Assembly (NCBI GenBank): GCA_050015075.1
Contig: JBEKCB010000039.1
Location: 1 to 35,706 of the forward strand
From: Candidatus Brocadiia bacterium
Lineage (GTDB): Bacteria > Planctomycetota > Brocadiia > CAIUPP01
Direction of reading: 5' to 3'
DNA length: 35,706 bases
Of this stretch, positions 1-35,706 are shown one piece after another. Under the pieces are notes generated by a model, which saw nothing but the letters and a program-made list of their open reading frames with translations, was not told where the DNA came from and did not search any database. Position 1 is the stretch's first letter. The number at the start of each line of letters is the position of its first letter. The translations under genes were made by a program, and so were the position numbers.

Positions 1-239
1 GTCACCTCCGTCTCGCCCAGCGCGACGCTGCCGCCGGTCGGCCGGTCGAGCGAGCCGACGATGTTGAGCAGCGTGCTCTTGCCCGCGCCCGACGGCCCGA
101 TGATCGCAAGCGTCTCGCCCGCGTCGAGGTCGAACGAGACGTCCTTCAGCACCGCCAGCGGCGGCGTGGAGTCGAACTCCTTCCGGACGTGCCGCACCGC
201 CAGCCGCAGACGACCTGAGTTTTCAGCGCGATCAGTCAT
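1..239 (-). CDS. ABC transporter ATP-binding protein, LolD/MacB-like (5' part only; runs off the left edge)
   Basis: Not in the ORF track. Manual translation from ATG at 239 gives [72 protein letters not shown]. Walker A GPSGAGKS is followed by the LolD-type TLLNIxGxLDxPTxG. Confidence 0.9.
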
Positions 240-264
240 GGCGTCTTTAGTTGTCAGCAAAAGG

Positions 265-330
265 TCTCACGCAAAGTCGCAAAGGCGCTAAGAACTGCAA
301 AGGCAAGGATGGCCGTCCTTTGCAGCTTCG
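265..330. repeat. CGCAAAG-type short repeats with a hairpin (REP-like intergenic element)
   Basis: tctcaCGCAAAGtCGCAAAGgCGCtAAGaacTGCAAAGG; inverted repeat ctgcaaagg (295-303) / cctttgcag (317-325). Confidence 0.55.
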
Positions 331-432
331 TGTGTTATCCCCGCCCGTTTGAGATTCTTTGCCCATACTATCAACAAGAGCTTATAACCGAAAGGCGAAA
401 TCGCTTGAATCGTCAAAACTCAGCAATAAGAG

Positions 433-1377
433 TCAACCTGCCGCCGCCTCCGCGAGGAGGGCGAGCGTGCCGAGGCCGTAGTAGGTGTACTCGACGTCCG
501 GCGCGGCATCGCCGGCGCAGGCGCGGAATCCGCCGCGGCTGGCCTGAAGGTTGTGCGCGAATCTTGCCACGGGCGCGAGTTTCACTTGGCCGAGCGCGCC
601 GATTCCGGCCAGCGCGACCGAGGCGGTGAAGGTGGAAAGCAGGTCCGGCTCCGGCGCGCCCGAGCCGGCGGCGAAACCGCCTTCGGGGCACTGCATGGAG
701 GCGAGGAATTCGGCTGCGCGTTCATACAGGCCAGGCGCCTGTGCTTCATCGAAGAGCGTGAGCAGCGCCAGCGCGGCGGCGGTGGGATTCGTCGCGCCCT
801 CGCCGCCGGCCTGTGCGCTGTCGGCATAGCCGCCGTCGGCGCAGCGGCGCGAGTGGACGAACGCGGCGGCCTCGGCTGCGCCGGAAAAATCCGAGTCGCT
901 CAATTCGGCGCAGAGCGCGGCCAGGAACGTGTGGTACACCGTCGCTTCGCCGCCCGGGAACCGCGCATAGCCGCCGTCCGCCGCGCGCGAACGCGCGACG
1001 ACTTCCATGATCTCGGCGCGCCGCTCATCGTTGCGCCCGGCTCCGGCGCGCTCGCCGGCGAGCCGGCGGATGTACAGCAGGCAGAAGCACTCGATCATGT
1101 CCCTCGGCGGCGCGGAAAGACTGCCCGCGTACTGCGCCGCGCCGTGCCAGAGGCGCTCGTCGGCCGGGACCAGCAGTTCAGCGGAGCGAAGCGCGAACAT
1201 CGTGTAATAAACGTCCGATCCGCCCAGCCGCCCGGCGAACCCGCCGTCCGGACGCTGCGCCGCCAGGAGATACTCCGAATGCCTCGATCGGAAACTGTCC
1301 GGCAGGGATTTCAGCCCGGCGGTGAGGCGGGTGGTGAGAGTTGAGAGATAGCGTGGTTTTTCAGTGTCGCCTGGCAT
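433..1377 (-). CDS. Prenyltransferase/squalene oxidase repeat protein (single (alpha/alpha)6 barrel, geranylgeranyltransferase-beta-like)
   Basis: Repeated QW-like/PFTB motifs: YLLAAQRPDGGF, DVYYT, ADGGY (twice), FLASMQCPEGGF, LQASRGGF, DVEYTYYGL. Confidence 0.85.
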   Translation of the reverse strand: MPGDTEKPRYLSTLTTRLTAGLKSLPDSFRSRHSEYLLAAQRPDGGFAGRLGGSDVYYTMFALRSAELLVPADERLWHGAAQYAGSLSAPPRDMIECFCLLYIRRLAGERAGAGRNDERRAEIMEVVARSRAADGGYARFPGGEATVYHTFLAALCAELSDSDFSGAAEAAAFVHSRRCADGGYADSAQAGGEGATNPTAAALALLTLFDEAQAPGLYERAAEFLASMQCPEGGFAAGSGAPEPDLLSTFTASVALAGIGALGQVKLAPVARFAHNLQASRGGFRACAGDAAPDVEYTYYGLGTLALLAEAAAG

Positions 1378-1414
1378 GTTTCGCGGTCGATATGTTCTAA
1401 GAGTGCGAACCCTT

Positions 1415-1489
1415 CAATTTCCAAATCCAATTTCCAATTTCCAAACGGTGAGCGGCTTGCGCTCATTGAAAATTGGGACTCGGAAATTT
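1415..1489. repeat. CAATTTC heptamer array, central hairpin and partly complementary arm (palindromic intergenic element)
   Basis: caatttc-caaatc-caatttc-caatttc-caaa (1415-1445), hairpin tgagcg...cgctca (1449-1465), then ttgaaaattgggactcggaaattt, which is partly complementary to the heptamers. It is an AT-rich island in GC-rich DNA. Confidence 0.65.
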
Positions 1490-3231
1490 TACAAGACGGC
1501 TTCCAGGAGGAAATGCATCAAGTCGCGCAGCGCCTCGGCGGGCATGGCATCGGCCTCGGCGCGGGCGCGCTCGCGGTATTTCTCGACGAGCTTGCGCGCC
1601 TGGTCGAACGCGCCGCGCTCCTCGTAAACCTTGCGCAGGCTCTCGAGCTTGAGGTCGCGCGCCACGTCGGGCTCGGTCACCGAGGCGAGTTTGCGGATCG
1701 TCGCCGCGTCGCCGGTCTCGAGCGCGAGCGCCAGCAGCATCGTCGGCCGCCGCGCGAGCGAATCCTGCCCGGCCACGAGCTTGTCGCGCCGGTCGGCGCT
1801 CCAGTCCTTCAGGTCGTTCAGGAGTTGATACGCCACGCCGACGAGACGGCAGAACCGCCGCAAGTTCTCCGTGCGCGCGAGGTCCGGGCTCTCGCATTGC
1901 GCCGTCCGCACGCCCGCATACAGGGCCGCCTCGAACGCCGGCGCCGTCTTCAGCGCATAGATCCGCTGGACGGCTTCCGGCCGCACGGCCATCGGGTCGC
2001 CGCGCGTCCAGAGAAGCTCCTCGCCCTGGCCGCGGCAGAGTTGCGTGTGCGCTTCGGAGAGATGGGCGAGGATGTCCGCGACGCACTCCGCGCCGAGTTC
2101 GCGCCGGCCCGACGCGACGAGCCGGTAGCCGAGCCCGATCAAGTAATCGCCGACGTTGAGCGCCGTCGCTATGCCGTGCCGGCGGTGCAGCGTCTCGCGC
2201 CCGTAGCGGAACTCATCGTCGTCCTCGATATCGTCATGGATCAGCGAGGCCTTATGAAGCGCCTCGATCGCGAGCGCGACCCGCCGGACGGCGCGCGGGA
2301 AATTCCCGGCCTCGGCGGAATCCGCATCCGGCGCGCCGGCGTCGCGCGACGCGGCGGCATGGCCCGCCAGCGTGATGAACGGCCGAAGCCGCTTGCCGCC
2401 TTCGCGCAGCCACTCGAGCGCCAGCGTTTCCGTGCCCTGCGCGGGAGACATTTCGCAAGGGCCGTTCATCGTCGCCGAGACGACCATGTCGGCGAGCAGT
2501 TCGTCGAGCGCGCGGTCCTCGAAGAGCCGGTCGGCGGCGCGGAGGAGCGGAACGTAGCTCCGCGTACCGGTCCCGGCGGGCCCGGCCTGCTGGCGGAGCC
2601 AGCCTCGCAGGACGGCGATTTCGGCGGTGGTGGCGACGCAGCCGTCGGTGAGGAGCGGCACGGCCACGTGCGGAACGCCCAGCGCGGCGACTCGTGCGAA
2701 GACTTTCTCGAGCGAGTCGAGGCACGCCATGCCCAGGATCGCGTCCGCCTGCCCTCGCAGGACGACCTCGACGACCGCCGGCGAGCCCTCCGCGATGAGC
2801 ACGGTGTATCCGAGCGACTCCGCCTCGGCCTTGACGGCCGCCAGCGTGCAGGCGCCGCACTTCGCGCACGAGAGGCCGCGCGCGTCGTACGTGCCTTTGC
2901 ATTCCCTGACGTGGCGGAGGCAATGCGGCAGCAGCAGCAGCCTTCGCGACGGCGGCACGGCGGCGAACTGCCCGCGCCAGAATTCGTTGTTGACCGACAC
3001 CATCGCAAAGCCCAGAGAGGATGGAGCGGCATGAAGCCGGCCGATCAGATCGGACGCCGCCTTCTCGACCTCGGCGGGCAGGGGCGGCTTGCGACGGTCG
3101 AGCGTCGCGGCGGCGTCGGCGGCCGCCGCGCGGATGCGCTCGCGCTCCAGCGGCTCCGCCGGGACGATCTTGATATTGACCGGCGAGGGCCGTTTATTGC
3201 TCGTCGCGATGTCGTTCATTTGATGGACCAT
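1489..3231 (-). CDS. DUF116 (Cys-rich) domain fused to a trans-polyprenyl diphosphate synthase
   Basis: N-terminal LLLPHCL...C...CAKCGAC...IAEGS...GMAC (DUF116 pattern). C-terminal GGKRLRP, ASLIHDDIEDDDEFRYG (FARM), GQ, KT and YQLLNDLKD (SARM variant). Confidence 0.88.
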   Translation of the reverse strand: MVHQMNDIATSNKRPSPVNIKIVPAEPLERERIRAAAADAAATLDRRKPPLPAEVEKAASDLIGRLHAAPSSLGFAMVSVNNEFWRGQFAAVPPSRRLLLLPHCLRHVRECKGTYDARGLSCAKCGACTLAAVKAEAESLGYTVLIAEGSPAVVEVVLRGQADAILGMACLDSLEKVFARVAALGVPHVAVPLLTDGCVATTAEIAVLRGWLRQQAGPAGTGTRSYVPLLRAADRLFEDRALDELLADMVVSATMNGPCEMSPAQGTETLALEWLREGGKRLRPFITLAGHAAASRDAGAPDADSAEAGNFPRAVRRVALAIEALHKASLIHDDIEDDDEFRYGRETLHRRHGIATALNVGDYLIGLGYRLVASGRRELGAECVADILAHLSEAHTQLCRGQGEELLWTRGDPMAVRPEAVQRIYALKTAPAFEAALYAGVRTAQCESPDLARTENLRRFCRLVGVAYQLLNDLKDWSADRRDKLVAGQDSLARRPTMLLALALETGDAATIRKLASVTEPDVARDLKLESLRKVYEERGAFDQARKLVEKYRERARAEADAMPAEALRDLMHFLLEAVL

Positions 3232-3260
3232 CTTATGAATATTCGCTTATGAAACGCAAT

Positions 3261-5048
3261 TCATGTGCCGCCTAGTATTCGCCCAAGCGCGGAGACCGTC
3301 CACAGCGCCGGGTAGACTCTCTCAGCATACCACAACTTGGCGAAATACAAACCGATCGGCGCGGGCTTGTCCAGGCCGCCCTCGCGGATTCGCGCGAGAA
3401 GCCATGCGCAGCCGCGGTCGCGGGCGGTTGTGGCGGACTCGCTCTCGGGCGCGCCGGCCAGCGCGTCCAGCGCGAGCGCGGTTTCCTCGATGCTGCTGGG
3501 CACGTTCTCATCGCCGCCCCAACCGCCATCGGGATTCTGCGCGCGGAGGAGCCGGGCCAGACCGCGCTGCGCCTCGACGCCGTTCCCCAGGCCCAGGTCG
3601 CGCCAGGCGGCCAGCACTTGCGCGGTGCCGTAGAGCGGGTTCTCGTCGCGCGGCGCCTGCTGGTTCCCGAACCAGAGCGGCACCCACGCGCCGTCGGCGC
3701 GCTGCGCGCGGCGGAGATATTCCACGCCGCGCCGCAGGGCGCGCTGCTCCTTTGCGTCGGAAACGACGCCGCGCCACGCCGAGATCGCCCTCAGCGCGTG
3801 CGCGGTCAGGTCCGGCGCGCTGCGGTCGAAGGGAAGCCGTCCCCAGCCGCGACAGAACGTCGGCCATCCGCCGTCGCGGTTCTGAAGGCCCAGGAGCCAC
3901 TCGACGCCGAGCCGCGCGGCATCGGTCGCTTCGCCGCCGAGCCGGCTTAACGCCAGCAGCGCCGCCGAGGTGTCGTCGGCGTCGGGGACGCCGCCGGAAA
4001 GGTCCGTCCATGCCCAGCCGCCCGGAGCGGCGCCGGTATAGAGATGTCCGCGACGGTGCTGGCAGTCGAGGATCCACCGGCGCGTGCGGGCGGCATCGGG
4101 CTCGAAGCGATTCCCGCCCGCCGTCAGCGCGGCCACCGCCAGGCTGGTGAGCCAGTGCGAAAGGTTCGTGTCAATGGCCCAGCTTCCGTCCGCGCGGAGG
4201 GATTTCGAGAGGAATTCCAGCCCGCGGCGAGCGACGGGGTGATCGCTCCGGCCGGCGCCGGCGAGGCTCATCACGACGAAACTGGTCAGCGGCACGGCCT
4301 CCAAAAACCCGCCGCTCTCCGGCTGGATCGCCTGGAGCCGCCGGAGCGTCGGGGCGAGCGTCGCCGCCCGGAGCGCGCGCAGGAACGGGTTGCGGCTGGG
4401 CGCTGCATGGTGGCGAAGCTGGCCGACGGCGATCAGCGCCGGCAGCGCGTAACTGACCACTTCGAGATTGAGCAGCCGGAAGCTCGCGTGCGGCAGGCAG
4501 GCCAGCTCGAAGGGCAGCGCCGGCACGTGGCGCCATGCCGGACGCGTCGGGCCCGCAGCCGCCAGCGCGCAGTTCGTCAGGATCGGCGCGGCGAAGGTCC
4601 GGTCCTCGCCGTAGACCGCTTGAAGCGCCCGCACGCGCGAGTCGGCGGAGGCGCCGGCGCTGGAGTCGAGATATCGCTCCGCTTTCCGCAGCGCCGACGC
4701 GGCGGGATCCGAACCTTCGCGGCCCGAAAGGATCAACGCGGCCTCGGCGAGCATCGCCGTTGAGACGTTGCTGCGGCTCTCGGGCGTATCGCCCCAGCCG
4801 CCGTCCGCGTTCTGGTGGGCCGCCAGCCACGCCACGCCGCGCCCGATGAAGTCGGCGAACCGCTCGCGCGAGACGACGGAAAAGGCGCTCACCGCCGTCG
4901 CGGTCGCGAGGGCGGAAGGCGACAGCTCCCCGTTCCAGCATCCCTCGGGCGTTTGCCATGCCAGAAGGGCGGCGCGGGCGGATTCGTAGGCCTCGCGAAG
5001 TTCTTTGACGCCCGGCCGCGGCGGCGCGCCGGCGAGGGATGGGGTCAT
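3261..5048 (-). CDS. Squalene-hopene-cyclase-like class II terpene cyclase
   Basis: Catalytic PDADDT (DxDD) and several QW repeats (WLAAHQNADGGWG, WLLGLQNRDGGW, YLRRAQRADGAW, LLRAQNPDGGWG). Start placed at ATG 5048, which overlaps the upstream TGA (ATGA coupling). Confidence 0.88.
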   Translation of the reverse strand: MTPSLAGAPPRPGVKELREAYESARAALLAWQTPEGCWNGELSPSALATATAVSAFSVVSRERFADFIGRGVAWLAAHQNADGGWGDTPESRSNVSTAMLAEAALILSGREGSDPAASALRKAERYLDSSAGASADSRVRALQAVYGEDRTFAAPILTNCALAAAGPTRPAWRHVPALPFELACLPHASFRLLNLEVVSYALPALIAVGQLRHHAAPSRNPFLRALRAATLAPTLRRLQAIQPESGGFLEAVPLTSFVVMSLAGAGRSDHPVARRGLEFLSKSLRADGSWAIDTNLSHWLTSLAVAALTAGGNRFEPDAARTRRWILDCQHRRGHLYTGAAPGGWAWTDLSGGVPDADDTSAALLALSRLGGEATDAARLGVEWLLGLQNRDGGWPTFCRGWGRLPFDRSAPDLTAHALRAISAWRGVVSDAKEQRALRRGVEYLRRAQRADGAWVPLWFGNQQAPRDENPLYGTAQVLAAWRDLGLGNGVEAQRGLARLLRAQNPDGGWGGDENVPSSIEETALALDALAGAPESESATTARDRGCAWLLARIREGGLDKPAPIGLYFAKLWYAERVYPALWTVSALGRILGGT

Positions 5049-6664
5049 GATCGGATGCTCCCCGACCTCGCCGCGAAGAGGCATTTCCAGGCGAGCGTCT
5101 GCGCGCGGCCGAGCGCCTGCAGCGTGCTGCGCCGCCAGAGCGGCACGCCGGCGGCGGATTGATTATCCCACAGGAGGCGCGGAGCCCACCGGAAGTTCAG
5201 GTCGTAGCACGCGCGGAACAGCCGCCAGTGCGCGGCCGACATTTCTTTGAGGCCGAACGGCGCCGCCCCGGCGCTCAGCGGAGCGTTGAAGAGCGGGAAG
5301 ATCGCCAGCCGTTCGCCCGACAGGCGCTGGACCCAGCGGAACGTCCGGTCCACGTCGGCGGGCGTCTCTCCGGGCAGGCCGAACAGGATGCTGACCAGCG
5401 GGAAGTAGCCGAGCCGGACGAGGCGGCGCACCTGGTGTTCGGAGAATTCGTCCCACGCTTCCGGTTCGACTCCGCCCATCTTCGCGCGGCCGCCGTTCGC
5501 GGCGAGCAGCGCGCCGGAGGCGGTCTCGACGCCCAGGTTCAGCCAGACGAATTCGTGACCGGTGCCGCCGACGATGCCGCGGCGGACGGCGGCGAGTTCC
5601 TCGTCGCTGAATTGCGCCGCCGAGCTGACGTTGGCGTGGTCGGTCTGGATCAGCCGCGTCGCCGCGAGCGAGCGCAGGCGTGTGACGAGTTCGATCAGCG
5701 CCGCCGGCCGCGCGCGCGCGCCCTGCGCCCCGTAGCGGAAAACGTCCTCGGTGACGAGAACGAGGTCCGTCACGCCGGCGGCGAGGTTCACCTGCGCGTC
5801 GGCAAGGATGGCGTCCATCGGCAGGTGCTCCATCGGCACGCGCGCGAGCGTGCAGAAGGCGCAGCCGAGCCCGCAGCCGCGGCTGATTTCCACGCCGCCC
5901 ATGAGCGTCGGGCCGAGGATCGGCGGGATTTTCTCCGCGTCGGCGACGCGCGCTCCGGCGAGCGCGTCCGGGAGTTTTTCGCCGTCGAGAATGCGCGCGA
6001 AGAGCGCGCCGATGTTGCCTTCGCAATAGCCGGAGATCACGTGGTCAATCCCCAGTTCCTCCTGCGCGCGGCGGTTGCCGGCGAGCTGCCACGCGCCGGC
6101 GCCGCCGAGCACGATCTTAGCCTCGGGAGCGGCGGACCGGCGAAGGCGGCGGATGCTCCCGGCGAGCCGCCGGAACCAGCGGCTGGTGTAAATCTCGCCG
6201 CCGAGGATGGCCGACATCGTCGTGCTGTTCATGCCGAGCCCAAGCGGATCGCCGGAGGAGATGCCGATGACGCGAGTGTCCGGCCCGACCGCGCGCTTGA
6301 GCGAAGCCGGGTCCACGATCGCCACGTCCGCCTGTCGAAAGCCCGTGCGCGCGAGGGCGGACTCGATGCGGCGAAGCCCGAGCGGCGACTGGAATGCCCG
6401 GAAGCCGTCGCGCCGCGCGGCCGGGGCGAGGAGCGTTTTCATCAGGAGCGACGGCGTGCGCGTGGTCTGGCTCGCGCTGACCATGCCTTCGAACAGGACG
6501 CGGTAGCCGGCGAAAAGTGTGCGGTCGGCGGTCAGGACGATCGGGATGCCGTGCCGCGGAGCGGTCCGCACCTTGAGCCGGGGAAAGGCCGATGCGTCGG
6601 CGACCGGCGCTAGGACGGCGGCCGTAGCGGCAGCGGGCGTCGGCAGGCGGTCGGAGTCACTCAT
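5045..6664 (-). CDS. B12-binding-type radical SAM protein resembling the archaeal Grs/COG1032 family
   Basis: CxxxCxxC in VEISRGCGLGCAFC; N-terminal IVLTADRTL, PLGLRRIESAL, IGISSGDPLG, IVLGGAGAWQ; LGVETAS and GLPGETPAD. ATG 6664 overlaps the end of the upstream gene. Confidence refers to the radical SAM call; the family assignment is less certain. Confidence 0.85.
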   Translation of the reverse strand: MSDSDRLPTPAAATAAVLAPVADASAFPRLKVRTAPRHGIPIVLTADRTLFAGYRVLFEGMVSASQTTRTPSLLMKTLLAPAARRDGFRAFQSPLGLRRIESALARTGFRQADVAIVDPASLKRAVGPDTRVIGISSGDPLGLGMNSTTMSAILGGEIYTSRWFRRLAGSIRRLRRSAAPEAKIVLGGAGAWQLAGNRRAQEELGIDHVISGYCEGNIGALFARILDGEKLPDALAGARVADAEKIPPILGPTLMGGVEISRGCGLGCAFCTLARVPMEHLPMDAILADAQVNLAAGVTDLVLVTEDVFRYGAQGARARPAALIELVTRLRSLAATRLIQTDHANVSSAAQFSDEELAAVRRGIVGGTGHEFVWLNLGVETASGALLAANGGRAKMGGVEPEAWDEFSEHQVRRLVRLGYFPLVSILFGLPGETPADVDRTFRWVQRLSGERLAIFPLFNAPLSAGAAPFGLKEMSAAHWRLFRACYDLNFRWAPRLLWDNQSAAGVPLWRRSTLQALGRAQTLAWKCLFAARSGSIRS

Positions 6665-7442
6665 CCAACTTCTCAAGAGCGGTGATCAAGTGATCGAGGT
6701 CGCCCGGCGGCGCGCTTTCACCGCGGGCATCCTCCTGCGGCGCCGGGCGCGAAGTCTCCGGCCGGCTCGGTGTCTCCGACCCCGCTCTTCGCAGCTCCGC
6801 CGCTACGGCGGGCGAAGAAGAGTCGGCGGGCTGAGAAGAGCCGGTGATGGCGGCGTCCGCGAAGTAGTGCGGGAAAATGATGGCGCGCTGCGGACAGGTC
6901 CGCGCACAGGCCGGGCAGCCGTTCTTGCAGTTGTCGGGGTTGCCCACGACGACGTTGCCGTCGGAGAGCGCGTACACGCCGAACAGGCAGAAGTCCACGC
7001 ACTTCCGGCAACTTGTGCAGCGCGAGTAATCTATCACCGGATACCACCGCGGACTCGCCGCGTCCGCGATTTCCTTCAGCGTGGCGGCGCGACCTGCCGC
7101 GGATCGGGGCGCGAGCGCACGGGCGCAATCTGCTACCGTCGCGAAATCGGCCAGGTTCAAGCAGCGGATCGCGCGCGCGCCGACGCCCAGCGCCCGAAGC
7201 GTCCAGAGCGCGGCGCGCGGATGCAGCCATGAGGCGACCGCGAGGTCGCCGCGCGCTTGCATCAAGGCCGCCGCGGCCGGCTGCGAGGCGCGCAGGTGAT
7301 ACAGGTGCGGCACCACGAGCAGGTCCGATCCGGCTTCCCGCCGCAGCGTGTCCGCGAGCGCGTCTTCGAAGGCGGCATGATCGCCGGCGATCCCTCGCCC
7401 GTCGCGCGAGATGACGATGGTCACTGCTTGAGATTGAAGCAT
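6657..7442 (-). CDS. Ferredoxin-domain protein, 2x[4Fe-4S], with an N-terminal extension
   Basis: CTSCRKCVDFC and CKNGCPACARTCP. Start set at ATG 7442 because the longer ORF overlaps typA and a promoter. Confidence 0.82.
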   Translation of the reverse strand: MLQSQAVTIVISRDGRGIAGDHAAFEDALADTLRREAGSDLLVVPHLYHLRASQPAAAALMQARGDLAVASWLHPRAALWTLRALGVGARAIRCLNLADFATVADCARALAPRSAAGRAATLKEIADAASPRWYPVIDYSRCTSCRKCVDFCLFGVYALSDGNVVVGNPDNCKNGCPACARTCPQRAIIFPHYFADAAITGSSQPADSSSPAVAAELRRAGSETPSRPETSRPAPQEDARGESAPPGDLDHLITALEKLDE

Positions 7443-7482
7443 GGATAAAGAATCCCCACGCGAAAGGAAACCGGACTCTTCA

Positions 7483-7512
7483 ATTATAAACTGAATCGGG
7501 CAGGGGTGTAAA
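7483..7512 (-). promoter_or_regulatory. Sigma70-type promoter for the terpenoid operon
   Basis: Minus strand TTTACA-N18-TATAAT, about 40 nt upstream of ATG 7442. Confidence 0.55.
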
Positions 7513-7545
7513 CGGGAACTCCAGCACGCATCGGTCTTCGTCTGA

Positions 7546-9366
7546 TCAGTCCTGCAGGCGATCCGGAAGCGGCTTGCCGGTGAAGAGGCGCGCCTTGCGG
7601 AGGCGGATGGATTTGGGCGTGACTTCGACGAGTTCATCGTCGCGGATGAACTCGATCCCGCTTTCCAGGGAGACCGGGGTCACCGGCGTGAGGATGACGG
7701 TCATCTCTTTGCCCTTCGCGCGGACGTTCGTGAGCTTCTTGGTCTTGCACGGGTTGACGATGAGATCGTTCTCGCGGCAGTGCTCGCCGATGATCATCCC
7801 TTCGTAAACCTTCTCGCCGGGCGTGATGAACAACGGGCCGCGTCCCTCCAGAGTCTCCAGCGCGTAGGTCACCGCGTCGCCTTGCGCGTTCGACACCAGC
7901 GAGCCGGTCGTGCGCGTGGCGAAATCGCCGCGGTATTCCTCGTAGCCGTCGAGATACGAACTCATGATGCCGGTGCCCTTGGTGTCGGTGAGGAACTCGT
8001 TGCGGTAGCCGATGAGGCCGCGCGTGGGGATGGAGATTTCCAGCCGCACGCGTCCGCTGCCGTGGTTGACGAGGTTGACCATGCGCCCTTTGCGGCGCGA
8101 GAGTTTCTCGATGACCACTCCCATGTGCTTTTCATCGCAGTCAACGAACAGGCGCTCGATCGGCTCCAGCCGCTTGGGGCCTTCGCCCTTGTAGATCACC
8201 TGCGGGCGGCCGATGCTGAGTTCGTATCCTTCGCGCCGGAGCGTCTCGGCGAGGATGACCATCTGGAATTCGCCGCGCCCCTGGACGATGAACTCGTCGG
8301 TCTCGGCGGTCATGATGATGCGGAGCGCGACGTTGCGCAGCGCCTCTTTCAGCAGGCGTTCGCGGATCTGGCTGGCGCGGACGAACTTGCCCTCGCGGCC
8401 GGTGAAGGGCGAGCTGTTGATGGTGATCATCACGGAAACGGTCGGCTCGTCCACGCTCACGCGCGGCAGGGCGCGCGGGGCCTCGCGGGTGCTGATCGTG
8501 TCGCCGATGTTCACGTCTTCAACGCCCGCGAGAATGATCACGTCGCCGGGCGCGGCCTCGTCCACGTCCTCGATCTTCACGCCGCGATACGTCTGGAGGC
8601 TCGTGACTTTCAACGGCAGCGCGACGCCTTCGGCGTTGATGCGCACGAGCGCGTCGTTGCGCTTCGCGGAGCCGTGGGCGATCTTGCCGATCGCCAGACG
8701 ACCGAGATAGTCGGAGTAGCCCAGGTCCGTCACGAGCATCTGGAACGGCTCGTCGGTGTCGTACGAGGGCGGCGGGAGTTCCTTGAGGATCATGTCGAAG
8801 AGCGGCGCGAGGTCTTTGCCCTCTTCCTCGATGGTCGGCTTGGCGATGCCCTCGCGCCCGATCGCGTAGAGCAGCGGGAACTCGGCCTGATGGTCCGTGG
8901 CGTCGAGGTCAATGAAGAGGTCGAAGATCTCGTTGAGCACCTGCACCGGGCGCGCGTCCTTCCGGTCGAGCTTGTTGATGACGACGATCAGGCGCAGCCC
9001 GCGCTCGAGGGCCTTGCGCAGGACGAAGCGCGTCTGCGGCAGGGGGCCTTCGGCGGCGTCCACGAGCAGCACCGCGCCGTCCACCATCATCAGCGCGCGC
9101 TCGACCTCGCCGCCGAAATCGGCGTGGCCGGGCGTGTCCACGACGTTGATCTTGACGCCCTTCCAGTTCATCGAGCAGTTCTTCGCGGCGATGGTGATGC
9201 CGCGCTCGCGCTCGAGGTCCATGTTGTCCATCACGCGCTCGACGACCTCCTCGTTCTCGCGGAACGTGCCGCTCTGGCGGAACATGTAGTCCACCAGCGT
9301 GGTCTTGCCGTGGTCCACGTGCGCGATGATGGCGATGTTGCGGATTTTGTCGTTGAACTGCTTCAT
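7546..9366 (-). CDS. typA: Translational GTPase TypA/BipA
   Basis: [48 protein letters not shown]-terminal [14 protein letters not shown]; start MKQFNDK at 9366. Confidence 0.97.
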
Positions 9367-9492
9367 CGTTTCCAGACGGCTTTCCAGAGAAAAACAGCGG
9401 GCGAGCGGGAGACCGCTCGCGGTCAACAGGAGTTCACCGAGCGCCGGCAGGGAGATCTGCTTCAGTCCGGATGCACCTCTTGCGCCTCGCCT

Positions 9493-9545
9493 ATTATACC
9501 CACTTGCAGGGCCGTTTGACAAGCGACGCCGGGCGCTGCGATAGT
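9493..9545. promoter_or_regulatory. Overlapping divergent promoters (typA on minus, TPR-AAA on plus)
   Basis: Minus strand: TTGTCA (9522-9517)-N18-TATAAT (9498-9493). Plus strand: TTGACA (9516-9521) with a weaker -10 (GATAGT) at 9540-9545. Confidence 0.5.
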
Positions 9546-9589
9546 AGATAATGGAATTCAGCCGAAAAGCCAGGCACGGAAGGCGTGAA

Positions 9590-10429
9590 ATGGCGTTGAT
9601 CCCCAACGGCGCCGGTCCACAGGCCGATGCCGCGCCGGCCCGGACGAACCGGTACTTTGTCGAACTCGATTGCCCCGACGCGCCCGCGCTGGACCTCGAG
9701 TGGAACTACACGGACCGGGCGGAGCGCATTTACCGGGCCGGGCACCGCTGCCTGGCGCGCGGCCTCTTCGCGGAAGCGCTGGCGCTCTTCCAGCGGGCGA
9801 CGCACTACGATTCCACGCACTACGCCGCGTACGTCGCGCAGGCCGAGGCGCTGATCCTCCTGAAGCGGACGGAGGACGCGGCGCGCGTCTCCGATGAAGC
9901 GATGGACCGCTACGGCCGCAATTGCGCCATCGGCGCGGCGCGCGGACACGTGTTGCTCCACCAGGACGACGCGGAACAGGCGCTCAAATTCGTGGAAATC
10001 GCCACGGAGAACGATCCCACGAGCGCCTACGCCTGGATCATCGCCGGCGAGGCGCACGTCGCGGCGCGCTCGGCGCTGCCGCTGATCATGCACTCCTTCG
10101 CGCGCAGCCGCGCGTGCCGGGACCTCTGGCCGAACCAGGATATCCGCATCGCGCTGGCGTACCTGGAATGGGGAGCCGCGGCGTACGCCGTCGGAGCGCT
10201 GGAGGCGGTGGTCGTCGCCGAGCCGGACCTCCCGTTCGCGTGGAAACTGCTCGGCGACGCTTACCGCCAGGAAGGGCGGGGCCGGCAGGCGATGGCCAGC
10301 TACCGCCGCGCGGTGGAACTGGCGCCGCAATTCCAGTCCGCGCTCCAGGCGCTGACCTGGCGGGCGCGCGTCGAGGACTACTGGCGGCGCTTGCGGGATG
10401 TCATCGTCTCGCAGGTGGAAACGCGCTGA
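9590..10429 (+). CDS. Tetratricopeptide repeat protein
   Basis: TPR-like helical repeats (AWKLLGDAYRQEG...AMASYRRAVELAP; ALALFQRATHYDS...AYVAQAEAL). GGAAGG RBS precedes ATG 9590; alternative start at 9551. Confidence 0.8.
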   Translation: MALIPNGAGPQADAAPARTNRYFVELDCPDAPALDLEWNYTDRAERIYRAGHRCLARGLFAEALALFQRATHYDSTHYAAYVAQAEALILLKRTEDAARVSDEAMDRYGRNCAIGAARGHVLLHQDDAEQALKFVEIATENDPTSAYAWIIAGEAHVAARSALPLIMHSFARSRACRDLWPNQDIRIALAYLEWGAAAYAVGALEAVVVAEPDLPFAWKLLGDAYRQEGRGRQAMASYRRAVELAPQFQSALQALTWRARVEDYWRRLRDVIVSQVETR

Positions 10430-10453
10430 GGCTTACCGGGAGAAAGGATCGCC

Positions 10454-11983
10454 ATGGATTGCCCGCGAGAACTGGACCTGCTGATCCGCGCGCGGTACCC
10501 GATCATCTACCTGCGCACCAGCGAGGAGTCCCGCGCCTGCAACTTGATCGCGAACATCGCCCGGGCCGAGAAGAAGAGCCTGGTCGAGTGGAGCAGCACG
10601 GAAGGGCTCCGCAAGATCGAGGATTTCCAGGGCGCCGCGCCCGGGGATTTCAAACCGGTCGCCCCGTCCGCCGGCGACGCCACACGCCAGCCGCTCGCCG
10701 CGCTCGAGGAGATCCTTCAGGAGGCGGGCCGCACGATCTACCTGATGAAGGACCTCCATTCGTTCATGGATGACCGCGTCGTGATGCGCAAAATCCGCGA
10801 CCTGTACGCCAGCCTGAAGCGCTCGTACAAGACTATCGTGATCCTGGCGCCGTGCAAGAAAATCCCGCTCGACCTGGAGAAGGAAATCTACTTCCTGGAC
10901 ATGCCGCTACCGGATCTGGACCAGCTCAAGAAAGTGCTGCGGGACGTCGCGGACACGCTCAAGGGCAACCCGCGCCTGAGCGTCGAACTGACCGCGCCGG
11001 TGCTGGACCGCATGGCGAACGCGGCGCTCGGGCTGACGCTCGAGGAGGCGGAGCGCGTCTTTTTCAAGGCCGTCATCCGCGACGCGAAGCTCGCCGGCGA
11101 AGAGGTGCAATACATCCGCGAGGAAAAACGCCAGATCGTCCAGAAGTCCGGCCTGCTGGAATATTACGAGACTCCGGAGGACCTCGGCTCGGTCGGCGGA
11201 TTGGAACTGCTGAAGTTCTGGCTGAAGCGTCGGGCGCGGGCGTACGAGCCGGCGGCGCGCGAGTACGGGCTGCCGCCGCCCAAAGGGCTGCTGCTGCTCG
11301 GCGTGCAGGGCTGTGGAAAGAGCCTGGCGGCGAAGGCGGTCTCGGGGTCGTGGGGATTTCCGCTGCTGCGGCTGGATCTCAGCCGCATCTTCGGCAGCCT
11401 CATCGGCTCGTCGGAGGACAACATGCGCCGGGCCCTGGAGATGGCGGAGTCCGTCTCGCCCGCCGTGCTGTGGGTGGACGAGATCGAGAAGACTTTCTCC
11501 GGCATCGAGAGTTCGGGCATAAGCGATGCGGGGACGACGGCGCGCGTGTTCGGCTCGTTTCTCACCTGGCTCCAGGACAACACCACGCCGGTCTTCTGCG
11601 TGGCGACGGCCAACTCCATCGAGCGGCTGCCGCCGGAGTTGCTGCGCAAGGGACGGTTCGACGATATCTTCTTCGTGGACCTCCCGAGCACGGCGGAGCG
11701 GATCGAGATCGCGCGCATTCACCTGGCCAAGCGGAAACGAGACCCGGCCAAGTACGATCTCGCACGCTTGGCCGCGCAGTCGGAAGGGTTCAGCGGCGCG
11801 GAGATCGAGCAGGCCATCGTCTCGGCCATGTACGACGCGTTCGACTCGAACCACGAGGTCGCGCAGGCGGATATTTTACAGGCGATGCAGAGCGCGGTGC
11901 CGCTGTCGGTGACGATGCGGGAGGACATCGAGCGCGTCCGGCAATGGGCCAAAGACCGCGCGCGGCCGGCCTCGCCGCGGTGA
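10454..11983 (+). CDS. Ycf46-like AAA+ ATPase (SpoVK/Ycf46/Vps4 family)
   Basis: [12 protein letters not shown]-terminus, [11 protein letters not shown], Walker A GVQGCGKS, Walker [15 protein letters not shown]...[13 protein letters not shown]-terminal [10 protein letters not shown]. Confidence 0.92.
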
Positions 11984-12060
11984 ATTATCACGCTCGCGCC
12001 GGCGCAAAGTTCCGCGTCGTCCCTCGGTTGATGACTTCTCTTCGATCCGATAAACCAGCG

Positions 12061-12115
12061 TTGCCTCGCGGCCCGGCAATACGTATAATGATCCTGTAAT
12101 TCACACGTATAGGAG
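12061..12115 (+). promoter_or_regulatory. Promoter with a putative autoregulatory operator and RBS for the antitoxin gene
   Basis: TTGCCT-N17-TATAAT (12061-12089); palindrome ATACGTAT (12079-12086) overlapping the -10; second copy ACACGTAT (12103-12110); AGGAG (12111-12115). Confidence 0.6.
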
Positions 12116-12124
12116 AACGCACCG

Positions 12125-12385
12125 ATGAAGAAGCTTACCTTAAGCGCGGACGAAAAGGTCATCGCGCAGGCTAAGCGTCTGGCCGTCCGCCAGCGCACAA
12201 GCGTGTCGGCGATGTTCGCGCGATTTGTGACTTCCGCGAGCCGGAGGGAGAACACGCCGCACGAGGTTCCGCCTGACTCCATCGCCGCGCGCGTGACCGG
12301 AGTTATCCGGCTGCCCAAGGGCAAGAGCGAGCGCGATGTCCTTACTGAGGCGCTCATGGTGAAGTGCGGGATCAAAAACAGTTAG
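12125..12385 (+). CDS. DUF6364-like ribbon-helix-helix antitoxin
   Basis: MKKLTLSADEKVIAQAKRLA...TSVSAMFARFV...ARVTGVIRLP pattern; 86 aa; strong RBS. Confidence 0.75.
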   Translation: MKKLTLSADEKVIAQAKRLAVRQRTSVSAMFARFVTSASRRENTPHEVPPDSIAARVTGVIRLPKGKSERDVLTEALMVKCGIKNS

Positions 12386-12467
12386 CCGCAACCCGCGTCA
12401 CTTTCCCAAGTCGTCTCTGCCGATCTTCACTCCGCACGAGTTCTTCTCGGTCCATTCCTTCGACTAA
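12381..12467 (+). pseudogene. C-terminal remnant of a PIN-domain (VapC-like) toxin
   Basis: The frame from 12381 reads VSRNPRHFPKSSLPIFTPHEFFSVHSFD*, matching the PIN C-terminal pattern (IV)TRNxxxF...xxTPxEF. There is no start codon and an in-frame TGA lies at 12360-12362. Confidence 0.65.
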
Positions 12468-12483
12468 AGCCTGTCAGCGCCCT

Positions 12484-13980
12484 TCACCGTTTCTTTTGCA
12501 GCGCGGCGATGGCTTTGCGGGCGGCGAGATAGCCGCTTTTGGCGGCGCCTTCGAACGTGGGATAGACCATGTAATCTCCGGCGAGCAGGAGGCGGCCGAG
12601 CGTGATCTCGTGTAGACGCATCAGCCGCTTGTGCGCGCCGAGGGTCATGACCGGGAACGCGTGCGGGAACCGCTCGACGCGCGAGGCGACGATCTTCGCG
12701 CCCGAGCCGGGCAGCACGCGCTCGAGGTCTGCGCGGACGGCTGCGAGGATTTCATCGTCGGTCATCCGCATGAGCTTCGGATCGGCGTAGCTCTCCGGCG
12801 GAATGTAGACGGTCGTAACGCAGCCGGCCGCGTTCTTCGCGTCGGGGTCGCAGAAACGCTGGACCCAGGTCGCGTCGTAGATGTCCGTGAAGAAGAGCCC
12901 GTCGGGCGCGGCCAGGTCGAACGCGCGGTCGAAGATCGGCGTCTTGCTGGTGAAAGAGACGGTCGCGTAGGAGGAGTACGGAATCTTCGCGAGAAGTTCC
13001 CTCTGCTCGTCGCCGAGTTCGTCGCCCGCTATCTTCAGCGCGGCGGGCGCCGCGACGGCGAGGATGACCACGCGCGCGCTGATCGTCCGCTCGCCGGCCT
13101 TCGCATCCCGGTACGTCACTTCGCAGCGGCCGTCCGCGGTCCGGACGCTCAGGACGGCGGCATTCAGCCGGAGCCGGTCGCCGAGGTCGGCGGCGAGCGC
13201 ATCGGTCAATTCGGTCAAGCCGGTCTTGAACGTGTACGCTTCGGTGGCGCGCCTGCCGCGGCCGGTTTCGTTCGCGAGTTTCTCGTTATCCTTGATGAGG
13301 CGCGCGTCCTCGTAGTCGAAGGCGATTTCGGGCAGGGCGCAGAGCGCGGAAATCTCGCCCAGGTTCGCGCCGAAAATGCCTCGCGCGGCGACGTTGTAGC
13401 GCTGGAGGAAAATCTCCGGGAACTTCATCCGGTTGAGCCAGTCCTTCGCGCTGATGTCGTCGAGTGCGGCCAGTTCGGAATCCGGGTCGAGGCGGGGAAT
13501 CTCTTCGTACTCCGACGTGAATTCCTGCATGGCCGAGACGAAGCGGTTGTATTCGCCAACGCTGGCGCGGCGGACGAAAAGCGAGGCGATCCCGGTTTCG
13601 CCGAGGTAGAGTTCGCCGTCCTGCCAGGCGGCGTCCATGGGAGAAGGAATCTGCACCGGCGTCAGCTTCAGCGCGCGGACGATCTTGCCGATCTCATCCG
13701 TCGGCTTGCCGATGTATTCCGCGCCCATCGCACAGGAAAAGTCACCGACCTTGTACGAGATCGCTTTGCCGCCGGGCCGGCCCTCTTTTTCCAGGACGAC
13801 GATGTCGTAGTTCTTCAGATAAAACGCCGCCGTCAGCCCGGCCAGTCCGGCGCCGACGATGATGACGTCGTGCGGCTTCTCGGCCGGTTCGCGATCGGGC
13901 GTCGCGCCCGATGCCGCGGCCGCAGCGAGAAGCAGCAGGGCGCAGAGGGCGGCGCGCCGCGCAGCGGGATTCCTCGACAT
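12484..13980 (-). CDS. Exported FAD-dependent oxidoreductase (flavin amine oxidase / protoporphyrinogen oxidase-like)
   Basis: Signal peptide MSRNPAARRAALCALLLLAAAAASG; DVIIVGAGLAGLTAA...VLEKEGRPGG; C-terminal LAGDY...EGAAKSG. Confidence 0.85.
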   Translation of the reverse strand: MSRNPAARRAALCALLLLAAAAASGATPDREPAEKPHDVIIVGAGLAGLTAAFYLKNYDIVVLEKEGRPGGKAISYKVGDFSCAMGAEYIGKPTDEIGKIVRALKLTPVQIPSPMDAAWQDGELYLGETGIASLFVRRASVGEYNRFVSAMQEFTSEYEEIPRLDPDSELAALDDISAKDWLNRMKFPEIFLQRYNVAARGIFGANLGEISALCALPEIAFDYEDARLIKDNEKLANETGRGRRATEAYTFKTGLTELTDALAADLGDRLRLNAAVLSVRTADGRCEVTYRDAKAGERTISARVVILAVAAPAALKIAGDELGDEQRELLAKIPYSSYATVSFTSKTPIFDRAFDLAAPDGLFFTDIYDATWVQRFCDPDAKNAAGCVTTVYIPPESYADPKLMRMTDDEILAAVRADLERVLPGSGAKIVASRVERFPHAFPVMTLGAHKRLMRLHEITLGRLLLAGDYMVYPTFEGAAKSGYLAARKAIAALQKKR

Positions 13981-14076
13981 GCTTCGGCAGCCTTTTCATT
14001 AAATGTGTCGCCGGCGAGTTGAGCATTTTATCTTAAGCGAAGGATTTCGCAAACCTGGGCGGCGCCGAAGAAGTGC

Positions 14077-14105
14077 TTGACTGGCGTCACCCCGGTCGCC
14101 AGAAT
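14077..14105 (+). promoter_or_regulatory. Possible sigma70 promoter of the plus-strand GT-C gene
   Basis: TTGACT-N17-CAGAAT, about 40 nt upstream of ATG 14145. Confidence 0.35.
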
Positions 14106-14144
14106 GTGACGTTCGATGTCCGGCCGTCGCGTGTAAGGTGCCCT

Positions 14145-15746
14145 ATGGCAAGATCCGAATGCCGCGAACCTGATCCGCCCGCCGTCCCGCCGGCACGGGG
14201 ATTGCCGATGTGGCTGCCGGCGATGGTCCTCGCTCTCGCGTTGAGCGCGCTGGTCTTCGCCACCTTGCGCGACTACGGCATCACTTGGGACGAGCCGACC
14301 TATGCCTCGTCGGCCATCTCGCACTCGGCCTGGTTCCGCAGCCCGCGGCTGGCGACCATTGACCGGTTCTGGTCTCCGACCCACGAGCATCCGCCGCTGG
14401 CCGGCCTGGCCGGCGCGTTCATCCGCTACGCCGTCCATCGGCAGTTCGGCCTGCTCGACAACGTGTCGAGCTGCCGTCTGCAATGCGTGATCTTCGTCTT
14501 CCTGGGCAGCTTTGCGCTGTTCATGCTGATCGGGAGAAGTTACAGCTGGTGGACGGCCGCCCTGGCGGCGACGTCGTTCATCCTGCTGCCGCGCGTGTTC
14601 GCCGACGCGCATTTCGTGGCGCTGGACTTCCCGACGACGGCGGTTTGCGTCGCGGCGGCGTGGCTGTTCTGGCGCGGACTGGCGCGCGGGCGGATGCTGC
14701 CGGCGGCGGTGCTGATCGGCCTGGCCATGCTCTGCAAAGTCTATGGCCAGTTTCTGTACGCGCTGTGCCTTATCTGGTTCGCCGTGCATCACCGGCAGGC
14801 GTGGCTGGACCTGGCCCGGCGGCGAGGCGGCGACCTATGGCCGCGCGCCTTGAGGGAACTGGCGGTGCTGATCTGCGTCCCGTGGCTGATCTTCTTCGCC
14901 GGCTGGCCATGGCTCTGGCCGCACCCGATTCAGCGGACGCTCGACTACCTCACCTGGCAGGCCGGGCACGTAGCGCCGCCGACGTGGTACTTCGGCCGGA
15001 CGTCCGATCATCCGCCCTGGCATTACCCGTTCGTGATGAGCGCCGTCACGATGCCGCTGGCGGTGCTCCTGGCGATTCTGCCGGGCGTGTCGCGGCTGCG
15101 AAGGGCGGCTGAGCGCCCGTTCGTACTTTTCCTGCTGGCCAACGCCTTCACGCCGCTGGCGGTCGTGGCGTTCCTGACGCCGTGCAAATACGACGGCGTG
15201 CGGCTGTTCCTGCCGGCGTTCCCGTTCCTCTGCGCGCTGGCGGCGATCGGCGTGCAGGAGGTCTGCACGCTGCCGCGAGCGCCCTGGGCGCGACGGGCGG
15301 CGGCCGCGGCCTGCGCCGCCATATTCCTGCTGACGTTCGCGTCTTCCACGTACCGATACCACCCGTTCCAGACCTCGTATTACAACGAGCTGCTGGGCGG
15401 CGTGCGCGGCGCCGCGGAGAAGGGATTCGAGACCGAGTATTGGGGCAACGCCTATGTGAAGCTGATTCCCTGGCTGCAGAATCATCCAGGGGTACCGTTG
15501 TGGGTGCCGATCAATTACGACTCGCTCAAGATGTACCAGGACCTGGACGTGCTTCCGGAGCTGCGATTGACCGGCCGCGCGCAGGCGGACTACCTGGTGC
15601 TGCTGGTGCGACAAGGGCGGTTCGATGAGGAACTGTGGCGGTTCTATCGCACGGAAAAGCCGGAGATTTCCGTAACGCTGCTCGGTCAGCCGCTTGTCAA
15701 TGTCTACCGCCTGAACGCGCCGGTCACTCCGCCGTCAGGACGATGA
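14145..15746 (+). CDS. GT-C fold membrane glycosyltransferase (PMT/ArnT, GT39/GT83-like)
   Basis: DYGITWDEP after TM1, EHPPL, many TM helices, PPWHYP, KYDGVRLFLP, YYNELLGG...GFETEYWG. Start uncertain. Confidence 0.82.
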   Translation: MARSECREPDPPAVPPARGLPMWLPAMVLALALSALVFATLRDYGITWDEPTYASSAISHSAWFRSPRLATIDRFWSPTHEHPPLAGLAGAFIRYAVHRQFGLLDNVSSCRLQCVIFVFLGSFALFMLIGRSYSWWTAALAATSFILLPRVFADAHFVALDFPTTAVCVAAAWLFWRGLARGRMLPAAVLIGLAMLCKVYGQFLYALCLIWFAVHHRQAWLDLARRRGGDLWPRALRELAVLICVPWLIFFAGWPWLWPHPIQRTLDYLTWQAGHVAPPTWYFGRTSDHPPWHYPFVMSAVTMPLAVLLAILPGVSRLRRAAERPFVLFLLANAFTPLAVVAFLTPCKYDGVRLFLPAFPFLCALAAIGVQEVCTLPRAPWARRAAAAACAAIFLLTFASSTYRYHPFQTSYYNELLGGVRGAAEKGFETEYWGNAYVKLIPWLQNHPGVPLWVPINYDSLKMYQDLDVLPELRLTGRAQADYLVLLVRQGRFDEELWRFYRTEKPEISVTLLGQPLVNVYRLNAPVTPPSGR

Positions 15747-17373
15747 ACGCCGGCGGATCGGCCGGGTCGCGGAACGCGACACGCCAGGGCGCCGGGAGTT
15801 TCACCACGCGCACGGAATCGTCGTCCACGTCCACCCACTCGCGCAGGCCGGCGCGGTTGCGCAGCAGGCTGTAGTCCAGCACGGCGTAGCGCGCGCCCGC
15901 GGCGCGCATGGCCGGCCGCAAGGCATCCGTCGTCGTCCACGGCACCGGCACAATGCATCCAGCCAGTTCGGCGTCCCAGAAGTAAGCGTACGCGTGCGAG
16001 GGGCCCAGCATCACGGGAGCATCCACCGAGGCGTGCGCGTGCAGCCATATGCGGAGCGCCTCATATCCGGGAGGCAGGCGATAGCTGGCGAGGGGATCCT
16101 GCCGGAGACCTTGCCAAGGCGCGGCGAGCGCGATGGTGGCACACGCCAGGACCAGCGCTGCGATCAGGGCGACGCAGCGCGCGGGGATGGTCCGGTGTGC
16201 CGCCCTGGCCGCGCGGCGGAGCGCCGGAAACAACCCGCGTGTGGCCAGGATAAGCAGGATCGGCACGAGCGGGAAGATGAAGCGGATGTCTTGAGCCGGA
16301 TACCACGCGAAGAACAGGAAAAACACCGCGAAGATAAACCAGGCCAGCACCGCGGCGGGCCGCACCGAGCGCGAGCATAAGGGCGCCAGCGCAAGGAGCA
16401 GGAGGAGCAGTCCCAGCGGCCAGGCCTTCAAGCGCAGGCGCTCGTTCAGGGGATAAGTCTGGCCGACGGCGACGACGGAATAGACTCCCTGCTGGAACAG
16501 CCCCGTTGTCGCGCGGTGGGCAATCTGCCGCAGCGTGTGCGTGCGCCAGAACAGGCCCGCCGTCGGCGCGCGCACGTTGACATCGGTCGAGTACAACTCG
16601 TCGGGATGGTTCGTCCAGATGAAGCTCTTGTTCTCGTTATACAGCGGCGGGCCGTAGAGCCGGACATTGCGGACCAGGACCGGCGACATCACAACGGCCA
16701 TCGCCAGCAGCGCGGCCCACGCCTCGCGCGAGCGCCAGAGCCGCCGCCGCTCGCGCCATGCAAACGCCCCCAGCGCCGCCGGCAGCAGGAAGAGGCCGTT
16801 CGCCTTGGTGACGTACGCCAGCCCGATGAAGAGGCCGATCCACACGCCGCCGCGCCCGGTGCGCACGTAGCGAACCATGAACGCCCACGCCAGGAGCACC
16901 CAGATGGCGAAGATCGGCTCGCAGCAGACCGTGGTTCCCTGGGTCAGCCAGGAGGTGTTGCAGGCCAGGAGCGCCGCCGCCAGGATGCCCGCCGCGGCCC
17001 CGAACAGCCGCCAGCCGGCGACGCCGCAGACGACGACCCCGGCCGCGGCGATTCCCAAAGTGAGCAGCTTCGCCCATCCCACCCCTTGCAGCCGATCCAC
17101 GGGCAGTGGCGAGAGCAGGGCGATGTACAGCGGCATGCGGCCGGCTTCCGCGTACCTGCCGGCGTAGCAGTCGGCCAGCATCCGCAGGGGCCCGCCGTTC
17201 TGCCGCACTTCGCGGGCGACGCGCAGGTACGCGCCCGTGTCATACGGACAGAACTCCGGCTCCTCGTGCAGTTTGTTGAGGCCGGCGAGCAGGAATCCGG
17301 CCAGCGCCAGGACCAGGAGGCATCCGACGCCCCAACGTCCGGGATGAGAAAGCCATGAGCCCATAATCTGCAC
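15724..17373 (-). CDS. GT-C fold membrane glycosyltransferase (ArnT/PMT-like)
   Basis: PYDTGAYL after TM1, RMPLY, CEPIF, GLAYVTKANG, RNVRLYG, DIRFIFPLVP; many TM helices; start at 17373 (GTG) or 17364 (ATG). Confidence 0.8.
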   Translation of the reverse strand: MQIMGSWLSHPGRWGVGCLLVLALAGFLLAGLNKLHEEPEFCPYDTGAYLRVAREVRQNGGPLRMLADCYAGRYAEAGRMPLYIALLSPLPVDRLQGVGWAKLLTLGIAAAGVVVCGVAGWRLFGAAAGILAAALLACNTSWLTQGTTVCCEPIFAIWVLLAWAFMVRYVRTGRGGVWIGLFIGLAYVTKANGLFLLPAALGAFAWRERRRLWRSREAWAALLAMAVVMSPVLVRNVRLYGPPLYNENKSFIWTNHPDELYSTDVNVRAPTAGLFWRTHTLRQIAHRATTGLFQQGVYSVVAVGQTYPLNERLRLKAWPLGLLLLLLALAPLCSRSVRPAAVLAWFIFAVFFLFFAWYPAQDIRFIFPLVPILLILATRGLFPALRRAARAAHRTIPARCVALIAALVLACATIALAAPWQGLRQDPLASYRLPPGYEALRIWLHAHASVDAPVMLGPSHAYAYFWDAELAGCIVPVPWTTTDALRPAMRAAGARYAVLDYSLLRNRAGLREWVDVDDDSVRVVKLPAPWRVAFRDPADPPAFIVLTAE

Positions 17374-17392
17374 AGCCCCGATCGCGACGGAG

Positions 17393-18433
17393 TCACCGCA
17401 CGAACAGAAACAGCGCGACGTAGAGGACCGGCATTCCTGCGAAGACCATGCCTTCCGTGAAGTGGTGCAGCTTCAGCGCGCGGGCCTGCTTTTCCGGTTT
17501 GCCCTGCATGAGATAGATGGCCAGGCTCAGGCAGAAGCTCACCAGCAGGATCAGGTACGTCAGCACCATGAATTTGTCCGCGAAAGTCAGGTAGCCCACC
17601 GGCGGAATCTGGCCGGAGATCGAGACGTGGAACATGGCCGAGGCGACCAGCGCCGAGCTGATGGCGCCCAGCCGAGTGGTCACCTTGTCCGGGTCGAGGA
17701 TGAAACTGGCCATCACGATCAGCATCAGGAAAAGCACCGGCAGGAAGGTCTTCAGGAAGGAGTTGACCGCAATCCGCGCGATGTCCACGCTGAAGAGGTA
17801 CTGCGAGTAAACCTCGTTTTTGCCTTCCGGCGTCTTGTAGACCGGGTACTCATGCTCGGCGGAAGTGGCCTCCCAGCCTTTGATGGCCCAGCCGGGGAAG
17901 ACGATGGCGCGGTCCATGCCGCTCTCGGCCGTCAGCGGAATATATTTCACCTTCTCGAGGCCGTTCGTCTTGTTCTCCAGGATAATCTGCATCTTCTGCG
18001 CGTCGAACGGGAAACGCCGCAGGTCAATGGGCGTGTTCAGGGTCGCCAGGACGCGGTAGAATTTCTCGTTGCCCTTGTCCTCGATCTTGTCGAACGTGCC
18101 GCGGCCGTTCATGAACTCGAGCGCGGCGCTTTCCTCCGCGATCTGGTTCTTGGGATCCTTGGACTTGAGATCCAGGTAGAAGTCCACGGTGAACGAGCCG
18201 GTGCTAATATCCAGCTTGCCGATGTCGAGGATGTAGATCCCGACGAGGATTTCCTGCTGCACCGCCGGCGCTTCGGGCGCGGCTGCGGGAGTCGCCGGCT
18301 GAGCTGCGGGCGGTTTCGCGGGTTCGGCGGCCGTCGCGGCGGGAGCGCTCGCGGAGACCTCCTGCGCGGCGGCGAAACGGGCAAAACCCGAAACGGCTGC
18401 GACGAACAACAGGGCGGTCAACAGTCTTCTCAC
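17393..18433 (-). CDS. Prokaryotic pentameric ligand-gated ion channel (GLIC/ELIC-like)
   Basis: Signal peptide plus Ala/Pro linker; VGIYILDIGKLD...SFTVDFYL; Pro-loop DLRRFPFDAQ; GW; M1 KTFLPV; M2; PPVGYLTFADKF before M3; M4 at the C-terminus. Confidence 0.85.
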   Translation of the reverse strand: MRRLLTALLFVAAVSGFARFAAAQEVSASAPAATAAEPAKPPAAQPATPAAAPEAPAVQQEILVGIYILDIGKLDISTGSFTVDFYLDLKSKDPKNQIAEESAALEFMNGRGTFDKIEDKGNEKFYRVLATLNTPIDLRRFPFDAQKMQIILENKTNGLEKVKYIPLTAESGMDRAIVFPGWAIKGWEATSAEHEYPVYKTPEGKNEVYSQYLFSVDIARIAVNSFLKTFLPVLFLMLIVMASFILDPDKVTTRLGAISSALVASAMFHVSISGQIPPVGYLTFADKFMVLTYLILLVSFCLSLAIYLMQGKPEKQARALKLHHFTEGMVFAGMPVLYVALFLFVR

Positions 18434-18498
18434 GGCTTGTGCCTTTTAGCTAAATCAGTCGTGGTCTGAAGTAGAGGCGTTCGCGGCCGATGCTCCTC

Positions 18499-19917
18499 TT
18501 ACGACCGGAACCGGAAATAGGCCTCCGCATTGTCGTGGCAGATGTCCCTGACTATGCCGCCGACGAGCGCCATGTCGCGCGGGATCAGGCCGGACTCGAT
18601 CTCTCCGCCGAGGATGTTGCAGAGGACGCGCCGGAAATACTCGTGCCGCGGATAGCTCAGGAACGAGCGGCTGTCGGTGGTCATGCCGATGAAACGGCTG
18701 AGAAGCCCGATGTTGCTGAGCGCTTCGATCTGGCGCTCCATGCCGTTCTTCTGGTCGAGGAACCACCACGCGCTACCGAACTGCATCTTGCCGGGGACGC
18801 GGCCGTCCTGGAAGTTCCCGGCCATCGCGGCGAGGAGTTCGTTGTCCGCCGGGTTGGCGTTGTAGAGGATCGTCTTCGTGAGCTTGCCCTTGCTGTCGAG
18901 CCGGTCGAGCATCCGCGCCAGCGGCCGGCCGATCTCGAAGTCGCCGATCGTGTCGAAGCCCGAATCCGGGCCGACCTCCTCGAACCGCCGGCTGTTGACG
19001 TTGCGCGGCGCGCCGAGATGGAACTGCTGGACCCAGCCTTTCTCGAAGTCCATGACCGCGAGTTCCTGGAGCATCGCCGACTTGAACTTCAGCGCCTCCG
19101 CGGCGTCCGGCTTTCGTCCGCGGCGGACCTTCGCGAAAATCGCCTTGATCTCCGCGCCGGTGCAGTCCTCGGCGCAGGCCGTATCGAGGCCGTGGTCGGA
19201 GAGCCGGCAGCCGGCGGCATGGAAGGAATCGTGCCGCCGGCGCAGCGCGTCGAGGTACGAGGCGTAGTCCTTGACGTGCACGTCGGCCGCGGCGGCCAGC
19301 CGGTCCACCCACGCGTTGAACGCCGCCGGCGATTCGACCGCCATGCCTTTGTCGGGCCGCCACGCCGGCAGCACGCGAACACGGAATGACGCGTCGGCCG
19401 CGATGGCCTTGTGGGATTCGAGGCTGTCGGCCGGGTCGTCCGTCGTGCAGACGACTTCCACGTTCATCCGGCGCAGAAGCCCGCGGCAGGAGAACTCCGG
19501 CCGGGCCAGCTTGGCGTTGCATTCCTCCCAGATGGCCTTCGCCGTCCGCGGATTCAGCAGTCGGTCGCCGATGCCGAAGATGCGCAGGAGCTCCAGGTGC
19601 GTCCAGTGATAGAGCGGATTCCGGAGCGTTTGCGGGACCGTCTCCGCCCACTTCTGGAACTTCTCCCAGCCGGGGGCCGCGCCTGTGCAGAAACGTTCGT
19701 CCACGCCGCACGCGCGCAGCGCGCGCCACTTGTAATGGTCGCCGGTGAGCCAGATTTCCGCCAGGTTCTTGAAGCGGTGGTCGCCGGCGATCTGCGCGGC
19801 GGGCAGGTGGGAGTGATAATCAATGATCGGCAGCGACTCGGCATAGTCATGATACAACCGCCGCGCCGCGGGAGTCTGCAGCAGGAAATCCTCGGTGATG
19901 AATGCGCGCCTGGCCAT
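18499..19917 (-). CDS. uxaC: Glucuronate (uronate) isomerase
   Basis: FITEDFLL, PIIDYHSHL, GDHYKWRALR, NPLYHWTHLEL, CTTDDP, GSAWWFLDQK, GMTTDSRSFLSYPRHEYFRR. Confidence 0.97.
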   Translation of the reverse strand: MARRAFITEDFLLQTPAARRLYHDYAESLPIIDYHSHLPAAQIAGDHRFKNLAEIWLTGDHYKWRALRACGVDERFCTGAAPGWEKFQKWAETVPQTLRNPLYHWTHLELLRIFGIGDRLLNPRTAKAIWEECNAKLARPEFSCRGLLRRMNVEVVCTTDDPADSLESHKAIAADASFRVRVLPAWRPDKGMAVESPAAFNAWVDRLAAAADVHVKDYASYLDALRRRHDSFHAAGCRLSDHGLDTACAEDCTGAEIKAIFAKVRRGRKPDAAEALKFKSAMLQELAVMDFEKGWVQQFHLGAPRNVNSRRFEEVGPDSGFDTIGDFEIGRPLARMLDRLDSKGKLTKTILYNANPADNELLAAMAGNFQDGRVPGKMQFGSAWWFLDQKNGMERQIEALSNIGLLSRFIGMTTDSRSFLSYPRHEYFRRVLCNILGGEIESGLIPRDMALVGGIVRDICHDNAEAYFRFRS

Positions 19918-20104
19918 CGTTCGGCTCCTTGTCCTTGCTTCGCGTTCAAGAGACGTACTCGTCCGGCGGCCGTCGCCCGCGCATCATATAGAACCTTTTT
20001 CCTGTGGTCAAACGCGGCTGGGCTTCGCCCCGGATTTGAAAACCTGCCGCATTGCGTTAGAATGCGCGGCTGAGGTGTCGAAAGAGCGGTCACAGGGTTC
20101 GCGA

Positions 20105-20389
20105 ATGAAGATTACCTTTGGAAGAATTCTGAGCTTCCTGATCGTTATCGCTTATATGATCGGCATTATTGTCGAGGTGGGATGGGCGCCTGCTTGCCTC
20201 GTGATCTGTTTGGTCCCGTTTTTTCCATTGGCGCTCATCTGGTTCCCGGACGAGTTTGGCGCCTTTACGAACACGAGCGGGTTCTGGAGCATTAATGAAG
20301 AGACGCCTGCGATATTTGTTTCGATTATGGGTTGGATGCTTCTCCTGGGCATGCCGTTCCTTTTCTATTTCTGCTTCCTGGATAAATAA
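20105..20389 (+). CDS. Small three-TM membrane protein, lower GC, unknown function
   Basis: ATG 20105, MKITFGRILSFLIV...; hydrophobic segments; many A/T-ending codons; upstream TTGAAA-N16-TAGAAT (20036-20063). Confidence 0.7.
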   Translation: MKITFGRILSFLIVIAYMIGIIVEVGWAPACLVICLVPFFPLALIWFPDEFGAFTNTSGFWSINEETPAIFVSIMGWMLLLGMPFLFYFCFLDK

Positions 20390-20403
20390 GGAGTGAGCTC
20401 ATC

Positions 20404-20682
20404 ATGCAGTGGCGACAAGTTGATTCCGATGGCCGGCCGGGTCCGTGGGGCAGGTCGTGCCTGATCTCGCTGGTTCCGGGGGCGCTGTTCGTGACGGCGG
20501 CGGTGCTGCTGCTGGCGCTGCTGCTGGTGAAGCTGCTCTGGGCGTGGACGGTTCCCGAGCTTTTCCCCGGCGCGGTGAAAACCGGGCTGATCGCCGAAAC
20601 CATCTCGTGGTACGCCGCGTTCAAGCTCGCGATCTTCATCGCGGTGCTCGCCGGGGTCGCCCGCGCGGGTAGAGGCCGTTGA
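20404..20682 (+). CDS. Small membrane protein, hypothetical
   Basis: AAGGAG RBS at about 20388-20393; two hydrophobic helices flanking LLWAWTVPELFPGAV. Confidence 0.7.
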   Translation: MQWRQVDSDGRPGPWGRSCLISLVPGALFVTAAVLLLALLLVKLLWAWTVPELFPGAVKTGLIAETISWYAAFKLAIFIAVLAGVARAGRGR

Positions 20683-22107
20683 TCACGACGGCTGCGTGGA
20701 CGCGGCCGGATTTCGCGCCAGGGATTCCGCGGTCTGCGGGCGGAAGCTCGCGGGGTCTTTCACGGGCTTCAGGAGGATCGGAACTGCGATGATCCCCAGG
20801 ACGGCGGAGACGACAAAGATCGCGTGGAAGATGCTGAAGGTCCGGCCGCCGAGGACGCAGTGCCAGCCCGCGAACCTCCTCGCGATGAGCCCGGCCGCCA
20901 ATGCGCCGAGGCCGTTGCCGATGAAGGCGGACGTGTCCGAGACGGCGATGTACATCGCCCGCTGCGCCGGCGTGGGAAAACGCGTGACCAGCTTCGTCGC
21001 CGCGTTTGCCGCCGCCGTCACCGCGGTGCCGCCCACGAGGCTCGATCCGCAGACCCAGAAGGCCGCCGTCTGCGGAGTGGCGAATATCCAGAACAACGGC
21101 GCCGGCGCCCAGGCCAGGTACGCCCAGTAGATGACCTTCTTCGGCCCGACGCGGTCAATGAGCCCGCCCGACCACGTGGCGGTCAGAACGCTTCCGAGCA
21201 ACGGCACCACCGTGATCACGATCATCCCCACCAGGAAATGGCGTTGCAGCTTCAGGTTGTCCATGCAGAAGAGCAGCGCCAGCGTGCCGCCCAGCGAGAT
21301 GATGAAATACCAGATCAGGTTGCACTTCAGCCAGGGCCGGAAGTTAATGTCGCGGATCGGAAGGAGGATTTCCTCCAGAAAGCTGTTCTCCGGCGGCTTG
21401 GCCATGGGCGGTTCCGGGATCGTCCCGTGGATGATCAGGTCGAGCAGTCCGAAGATCGTCGCGGCGATGAAGATAATCACCGTCAGTTCCAGCTTCCAGC
21501 GCTCCTGCGTGCGGTCCATGAGGACCGCGGCGCTCATCAGTGCGATAATCATGATGATCGCGATCCACGCCGTGCGCTTGCCCCAGAATCGGCCGTGGAC
21601 TTCCTCGGGAATGTAGTCCGCGACCCACGAGAGCCACGGCGTCGTGGACATGGCGCCGAAGCAGTTCGCGACGCAGATCGCGGCGATCAGGACCGTCGCC
21701 GCTGACGAATAGTGCGCGTGCCAGAGCCAGAGCGAGAGCACAATGCCCAGGAAGCGCAGCGTGCGGTCGGAGAAAGCGCAGATGAACCAGATCAGCTTGC
21801 GGCACATGAACCGGTGCGTCGCGCGCGCCGAGAGGATTTCCGCCGAGAGGCCCCACGACACGATGGCGCCCATGATCCCCCAGTGGAACGGCTTCAAGCC
21901 GATGCGCATGCCGTAATAGGTGAAGAACATGCCCGTGATGACCGAGCCCCAGATGCTGCCCAGCGCGCCGGTGTAGATGTGCTTGCGCATGATGCTCGGC
22001 AGTTGCCAGGGCTGCACGATGCGCCGCGCGAAGTAACGTCGGAGAAAGATTTCCGCCTCGGTCAGCGGCGTGCGAATCCGCCGGAGGGGCGTTTGCAATG
22101 CTTCCAT
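20683..22107 (-). CDS. MFS transporter
   Basis: About 12 TM segments; WLSWVADYIPEEVHGRFWGKR; motif-A-like GGLIDRVGPKK. Confidence 0.85.
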   Translation of the reverse strand: MEALQTPLRRIRTPLTEAEIFLRRYFARRIVQPWQLPSIMRKHIYTGALGSIWGSVITGMFFTYYGMRIGLKPFHWGIMGAIVSWGLSAEILSARATHRFMCRKLIWFICAFSDRTLRFLGIVLSLWLWHAHYSSAATVLIAAICVANCFGAMSTTPWLSWVADYIPEEVHGRFWGKRTAWIAIIMIIALMSAAVLMDRTQERWKLELTVIIFIAATIFGLLDLIIHGTIPEPPMAKPPENSFLEEILLPIRDINFRPWLKCNLIWYFIISLGGTLALLFCMDNLKLQRHFLVGMIVITVVPLLGSVLTATWSGGLIDRVGPKKVIYWAYLAWAPAPLFWIFATPQTAAFWVCGSSLVGGTAVTAAANAATKLVTRFPTPAQRAMYIAVSDTSAFIGNGLGALAAGLIARRFAGWHCVLGGRTFSIFHAIFVVSAVLGIIAVPILLKPVKDPASFRPQTAESLARNPAASTQPS

Positions 22108-22162
22108 GATCGTCCCGGTTAGCCGCAGGCCGTCAGCATGACGCGGCGATGATTGGGCCAGA

Positions 22163-22189
22163 TTGACACGACTGCGAAACCGGTATAAT
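22163..22189 (+). promoter_or_regulatory. Consensus sigma70 hexamers, probably giving a leaderless mRNA
   Basis: TTGACA (22163-22168)-N15-TATAAT (22184-22189); ATG follows after only 8 nt with no SD. Confidence 0.6.
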
Positions 22190-22197
22190 ATCCGAAT

Positions 22198-23382
22198 ATG
22201 AGCGATGCGCGCAACTTACGAGGCATTACGGCGCTGCTCTCGCGGCTGATCGCCTGCCCGAGCGTGAACCCCAACAATCGCCCGTTCACCGGCGCGCCCT
22301 ACGGCGAGGAGCGCATGGCGCGGCTCCTGTCCGACTTGGTCGGCGGCTGGGGCGCGGAGGTCTCCGTGCGCGAAGTGCTGCCCGGGCGTTTCAACTTCAT
22401 CGCGCGGTTCAAGGGGAAGAAGCCGCATCCGTCGCTGATGCTCGAGGCGCACAGCGACACGGTCGAAGTCGCCGATATGTCCATCCCGCCGTTCGAGCCG
22501 CGCATCGCCGGCGGCCGCATGTACGGACGCGGCGCGTGCGACGACAAGGGGCCGATGACGGCGATGCTGCTCGGCTTGCGCGCGGTGCTGGACGGGGATG
22601 GCGAGCTTCCTGCGGACGTCTATTTCGCGGCGACCTGCAACGAGGAGCGCGGCGCCGCGGGCGCGAGAGGCCTGATGGCGGAAGGGCTCCGCCCGGACGC
22701 GGCGCTGGTCGCCGAGCCGACGAACCTGGAGATCGTGGACGCGCACAAGGGCGTCGTGCGCTGGCGGATTCAGACTCGCGGCGTGGCCGCGCACAGTTCC
22801 GCGCCCGAGAGCGGCGTGAACGCGATTTCGGCGATGGCGCGCCTGGTCGAGCGGATCACCGGTCCGGTGGCCGGTGCGCTGGCGAAGAAGCACCACCCGC
22901 GCCTCGGCTCGCCGACCGTCTGCGTCGGCACGATCCGCGGCGGCACGCAGGTGAACGTCGTCCCCGCGCAATGCGAGATCGAGGTGGACCGCCGCCTGCT
23001 TCCGGACGAGACAGCCGAGCGGGCGACGGCGGACCTCGTGCGGGAACTCGAGAACCTGAAGGGGAGCTCAGCCGGCTTCGAGTATTCGCTCGAGGAGATC
23101 GAGCAGTACCCGCCGCTGGAGGAAGACCCGAAAGGCCCGATTGCGTCCGCCGTCGCCGGCGCCTGCGCGAAGGTGCTGGGCCGGGCGACGTTTGCCGCCG
23201 CGCCGTGGGGCGCCGACAGCGGCGTATTCAAGAGCGCCGGCATCCCGTGCGTGCTTTTCGGCCCCGGATCCATTCGCCAGGCCCACACGCGCGACGAGTT
23301 CGTGGAACTCGAACAGGTCGCGCAGGCCGTCGGCGTATACGCCGAGGTCATCCGCCGTTTCGGGCGCTCGAGCGGCGCCTGA
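22198..23382 (+). CDS. M20 family metallo-amidohydrolase (ArgE/DapE-like)
   Basis: [56 protein letters not shown]. Confidence 0.92.
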
Positions 23383-25663
23383 CTTCCCGGAGACCGCGCT
23401 CGAACGCGCTTTCGAGGCGGAGCGAATTGGCCACCACATTGACCGAGCTCAGCGCCATGGCCGCCTCGGCGATGAGCGGGTGCAGCAGGCCGAGCACGGC
23501 CAGCGGTACGGCCAGCACATTGTAGCCGACGGCCCAGAAGAGGTTCTGCCGGATTTTCCGGAACGTCGCGCGCGAGAGCAGCACCGCGTCAACGACCCCG
23601 GAGAGGTCGTCGCGGACCAGCGCGATGTCCGCCGACTCGATGGCGATGTCGGTGCCGGAGCCCATCGCGATGCCCACGTCCGCCGTCGCCAGCGCGCCGG
23701 CGTCATTGATCCCGTCCCCGACCATCGCCGTCGGCCCGAATTTCGCGCGAAGCTCCTCGACCGCGCGCGCTTTGTCCGCGGGCAGGACATCCGCCATCAC
23801 GTCGTCAATGTCCACTTGCTTCGCGACGGCGCGCGCCGTGCGCTCGTGATCGCCGGTGATCATCACCACGCGCAGCCCCAGCGCCTTCAGCGCGCGAATC
23901 GCGGCGGCCGAGTCCTCCTTCACCGTGTCCATGACGCCGATCGCGCCGATGGCCTGTCCGTCCGCGGCCACGAGAACAACGGTCTTGCCATCGGCCTGGA
24001 ACTGTTCAACAATTGAACGAACGCCGGCAAGGTTCACGCCGGCCCGGGACAGGTACTCGGGTTTCCCGACCCGGATTTTCCGCCCGCCGACGGTCGCGCG
24101 CGTGCCCTGGCCGGGGACGGCCTCGAAACGCGCCGCCTCCTGCGGCTCGATGCCTTGTCGTCGGGCGTGGGCGACGATCATGCGAGCGATCGGATGTTCC
24201 GAGGCTTTTTCGACGGACGCCGCAAGTCGCAGGACTTCCTCTGACGTAACTCCCTCGGCGGGTGTGACTTCCGCCACCTCCGGTTTGCCGCGGGTAATGG
24301 TGCCGGTCTTGTCGAGTATCACCACTCGGACCGAGCGCATCAATTGGATCGCCTCGCCGTTGCGGATCAGGATTCCGTGCTTCGCGCCGAGTCCGGCGGC
24401 TACCATCAGCGCGGTCGGCGTGGCGAGTCCCATCGCGCACGGACAGGCGATGACGAGCACCGCGACTCCGGCGAACACGGCCAGCGACAGGGTTTTCACG
24501 CCGGATACCTTGACCCACGGCAGGAAGCCGGCCGCCCACGCCGCGACGGCGCGCATCGGGTCCGGGAAGAGCAGCCAGAGCAGGAACGTCGCCAGGGCGA
24601 TGCCGAGGATGATCGGGACGAAGATGCCGGTGACGCGGTCGGCGAACTGCTGGATGGGCAGCTTGGAACTCTGCGCTTCGCGGACGATGCGGACGACCTG
24701 CGCGAAGTAGGTGTCGCGGCCCACGCGCGTGGCGCGGACGCGGAGAAACCCGTTCAGGTTGACCGTCGCGCCGATGACGGTGTCGCCGGTCGTCTTGTCC
24801 ACCGGCAGCGGCTCGCCGCGCGCGGCGGACTCGTCCACGGCACTCTCGCCCGAGATGACCTCGCCGTCGGTCGGAATCTTCTCGCCCGGACGGATGATGA
24901 GCACGTCGCCGACTTTGACCGCTTCGCCGGGGATGACGACTTCCTGCCCATCGCGTTCCACGCGCGCCGTCTTCGCGCCGAGTTCGAGCAGCAACCGGAG
25001 CGCGCGGCCCGCGCGCGTCCGGGCACGCGTCTCGATGTAACGGCCGGTCAGGTGAAAGGCCATGATCATCGCGGCGACGGCGGCGTAGTTGGCCACCGGC
25101 AAGCCCGCCAGTGAAAGCGGGCCGGTGACGAACGCCGCGACCGTGCCCAGCAGGATCAGCGTGTCCATGCTCGGCACGAGATGGACCGCCGTCTTCACGC
25201 CCCGGACATAAGTCTCCGCGCCGGCAATCGCCAGCACGGGCAGCGCCAGGAGCACTTCCAGCAGCGCCTCGACCCAATCGTGCTGCCGCATCGGCATGAG
25301 GCCGGTCATGTGGAGGATCATCAGCGCCATGACCGGACCGGTCAGCGCCCAGGCGAGCGCCATCCGGCCGAGCGAGCGGCGCAGTGCGCGCTCAGCCTTC
25401 CGTTCGTCCGGCTCCGCGGCGGCCCCGGCCGTTTCGCGCGCCGAGTAGCCGGCGCTCTGGACCGCCTCGACCAGTTGGGCTGGAGTCTGCCGCGCCGGAT
25501 CGAAGACTACCGCGGCTTCGCCGGTGGCCAGGTTGACCGCGGCGGAGGCGACGCCGGGCAATTTCGTCAACGCCGTTTCGACCGTGTGGACACATCCTGC
25601 GCAGCTCATGCCCTCAACGGCCAGGAGAATACGTTGCTGAGACACAGGCGGCCTGTTTTCCAA
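23348..25663 (-). CDS. copA: Cu(+)-translocating P1B-1 ATPase
   Basis: HMA GMSCAGC, CPC, DKTGT, HP, GDGIND, YN and MALSS Cu(I) motifs; TTG start after AGGAG. Confidence 0.9.
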
Positions 25664-25773
25664 CTCGCTCTCCTTCGGGCGCGCCCACTATCGGAGAATA
25701 TGACAGAAAGTACCCACTATGAGGTAATTATAGCAGAAAATCGCCTCGCGCAGCACGCCCCTGAAAACAGGAA

Positions 25774-25802
25774 TTGACGCGGTGCAGGTCTTGCGGTATA
25801 AT
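25774..25802 (+). promoter_or_regulatory. Sigma70 promoter of the signalling operon
   Basis: TTGACG-N17-TATAAT. Confidence 0.7.
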
Positions 25803-25881
25803 CCACCCGATTTTAGCGGCGTCAGGCCAGCGCCTTTTCACGCCAGGGAAAAGGAGCTAACGCACTCGGGGTCCCGAAATT

Positions 25882-26862
25882 ATGGAGTCGCTCGCACTCG
25901 CGACGGTTGTCGTTGACACCGGTGGGACCATCAGCGCAGTAGACGGCGCCGCTTGCGGCATTGTCCTCGGCAACGATCTCGTCGGCCGGACCTGGGCGGA
26001 AGTTTTCGCCGGCTGGAGCCTGCCGACGGCGCTTCCGGAAGACCCCAAAGCTTATCCATTCCTCCTCCGCGGCCGCACTCCGAAAGGCGATCCGGTTTTC
26101 GTCGAAATGATCCGCCTGCCTCAGAACGGCGCCGGCCGGCCCATCATGGCGCTCTTCCGCTCCGACGAAGTGACCGCGCTTCCGTATCGGCTTCAGCAGC
26201 TTTGCGCCGTGGGCGAGGTCGCCTGCAGCGTTTCGCACGAGATGAACAACGCCCTGACGCTGGTGTGCGGCTGGCTGGAAGTGCTGCGCGGCGAACTCGG
26301 CGAGAACAGCCCGCACCTGCGGACGATCAACGTGGTGCGCGACGAGGCGGCGCGCACGGCCGAGCTGACGCGCAACTTGCAGGAAGTCGCGCGGGGCGCG
26401 TCTGAGACGCCGCGCGATCTCGACCTCAACGAACTCCTGGGCGAGGTCACCGGACTGGTTCGCCGCGAGATGGAGAAGAACCGCATTGTCGTGGATTCGC
26501 AGATCGCGCCGGACCTTCCCACCGTCTGCGGAAGCGCGGGGCGCCTGAAACAGGCGCTGCTGAACCTGCTCGTCAACGCGCGCCAGGCCATGCCCGACGG
26601 TGGGCGGATCGTCCTCACCGCCGGCCGCGAGGGCGACGGCCGCGTGGCGGTGTCGGTGCAGGACACCGGCTGCGGCATCCCGCTGGAACTGCGCGCGCAC
26701 GTCTTCCGCACGTTCTTCACCACGAAGACCGACGGCACCGGCCTGGGACTGCCGATCACGAAGAAGATCGTCGAGGACCACGGCGGCGCGATCCAGATGG
26801 AAAGCGAGCCGGGCCACGGCGCCCGCTTCACGATCCGGCTTCCGGCGAGGGCCGAACCATGA
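25882..26862 (+). CDS. Cytoplasmic histidine kinase (short PAS-like N-terminus, HisKA, HATPase)
   Basis: H-box SHEMNNAL, N-box QALLNLLVNA, DTGCG, FFTTK, GTGLGL; no TM helix. Confidence 0.9.
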   Translation: MESLALATVVVDTGGTISAVDGAACGIVLGNDLVGRTWAEVFAGWSLPTALPEDPKAYPFLLRGRTPKGDPVFVEMIRLPQNGAGRPIMALFRSDEVTALPYRLQQLCAVGEVACSVSHEMNNALTLVCGWLEVLRGELGENSPHLRTINVVRDEAARTAELTRNLQEVARGASETPRDLDLNELLGEVTGLVRREMEKNRIVVDSQIAPDLPTVCGSAGRLKQALLNLLVNARQAMPDGGRIVLTAGREGDGRVAVSVQDTGCGIPLELRAHVFRTFFTTKTDGTGLGLPITKKIVEDHGGAIQMESEPGHGARFTIRLPARAEP

Positions 26863-27920
26863 GCGTGCCCCGGAACATCCTGGTCCTCAGTTCCTCGATC
26901 GAGCAGATGGAGCCGGCGCTCGAAGCGCTGGCGAAGCGCGGCGTCGCGACGAAATGTGTCACCGAGTGCTACCGCTTCGTGGCCGCCTTCGCCCTGGCGA
27001 AGCCCGACATAGCGATCGTGGACGCCGAGGGGTTCCGCAAGCAGGACCTGGAGATGCTCCGCGTCCTGCGCGACATCCGCCCTCAGAGCGGCATCATCGT
27101 CCTCGTGAATCCCGACCAGCGCGACATTGCGGCGGGGGTGTTCTGCCAGGGCGCCGATTTCTATCTGCTCAAGCCGGTGGACCGGCTGGAACTCCTCGAG
27201 GCGGTTTCGCGCGTCGGGCTCGGGCACGAGACGCCGGATTCGGAGGCCACCGACGCAAACCGGGTGCAGGTGTTCTCGCGGTTCGCCGCCGGCATCGCGG
27301 AGAAAATCAACACGCCCCTGGCGGTCGTGAGCGGCTGGCTGCAATTGCTCGGCCACGACTACGCCGCGGATCCCTCGCTCGTTGACAAGCTCAACCTGAT
27401 GAAGGAAGAGACCGACCGGATTGCGGACACCACGCGCCAACTCCTGGCATTCGCCGCGCAGACGCCGCCGCGGAACGAGCGCGTGGACCTTTCCCAGCTC
27501 CTCGCCGAACTCGGACGCCTCTACGCGGCTCGCTGCCGCGAGAAGGGCGTGCTGGTCGCGACGGACATCCCCGACGACCTGCCGCCGGTGCTCGGCGACG
27601 AGACTCAACTGCGCCAGGCGCTCGACGCGATCCTCCAGCACACGGAGGCCGCCCTGACCGAACGCTGCAAGCTCGAGATCGTGTCGCGGCCGAGGGCGGA
27701 CGGCGTCGAGATCGTCTTCCGGGACAATGGCCCGCCGATTCCGCCGGACCGGGTGAAGGGATTGTTCGACCCGTTCGCGCCGACGCGCATCAGCGACAGC
27801 AAAGGGCTCGGCCTGGCCATCGCCCACGGCATGATTCAGAACCACGGCGGCAAAATCCAGGCCATGAGCGACAGTTCGCCGATGACGCAGTTCACAGTCT
27901 GGCTCCCGTGTCCGAAGTGA
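26859..27920 (+). CDS. Degenerate receiver fused to a histidine-kinase-like domain (probable pseudokinase)
   Basis: REC-like (IAIVD, GADFYLLKP) but LVLSSS replaces the acidic pair. H-box reads AEKINTPL (no His), N-box reads QALDAILQH, while DNG and GLGL are retained. ATGA coupling with the upstream HK. Confidence 0.8.
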   Translation: MSVPRNILVLSSSIEQMEPALEALAKRGVATKCVTECYRFVAAFALAKPDIAIVDAEGFRKQDLEMLRVLRDIRPQSGIIVLVNPDQRDIAAGVFCQGADFYLLKPVDRLELLEAVSRVGLGHETPDSEATDANRVQVFSRFAAGIAEKINTPLAVVSGWLQLLGHDYAADPSLVDKLNLMKEETDRIADTTRQLLAFAAQTPPRNERVDLSQLLAELGRLYAARCREKGVLVATDIPDDLPPVLGDETQLRQALDAILQHTEAALTERCKLEIVSRPRADGVEIVFRDNGPPIPPDRVKGLFDPFAPTRISDSKGLGLAIAHGMIQNHGGKIQAMSDSSPMTQFTVWLPCPK

Positions 27921-27934
27921 ATTCCGGAGAACGC

Positions 27935-28948
27935 ATGGCGAAAGAGACGCACATCCTCGTCGTGGACGACGAGCCGAAGATCTGCGAATTCCTGGGAATC
28001 CTTCTCGGCCGCGAAGGATACCAGACCGACTCCGCCTTCAATGCGAGCGACGCGCTGGCGCGGATCGAGCGGAACTCCTACGACCTCGTCCTGACCGACC
28101 TGAAGATGCCGGGCATGGACGGCTTCGAGCTGATCACCCGGCTGAAGAAAATCCGGCCGGACCTGCCGGTGATCATGGTCACCGGCTACGCCACGGTCGA
28201 GACCGCCGTGCAGGCGCTGCGGTACGGCGTGGACGACTACGTGACGAAGCCGTTCAACATTGACGAGCTGCGGAAGGTCATCGCGCGGTCGCTCCAGTCG
28301 GCGACGGCGCAGCAGCAGACGCAGGAGTTGACGGCGCAATTGCAGGCCGCCGGCGAGGAGTTGGCGCGCTGCCGCAAGATTGCGGAGGAGCAGTGCATCT
28401 CGGTCATCCGGATGCTGGTGGCGCGGGTGGAAGCCAAGGACAAATTCATGATCGGCCATTCGCGGCGCGTGGCCGAATACGCGTGCGCCCTGGCGAAGGC
28501 CGCCGGCGTCTCGGTGGATCAGATCGAAATTCTCCACAAGGCGGCGGACCTGCACGACGTCGGCCAGATCGTCATCAACGACCAGATCATGGAGAAGCCT
28601 TCGACGTTCACGGCGGAGGAGCGCGGGCTCGTCCGCGACCACCCGGCGATGGGCGAGCGGATCATCGAGCCGATCGAATCGCTCGGCGCGGCGCGCCCGC
28701 TGATCCGGGCGCACCACGAGCGGATGGACGGCGGCGGCTACCCGGATGGCTTGCGCGGCGGGAATATTCCGCTGCTCGCGCGGATGCTGAGCATCGCCGA
28801 CGCCTTCGACGGGATGACCTCCGAGCGGCCCTACCGCCCGGCGATGACGAAAAGCCGCGCGGCCGAGGAACTCAGCTCCGGCGCCGGCCTGCAGTTCGAC
28901 CCGGAACTTGCGAAGGTCTTCTGCGAGAAAGTCGTCTCGCAACTTTGA
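27935..28948 (+). CDS. Response regulator with an HD-GYP c-di-GMP phosphodiesterase domain
   Basis: ILVVDDE, TDLKMP, TG, KPF; HSRRV, LHDVG, HHERMDGGGYPDG, IADAFD, RPY. Confidence 0.92.
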   Translation: MAKETHILVVDDEPKICEFLGILLGREGYQTDSAFNASDALARIERNSYDLVLTDLKMPGMDGFELITRLKKIRPDLPVIMVTGYATVETAVQALRYGVDDYVTKPFNIDELRKVIARSLQSATAQQQTQELTAQLQAAGEELARCRKIAEEQCISVIRMLVARVEAKDKFMIGHSRRVAEYACALAKAAGVSVDQIEILHKAADLHDVGQIVINDQIMEKPSTFTAEERGLVRDHPAMGERIIEPIESLGAARPLIRAHHERMDGGGYPDGLRGGNIPLLARMLSIADAFDGMTSERPYRPAMTKSRAAEELSSGAGLQFDPELAKVFCEKVVSQL

Positions 28949-28955
28949 CGGACTG

Positions 28956-29978
28956 ATGAGGCCTCGAATGGTCGAAGTTTCGGAAAGAAAAGTGCTTATC
29001 CCCGCCAACGCGCCGGCTCGCGAGGCGGTCGAACTCGCTTTGCGCAACGACGGCTGGCAATCCATCGCGTACCGCGACGCGCATGAGGCGGAGGATGTCC
29101 TCTCGAAGGGCTCGGCGGCCGCCGTGGTGCTTCTCGGACTCGGCGAGCAGCCCAACCGGGTCGAAGTCATCAAAGTCGTGCGCCGGCTCTGCCCGGACGC
29201 CTTCGTCCTCGGCATCGGCGACGGCGGCGGCGAAGCGAGCGCGGACGCCGTTCTCCGCAGCGGCGTCACCCCGCAGGAACTGGCCGTGGCCGTGGCGGCC
29301 GGGGAATCGGTGCGCGAGGCCCGGTCGGCGGAGCGCGCGCTGCGCGAAAAGTTAAAGGCCGTCGAGGAACGCGTGCGCGTCCAAGCCGAGCGCATCCGGG
29401 AAGTCGAGGACCAGTGCCTGAGGCTCACGGCGTGGGCGAGGACTGCCGAGGAGCAGGCGATCCGCGACGAGTTGACCGATCTCTACAACCGGCGGCACTT
29501 CATGCGCGTGGCGGATAACGAACTCGACCGGGCCCGCCGCGACCAGTCGAGCTTCGCCGTCGCCATGCTCGACATTGACCATTTCAAGGCCTACAACGAC
29601 GCCTACGGGCACGTCAAAGGGGACGAGATGCTCGCGCAGTTCGCGCGCGTGCTGGTGAAGAACACGCGGCGGATGGACACCGTGGCGCGCTACGGCGGCG
29701 AGGAGTTCATCCTCCTGCTGCCGGAAACCCAGGAGGCCGGCAAGGTGAACCTGGACCCGATCCGCGTGGTCGAGCGTCTCCGGCTGGCCATCGCGCGCGA
29801 CCCCGTCCTGAACGGCGCGAATAACGTTGACGCGCCCATCACCATCAGCGCCGGCGTCGTCCGGTTTCCGGCGGACGGGCGGACGGGAACTGTTCTCGAG
29901 ATGATCCAGGAAGTGGATGCCCGCCTGTTCCGCGCCAAGCACGCCGGCCGAAACCGCATCTGCGCCTCAGCGGAGTAA
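28956..29978 (+). CDS. Diguanylate cyclase (degenerate REC, coiled coil, GGDEF)
   Basis: RDELTDLYNRR, DIDHFKAYNDAYGH, I-site RRMD, RYGGEEF, AKHAGRN; start at 28956 or 28968. Confidence 0.9.
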   Translation: MRPRMVEVSERKVLIPANAPAREAVELALRNDGWQSIAYRDAHEAEDVLSKGSAAAVVLLGLGEQPNRVEVIKVVRRLCPDAFVLGIGDGGGEASADAVLRSGVTPQELAVAVAAGESVREARSAERALREKLKAVEERVRVQAERIREVEDQCLRLTAWARTAEEQAIRDELTDLYNRRHFMRVADNELDRARRDQSSFAVAMLDIDHFKAYNDAYGHVKGDEMLAQFARVLVKNTRRMDTVARYGGEEFILLLPETQEAGKVNLDPIRVVERLRLAIARDPVLNGANNVDAPITISAGVVRFPADGRTGTVLEMIQEVDARLFRAKHAGRNRICASAE

Positions 29979-30036
29979 CGGCTTGTAATGTGCCCGTCGG
30001 GGCATGGGGATACGAAGCAGCGCCCGGCGGCGCCAC

Positions 30037-30813
30037 TTATACACCAGCGCTCGGCACGGGCGGCTTGGGGCGGCGGCAGTAGATCATTCCCTGTATGATG
30101 CCATCCACGACGCACGCGCCCAGCGCAACGGCCGCCCCAACGATCATCAGTTCCGACCCGCGCAGCGCCGGATCCTTCGCCGGGCCGGCCATCGCGCCGG
30201 TGGCCATGTAGAGAATCCACAAGGCCGCCGCCGACGTGAGGGCCAGGAACTTCATGCCGCGGAGCGCATGCCGCTCGATCGCCCGCGCGCTCAGGAAAAT
30301 GCCGATGGACCAGAGCAGGTTGAAGGCGAAGAACGCGGCCAGCACCAGCGGGACAAACGCCGCGCGCCCCTCGCGGCTGACCAGGACGATGCCGTAGATG
30401 ATCCCGGCGTGAGTGAGAACGAGGAAGATGTTCGCCACGAAGCCGGAGTAAATCCGCCGGTCGCTCACCGGCGATTCCAGGTACAGGTAGTCCAGCACGC
30501 GGCCCATCAACAGGTAGCGCATCGTCAGCAGGATCGTGATGGCCATGATCGCGATCAGGCCGATGAGCCGGTGGTTCCGCACCCAGAAGTCGCTCGCGCG
30601 CTGCTGGATCGCCGCGGTGGTCTCCGTGCCGACGAGCAGTTTCGAGGCGGCCTTCAGGAAGGGCGGCGCCGTGACGAGGTCGCGCGCGTTGAGCTCGGCG
30701 TTGATGCCGATGCCGGACTCCCAGAAGATGACGCCGGCGAGCACGATCATCAGAAGCTTGAGCGCGCCCAGCGCTCCCTCGCGCGTCACCGCCACATGGA
30801 TTTCGCCCGGCAT
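30037..30813 (-). CDS. Hypothetical polytopic membrane protein
   Basis: Start MPGEIHV at 30813; about 6 hydrophobic segments; codon style matches the neighbours. The upstream extension of the ORF overlaps the Trm112-like gene. Confidence 0.7.
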   Translation of the reverse strand: MPGEIHVAVTREGALGALKLLMIVLAGVIFWESGIGINAELNARDLVTAPPFLKAASKLLVGTETTAAIQQRASDFWVRNHRLIGLIAIMAITILLTMRYLLMGRVLDYLYLESPVSDRRIYSGFVANIFLVLTHAGIIYGIVLVSREGRAAFVPLVLAAFFAFNLLWSIGIFLSARAIERHALRGMKFLALTSAAALWILYMATGAMAGPAKDPALRGSELMIVGAAVALGACVVDGIIQGMIYCRRPKPPVPSAGV

Positions 30814-31017
30814 GGTCCGATCCTTTTCGCCGTCCGACACGAACTGAAACCGCCAGAGTATACCGGCTCGCGGAAGGGGCGTCAACGCAGCGGATGACGG
30901 CTGACCGGGCGGCGCCTCCTCGAACGTTTGCGGGCATCGTTGCAATCGGTTCGGTACGCTGCTAAAATACGGCGCGTCGTCGGTCAGGGTCTGAGCAACG
31001 CCGCAAGTGGAACGAGC

Positions 31018-31281
31018 GTGGATAGTCGGCTTCTGAGCATCCTGGCCTGTCCGTGGTGCCTGGGCGGTCTGGAGCGGACGGGAGAACGTCTGAAGTGCGG
31101 AACCTGCGGCGCGGTTTACTCGATCCGCGACGGCATTCCGAATATGCTCGTGGAACAGGCCGACCTGTTTTGCCCCCAGTGCAAGGCGCCGCTGGAAAAG
31201 CGCGGACGTGAAGCCGCGTGCGCGACTTGCGGGCGCCACTTCCGGATGGACCCGCGACTGACGACCGGCGATTCGCGGTGA
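31018..31281 (+). CDS. Trm112-like protein with a second zinc-ribbon repeat
   Basis: GTG start; DSRLLSILACPWC...L...CGTCGAVYSIRDGIPNML (Trm112 pattern), then CPQCKAPL...CATCGRHF. Confidence 0.8.
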   Translation: MDSRLLSILACPWCLGGLERTGERLKCGTCGAVYSIRDGIPNMLVEQADLFCPQCKAPLEKRGREAACATCGRHFRMDPRLTTGDSR

Positions 31282-31341
31282 AGGCATCGTTCGCCGGCTG
31301 CGGCTCGCCGGACCTTTGTCACGGCATCATGGAAAAGGTAA

Positions 31342-32094
31342 ATGCAGGCGATCATATCCGACATCCATAGCAACCTCGAAGCGTTCAGCGCCATGCTCGA
31401 CGACATTCAGCGGCGCGGCGTGACGGAAATCATCTGTCTCGGCGACGTGATCGGCTACGGGCCGAACCCGCGCGAATGCCTCGATCACGCGCGCGAATTC
31501 CGCCTCTGCCTTCTCGGCAATCACGAGGAGGCCGTGCTCTTCGAGGCCCAGGCGCAGGGCTTCAATCCCCGCGCCACCACCGCCGTCCGGTGGACCGCCA
31601 AGCAATTCGATATGCTCGGCGACGTCAAGCGCGAGAACGCGCCGCGCTGGGACTTCATGGGCGCCATGCCGCGCTACTACTCCGGCAACGGCGTCCTGCT
31701 CGTGCACGGCTCGCCGACCGACCCGACGCGCGAATACATCTACACGACCGACGTGCGCAACCCGAACAAAATGGAGCGCCTCTTCTCCCAGATCGAGCAC
31801 CTCTGCTTCGTCGGTCACACGCACGTGCCGGGCATCTGGACGGACGACATGACGTACCGCTCACCCGAAGAGCTGGGCTACCAATACCGGATCACGCCGC
31901 GCAAGACCATCGTCAACGTCGGCTCCATCGGACAGCCGCGCGACAACGACCCGCGCGCGTGTTACGTCCTTTTCGACGGCAGCCTCATCCAGTTCGTGAA
32001 GTTGCCTTACGACCTCGACACGACGGTCAAAAAGATCTACGCCATTGACGGTCTCGACCGCTCGCTCGGCGATCGGCTTCGCGAGGGGAGATAA
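31342..32094 (+). CDS. Calcineurin-like metallophosphoesterase
   Basis: ISDIHSN, LGDVIGYG, GNHE, HGSP, GHTH, NVGSIGQPRD. Confidence 0.92.
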   Translation: MQAIISDIHSNLEAFSAMLDDIQRRGVTEIICLGDVIGYGPNPRECLDHAREFRLCLLGNHEEAVLFEAQAQGFNPRATTAVRWTAKQFDMLGDVKRENAPRWDFMGAMPRYYSGNGVLLVHGSPTDPTREYIYTTDVRNPNKMERLFSQIEHLCFVGHTHVPGIWTDDMTYRSPEELGYQYRITPRKTIVNVGSIGQPRDNDPRACYVLFDGSLIQFVKLPYDLDTTVKKIYAIDGLDRSLGDRLREGR

Positions 32095-32097
32095 CGG

Positions 32098-33891
32098 GTG
32101 GACCGGCGCACCATCATCGCCTTCACCCTGATCGGCCTGCTCACCGTCCTCTTCTTCTGGAGTCAGCAGCGGCGGCTCCCGACCGCATCGCCTGCGACCG
32201 AGATCGCCGCGCCCGCCGCTGCTGAACCGGTTTCCGGCGCCGTCGCGAGCACCTCCAGTCCGCCCGCGCCGCCGGCCATCGAAGTCGGACCGCAGCCGGC
32301 TCTTAACCAAGACATCCTTCTGCCGACCGCCGGGCTCAAGTATCAGATGCGCTGGTCGAACCAGGGCGCGTGCCTCCGCGAAGCGCGCCTCACCGATTAT
32401 CGCCAGCGCCGCAATGCGCCGGAAGGCGTCCTGCTTCTCGATGCTCCCGCAAACGGGCCCGCTACGTTCACGCTCCAGGATCCCAAGGGCGTGCTGCCGC
32501 TGGACAGCCGGAATTACGATTTGCTGGAGAAGAGCGACAGCCGCCTGGTGTTCGCGGCGACTTTTCCCAACGGGCTGCGCGTGACCAAGGAGTACGTCCC
32601 GGAACCCGGGAAATACGAACTGCGCGTAAAAGTCACGCTCAAGAACGTCGGCAGCCAGCCGCTGGAGACGCAATACGCCATCGTCGCGGCGGGGCGGCTG
32701 GTCCCTGAAGCCGGCCTGAGCAATGAAGTGTTCGCCGCGATCGGACGGCGCCAGCCGTCGGGAAGCGTCGACATTGACCGCGTGATGCCCGGTTCGGCGG
32801 AGAAGCACAATGAGGCCGACGCCAAGGCGCAAGCGAACGGCGTCATTCCCTACCCGCTGATCTGGGCAGGCGCCGGCAACCGCTATTTCGCCGCCATCCT
32901 TCGGCCGACCTTTAAGGGAAACGAGGATTCAACAAACGTTCTTGTCCCCTGGCCGCCTATCGAGTCACTGCCGAAATGCGACGAGATCAGGACCACCACC
33001 GGCAGCCTCGCCCTGACCGACAACGTCGTCGTCAAACTCATGACCAAGGAGCGCCCCCTCAAGCCCGGCGAAGAGGTTGCTGACGAGTACACCTATTTCC
33101 TCGGGCCGATGGACCAGAAAGTGCTCGTGGAGTACCCCGACATCGCCGGGTTGCAGAACTACGGCTGGTTCGGCTTCGTCAGCAAGATCCTCCTGGCGGT
33201 CCTGCACGGCCTTTACCGCGTGATCCCGAACTACGGCGTCGGGATCATCCTGATGACGGTCCTGGTGCGACTCTGCCTCTTCCCCATGACGCGCAAGGGG
33301 CAGATCGCCATGCACCGCATGCAGAAACTCCAGCCGCTGATCAAGGAGATGCAGGAGAAGTACAAGGACGACCGGCAGCGGCAGGGCCGCGAGATGATGG
33401 AGCTCTACCGCAAGCACAACGCGAACCCGATGAGCGGCTGCTGGCCGATGCTCCTCCAATTGCCCATCCTCTGGGGCCTTTTCAGGATGCTCCAGAACTC
33501 CATTGACTTGCGTCAGCAGCCGTTCGTGTTCTGGATCACCGACCTCTCGAAACCGGACACGATCGCCGCCCTCGGCGGCATCCCGGTGAACATCCTTCCG
33601 GTGCTGATGACGATCAGTTCGCTCGTGCAGCAGTTCACCATGCCCAGGCCGGCGGATCCGCAGCAGGCGCAGACGCAGAAGATGATGATGTTCATGCCGG
33701 TCCTCATGTGCGTCATGTTCTACGGCATGGCCTCCGGCCTGACGCTCTACTGGCTGACCAGCACCACCTTGGGCATCGTCGAGCAGCGCATCGTCAAGCT
33801 GCACATCAAGCGCATGGAGGCTCGCGGCGACTTCGCGCCCGAAGAGGAAGAGACGGAAAAGGGCGGCCGGCAGAAGTTCAAGCGGAAATGA
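32098..33891 (+). CDS. yidC: Membrane protein insertase YidC
   Basis: N-terminal TM, periplasmic domain, YGWF, NYGVGII, MQKLQP, NPMSGCWPMLLQLPI, WITDLSKPD, GLTLYW. Confidence 0.96.
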   Translation: MDRRTIIAFTLIGLLTVLFFWSQQRRLPTASPATEIAAPAAAEPVSGAVASTSSPPAPPAIEVGPQPALNQDILLPTAGLKYQMRWSNQGACLREARLTDYRQRRNAPEGVLLLDAPANGPATFTLQDPKGVLPLDSRNYDLLEKSDSRLVFAATFPNGLRVTKEYVPEPGKYELRVKVTLKNVGSQPLETQYAIVAAGRLVPEAGLSNEVFAAIGRRQPSGSVDIDRVMPGSAEKHNEADAKAQANGVIPYPLIWAGAGNRYFAAILRPTFKGNEDSTNVLVPWPPIESLPKCDEIRTTTGSLALTDNVVVKLMTKERPLKPGEEVADEYTYFLGPMDQKVLVEYPDIAGLQNYGWFGFVSKILLAVLHGLYRVIPNYGVGIILMTVLVRLCLFPMTRKGQIAMHRMQKLQPLIKEMQEKYKDDRQRQGREMMELYRKHNANPMSGCWPMLLQLPILWGLFRMLQNSIDLRQQPFVFWITDLSKPDTIAALGGIPVNILPVLMTISSLVQQFTMPRPADPQQAQTQKMMMFMPVLMCVMFYGMASGLTLYWLTSTTLGIVEQRIVKLHIKRMEARGDFAPEEEETEKGGRQKFKRK

Positions 33892-33913
33892 AGTTGGTTT
33901 CATAGCCTTCGTA

Positions 33914-33997
33914 CTCGTCCTCGTCGTCGTCCTCGGCCTCGAACTGCGCATCTGAACGGCCGAGAACGACGACGAGGACGAGGACGAGGACGAGGAC
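33914..33997. repeat. 25-bp inverted repeat built from (GAGGAC/GACGAC)n units
   Basis: ctcgtcctcgtcgtcgtcctcggcc (33914-33938) pairs with ggccgagaacgacgacgaggacgag (33958-33982) with one mismatch; (GAGGAC)x4 at 33974-33997. Confidence 0.8.
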
Positions 33998-34043
33998 GAT
34001 TGGTTACTGCTCGACCCGCCGGTCCCACGCGAGAGATTCCCGG

Positions 34044-35414
34044 ATGCGGCATATCCACGCCGGCGATACCATCGTGGCCGTCTCCTCAGCGGCCGGTCCG
34101 TCCGCGCGCGGCATCGTGCGCATGAGCGGACCCGGCGCGCTCCGTTTCCTTTCGCGCATCCTCGCCGCACCTGGCGCGCCGCCGAAACGGAACTACCGCG
34201 CCTTCTCAGCGCGGCTCGACCTGGACGGTACGCCGCTCCCCGCGCGAATCTACGTCATGCGCGCCCCGACTTCCTACACGCGCGAGGACATCGTCGAGCT
34301 GCACACCTTCGGCAACCCGGCGCTTCAGCGCGGCCTGCTCGACCGGCTGACGAGCCTGGGCGCGCGTCCGGCCGAGGCGGGCGAGTTCACCCGCCGGGCG
34401 TTCCTCAACGGCCGCATTGACCTGGCACAGGCCGAGTCGGTTGAAGCGCTCATCCACGCGCGCAGCCAGGCGGAATACCGCGCCGCGCTCGATGTCCTCG
34501 GCGGCGGCCTGAGCCGGCGCATCCGCGCCATCCGGACGCGCGTCGTGGAACTGTCCGCGGCGGTGGAGACCTCGCTCGACTTCTCCGACCACGACGTGCC
34601 GGGCATCTCGCATGAGGAAATCGCGAAGCGCCTGGCGCCGCTCTGTGACGAGATCGGCCATCTCATCGCCGCCGGAGGCGAGGGCCGGCTCTCGCCTTCC
34701 TTCGCGCGCGCCGTGCTCTTTGGCCCGCCCAACGCGGGGAAATCCAGCCTGTTCAACGCCATGCTCCGGCGCCGCCGCGCCATCGTCTCGCCGCACCCGG
34801 GCACCACGCGCGACGCGGTCGAGGCCACCATGGGGCTCCGCTCGCTGGAACTGCTCCTCGTGGATACGGCCGGCCTGCGCCCGACCGGCGACGGGCTCGA
34901 AGGGGCGGCGGTCGCCAAGTCGCGCCACTCCGTGCGGCGCGCGGACCTGGCGCTCTGCGTGCTCGACGCGGCGCAACCGCCCGGCGCTGAGACGCGCGAA
35001 TCGCTCGAATCCCTGCCGCCCGGCCGCGGCATGATCGTCCTGAACAAGTGCGACCTCGGCCCGTGTCATCCCGGCCTGACGGAGATCCTGCCACCCGGCG
35101 TAGAGAGGACGGTCATTTCCGCCGCCACCGGAACGGGCGTCAAGGAACTGCTCGAACTCATCCGCAAACGCGTGGAATCCGGGCGCGTGGACCGAAGCGC
35201 CGGCGAACTCATGGTCAGCGCGCGCCAGGCGCATCTCCTCGGCCGCGCCCTGGGCGCCCTGAAGCATCTCCTCGGCGAAGGCCCGGACCAGGCGCTGGAC
35301 CTCGTCGCGTGCGACCTTGCCGACGCGCTCGCCTCGCTGAGCGAACTCACCGGCGACGCCGTGACCGAGGACGTGCTCGACAGAATTTTCTCCACCTTCT
35401 GCATCGGGAAATAG
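34044..35414 (+). CDS. mnmE: tRNA modification GTPase MnmE
   Basis: DTIVAVS, SYTRED, GEFTRRAFLNGRIDLAQAE, GPPNAGKSS, PGTTRD, DTAG, NKCD, C-terminal FCIGK. Confidence 0.97.
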   Translation: MRHIHAGDTIVAVSSAAGPSARGIVRMSGPGALRFLSRILAAPGAPPKRNYRAFSARLDLDGTPLPARIYVMRAPTSYTREDIVELHTFGNPALQRGLLDRLTSLGARPAEAGEFTRRAFLNGRIDLAQAESVEALIHARSQAEYRAALDVLGGGLSRRIRAIRTRVVELSAAVETSLDFSDHDVPGISHEEIAKRLAPLCDEIGHLIAAGGEGRLSPSFARAVLFGPPNAGKSSLFNAMLRRRRAIVSPHPGTTRDAVEATMGLRSLELLLVDTAGLRPTGDGLEGAAVAKSRHSVRRADLALCVLDAAQPPGAETRESLESLPPGRGMIVLNKCDLGPCHPGLTEILPPGVERTVISAATGTGVKELLELIRKRVESGRVDRSAGELMVSARQAHLLGRALGALKHLLGEGPDQALDLVACDLADALASLSELTGDAVTEDVLDRIFSTFCIGK

Positions 35415-35430
35415 CGCGGCATCGGAACGG

Positions 35431-35459
35431 TTGACAGGTCGTGCGTTCGCCGGTAGAAT
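35431..35459 (+). promoter_or_regulatory. Sigma70 promoter of the tRNA
   Basis: TTGACA-N17-TAGAAT, 10 nt before the tRNA. Confidence 0.8.
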
Positions 35460-35469
35460 CCATCAAAGC

Positions 35470-35556
35470 GCCGAAGTGGCGGAATTGGCAGACGCGCTAG
35501 GTTCAGGACCTAGTGGGTGTAAGCCCTTGCGAGTTCAAATCTCGCCTTCGGCACCA
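35470..35556 (+). tRNA. tRNA-Leu(CAG)
   Basis: Acceptor stem GCCGAAG/CTTCGGC plus ACCA; D-arm TGGCGGAATTGGCAGACGC; anticodon stem CTAGG-TTCAGGA-CCTAG; long variable arm; GTTCAAATC T-loop. Confidence 0.97.
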
Positions 35557-35567
35557 ATAGAAAACGT

Positions 35568-35603
35568 AGGCCGGGCGTGGAGATTCCGCGCCCGGCCTTT
35601 TTT
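35568..35603 (+). terminator. Rho-independent terminator
   Basis: aggccgggcgtgga-gat-tccgcgcccggcct followed by a T run. Confidence 0.85.
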
Positions 35604-35706
35604 CTAGCGTGCCTTCCAATGCCGTCACCTTCGCCCAAAAGTGATGTAGTTTGTATGTAGCGGTGGTCATCGCTTTCCTTCCGTCCCAGTGGGCCGAAGG
35701 CTCACC

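Follow-up and report, generated by a model that had tools for sequence, protein, structure and literature searches.

In the hopanoid (hpn) pathway, the squalene-hopene cyclase (SHC) is a two-barrel class II enzyme with a DxDDT acid, a histidine partner and QW repeats, and the pathway includes the radical SAM (rSAM) enzymes HpnH, HpnP and HpnR. The locus that we describe here likewise contains a two-barrel class II cyclase with these features and an rSAM beside it. It differs from the hpn pathway in that no squalene-synthase-family gene accompanies it and its cyclase falls below the SHC cut-off, and in that it adds a polyprenyl synthase fused to DUF116, a toroid subunit and a dedicated ferredoxin. 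The Bacillus sporulenol pathway (HepS/HepT, YtpB, SqhC) and the epoxy-polyprenyl cyclases Lon15/AtoE are similar in another respect; as far as the accounts of them go, they combine an SHC-family cyclase with a dedicated trans-prenyl synthase and use a head-to-tail polyprenyl substrate, as our locus may do. However, our cassette showed neither a YtpB-like gene nor one for an epoxidase, and its redox parts and toroid partner have no counterpart in those descriptions. The toroid protein itself is comparable to RabGGTase, GGTase-III, FTase beta and MstE, being also a single alpha6/alpha6 toroid with PF00432 repeats. In contrast to the protein prenyltransferase beta subunits and MstE, it has no DxD/DxDD acid and is predicted to dock on the cyclase; no alpha-subunit-like gene was seen in its cluster, and no zinc-ligand trio among its invariant alignment columns.

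A clade of class II cyclases termed SHC-like or of unknown function (Unk) was published in 2020 and 2025, and its gene context 'suggests different precursors to squalene' (Santana-Molina et al. 2020, PMC7306690; Mol Biol Evol 2025, PMC12414744). According to the 2025 paper, the gamma domain of this clade is of the 'triterpenoid' type, and its sister clade contains meroterpenoid and polyprenyl cyclases acting on head-to-tail substrates (PMC12414744). Our cyclase resembles the Unk clade, as far as the published descriptions extend, in its range (PVC group, Acidobacteriota, Bacteroidota), in its length class of 550-700 aa with the catalytic residues kept, and in a gene context without squalene genes and scores below the SHC and OSC thresholds. 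These descriptions yield no difference between the two, and membership is read from the shared traits rather than from placement in a tree. The DUF116-synthase fusion had also been flagged in print, in 2015. The original prediction called the pathway undescribed; this holds for its function, none being given for the clade in the published descriptions, but not for the cyclase clade with its non-squalene context, nor for the fusion.

Gene row and operon structure

The window, that is the whole stretch of DNA that was analysed (35,706 nucleotides from a Candidatus Brocadiia bacterium), starts at the first base of its contig. Six genes, all on the minus strand, lie there behind one promoter-like site, which occupies the spacer between typA and the ferredoxin gene:

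7483..7512, minus strand: sigma-70-like promoter site, TTTACA, 18 nt, TATAAT (11/12 matches; a consensus match only)
6657..7442, minus strand: ferredoxin-domain protein, 2x[4Fe-4S] (Fer4 families)
5045..6664, minus strand: radical SAM enzyme (PF04055, 30.2 bits; CGLGCAFC at 268)
3261..5048/5084, minus strand: class II terpenoid cyclase, SHC-like (PF13243, 144.5 bits; PF13249, 77.2 bits)
1489..3231, minus strand: DUF116::polyprenyl synthase fusion (PF01976, 115.9 bits; PF00348, 128.1 bits)
433..1377, minus strand: single alpha/alpha-toroid (barrel) protein (PF00432, 67.5 bits vs cut-off 26.5)
3..260, minus strand: ABC ATPase fragment, N-terminal 86 residues (PF00005), running off the contig

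This row is a real operon. The original prediction had described six co-oriented genes behind a single promoter-like site, the first three coupled by start/stop overlaps, and both statements were confirmed. Indeed, the two overlaps are exact at the base level: the ferredoxin stop TGA (6659-6657) lies within the overlap opened by the rSAM ATG (6664-6662), and the rSAM stop TGA (5047-5045) shares an ATGA with the cyclase ATG (5048-5046). The remaining spacers measure 29, 110 and 172 nt, and no terminator-like site was found on the minus strand inside the row. The promoter scan returned 3 such sites in 9.8 kb, against 0.5 +/- 0.6 in shuffled sequences. The cyclase likely starts at 5048, an in-frame ATG upstream at 5084 being also possible, and the ferredoxin start was assigned to the ATG at 7442; a frame extended to 7637 would run into typA.

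Cyclase, polyprenyl synthase and toroid protein

Judged from its motifs, the cyclase fits a class II, protonation-type enzyme of the SHC-like, unknown-function kind, this function being a predicted one. The acid motif DADDTS spans residues 368-373 (607-aa frame numbering, with DADD at 368) and is accompanied by five QxxxGxW (QW) repeats; DxDDT is present in 45 of 47 cyclase-family rows, the other two being truncated. When aligned with SHC, H429, W471 and Y485-G486-T487 fall on the residues surrounding the catalytic acid, and H429, which is invariant in 33 rows, corresponds to the His of the SHC motif DVTAH. Among solved structures, the SHC of A. acidocaldarius comes nearest (E 8.6e-27). On the SHC equivalog TIGR01507, the cyclase scored 122.1 bits and did not reach the cut-off of 431.1, whereas true SHCs from its phylum reach about 440-820 bits. 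We also built a quick maximum-likelihood tree from 33 cyclase-family rows, six true SHCs (all of one phylum) and one paralogue, with no OSC, SqhC, diterpene or epoxy-polyprenyl cyclase references. The 33 family rows stood apart from the six SHCs, on branches of 6.39 and 1.83 with SH-aLRT supports of 100 and 98. The original prediction was to fall if the cyclase nested within bona fide SHCs and made hopene from squalene supplied elsewhere; by score and, with respect to these six, by tree, it is not nested in them.

The DUF116 part of the fusion is Cys-rich, with seven invariant Cys. Its synthase part carries GGKRLRP (the IPP-binding GKRxRP) and DDIED at 333, and the first Asp-rich motif, DDxxD, is kept in 34/34 rows. 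The second reads NDLKD in the window; NDxxD occurs in 6/34 rows, the window included, and DDxxD in the other 28/34. With NDLKD instead of the canonical DDxxD, the window synthase may do something other than simple chain elongation. It reached none of the NCBIfam equivalogs (best 118.7 vs cut-off 450) and is a third, extra polyprenyl synthase paralogue of its genome. Position -5 relative to the first Asp-rich motif holds Ala; the octaprenyl-PP synthase 5ze6 has the same residue there, and the GGPP synthases 1wy0 and 5jfq have Tyr/Phe. If this one residue position is a guide, the chain is probably longer than C20.

The AF2 model of the toroid protein has a pLDDT of 93.8, and its best Foldseek folds are RabGGTase/GGTase-III beta (TM about 0.65), then MstE (about 0.6). 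Its 31 invariant columns, as read from the alignment, include one Cys (C99) and no His, and no alpha-subunit-like gene was seen in the cluster. The original prediction took this barrel protein to be stand-alone, which is now doubtful, since modelling predicts that the two proteins, barrel and cyclase, form a complex: it scored 0.73, against 0.00 for the best of three controls. Such a mark is reached by 58/80 solved complexes and 2/110 mismatched pairs, a rough yardstick since other alignments were used here; moreover, the score is the model's own confidence and may reflect the way in which the two barrels pack in two-domain cyclases. The prediction runs agreed in at least 90% of contacts, with a partner pLDDT of at least 88. 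On the toroid side, the interface is enriched in columns conserved at 90% or more (15/33 vs 69/314, hypergeometric p = 0.0013); on the cyclase side, it is less conserved than the protein average (0.51 vs 0.63). No fusion of the cyclase and toroid genes was found. The toroid protein is kept where it is unlinked to the cyclase, its gene lying elsewhere in the genome in single copy (5/5 genomes).

Distribution, squalene supply and redox partners

Relatives of the cyclase at about 50% identity were found with the same partner genes at 46 loci in at least six phyla (Planctomycetota, Verrucomicrobiota, Lentisphaerota, Acidobacteriota, Armatimonadota, Bacteroidota and others). The synthase fusion adjoins the cyclase at 33 of these loci, the toroid protein at 32, an rSAM at 26 and a ferredoxin relative at 25, some loci having no adjacent synthase or toroid gene. 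Within a phylum sample of 251 genomes, the cyclase was present in 65 and the fusion in 67; both occurred in 63 and neither in 182, so that 63 of the 65 cyclase-bearing genomes also carry the polyprenyl synthase fusion. The original prediction was to be given up if its genes proved neither co-conserved nor co-transcribed; co-conservation of the cyclase, fusion, barrel, ferredoxin-domain and rSAM genes holds across phyla. Many of the hosts are labelled Anaerohalosphaeraceae, Sedimentisphaerales or Brocadiia. These are anaerobe lineages, which argues against an O2-dependent epoxide route.

The original prediction had noted that no squalene synthase or HpnCDE was visible in the window. This observation extends to the whole genome (93.56% complete), where no SQS_PSY gene (PF00494; Sqs, HpnC/HpnD) was detected by a search that, as a control, found PF00494 in 8/14 known genomes; 24 other cyclase-bearing genomes have no PF00494 either. 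Altogether, 25 of the 65 cyclase-bearing genomes, the window's included, carry neither PF00494 nor a true SHC, and the cassette is thus independent of squalene-synthase genes. The other 40 carry PF00494 and could still use squalene. Outside the class to which the window belongs, PF00494 is present in every one of the 78 genomes with an SHC. Eleven class-mates have a true SHC without PF00494, and because none of these 11 carries the cyclase or the fusion, the cassette does not explain hopanoid producers that have no squalene synthase.

In the ferredoxin-domain protein, the 2x[4Fe-4S] core is preceded by a small alpha/beta-like N-terminal domain that belongs to no known family and is followed by a helical tail; eight Cys of the core are invariant in a 26-row alignment (C142, C145, C148, C152, C172, C176, C179 and C183). 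The window rSAM is of the TIGR04013/MiaB-like type (TIGR04013, 67 bits vs cut-off 251). Its N-terminal part is weakly B12-binding-like (PF02310, 18.2 bits, under the cut-off of 32.1), and with CGLGCAFC present but B12-binding below threshold, the enzyme does not qualify as a class B (cobalamin) rSAM. This type fills the rSAM slot at 5/46 loci and a SPASM-type enzyme at 21/46. Each of six genomes checked has one type only: SPASM in four Planctomycetia genomes and in the genome of the related locus L046, and the window type in the window's genome. The pattern in these six, where the two types exclude each other, indicates that an rSAM is obligatory for the cassette and comes in two alternative types. 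The SPASM-type enzyme gives low-scoring matches to peptide maturases, all of them far short of the family cut-offs, and matches HpnH weakly (36.4 vs 225 bits); HpnH is not among the matches of the window rSAM. Upstream, the SPASM-type loci encode a GcvH-like carrier, a class-V aminotransferase (desulfurase-like) and a CobW-like GTPase.

Proposed pathway and competing explanations

With a confidence slightly above even, we propose that the row represents one instance of a cassette of five genes with a wide distribution (ferredoxin-domain protein, rSAM, DUF116::polyprenyl synthase, toroid and cyclase) and that its product is a cyclic isoprenoid, derived not from squalene but from a head-to-tail polyprenyl chain that the cassette itself provides. 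The synthase domain would extend an allylic diphosphate, probably beyond C20. In a putative heterodimer of cyclase and toroid, the central Asp of DADDT would then protonate a terminal double bond, and several rings would close. The rSAM could carry out a radical tailoring or a precursor step, with electrons supplied by the dedicated ferredoxin and perhaps also by the Cys-rich DUF116 domain. The product would most likely be a membrane lipid. As for the non-hopanoid, polyprenyl-derived lipid of the original prediction, the non-SHC cyclase, its own synthase and the absence of PF00494 agree with it; its product, substrate and export are proposals.

Alternatively, the chain might be joined to a non-isoprenoid head group before cyclisation, as in Lon15, AtoE or MstE, to give a meroterpenoid or cofactor, with the toroid as the transferase. 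The published sister clade contains meroterpenoid as well as polyprenyl cyclases, prenyltransferase beta subunits and MstE are the best folds of the toroid, and the carrier, aminotransferase and GTPase of the SPASM-type loci might make a head group or serve to carry it. We nevertheless consider this unlikely: neither a head-group pathway nor a UbiA- or ABBA-type transferase was found in the window or the scanned loci, the toroid has no invariant Asp/Cys/His trio like that of the protein prenyltransferase zinc site, and its conserved face is predicted to lie on the cyclase. Modification of a peptide or protein by a prenyltransferase-beta-like enzyme and a SPASM- or B12-type rSAM maturase appears very improbable. 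The PF00432 match and fold of the toroid, and the resemblance of the SPASM-type enzyme to peptide maturases, would suit such a function; however, every rSAM match lies far under the family cut-offs, the spacers of the row are too small for a precursor-peptide gene, nothing like an alpha subunit was seen in the cluster, and terpene cyclisation is what the DxDDT acid, the QW repeats and the dedicated chain synthase suggest.

The redox parts of the cassette (ferredoxin, DUF116 and rSAM) are not needed for elongation and cyclisation, and could instead serve to make squalene, or some other triterpene precursor joined tail to tail, by a route that depends on ferredoxin or on radicals, followed by hopanoid-like cyclisation. 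The absence of PF00494 here and in the 24 other cassette-bearing genomes, together with the 'triterpenoid' gamma domain reported for the Unk clade (PMC12414744), would accord with such a route. Against it stand the 11 SHC-bearing class-mates without PF00494, in which the cassette genes do not occur, the 40 cassette genomes already equipped with PF00494, the long-chain type Ala at -5 of the synthase, and the head-to-tail substrates of the published sister clade, and we regard it as quite unlikely. It is hardly credible that the cyclase is an ordinary SHC using squalene made elsewhere or taken up: despite its nearest solved structure and its DxDD and QW motifs, its TIGR01507 score, its long, supported branch away from true SHCs, the genome's want of PF00494 and its tie to a polyprenyl synthase of its own all speak against it.

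To return to the proposed cyclic isoprenoid, the original prediction had included the ABC transporter in the pathway and expected the operon to continue past the left edge. It does continue: the end of contig C17 holds the remainder of the ATPase together with a permease of 1128 aa (MacB_PCD, two FtsX stretches), the join of the two contigs being inferred, with no exact overlap. Across this join, the ABC ATPase and the MacB_PCD and FtsX permease make up an exporter of the MacB/LolCDE type (type VII); the ATPase fragment scored 53.6 against 307.75 on the LolD equivalog, being too short to reach the cut-off. A permease adjoins the cyclase in only 2/46 other loci, and the transporter is a lineage-specific neighbour of the cassette. 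In this lineage, the MacB-type exporter and periplasmic propellers may carry the lipid into the envelope; on C17, exported beta-propellers follow the MacB/FtsX permease.

The gene row and its left edge

The six genes at 1-7512 are co-oriented, as the original prediction had it, all on the minus strand, and the two start/stop overlaps that it described are confirmed.

Features of the cassette region
7512-7483 (-), promoter-like site TTTACA-18-TATAAT
6657-7442 (-), ferredoxin-domain protein, with the ATG start read in the sequence
5045-6664 (-), radical SAM enzyme with a CGLGCAFC motif
3261-5048 or 5084 (-), two-barrel cyclase with DADDTS and five QW repeats
1489-3231 (-), DUF116::polyprenyl synthase fusion
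433-1377 (-), 314-aa alpha/alpha-toroid protein (PF00432)
3-260 (-), ABC ATPase, first 86 residues

A longer ferredoxin frame from 7637 would run into typA, and typA itself was set aside as a member of the system, being adjacent only in the near-identical locus L006. Sites resembling TTTACA-18-TATAAT number 3 in 9.8 kb, versus 0.5 +/- 0.6 in shuffles, and no terminator-like site was found on the minus strand inside the six-gene row.

In the assembly (G000; 4.64 Mb, 66 contigs, completeness 93.56%), the window covers contig C39 from its start to 35.7 kb. C39 itself could not be extended leftwards, and the remainder of the ATPase was located at the end of another contig of this genome, C17. Because the ATPase reads on across both ends, we infer that C17 joins the window, with no exact sequence overlap between the C17 end and the window start. 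After the ATPase, and on the same strand, C17 encodes a MacB_PCD/FtsX permease of 1128 aa and three propellers, two of them PQQ-like beta-propellers and one an NHL propeller; the hydrophobic N-termini of these propellers can be read as signal- or anchor-like. This continuation of the window copy into a MacB-type exporter seems to be new. The permease adjoins the cyclase in just 2 of 46 related loci, however, so that the transporter was rejected as a core part of the cassette and its original assignment to the pathway is not upheld. Downstream of the exporter and propellers, two Fer4 proteins of 199 and 423 aa lie at 63-6262 (-) of the C17 locus L065, which also encodes an 824-aa NuoE-NuoF-like fusion (2Fe-2S thioredoxin-like, Complex1_51K, NADH_4Fe-4S and Fer4 domains); this region could be an NADH-linked electron source.

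Conservation of the cassette

Among 184 pattern matches, 46 were confirmed as related loci, one at 94% identity (a Candidatus Brocadiia bacterium record) and the others at 40-55%. The genes are co-conserved, the partners of the cyclase recurring beside it: the synthase fusion in 33 of the 46 loci, the toroid protein in 32 (HMM, at least 90 bits) and the ferredoxin protein in 25, several loci being too short for neighbours to show. The commonest gene order is ferredoxin, radical SAM, synthase, toroid, cyclase, and that of the window is ferredoxin, radical SAM, cyclase, synthase, toroid; as read from coordinates, the toroid gene directly precedes the cyclase in 27 of 32 toroid-bearing loci. In four Planctomycetia loci, just the ferredoxin, cyclase and synthase genes stay together. 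Each of these four genomes has one toroid orthologue, and where the toroid gene is unlinked, its surroundings in three Planctomycetia genomes contained no cassette genes.

The radical SAM slot is filled by the window type (TIGR04013/MiaB-like) in 5 of the 46 loci and by a SPASM-type enzyme of 397 aa in 21. In the six genomes checked, the two types were mutually exclusive: G000 gave only weak SPASM-type matches (27-28%), and the window type had no match in the five others. This either/or pattern seems to be new. The SPASM-type enzyme is 56-61% identical between L017:4139-5332 (Vicinamibacterales) and the four Planctomycetia genomes G251-G254, which carry one copy each, away from the cassette locus; its conservation thus exceeds that of the synthase fusion (32-55% from window to locus, alignment A4) and of the toroid protein (29-36%, alignment A1). 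For the window enzyme, the ESM Atlas returned just generic 'MtaB family / B12-binding rSAM' clusters. SPASM-type loci bring further genes: a CobW-like GTPase (18/46), a GcvH-like protein in both of those examined (L017 and L026), a class-V, desulfurase-like aminotransferase upstream in L017, and a small 123-aa upstream protein of no family (upstream genes at L017:2-1162 and 901-1644, and at L026:1270-1734 and 2976-3347). None of these four was found near the window copy.

The linkage also holds genome-wide. Across 251 evenly sampled genomes of the phylum, among them G000, the cyclase orthologue (E <= 1e-70, 42-60% identity) is present in 65 and the DUF116-synthase fusion (E <= 1e-40) in 67; both occur in 63, the cyclase only in 2, the fusion only in 4 (two being partial matches) and neither in 182. 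These are given as plain counts, since related genomes are not independent.

The synthase fusion and the predicted toroid partner

Both synthase motifs, GGKRLRP and DDIED, are present in the fusion. The residue at position 5 before the first Asp-rich motif limits chain length; it is Ala here, which matches the octaprenyl synthase 5ze6 of E. coli and differs from the Tyr/Phe of the GGPP synthases 1wy0 and 5jfq. The second Asp-rich motif reads NDLKD in the window and 5 further rows, and DDxxD in 28 of 34. As G000 has two further polyprenyl synthases, the fused enzyme is an extra copy. The DUF116 part holds seven invariant Cys. Its AF2 model (pLDDT 79.6) gave no Foldseek match in the PDB at E <= 0.001, and the weak top rows (SIS, B12-binding and receiver domains), which are Rossmann- or flavodoxin-like, agree at the level of a model with the flavodoxin-like electron-transfer domain predicted in a 2015 survey, where Pirellula staleyi is also mentioned as carrying the fusion. 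G000 has a second DUF116 gene (L004; 154-aa frame, 128.5 bits) that stands alone, at G000:C3:65894-66307; C3 also carries, at a distance of 7-9 kb, an ABC ATPase together with an FtsX-like match.

The predicted complex of cyclase and toroid protein scored 0.73, and its three controls 0.00 at best. Among 80 solved complexes, 58 reach the mark of the cyclase-toroid pair, and among 110 mismatched pairs 2 do; these counts are only a rough guide here, where our own alignments were used. Three runs gave at least 90% contact agreement, with a partner pLDDT of at least 88. The modelled interface comprises residues 184, 196-197, 226-247 and 277-279 of the cyclase, and on the toroid side includes the invariant R50, Y57, D93, Y148, T196 and P244-S248; in the model, cyclase 226-247 would touch toroid 236-248 and 286-292. 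At the toroid interface, conserved columns are over-represented (15/33 versus 69/314, p = 0.0013), and the cyclase interface is unenriched (mean conservation 0.51 versus 0.63 overall). The model supports binding between the two proteins, and such a predicted heterodimer seems to be new; part of the score could be a memory of barrel-on-barrel packing within two-domain cyclases. No natural cyclase-toroid gene fusion was found, the long cyclase frames considered as such being high-GC frame artefacts. We know of no solved cyclase-prenyltransferase-beta complex. The cyclase contact segment belongs to the domain which bears the membrane plateau and channel entrance in SHC. If the modelled contact is real, the toroid protein may stand in for membrane docking or for dimerisation of the SHC type, which would fit a remark on the dimer surface in a 2025 paper (PMC12414744).

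Substrate and candidate product

With the hopene-cyclase equivalog, which has a cut-off of 431.1 bits, the cyclase scores 122.1 bits, and with the squalene/oxidosqualene cyclase subfamily (cut-off 322.7) it scores 149.6 bits; true SHCs of the same phylum reach about 440-820 bits. A supported long branch splits 33 family rows from six true SHCs in a maximum-likelihood tree that comes from a quick search, the careful one being unfinished, and has SHCs as its sole reference class. The place of the cyclase outside bona fide SHCs, as first proposed, agrees with both the sub-cut-off score and the tree. That it is an ordinary SHC is extremely improbable, even with the A. acidocaldarius SHC as the nearest solved structure (E 8.6e-27), an alignment that pairs DADDT with DVDDT and H429 with the His of DVTAH, and DxDDT in 45 of 47 rows (window plus 46 loci; the remaining 2 are truncated). 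Because taxonomic range, length and motifs agree, we infer that it belongs to the published SHC-like/Unk clade. Planctomycete 'SHC-like' proteins are described as keeping the catalytic residues, in a genomic context that suggests non-squalene precursors (Santana-Molina et al. 2020, PMC7306690). Two evolutionary studies (PMC7306690, PMC12414744) mark the clade as one without a known substrate or product and state that finding these would place constraints on the evolution of triterpenoid cyclases. No functional study of the bacterial clade was found in literature from 2020 on 'SHC-like' cyclases. In a cluster drawn in a Bipolaricaulota preprint, an SHC stands with an HpnH-like protein, a polyprenyl synthetase and DUF116 as a separate protein. 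The parts of the cassette are already noted in print, with a demonstrated function for none in the literature searched. The cyclases of L046 (titled Candidatus Kuenenia sp.) and L027 (a 'Planctomycetota bacterium' MAG) are almost identical (tree end branches 0.014 and 0.013); the L046 contig may be mis-binned, since the cassette was found in none of 10 sampled class-mates (f2).

Could the cassette be an alternative route to squalene? We consider this distinctly unlikely. PF00494, the Sqs/HpnC/HpnD/phytoene synthase family, occurs in 136 of the 251 genomes and a true SHC in 89. The family is present in 40 of the 65 cyclase genomes, the other 25 having neither PF00494 nor SHC, and no squalene or phytoene synthase gene was found in G000. 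These counts, taken over whole genomes, are evidence for a pathway that works independently of squalene synthase; this independence of PF00494, with the quantified fusion linkage, seems to be new. Of the SHC genomes, 78 have PF00494, and the other 11 (G032, G062, G087, G112, G132, G151, G169, G186, G203, G219 and G235) are every sampled genome of the window's class except G000, with a true SHC of about 690-780 bits; neither PF00494 nor the SHC-like cassette was found in any of them. This fits a published remark that anammox bacteria are without the Sqs/HpnCD family. A 498-aa flavin amine-oxidase-family protein (PF01593) at 12484-13980 (-), 5 kb upstream on the same strand, was rejected as HpnE, its best named match, at 66.7 bits versus a cut-off of 283.

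The toroid protein (AF2 pLDDT 93.8) folds most like the beta subunits of RabGGTase and GGTase-III (TM about 0.65), followed by the monodomain cyclase MstE. It is without a DxDD motif, and no invariant Asp/Cys/His trio was found in its alignment; profile comparison with the cyclase aligned 110 repeat columns alone (94.4% probability) and is uninformative on a shared active site. That the cassette modifies peptides or proteins is very improbable, and a meroterpenoid or cofactor as its product is unlikely. In the mechanism that we consider the most likely, the cassette would make its own head-to-tail polyprenyl chain, which would be cyclised by protonation inside the cyclase-toroid complex; a ferredoxin-fed radical SAM step would tailor the product, and in the window lineage the MacB-type pump would perhaps export it. 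In its most specific form, a cyclase-toroid heterodimer would cyclise a regular, head-to-tail C30-C40 chain from the fused synthase to polycyclic polyprenoids, making the cassette a source of tricyclic terpanes (cheilanthanes), a proposal that we regard as quite unlikely in this full form. Ourisson reportedly proposed polycyclic polyprenoids of the 'tricyclohexaprenol' kind.

If this form is true, the cassette would give the tricyclic terpanes in sediments and oils the biological source that has long been missing, and the radical SAM enzyme, ferredoxin and DUF116 would supply an oxygen-free tailoring step. The cassette is common in PVC bacteria and Acidobacteriota, and its hosts include anaerobe lineages. 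Of the sampled Planctomycetota genomes, roughly one in four (65/251) carries it, and it occurs in several other phyla; given this wide spread, its product may be a membrane lipid that is abundant and yet unrecognised, and a possible origin of orphan biomarkers in sediments. In a 2026 preprint, cheilanthanes are among the biomarkers with an incompletely characterised pathway, and no paper naming a cyclase was found in the tricyclic-terpane literature searched. Ferredoxin, one of two radical SAM types, DUF116-synthase, toroid protein and cyclase form a concrete, testable set, and the model makes the specific prediction that the cyclase would require the toroid subunit.

Elsewhere in the window, two convergent PMT_2-type membrane proteins, resembling polyprenyl-phosphate-dependent glycosyltransferases, lie at 14073-15746 (+) and 15724-17373 (-), and beside them, at 17393-18433 (-), a 346-aa protein matches a ligand-gated ion channel weakly (65.8 versus a cut-off of 500).

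Follow-up and report, generated by a model that had tools for sequence, protein, structure and literature searches.

The archaeal GDGT ring synthases (Grs), the methylases Gmm, Cgm and Pgm, and the desaturase Ted are homologous to one another at roughly 30% identity (10.1101/2025.10.20.683597). Models of Grs consist of a Rossmann-like N-terminal domain, a barrel carrying a CX3CX2C motif, and C-terminal helices, with no auxiliary-cluster cysteines (PMC13459092). Homologues of grs have been called at ≥70% coverage, ≥20% identity and E ≤ 1e-40 against GrsA and GrsB, and those found in bacteria have been published as genetic markers for the makers of ringed branched tetraethers (brGDGTs), which underlie palaeoclimate proxies (PMC11868695, among others). 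Also described is an ‘SHC-like’ clade of class II cyclases in Planctomycetes that keeps the DxDD motif and whose genomic context points to a substrate different from squalene (PMC7306690, Santana-Molina 2020; PMC12414744, McShea 2025). Neither of the latter two studies mentions a radical SAM protein. Bacterial Grs homologues have thereby been published, as has the SHC-like clade, and we found no paper that links them.

In the window analyzed here, a stretch of 35,706 nucleotides from a Candidatus Brocadiia bacterium, a Grs-like radical SAM protein (hereafter rSAM) and an SHC-like cyclase are encoded in one operon. Five cassette genes lie together, closely spaced, on one strand between positions 433 and 7442:

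433..1377, minus strand: single alpha-alpha toroid protein of the protein-prenyltransferase beta-subunit type, 314 aa
1489..3231, minus strand: DUF116::polyprenyl synthase fusion, 580 aa, assigned by domains and motifs
3261..5048, minus strand: ‘SHC-like’ class II terpene cyclase with a DADD motif, 595 aa
5045..6664, minus strand: Grs-like cobalamin-type radical SAM protein (rSAM), 539 aa, assigned by ORF, motifs, profiles and model
6657..7442, minus strand: ferredoxin-like protein, 261 aa, starting at M66 of a long ORF (6657-7637)
7483..7512, minus strand: promoter-like site TTTACA-18-TATAAT (11/12), a consensus match only, just upstream of the ferredoxin-like start

The rSAM reading frame runs from an ATG at 6664-6662 to a TGA at 5047-5045 and is linked to its neighbors by overlapping start and stop codons. 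The ferredoxin-like gene overlaps its start by 8 nt, and the ATG of the cyclase falls on its stop in an ATGA overlap, which bears out the terpene cyclase operon that the initial annotation had described. GC3 of the gene is 0.89, and the window as a whole is ~67% GC. Three promoter-like sites were found, versus 0.5 expected in shuffles. The ferredoxin-like protein comprises ~130 N-terminal residues whose family was not recognized, a 2x[4Fe-4S] core (C142/145/148/152 and C172/176/179/183) and an acidic tail. The cyclase would extend from 595 to 607 aa if translated from the longer ORF, which starts at 5084. The DUF116 part of the fusion has seven invariant Cys residues; its synthase part contains HDDIEDDD and NDLKD motifs, and the nearest solved structures are archaeal GGPP synthases. 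Our search for papers on DUF116 returned only text matches to unrelated names such as DUF1162.

All five motifs for which rSAM had been singled out are present in the 539-aa translation: IVLTADRTL (residues 42-50), PLGLRRIESAL (94-104), VIGISSGDPLG (132-142), IVLGGAGAWQ (184-193) and the cluster motif VEISRGCGLGCAFC (258-271), in which the CX3CX2C cysteines are C264, C268 and C271. They are not chance resemblances, because the consensus of 79 archaeal-type relatives contains them too (IVLTADxT, APYGLRKxEAxL, GISxxDPLGxGP, VGGPGAWQ and VEIxRGCGRGCxFC). No other cysteine is invariant in alignments of 56 and of 79 sequences. With Pfam, Radical_SAM scores 30.2 bits, barely above its cut-off of 29.5 bits, and B12-binding, at 18.2 bits, stays under its own of 32.1 bits. 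The predicted structure (pLDDT 92) shows strands and helices alternating over residues 42-236, as in a Rossmann-like domain, and two long C-terminal helices (477-504 and 509-538). Among the structures that match its fold over the full length are the cobalamin enzymes TsrM, TokK, CysS, OxsB and MgmA. The best match is AprD4, which has the same N-terminal domain and is not known to use cobalamin; the second is MgmA (9ccb; TM 0.53/0.66), which is also the nearest solved protein by profile (E 2.5e-22). The N-terminal domain of the model is Rossmann-like and of the B12-binding type, and may bind cobalamin. The window contains no cobalamin riboswitch, a single tRNA being the only RNA family found, a tblastn search against plasmids gave no match, and no RNA datasets occur among the public runs listed with this DNA.

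A search at E ≤ 0.001 gave 831 relatives, the majority from metagenome-assembled genomes (MAGs) of Planctomycetota; a library at 50% identity contains 738 at this threshold and 150 at the stricter E ≤ 1e-30. Planctomycete genomes encode just one protein of this type each. Phylogenies of archaeal and bacterial relatives, which include no labelled GrsA/GrsB, Gmm, Cgm or Ted sequence, recover a single bacterial clade, both with FastTree (112 rows; 20 rows at 99 and 22 rows at 100) and with IQ-TREE (58 rows; 18/18 bacterial rows, SH-aLRT 100). The rows around this clade are archaeal wherever they are named (17/17 organism names). Aligned by BLASTP with 16 named proteins of archaea, rSAM is 27-34% identical to them along most of its length, with E values from 7e-45 to 6e-80. 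A profile built from archaeal sequences only scores rSAM at 395 bits, and the next paralogue that the genome encodes reaches 65 bits. Conservation of at least 85% in both bacterial and archaeal rows is seen at 42 positions, and five are switched between the two groups (Q66, M145, Y213, D289 and S425). Judged from these comparisons of sequence, the close relatives of rSAM outside the monophyletic bacterial clade are exclusively archaeal B12-type radical SAM proteins, and the proposal that it groups with them and not with the hopanoid enzymes held up.

The named archaeal relatives come from Picrophilus, Thermoplasma, Acidilobus, Odinarchaeum, Bathyarchaeia, Nitrososphaerales, Hadesarchaea, Methanocellales and Archaeoglobi, and published grs homologues have the same taxonomic range. 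The connection to Grs itself is indirect and rests on two published results. Odinarchaeum yellowstonii LCB_4, the source of one member of the rSAM family (P0294), is listed as encoding GrsA, GrsB and Gms and neither Gmm group 1 nor group 2 (Dataset S2, PMC11214058). Additionally, GrsA of S. acidocaldarius, used as a BLASTP query (E < 1e-30, ≥30% identity), found matches in 94 of 684 Planctomycetota MAGs (PMC11868695). As a proxy for Grs, the model TIGR04190 (Ta0216 family) was discarded after scoring below its cut-off in an S. acidocaldarius control.

The cassette order (ferredoxin-like protein, rSAM, SHC-like DxDD cyclase, DUF116::polyprenyl synthase, toroid protein) is found again at 25 related loci. 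Of these, 24 have the ferredoxin-like gene upstream of rSAM, all 18 whose DNA extends far enough have the fusion and toroid genes, and 17 contain the cyclase. Where an rSAM locus has no cyclase, one was found elsewhere in the genome in each of the four cases checked. A cyclase at E ≤ 1e-60 is present in 22 of 23 rSAM-bearing genomes, and in the 23rd a cyclase start lies at the contig end. The cyclase family itself occurs in 75 of 301 genomes and rSAM in 23, from which it follows that the cassette works without rSAM. Cassettes that lack it contain a different, short radical SAM protein or none, and the existence of such variants makes rSAM an optional tailoring step. A ferredoxin-like match is nonetheless retained at 8 of 10 of these loci, so the protein is not a partner of rSAM alone. 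The suggestion that the adjacent ferredoxin serves as the reductant therefore stands as far as adjacency goes and is weakened by this retention, and we reject a ferredoxin dedicated to rSAM.

Family placement, motifs, fold class and operon are established here at the level of sequence analysis and prediction, and from them we infer the substrate, cobalamin use, electron donor and chemistry of rSAM. The conserved operon with a prenyl-chain synthase and an orphan hopene-cyclase-like enzyme indicates that rSAM probably modifies a cyclic isoprenoid lipid and not branched tetraethers, and we consider it likely to be a Grs-family enzyme that acts on the isoprenoid of its own cassette, most plausibly by activating a C-H bond through radical chemistry. 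An archaeal-type ether lipid is ruled out as its substrate: no match to the PcrB family (GGGP synthase) was found in the genome, which is 93.6% complete, so that the substrate cannot be archaeal GDGT, and the host is a bacterium in which the gene belongs to a polyprenyl synthase/cyclase operon. Archaeal Grs act on saturated chains; the cassette contains no reductase, and one gene of the geranylgeranyl reductase family is present elsewhere in the genome. Because Grs, the methylases and the desaturase are mutual homologues, at about 30% identity, the reaction cannot be read from homology. A terpenoid may be methylated, cross-linked or given a ring, as first suggested; ring closure is the likeliest of the chemistries, although we put it at somewhat less than an even chance.

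In a pathway with ring closure, the DUF116::polyprenyl synthase would build a regular polyprenyl chain, and the SHC-like DxDD cyclase would cyclize its end. rSAM would then cleave SAM at the [4Fe-4S] cluster held by C264, C268 and C271, and the resulting 5'-deoxyadenosyl radical would abstract hydrogen from an unactivated isoprenoid carbon. As proposed for Grs, cobalamin in the N-terminal Rossmann-like domain may help to hold this radical until a second abstraction closes the C-C bond, each ring lowering the mass by 2 Da. A ferredoxin would supply the electrons, and the upstream gene may be the one that encodes it. We offer the full reading, of rSAM as a bacterial offshoot of the Grs-holding archaeal family and an optional tailor of a squalene-independent cassette, with ring closure as its reaction, only tentatively.

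Alternatively, rSAM could be a cobalamin-dependent C-methyltransferase that acts on the same isoprenoid in the manner of Gmm, Cgm or Pgm. Grs and the GDGT/GMGT methylases are homologous B12-type radical SAM proteins, most cobalamin-type radical SAM enzymes are methylases (PMC13459092), and so is MgmA, the nearest solved protein by profile. However, Odinarchaeum LCB_4 has a member of the rSAM family even though it is listed without either Gmm group, TIGR04190 and other methylase equivalogs give no match above noise with the window rSAM or eight archaeal relatives, and the taxa of the relatives, Picrophilus and Nitrososphaerales among them, agree with the published range of grs. On balance we regard methylation as unlikely, though a serious contender.

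A role in the synthesis of brGDGT rings has precedent in the literature. Grs homologues of Solibacter and Planctomycetaceae have been proposed to form the cyclopentane rings of these branched, non-isoprenoid tetraethers (Halamka et al., 2022, and later work), as have those of Planctomycetota in a Black Sea study (PMC11868695). The DNA of the window is found in many peat metagenome runs (12 rows with at least half of the sampled words; three possible sources). Peat is a classic brGDGT setting. Nevertheless, rSAM is embedded in the isoprenoid cassette at every locus with enough DNA, its codons overlap those of the ferredoxin-like gene and the terpene cyclase, Pfam finds no fatty-acid or ether-lipid gene among the cassette genes, and in the genomes surveyed rSAM occurs as a subset of the SHC-like cyclase (22/23). 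An assignment as a brGDGT ring synthase is accordingly improbable.

Weaker still is the case for an anaerobic desaturase of isoprenoid chains resembling the archaeal tetraether desaturase Ted. Ted is a B12-type radical SAM homologue from Bathyarchaeota with 31% identity to Gmm (10.1101/2025.10.20.683597), and Bathyarchaeia proteins are frequent among the relatives of rSAM, but a polyprenyl chain is already unsaturated, and there is very little chance that this is the reaction.

A hopanoid-modifying enzyme of the HpnP, HpnR, HpnJ or HpnH type might be expected from the B12-type architecture and the adjoining SHC-family cyclase, yet this identity can be set aside with near certainty. The models for HpnR (TIGR04367) and HpnJ (TIGR03471) do not match rSAM at E ≤ 0.01 and do match the genome elsewhere, at 15 and 17 places respectively, and by this measure rSAM is not of the HpnR or HpnJ type. 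No hopanoid family emerges from an NCBIfam scan of rSAM, and it lacks DUF4070, which completes the published Pfam triple for HpnP (B12-binding, Radical_SAM and DUF4070). The neighboring cyclase scores 122 bits versus a hopene cyclase cut-off of 431 bits, which no other cyclase in the genome exceeds; a canonical hopene cyclase was not found there. MiaB/RimO methylthiotransferases, suggested by a weak model match (36.6 bits versus a cut-off of 251) and by fold matches, carry an N-terminal cysteine triad for an auxiliary cluster and a C-terminal TRAM domain, and are ruled out by the absence from rSAM of both the conserved N-terminal cysteines and, in Pfam, TRAM.

If an archaeal Grs-type enzyme does put rings into the polyprenoid of the cassette, bacteria of peat and sediment would make undescribed ring-bearing isoprenoid lipids, a possible orphan biomarker. 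If bacterial Grs homologues belong to an isoprenoid cassette, their reading as markers of brGDGT producers needs revision. The most far-reaching version, in which a Grs-type enzyme was acquired from archaea by Planctomycetota and allied groups and now introduces carbocyclic rings into the polyprenoid of an SHC-like cassette, bacterial ‘Grs homologues’ being unrelated to brGDGTs, seems to us doubtful. For the role of the widespread SHC-like cyclases, the cassette offers a defined set of five genes for expression, and the Grs-type enzyme points to the products to be sought, namely derivatives in which a cyclic polyprenoid has changed in mass by -2 Da or +14 Da.

The closest described systems include the Grs of Sulfolobus acidocaldarius (GrsA, Saci_1585; GrsB, Saci_0240) and their archaeal homologues, with which rSAM shares a length of ~500-550 aa, a Rossmann-like N-terminal domain, a CX3CX2C barrel, C-terminal helices and the absence of auxiliary-cluster cysteines. 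It has the signature motifs and the isoprenoid context in common with archaeal Grs homologues but belongs to a separate, monophyletic bacterial clade, and its gene shares an operon with those of a prenyl synthase and a terpene cyclase. At the five Thermoplasmata loci examined, by contrast, the archaeal homologue stands alone among unrelated genes. Gmm, Cgm (Saci_1785), Pgm and Ted fall into the same group of homologues, cobalamin-type radical SAM enzymes that modify lipid tails; their reactions, methylation for the first three and desaturation for Ted, differ from ring closure. MgmA, a methyl-coenzyme M reductase glutamine C-methyltransferase, is 16% identical to rSAM and methylates a protein. 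HpnP/HpnR and HpnJ likewise pair a B12-type radical SAM protein with an SHC-family cyclase, but the HpnR and HpnJ family models do not detect rSAM. The cyclase of the window is of the kind assigned to the SHC-like clade of unknown function (PMC7306690; PMC12414744), and its neighbor rSAM exemplifies the recruitment, into a bacterial pathway, of an enzyme family that tailors lipids in archaea.

The radical SAM gene is the second of five minus-strand genes, accompanied by a ferredoxin-like gene, an SHC-family cyclase and a polyprenyl synthase on the same strand, in agreement with the terpene cyclase operon proposed in the initial annotation. The features are, in transcription order:

7512-7483, minus strand: promoter-like site associated with the ferredoxin-like gene
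6657-7442, minus strand: ferredoxin-like protein, first gene
5045-6664, minus strand: Grs-like radical SAM protein, ORF of 539 aa
3261-5048, minus strand: SHC-family cyclase with DADD, third gene
1489-3231, minus strand: DUF116::polyprenyl synthase fusion, fourth gene
433-1377, minus strand: toroid of 314 aa, fifth gene

The start ATG of the radical SAM gene overlaps the final 8 nt of the ferredoxin-like gene, and its stop TGA forms part of an ATGA that also supplies an in-frame ATG to the cyclase downstream. All five motifs previously quoted for this ORF are found in its translation. In the ferredoxin-like protein, the N-terminal ~130 residues form a domain that matches no Pfam family, and the C-terminal tail (LDxLIxxLDxL) is acidic and conserved. 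The DUF116 domain contains seven cysteines (C104, C111, C122, C125, C128, C170, and C198) that are invariant among 27 cassette proteins. The solved proteins nearest the synthase domain are archaeal GGPP synthases (1wy0, E 4e-47; 5jfq), followed by long-chain synthases. The synthase carries Ala at -5 and Ser at -4 relative to the first DDxxD, a combination that, under the chain-length rule, permits products longer than C20; its second aspartate-rich motif is NDLKD, against a family consensus of DDLxD. The closest similarity of the toroid is to beta subunits of protein prenyltransferases, at E about 3e-6. The cyclase belongs to a clade that two papers (Santana-Molina 2020, PMC7306690; McShea 2025, PMC12414744) call 'SHC-like' and describe as lacking a known function and as the sister group of epoxy-polyprenyl cyclases; radical SAM is mentioned in neither. 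A flavin amine-oxidase/phytoene-desaturase-like ORF (12484-13980, minus strand) and two PMT_2-type membrane glycosyltransferase-like ORFs (14073-17373) lie 5-10 kb from the cassette. The remaining genes of the window are housekeeping, including TypA/BipA (7546-9606), YidC, MnmE, a P-type ATPase, and a GGDEF protein, with a tRNA-Leu (CAG) at the window end (35470-35556, plus strand).

A word-indexed search in which 7,999 candidates were scored returned 831 relatives of the radical SAM protein at E ≤ 0.001, the closest being 84-88% identical and, where named, from Brocadiia, Planctomycetes/Planctomycetota, and Armatimonadota MAGs. An exhaustive search of 50%-identity representatives gave 738 matches at E ≤ 0.001, of which 323 remain at ≤ 1e-10 and 150 at ≤ 1e-30; they comprise a core of at least 45% identity and then a long band at 26-38% identity that spans the full length. 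Cluster look-ups and two further searches, in one of which 17 of 17 organism-named matches were archaeal, identify this band as archaeal. It includes Bathyarchaeia, Odinarchaeota, Nitrososphaerales, Baldrarchaeia, Hadesarchaea, Methanocellales, Syntropharchaeia, Helarchaeota, and Promethearchaeota, as well as the cultured Picrophilus torridus/oshimae (AAT43521.1), Thermoplasma acidophilum (CAC12035.1), Acidilobus saccharovorans (ADL19688.1), and Geoglobus ahangari. By BLASTP, 16 named archaeal members are 27-34% identical to the window protein (E 7e-45 to 6e-80). A contig scan recovered ten loci. Five come from Thermoplasmata archaea (30-33% identity); the five bacterial ones consist of a 91%-identical locus in a Brocadiia MAG, two from Planctomycetaceae, and one apiece from a Pirellulales MAG and an 'uncultured bacterium' MAG. 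The ESM Atlas agrees, with two Planctomycetota clusters and a Bathyarchaeota cluster next. The window DNA occurs in many peat metagenome runs: 12 rows contain at least half of the sampled words, three of them possible sources of the DNA, and no RNA run is among the 12.

Trees and profiles, from which fragments shorter than 440 aa were excluded, place the window protein within this archaeal-type group. In a FastTree phylogeny of 112 rows, it groups with support 99 in a clade of 20 rows and with support 100 in one of 22, both nested in archaeal-type rows, and the branches leading to four paralogues from the same genome measure 2.3-3.4 changes per site. A quick IQ-TREE analysis (LG+C20, 58 rows) unites all 18 bacterial rows in one clade (SH-aLRT 100) among archaeal lineages; the backbone is poorly resolved, and the root is unsure because one outgroup paralogue fell inside. 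Kiritimatiellota and Phycisphaerae proteins are also within the bacterial clade. P0535 (Sulfolobales MAG) and P0161 (Bathyarchaeia) are labelled as members of different archaeal classes, yet they are near-sisters in the tree, with branch lengths of 0.18 and 0.14; this could reflect a binning error or a recent transfer. The bacterial and archaeal groups share 42 positions that are at least 85% conserved in both, and only five positions are switched between them. A profile built from 79 members of the 26-38% band, of which every named one is archaeal, matches the window gene at 394.9 bits over profile positions 4-480 of 506; the next-best paralogue in the genome scores 64.7 bits, and the best scores in two planctomycete genomes lacking the gene are 52 and 28 bits.

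This profile match bears out the earlier preference for an archaeal-type placement over HpnP/HpnR, and we reject a hopanoid enzyme. The radical SAM gene is absent from the matches to the HpnR (15 places) and HpnJ (17 places) models in its genome at E ≤ 0.01, none of which exceeds the cut-off, and Pfam finds no DUF4070 in it. The neighboring cyclase reaches 122 bits with the hopene cyclase model, whose cut-off is 431, and nowhere else in the genome is that cut-off exceeded. With these hopanoid matches missing, the gene does not take the hopanoid placement that the initial annotation had named as evidence against its reading. In Pfam, the protein matches Radical_SAM (30.2 bits, cut-off 29.5) and, below threshold, B12-binding (18.2 vs 32.1 bits), with no further domain; its top NCBIfam model is TIGR04013 (67 bits, cut-off 251), and no hopanoid model is among its NCBIfam matches. 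The genome is rich in B12-type radical SAM paralogues, with 27 TIGR04013-matched stretches and 15-17 HpnR/HpnJ-like places, none passing a family cut-off.

Literature and inference together indicate that the protein very probably belongs to the Grs family. Grs is described as a B12-binding radical SAM enzyme (10.1101/2025.10.20.683597). According to another preprint, grs homologues are spread over 12 archaeal classes, among them Bathyarchaeia, Hadarchaeia, Methanocellia, Lokiarchaeia, Archaeoglobi, and Nitrososphaeria, and Picrophilus and A. saccharovorans carry several copies (10.1101/2022.08.15.504015); the taxon range of the relatives found here is the grs range given there. One relative, P0294, is from Odinarchaeum yellowstonii LCB_4, which is listed as encoding GrsA, GrsB, and Gms, and Gmm of neither group (PMC11214058, Dataset S2). 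In a further report, S. acidocaldarius GrsA (WP_011278400.1) matched 94 of 684 Planctomycetota MAGs by BLASTP at E < 1e-30 and at least 30% identity (PMC11868695). Because only one such protein occurs per planctomycete genome (one match apiece in 23 of 301), those matches very probably belong to the same family.

We compared the cassette across 25 related loci, 20 of them from a phylum scan and the other 5 from named MAG records; duplicate genomes may be among them. A ferredoxin-like match lies immediately upstream of the radical SAM gene in 24, and the DUF116::polyprenyl synthase and toroid genes lie downstream in 18; the other seven contigs end in or just past the radical SAM or cyclase gene. 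The cyclase is present at 17 loci, either between the radical SAM and synthase genes or past the toroid, and all four genomes checked that lack it at the locus encode an orthologue elsewhere (49-58% identity). Among 301 sampled Planctomycetota genomes, the radical SAM gene occurs in 23 (11/191 high-quality) and the cyclase in 75. The cyclase accompanies it at E ≤ 1e-60 in 22 of the 23, and in the last a cyclase start is located at the contig end. The neighbors of the five Thermoplasmata homologues are unrelated genes.

In ten cyclase loci drawn from genomes that lack the Grs-like gene (no match at E ≤ 1e-3 in these loci), the DUF116::polyprenyl synthase is always kept, and eight have a ferredoxin-like match. 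Five carry another radical SAM gene in or beside the same slot, encoding a SPASM/AhbD/NirJ-like protein of 390-418 aa without a B12-type domain, for which the nearest solved protein is cytosylglucuronate decarboxylase (7vob):

L042:5223-6413: short radical SAM
L046:5147-6403: short radical SAM
L047:7306-8475: short radical SAM
L048:13473-14663, minus strand: short radical SAM
L044: about 7618-8805, minus strand: short radical SAM

The short type is found in none of 26 sequences with the Grs-like gene, and the two co-occur in 0 of 36 sequences searched. On this comparison, the radical SAM position is a variable tailoring slot on a core of synthase, toroid, cyclase and, at most loci, ferredoxin-like protein. 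The latter is retained by most cassettes both with and without a radical SAM gene and may serve the seven-cysteine DUF116 domain as much as the radical SAM enzyme.

We propose that the enzyme would act on the isoprenoid of the cassette via radical C-H activation. According to 10.1101/2025.10.20.683597, Grs is homologous to the methylases Gmm/Cgm/Pgm and to the desaturase Ted, and their reactions differ. Ring closure as in Grs is our first choice, held tentatively. Methylation, which this homology would also accommodate, ranks second and seems rather unlikely. If the isoprenoid target is saturated, a reductase would be required; one gene of the geranylgeranyl reductase family, elsewhere in the genome (G000:C1:20419-21288; 188 bits, above cut-off), could saturate isoprenoid chains. 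PcrB/GGGP synthase was not found in the genome, which argues against archaeal-type ether lipids. A role in brGDGT synthesis, third in order, is improbable. Desaturation, as by Ted, is the fourth choice and more improbable still. Published Grs homologues from Acidobacteriae, Solibacter, Planctomycetota, and Cloacimonadota have been read as candidates for brGDGT rings; our literature search found no paper tying bacterial Grs homologues to an SHC-like cassette.

An AlphaFold2 model of the window protein, calculated from a 56-row alignment (pLDDT 92.2, pTM 0.90), is disordered in residues 1-26 and continues with strands and helices that alternate in Rossmann-like fashion, a barrel past the cluster loop, and two long C-terminal helices (477-504 and 509-538). 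The top Foldseek matches in the PDB are AprD4 (6fd2), MgmA (9ccb), TsrM (6wte), MiaB, RimO, TokK (7kdx), CysS, and OxsB, with TM values of about 0.5 and identities of 12-18%; by sequence profile, the nearest solved protein is MgmA (E 2.5e-22). Grs models are described, in the review PMC13459092, as having a Rossmann-like domain, a CX3CX2C barrel, and a C-terminal helix, with the auxiliary cluster absent. The predicted fold of the window protein agrees with that description, and the protein may bind cobalamin.
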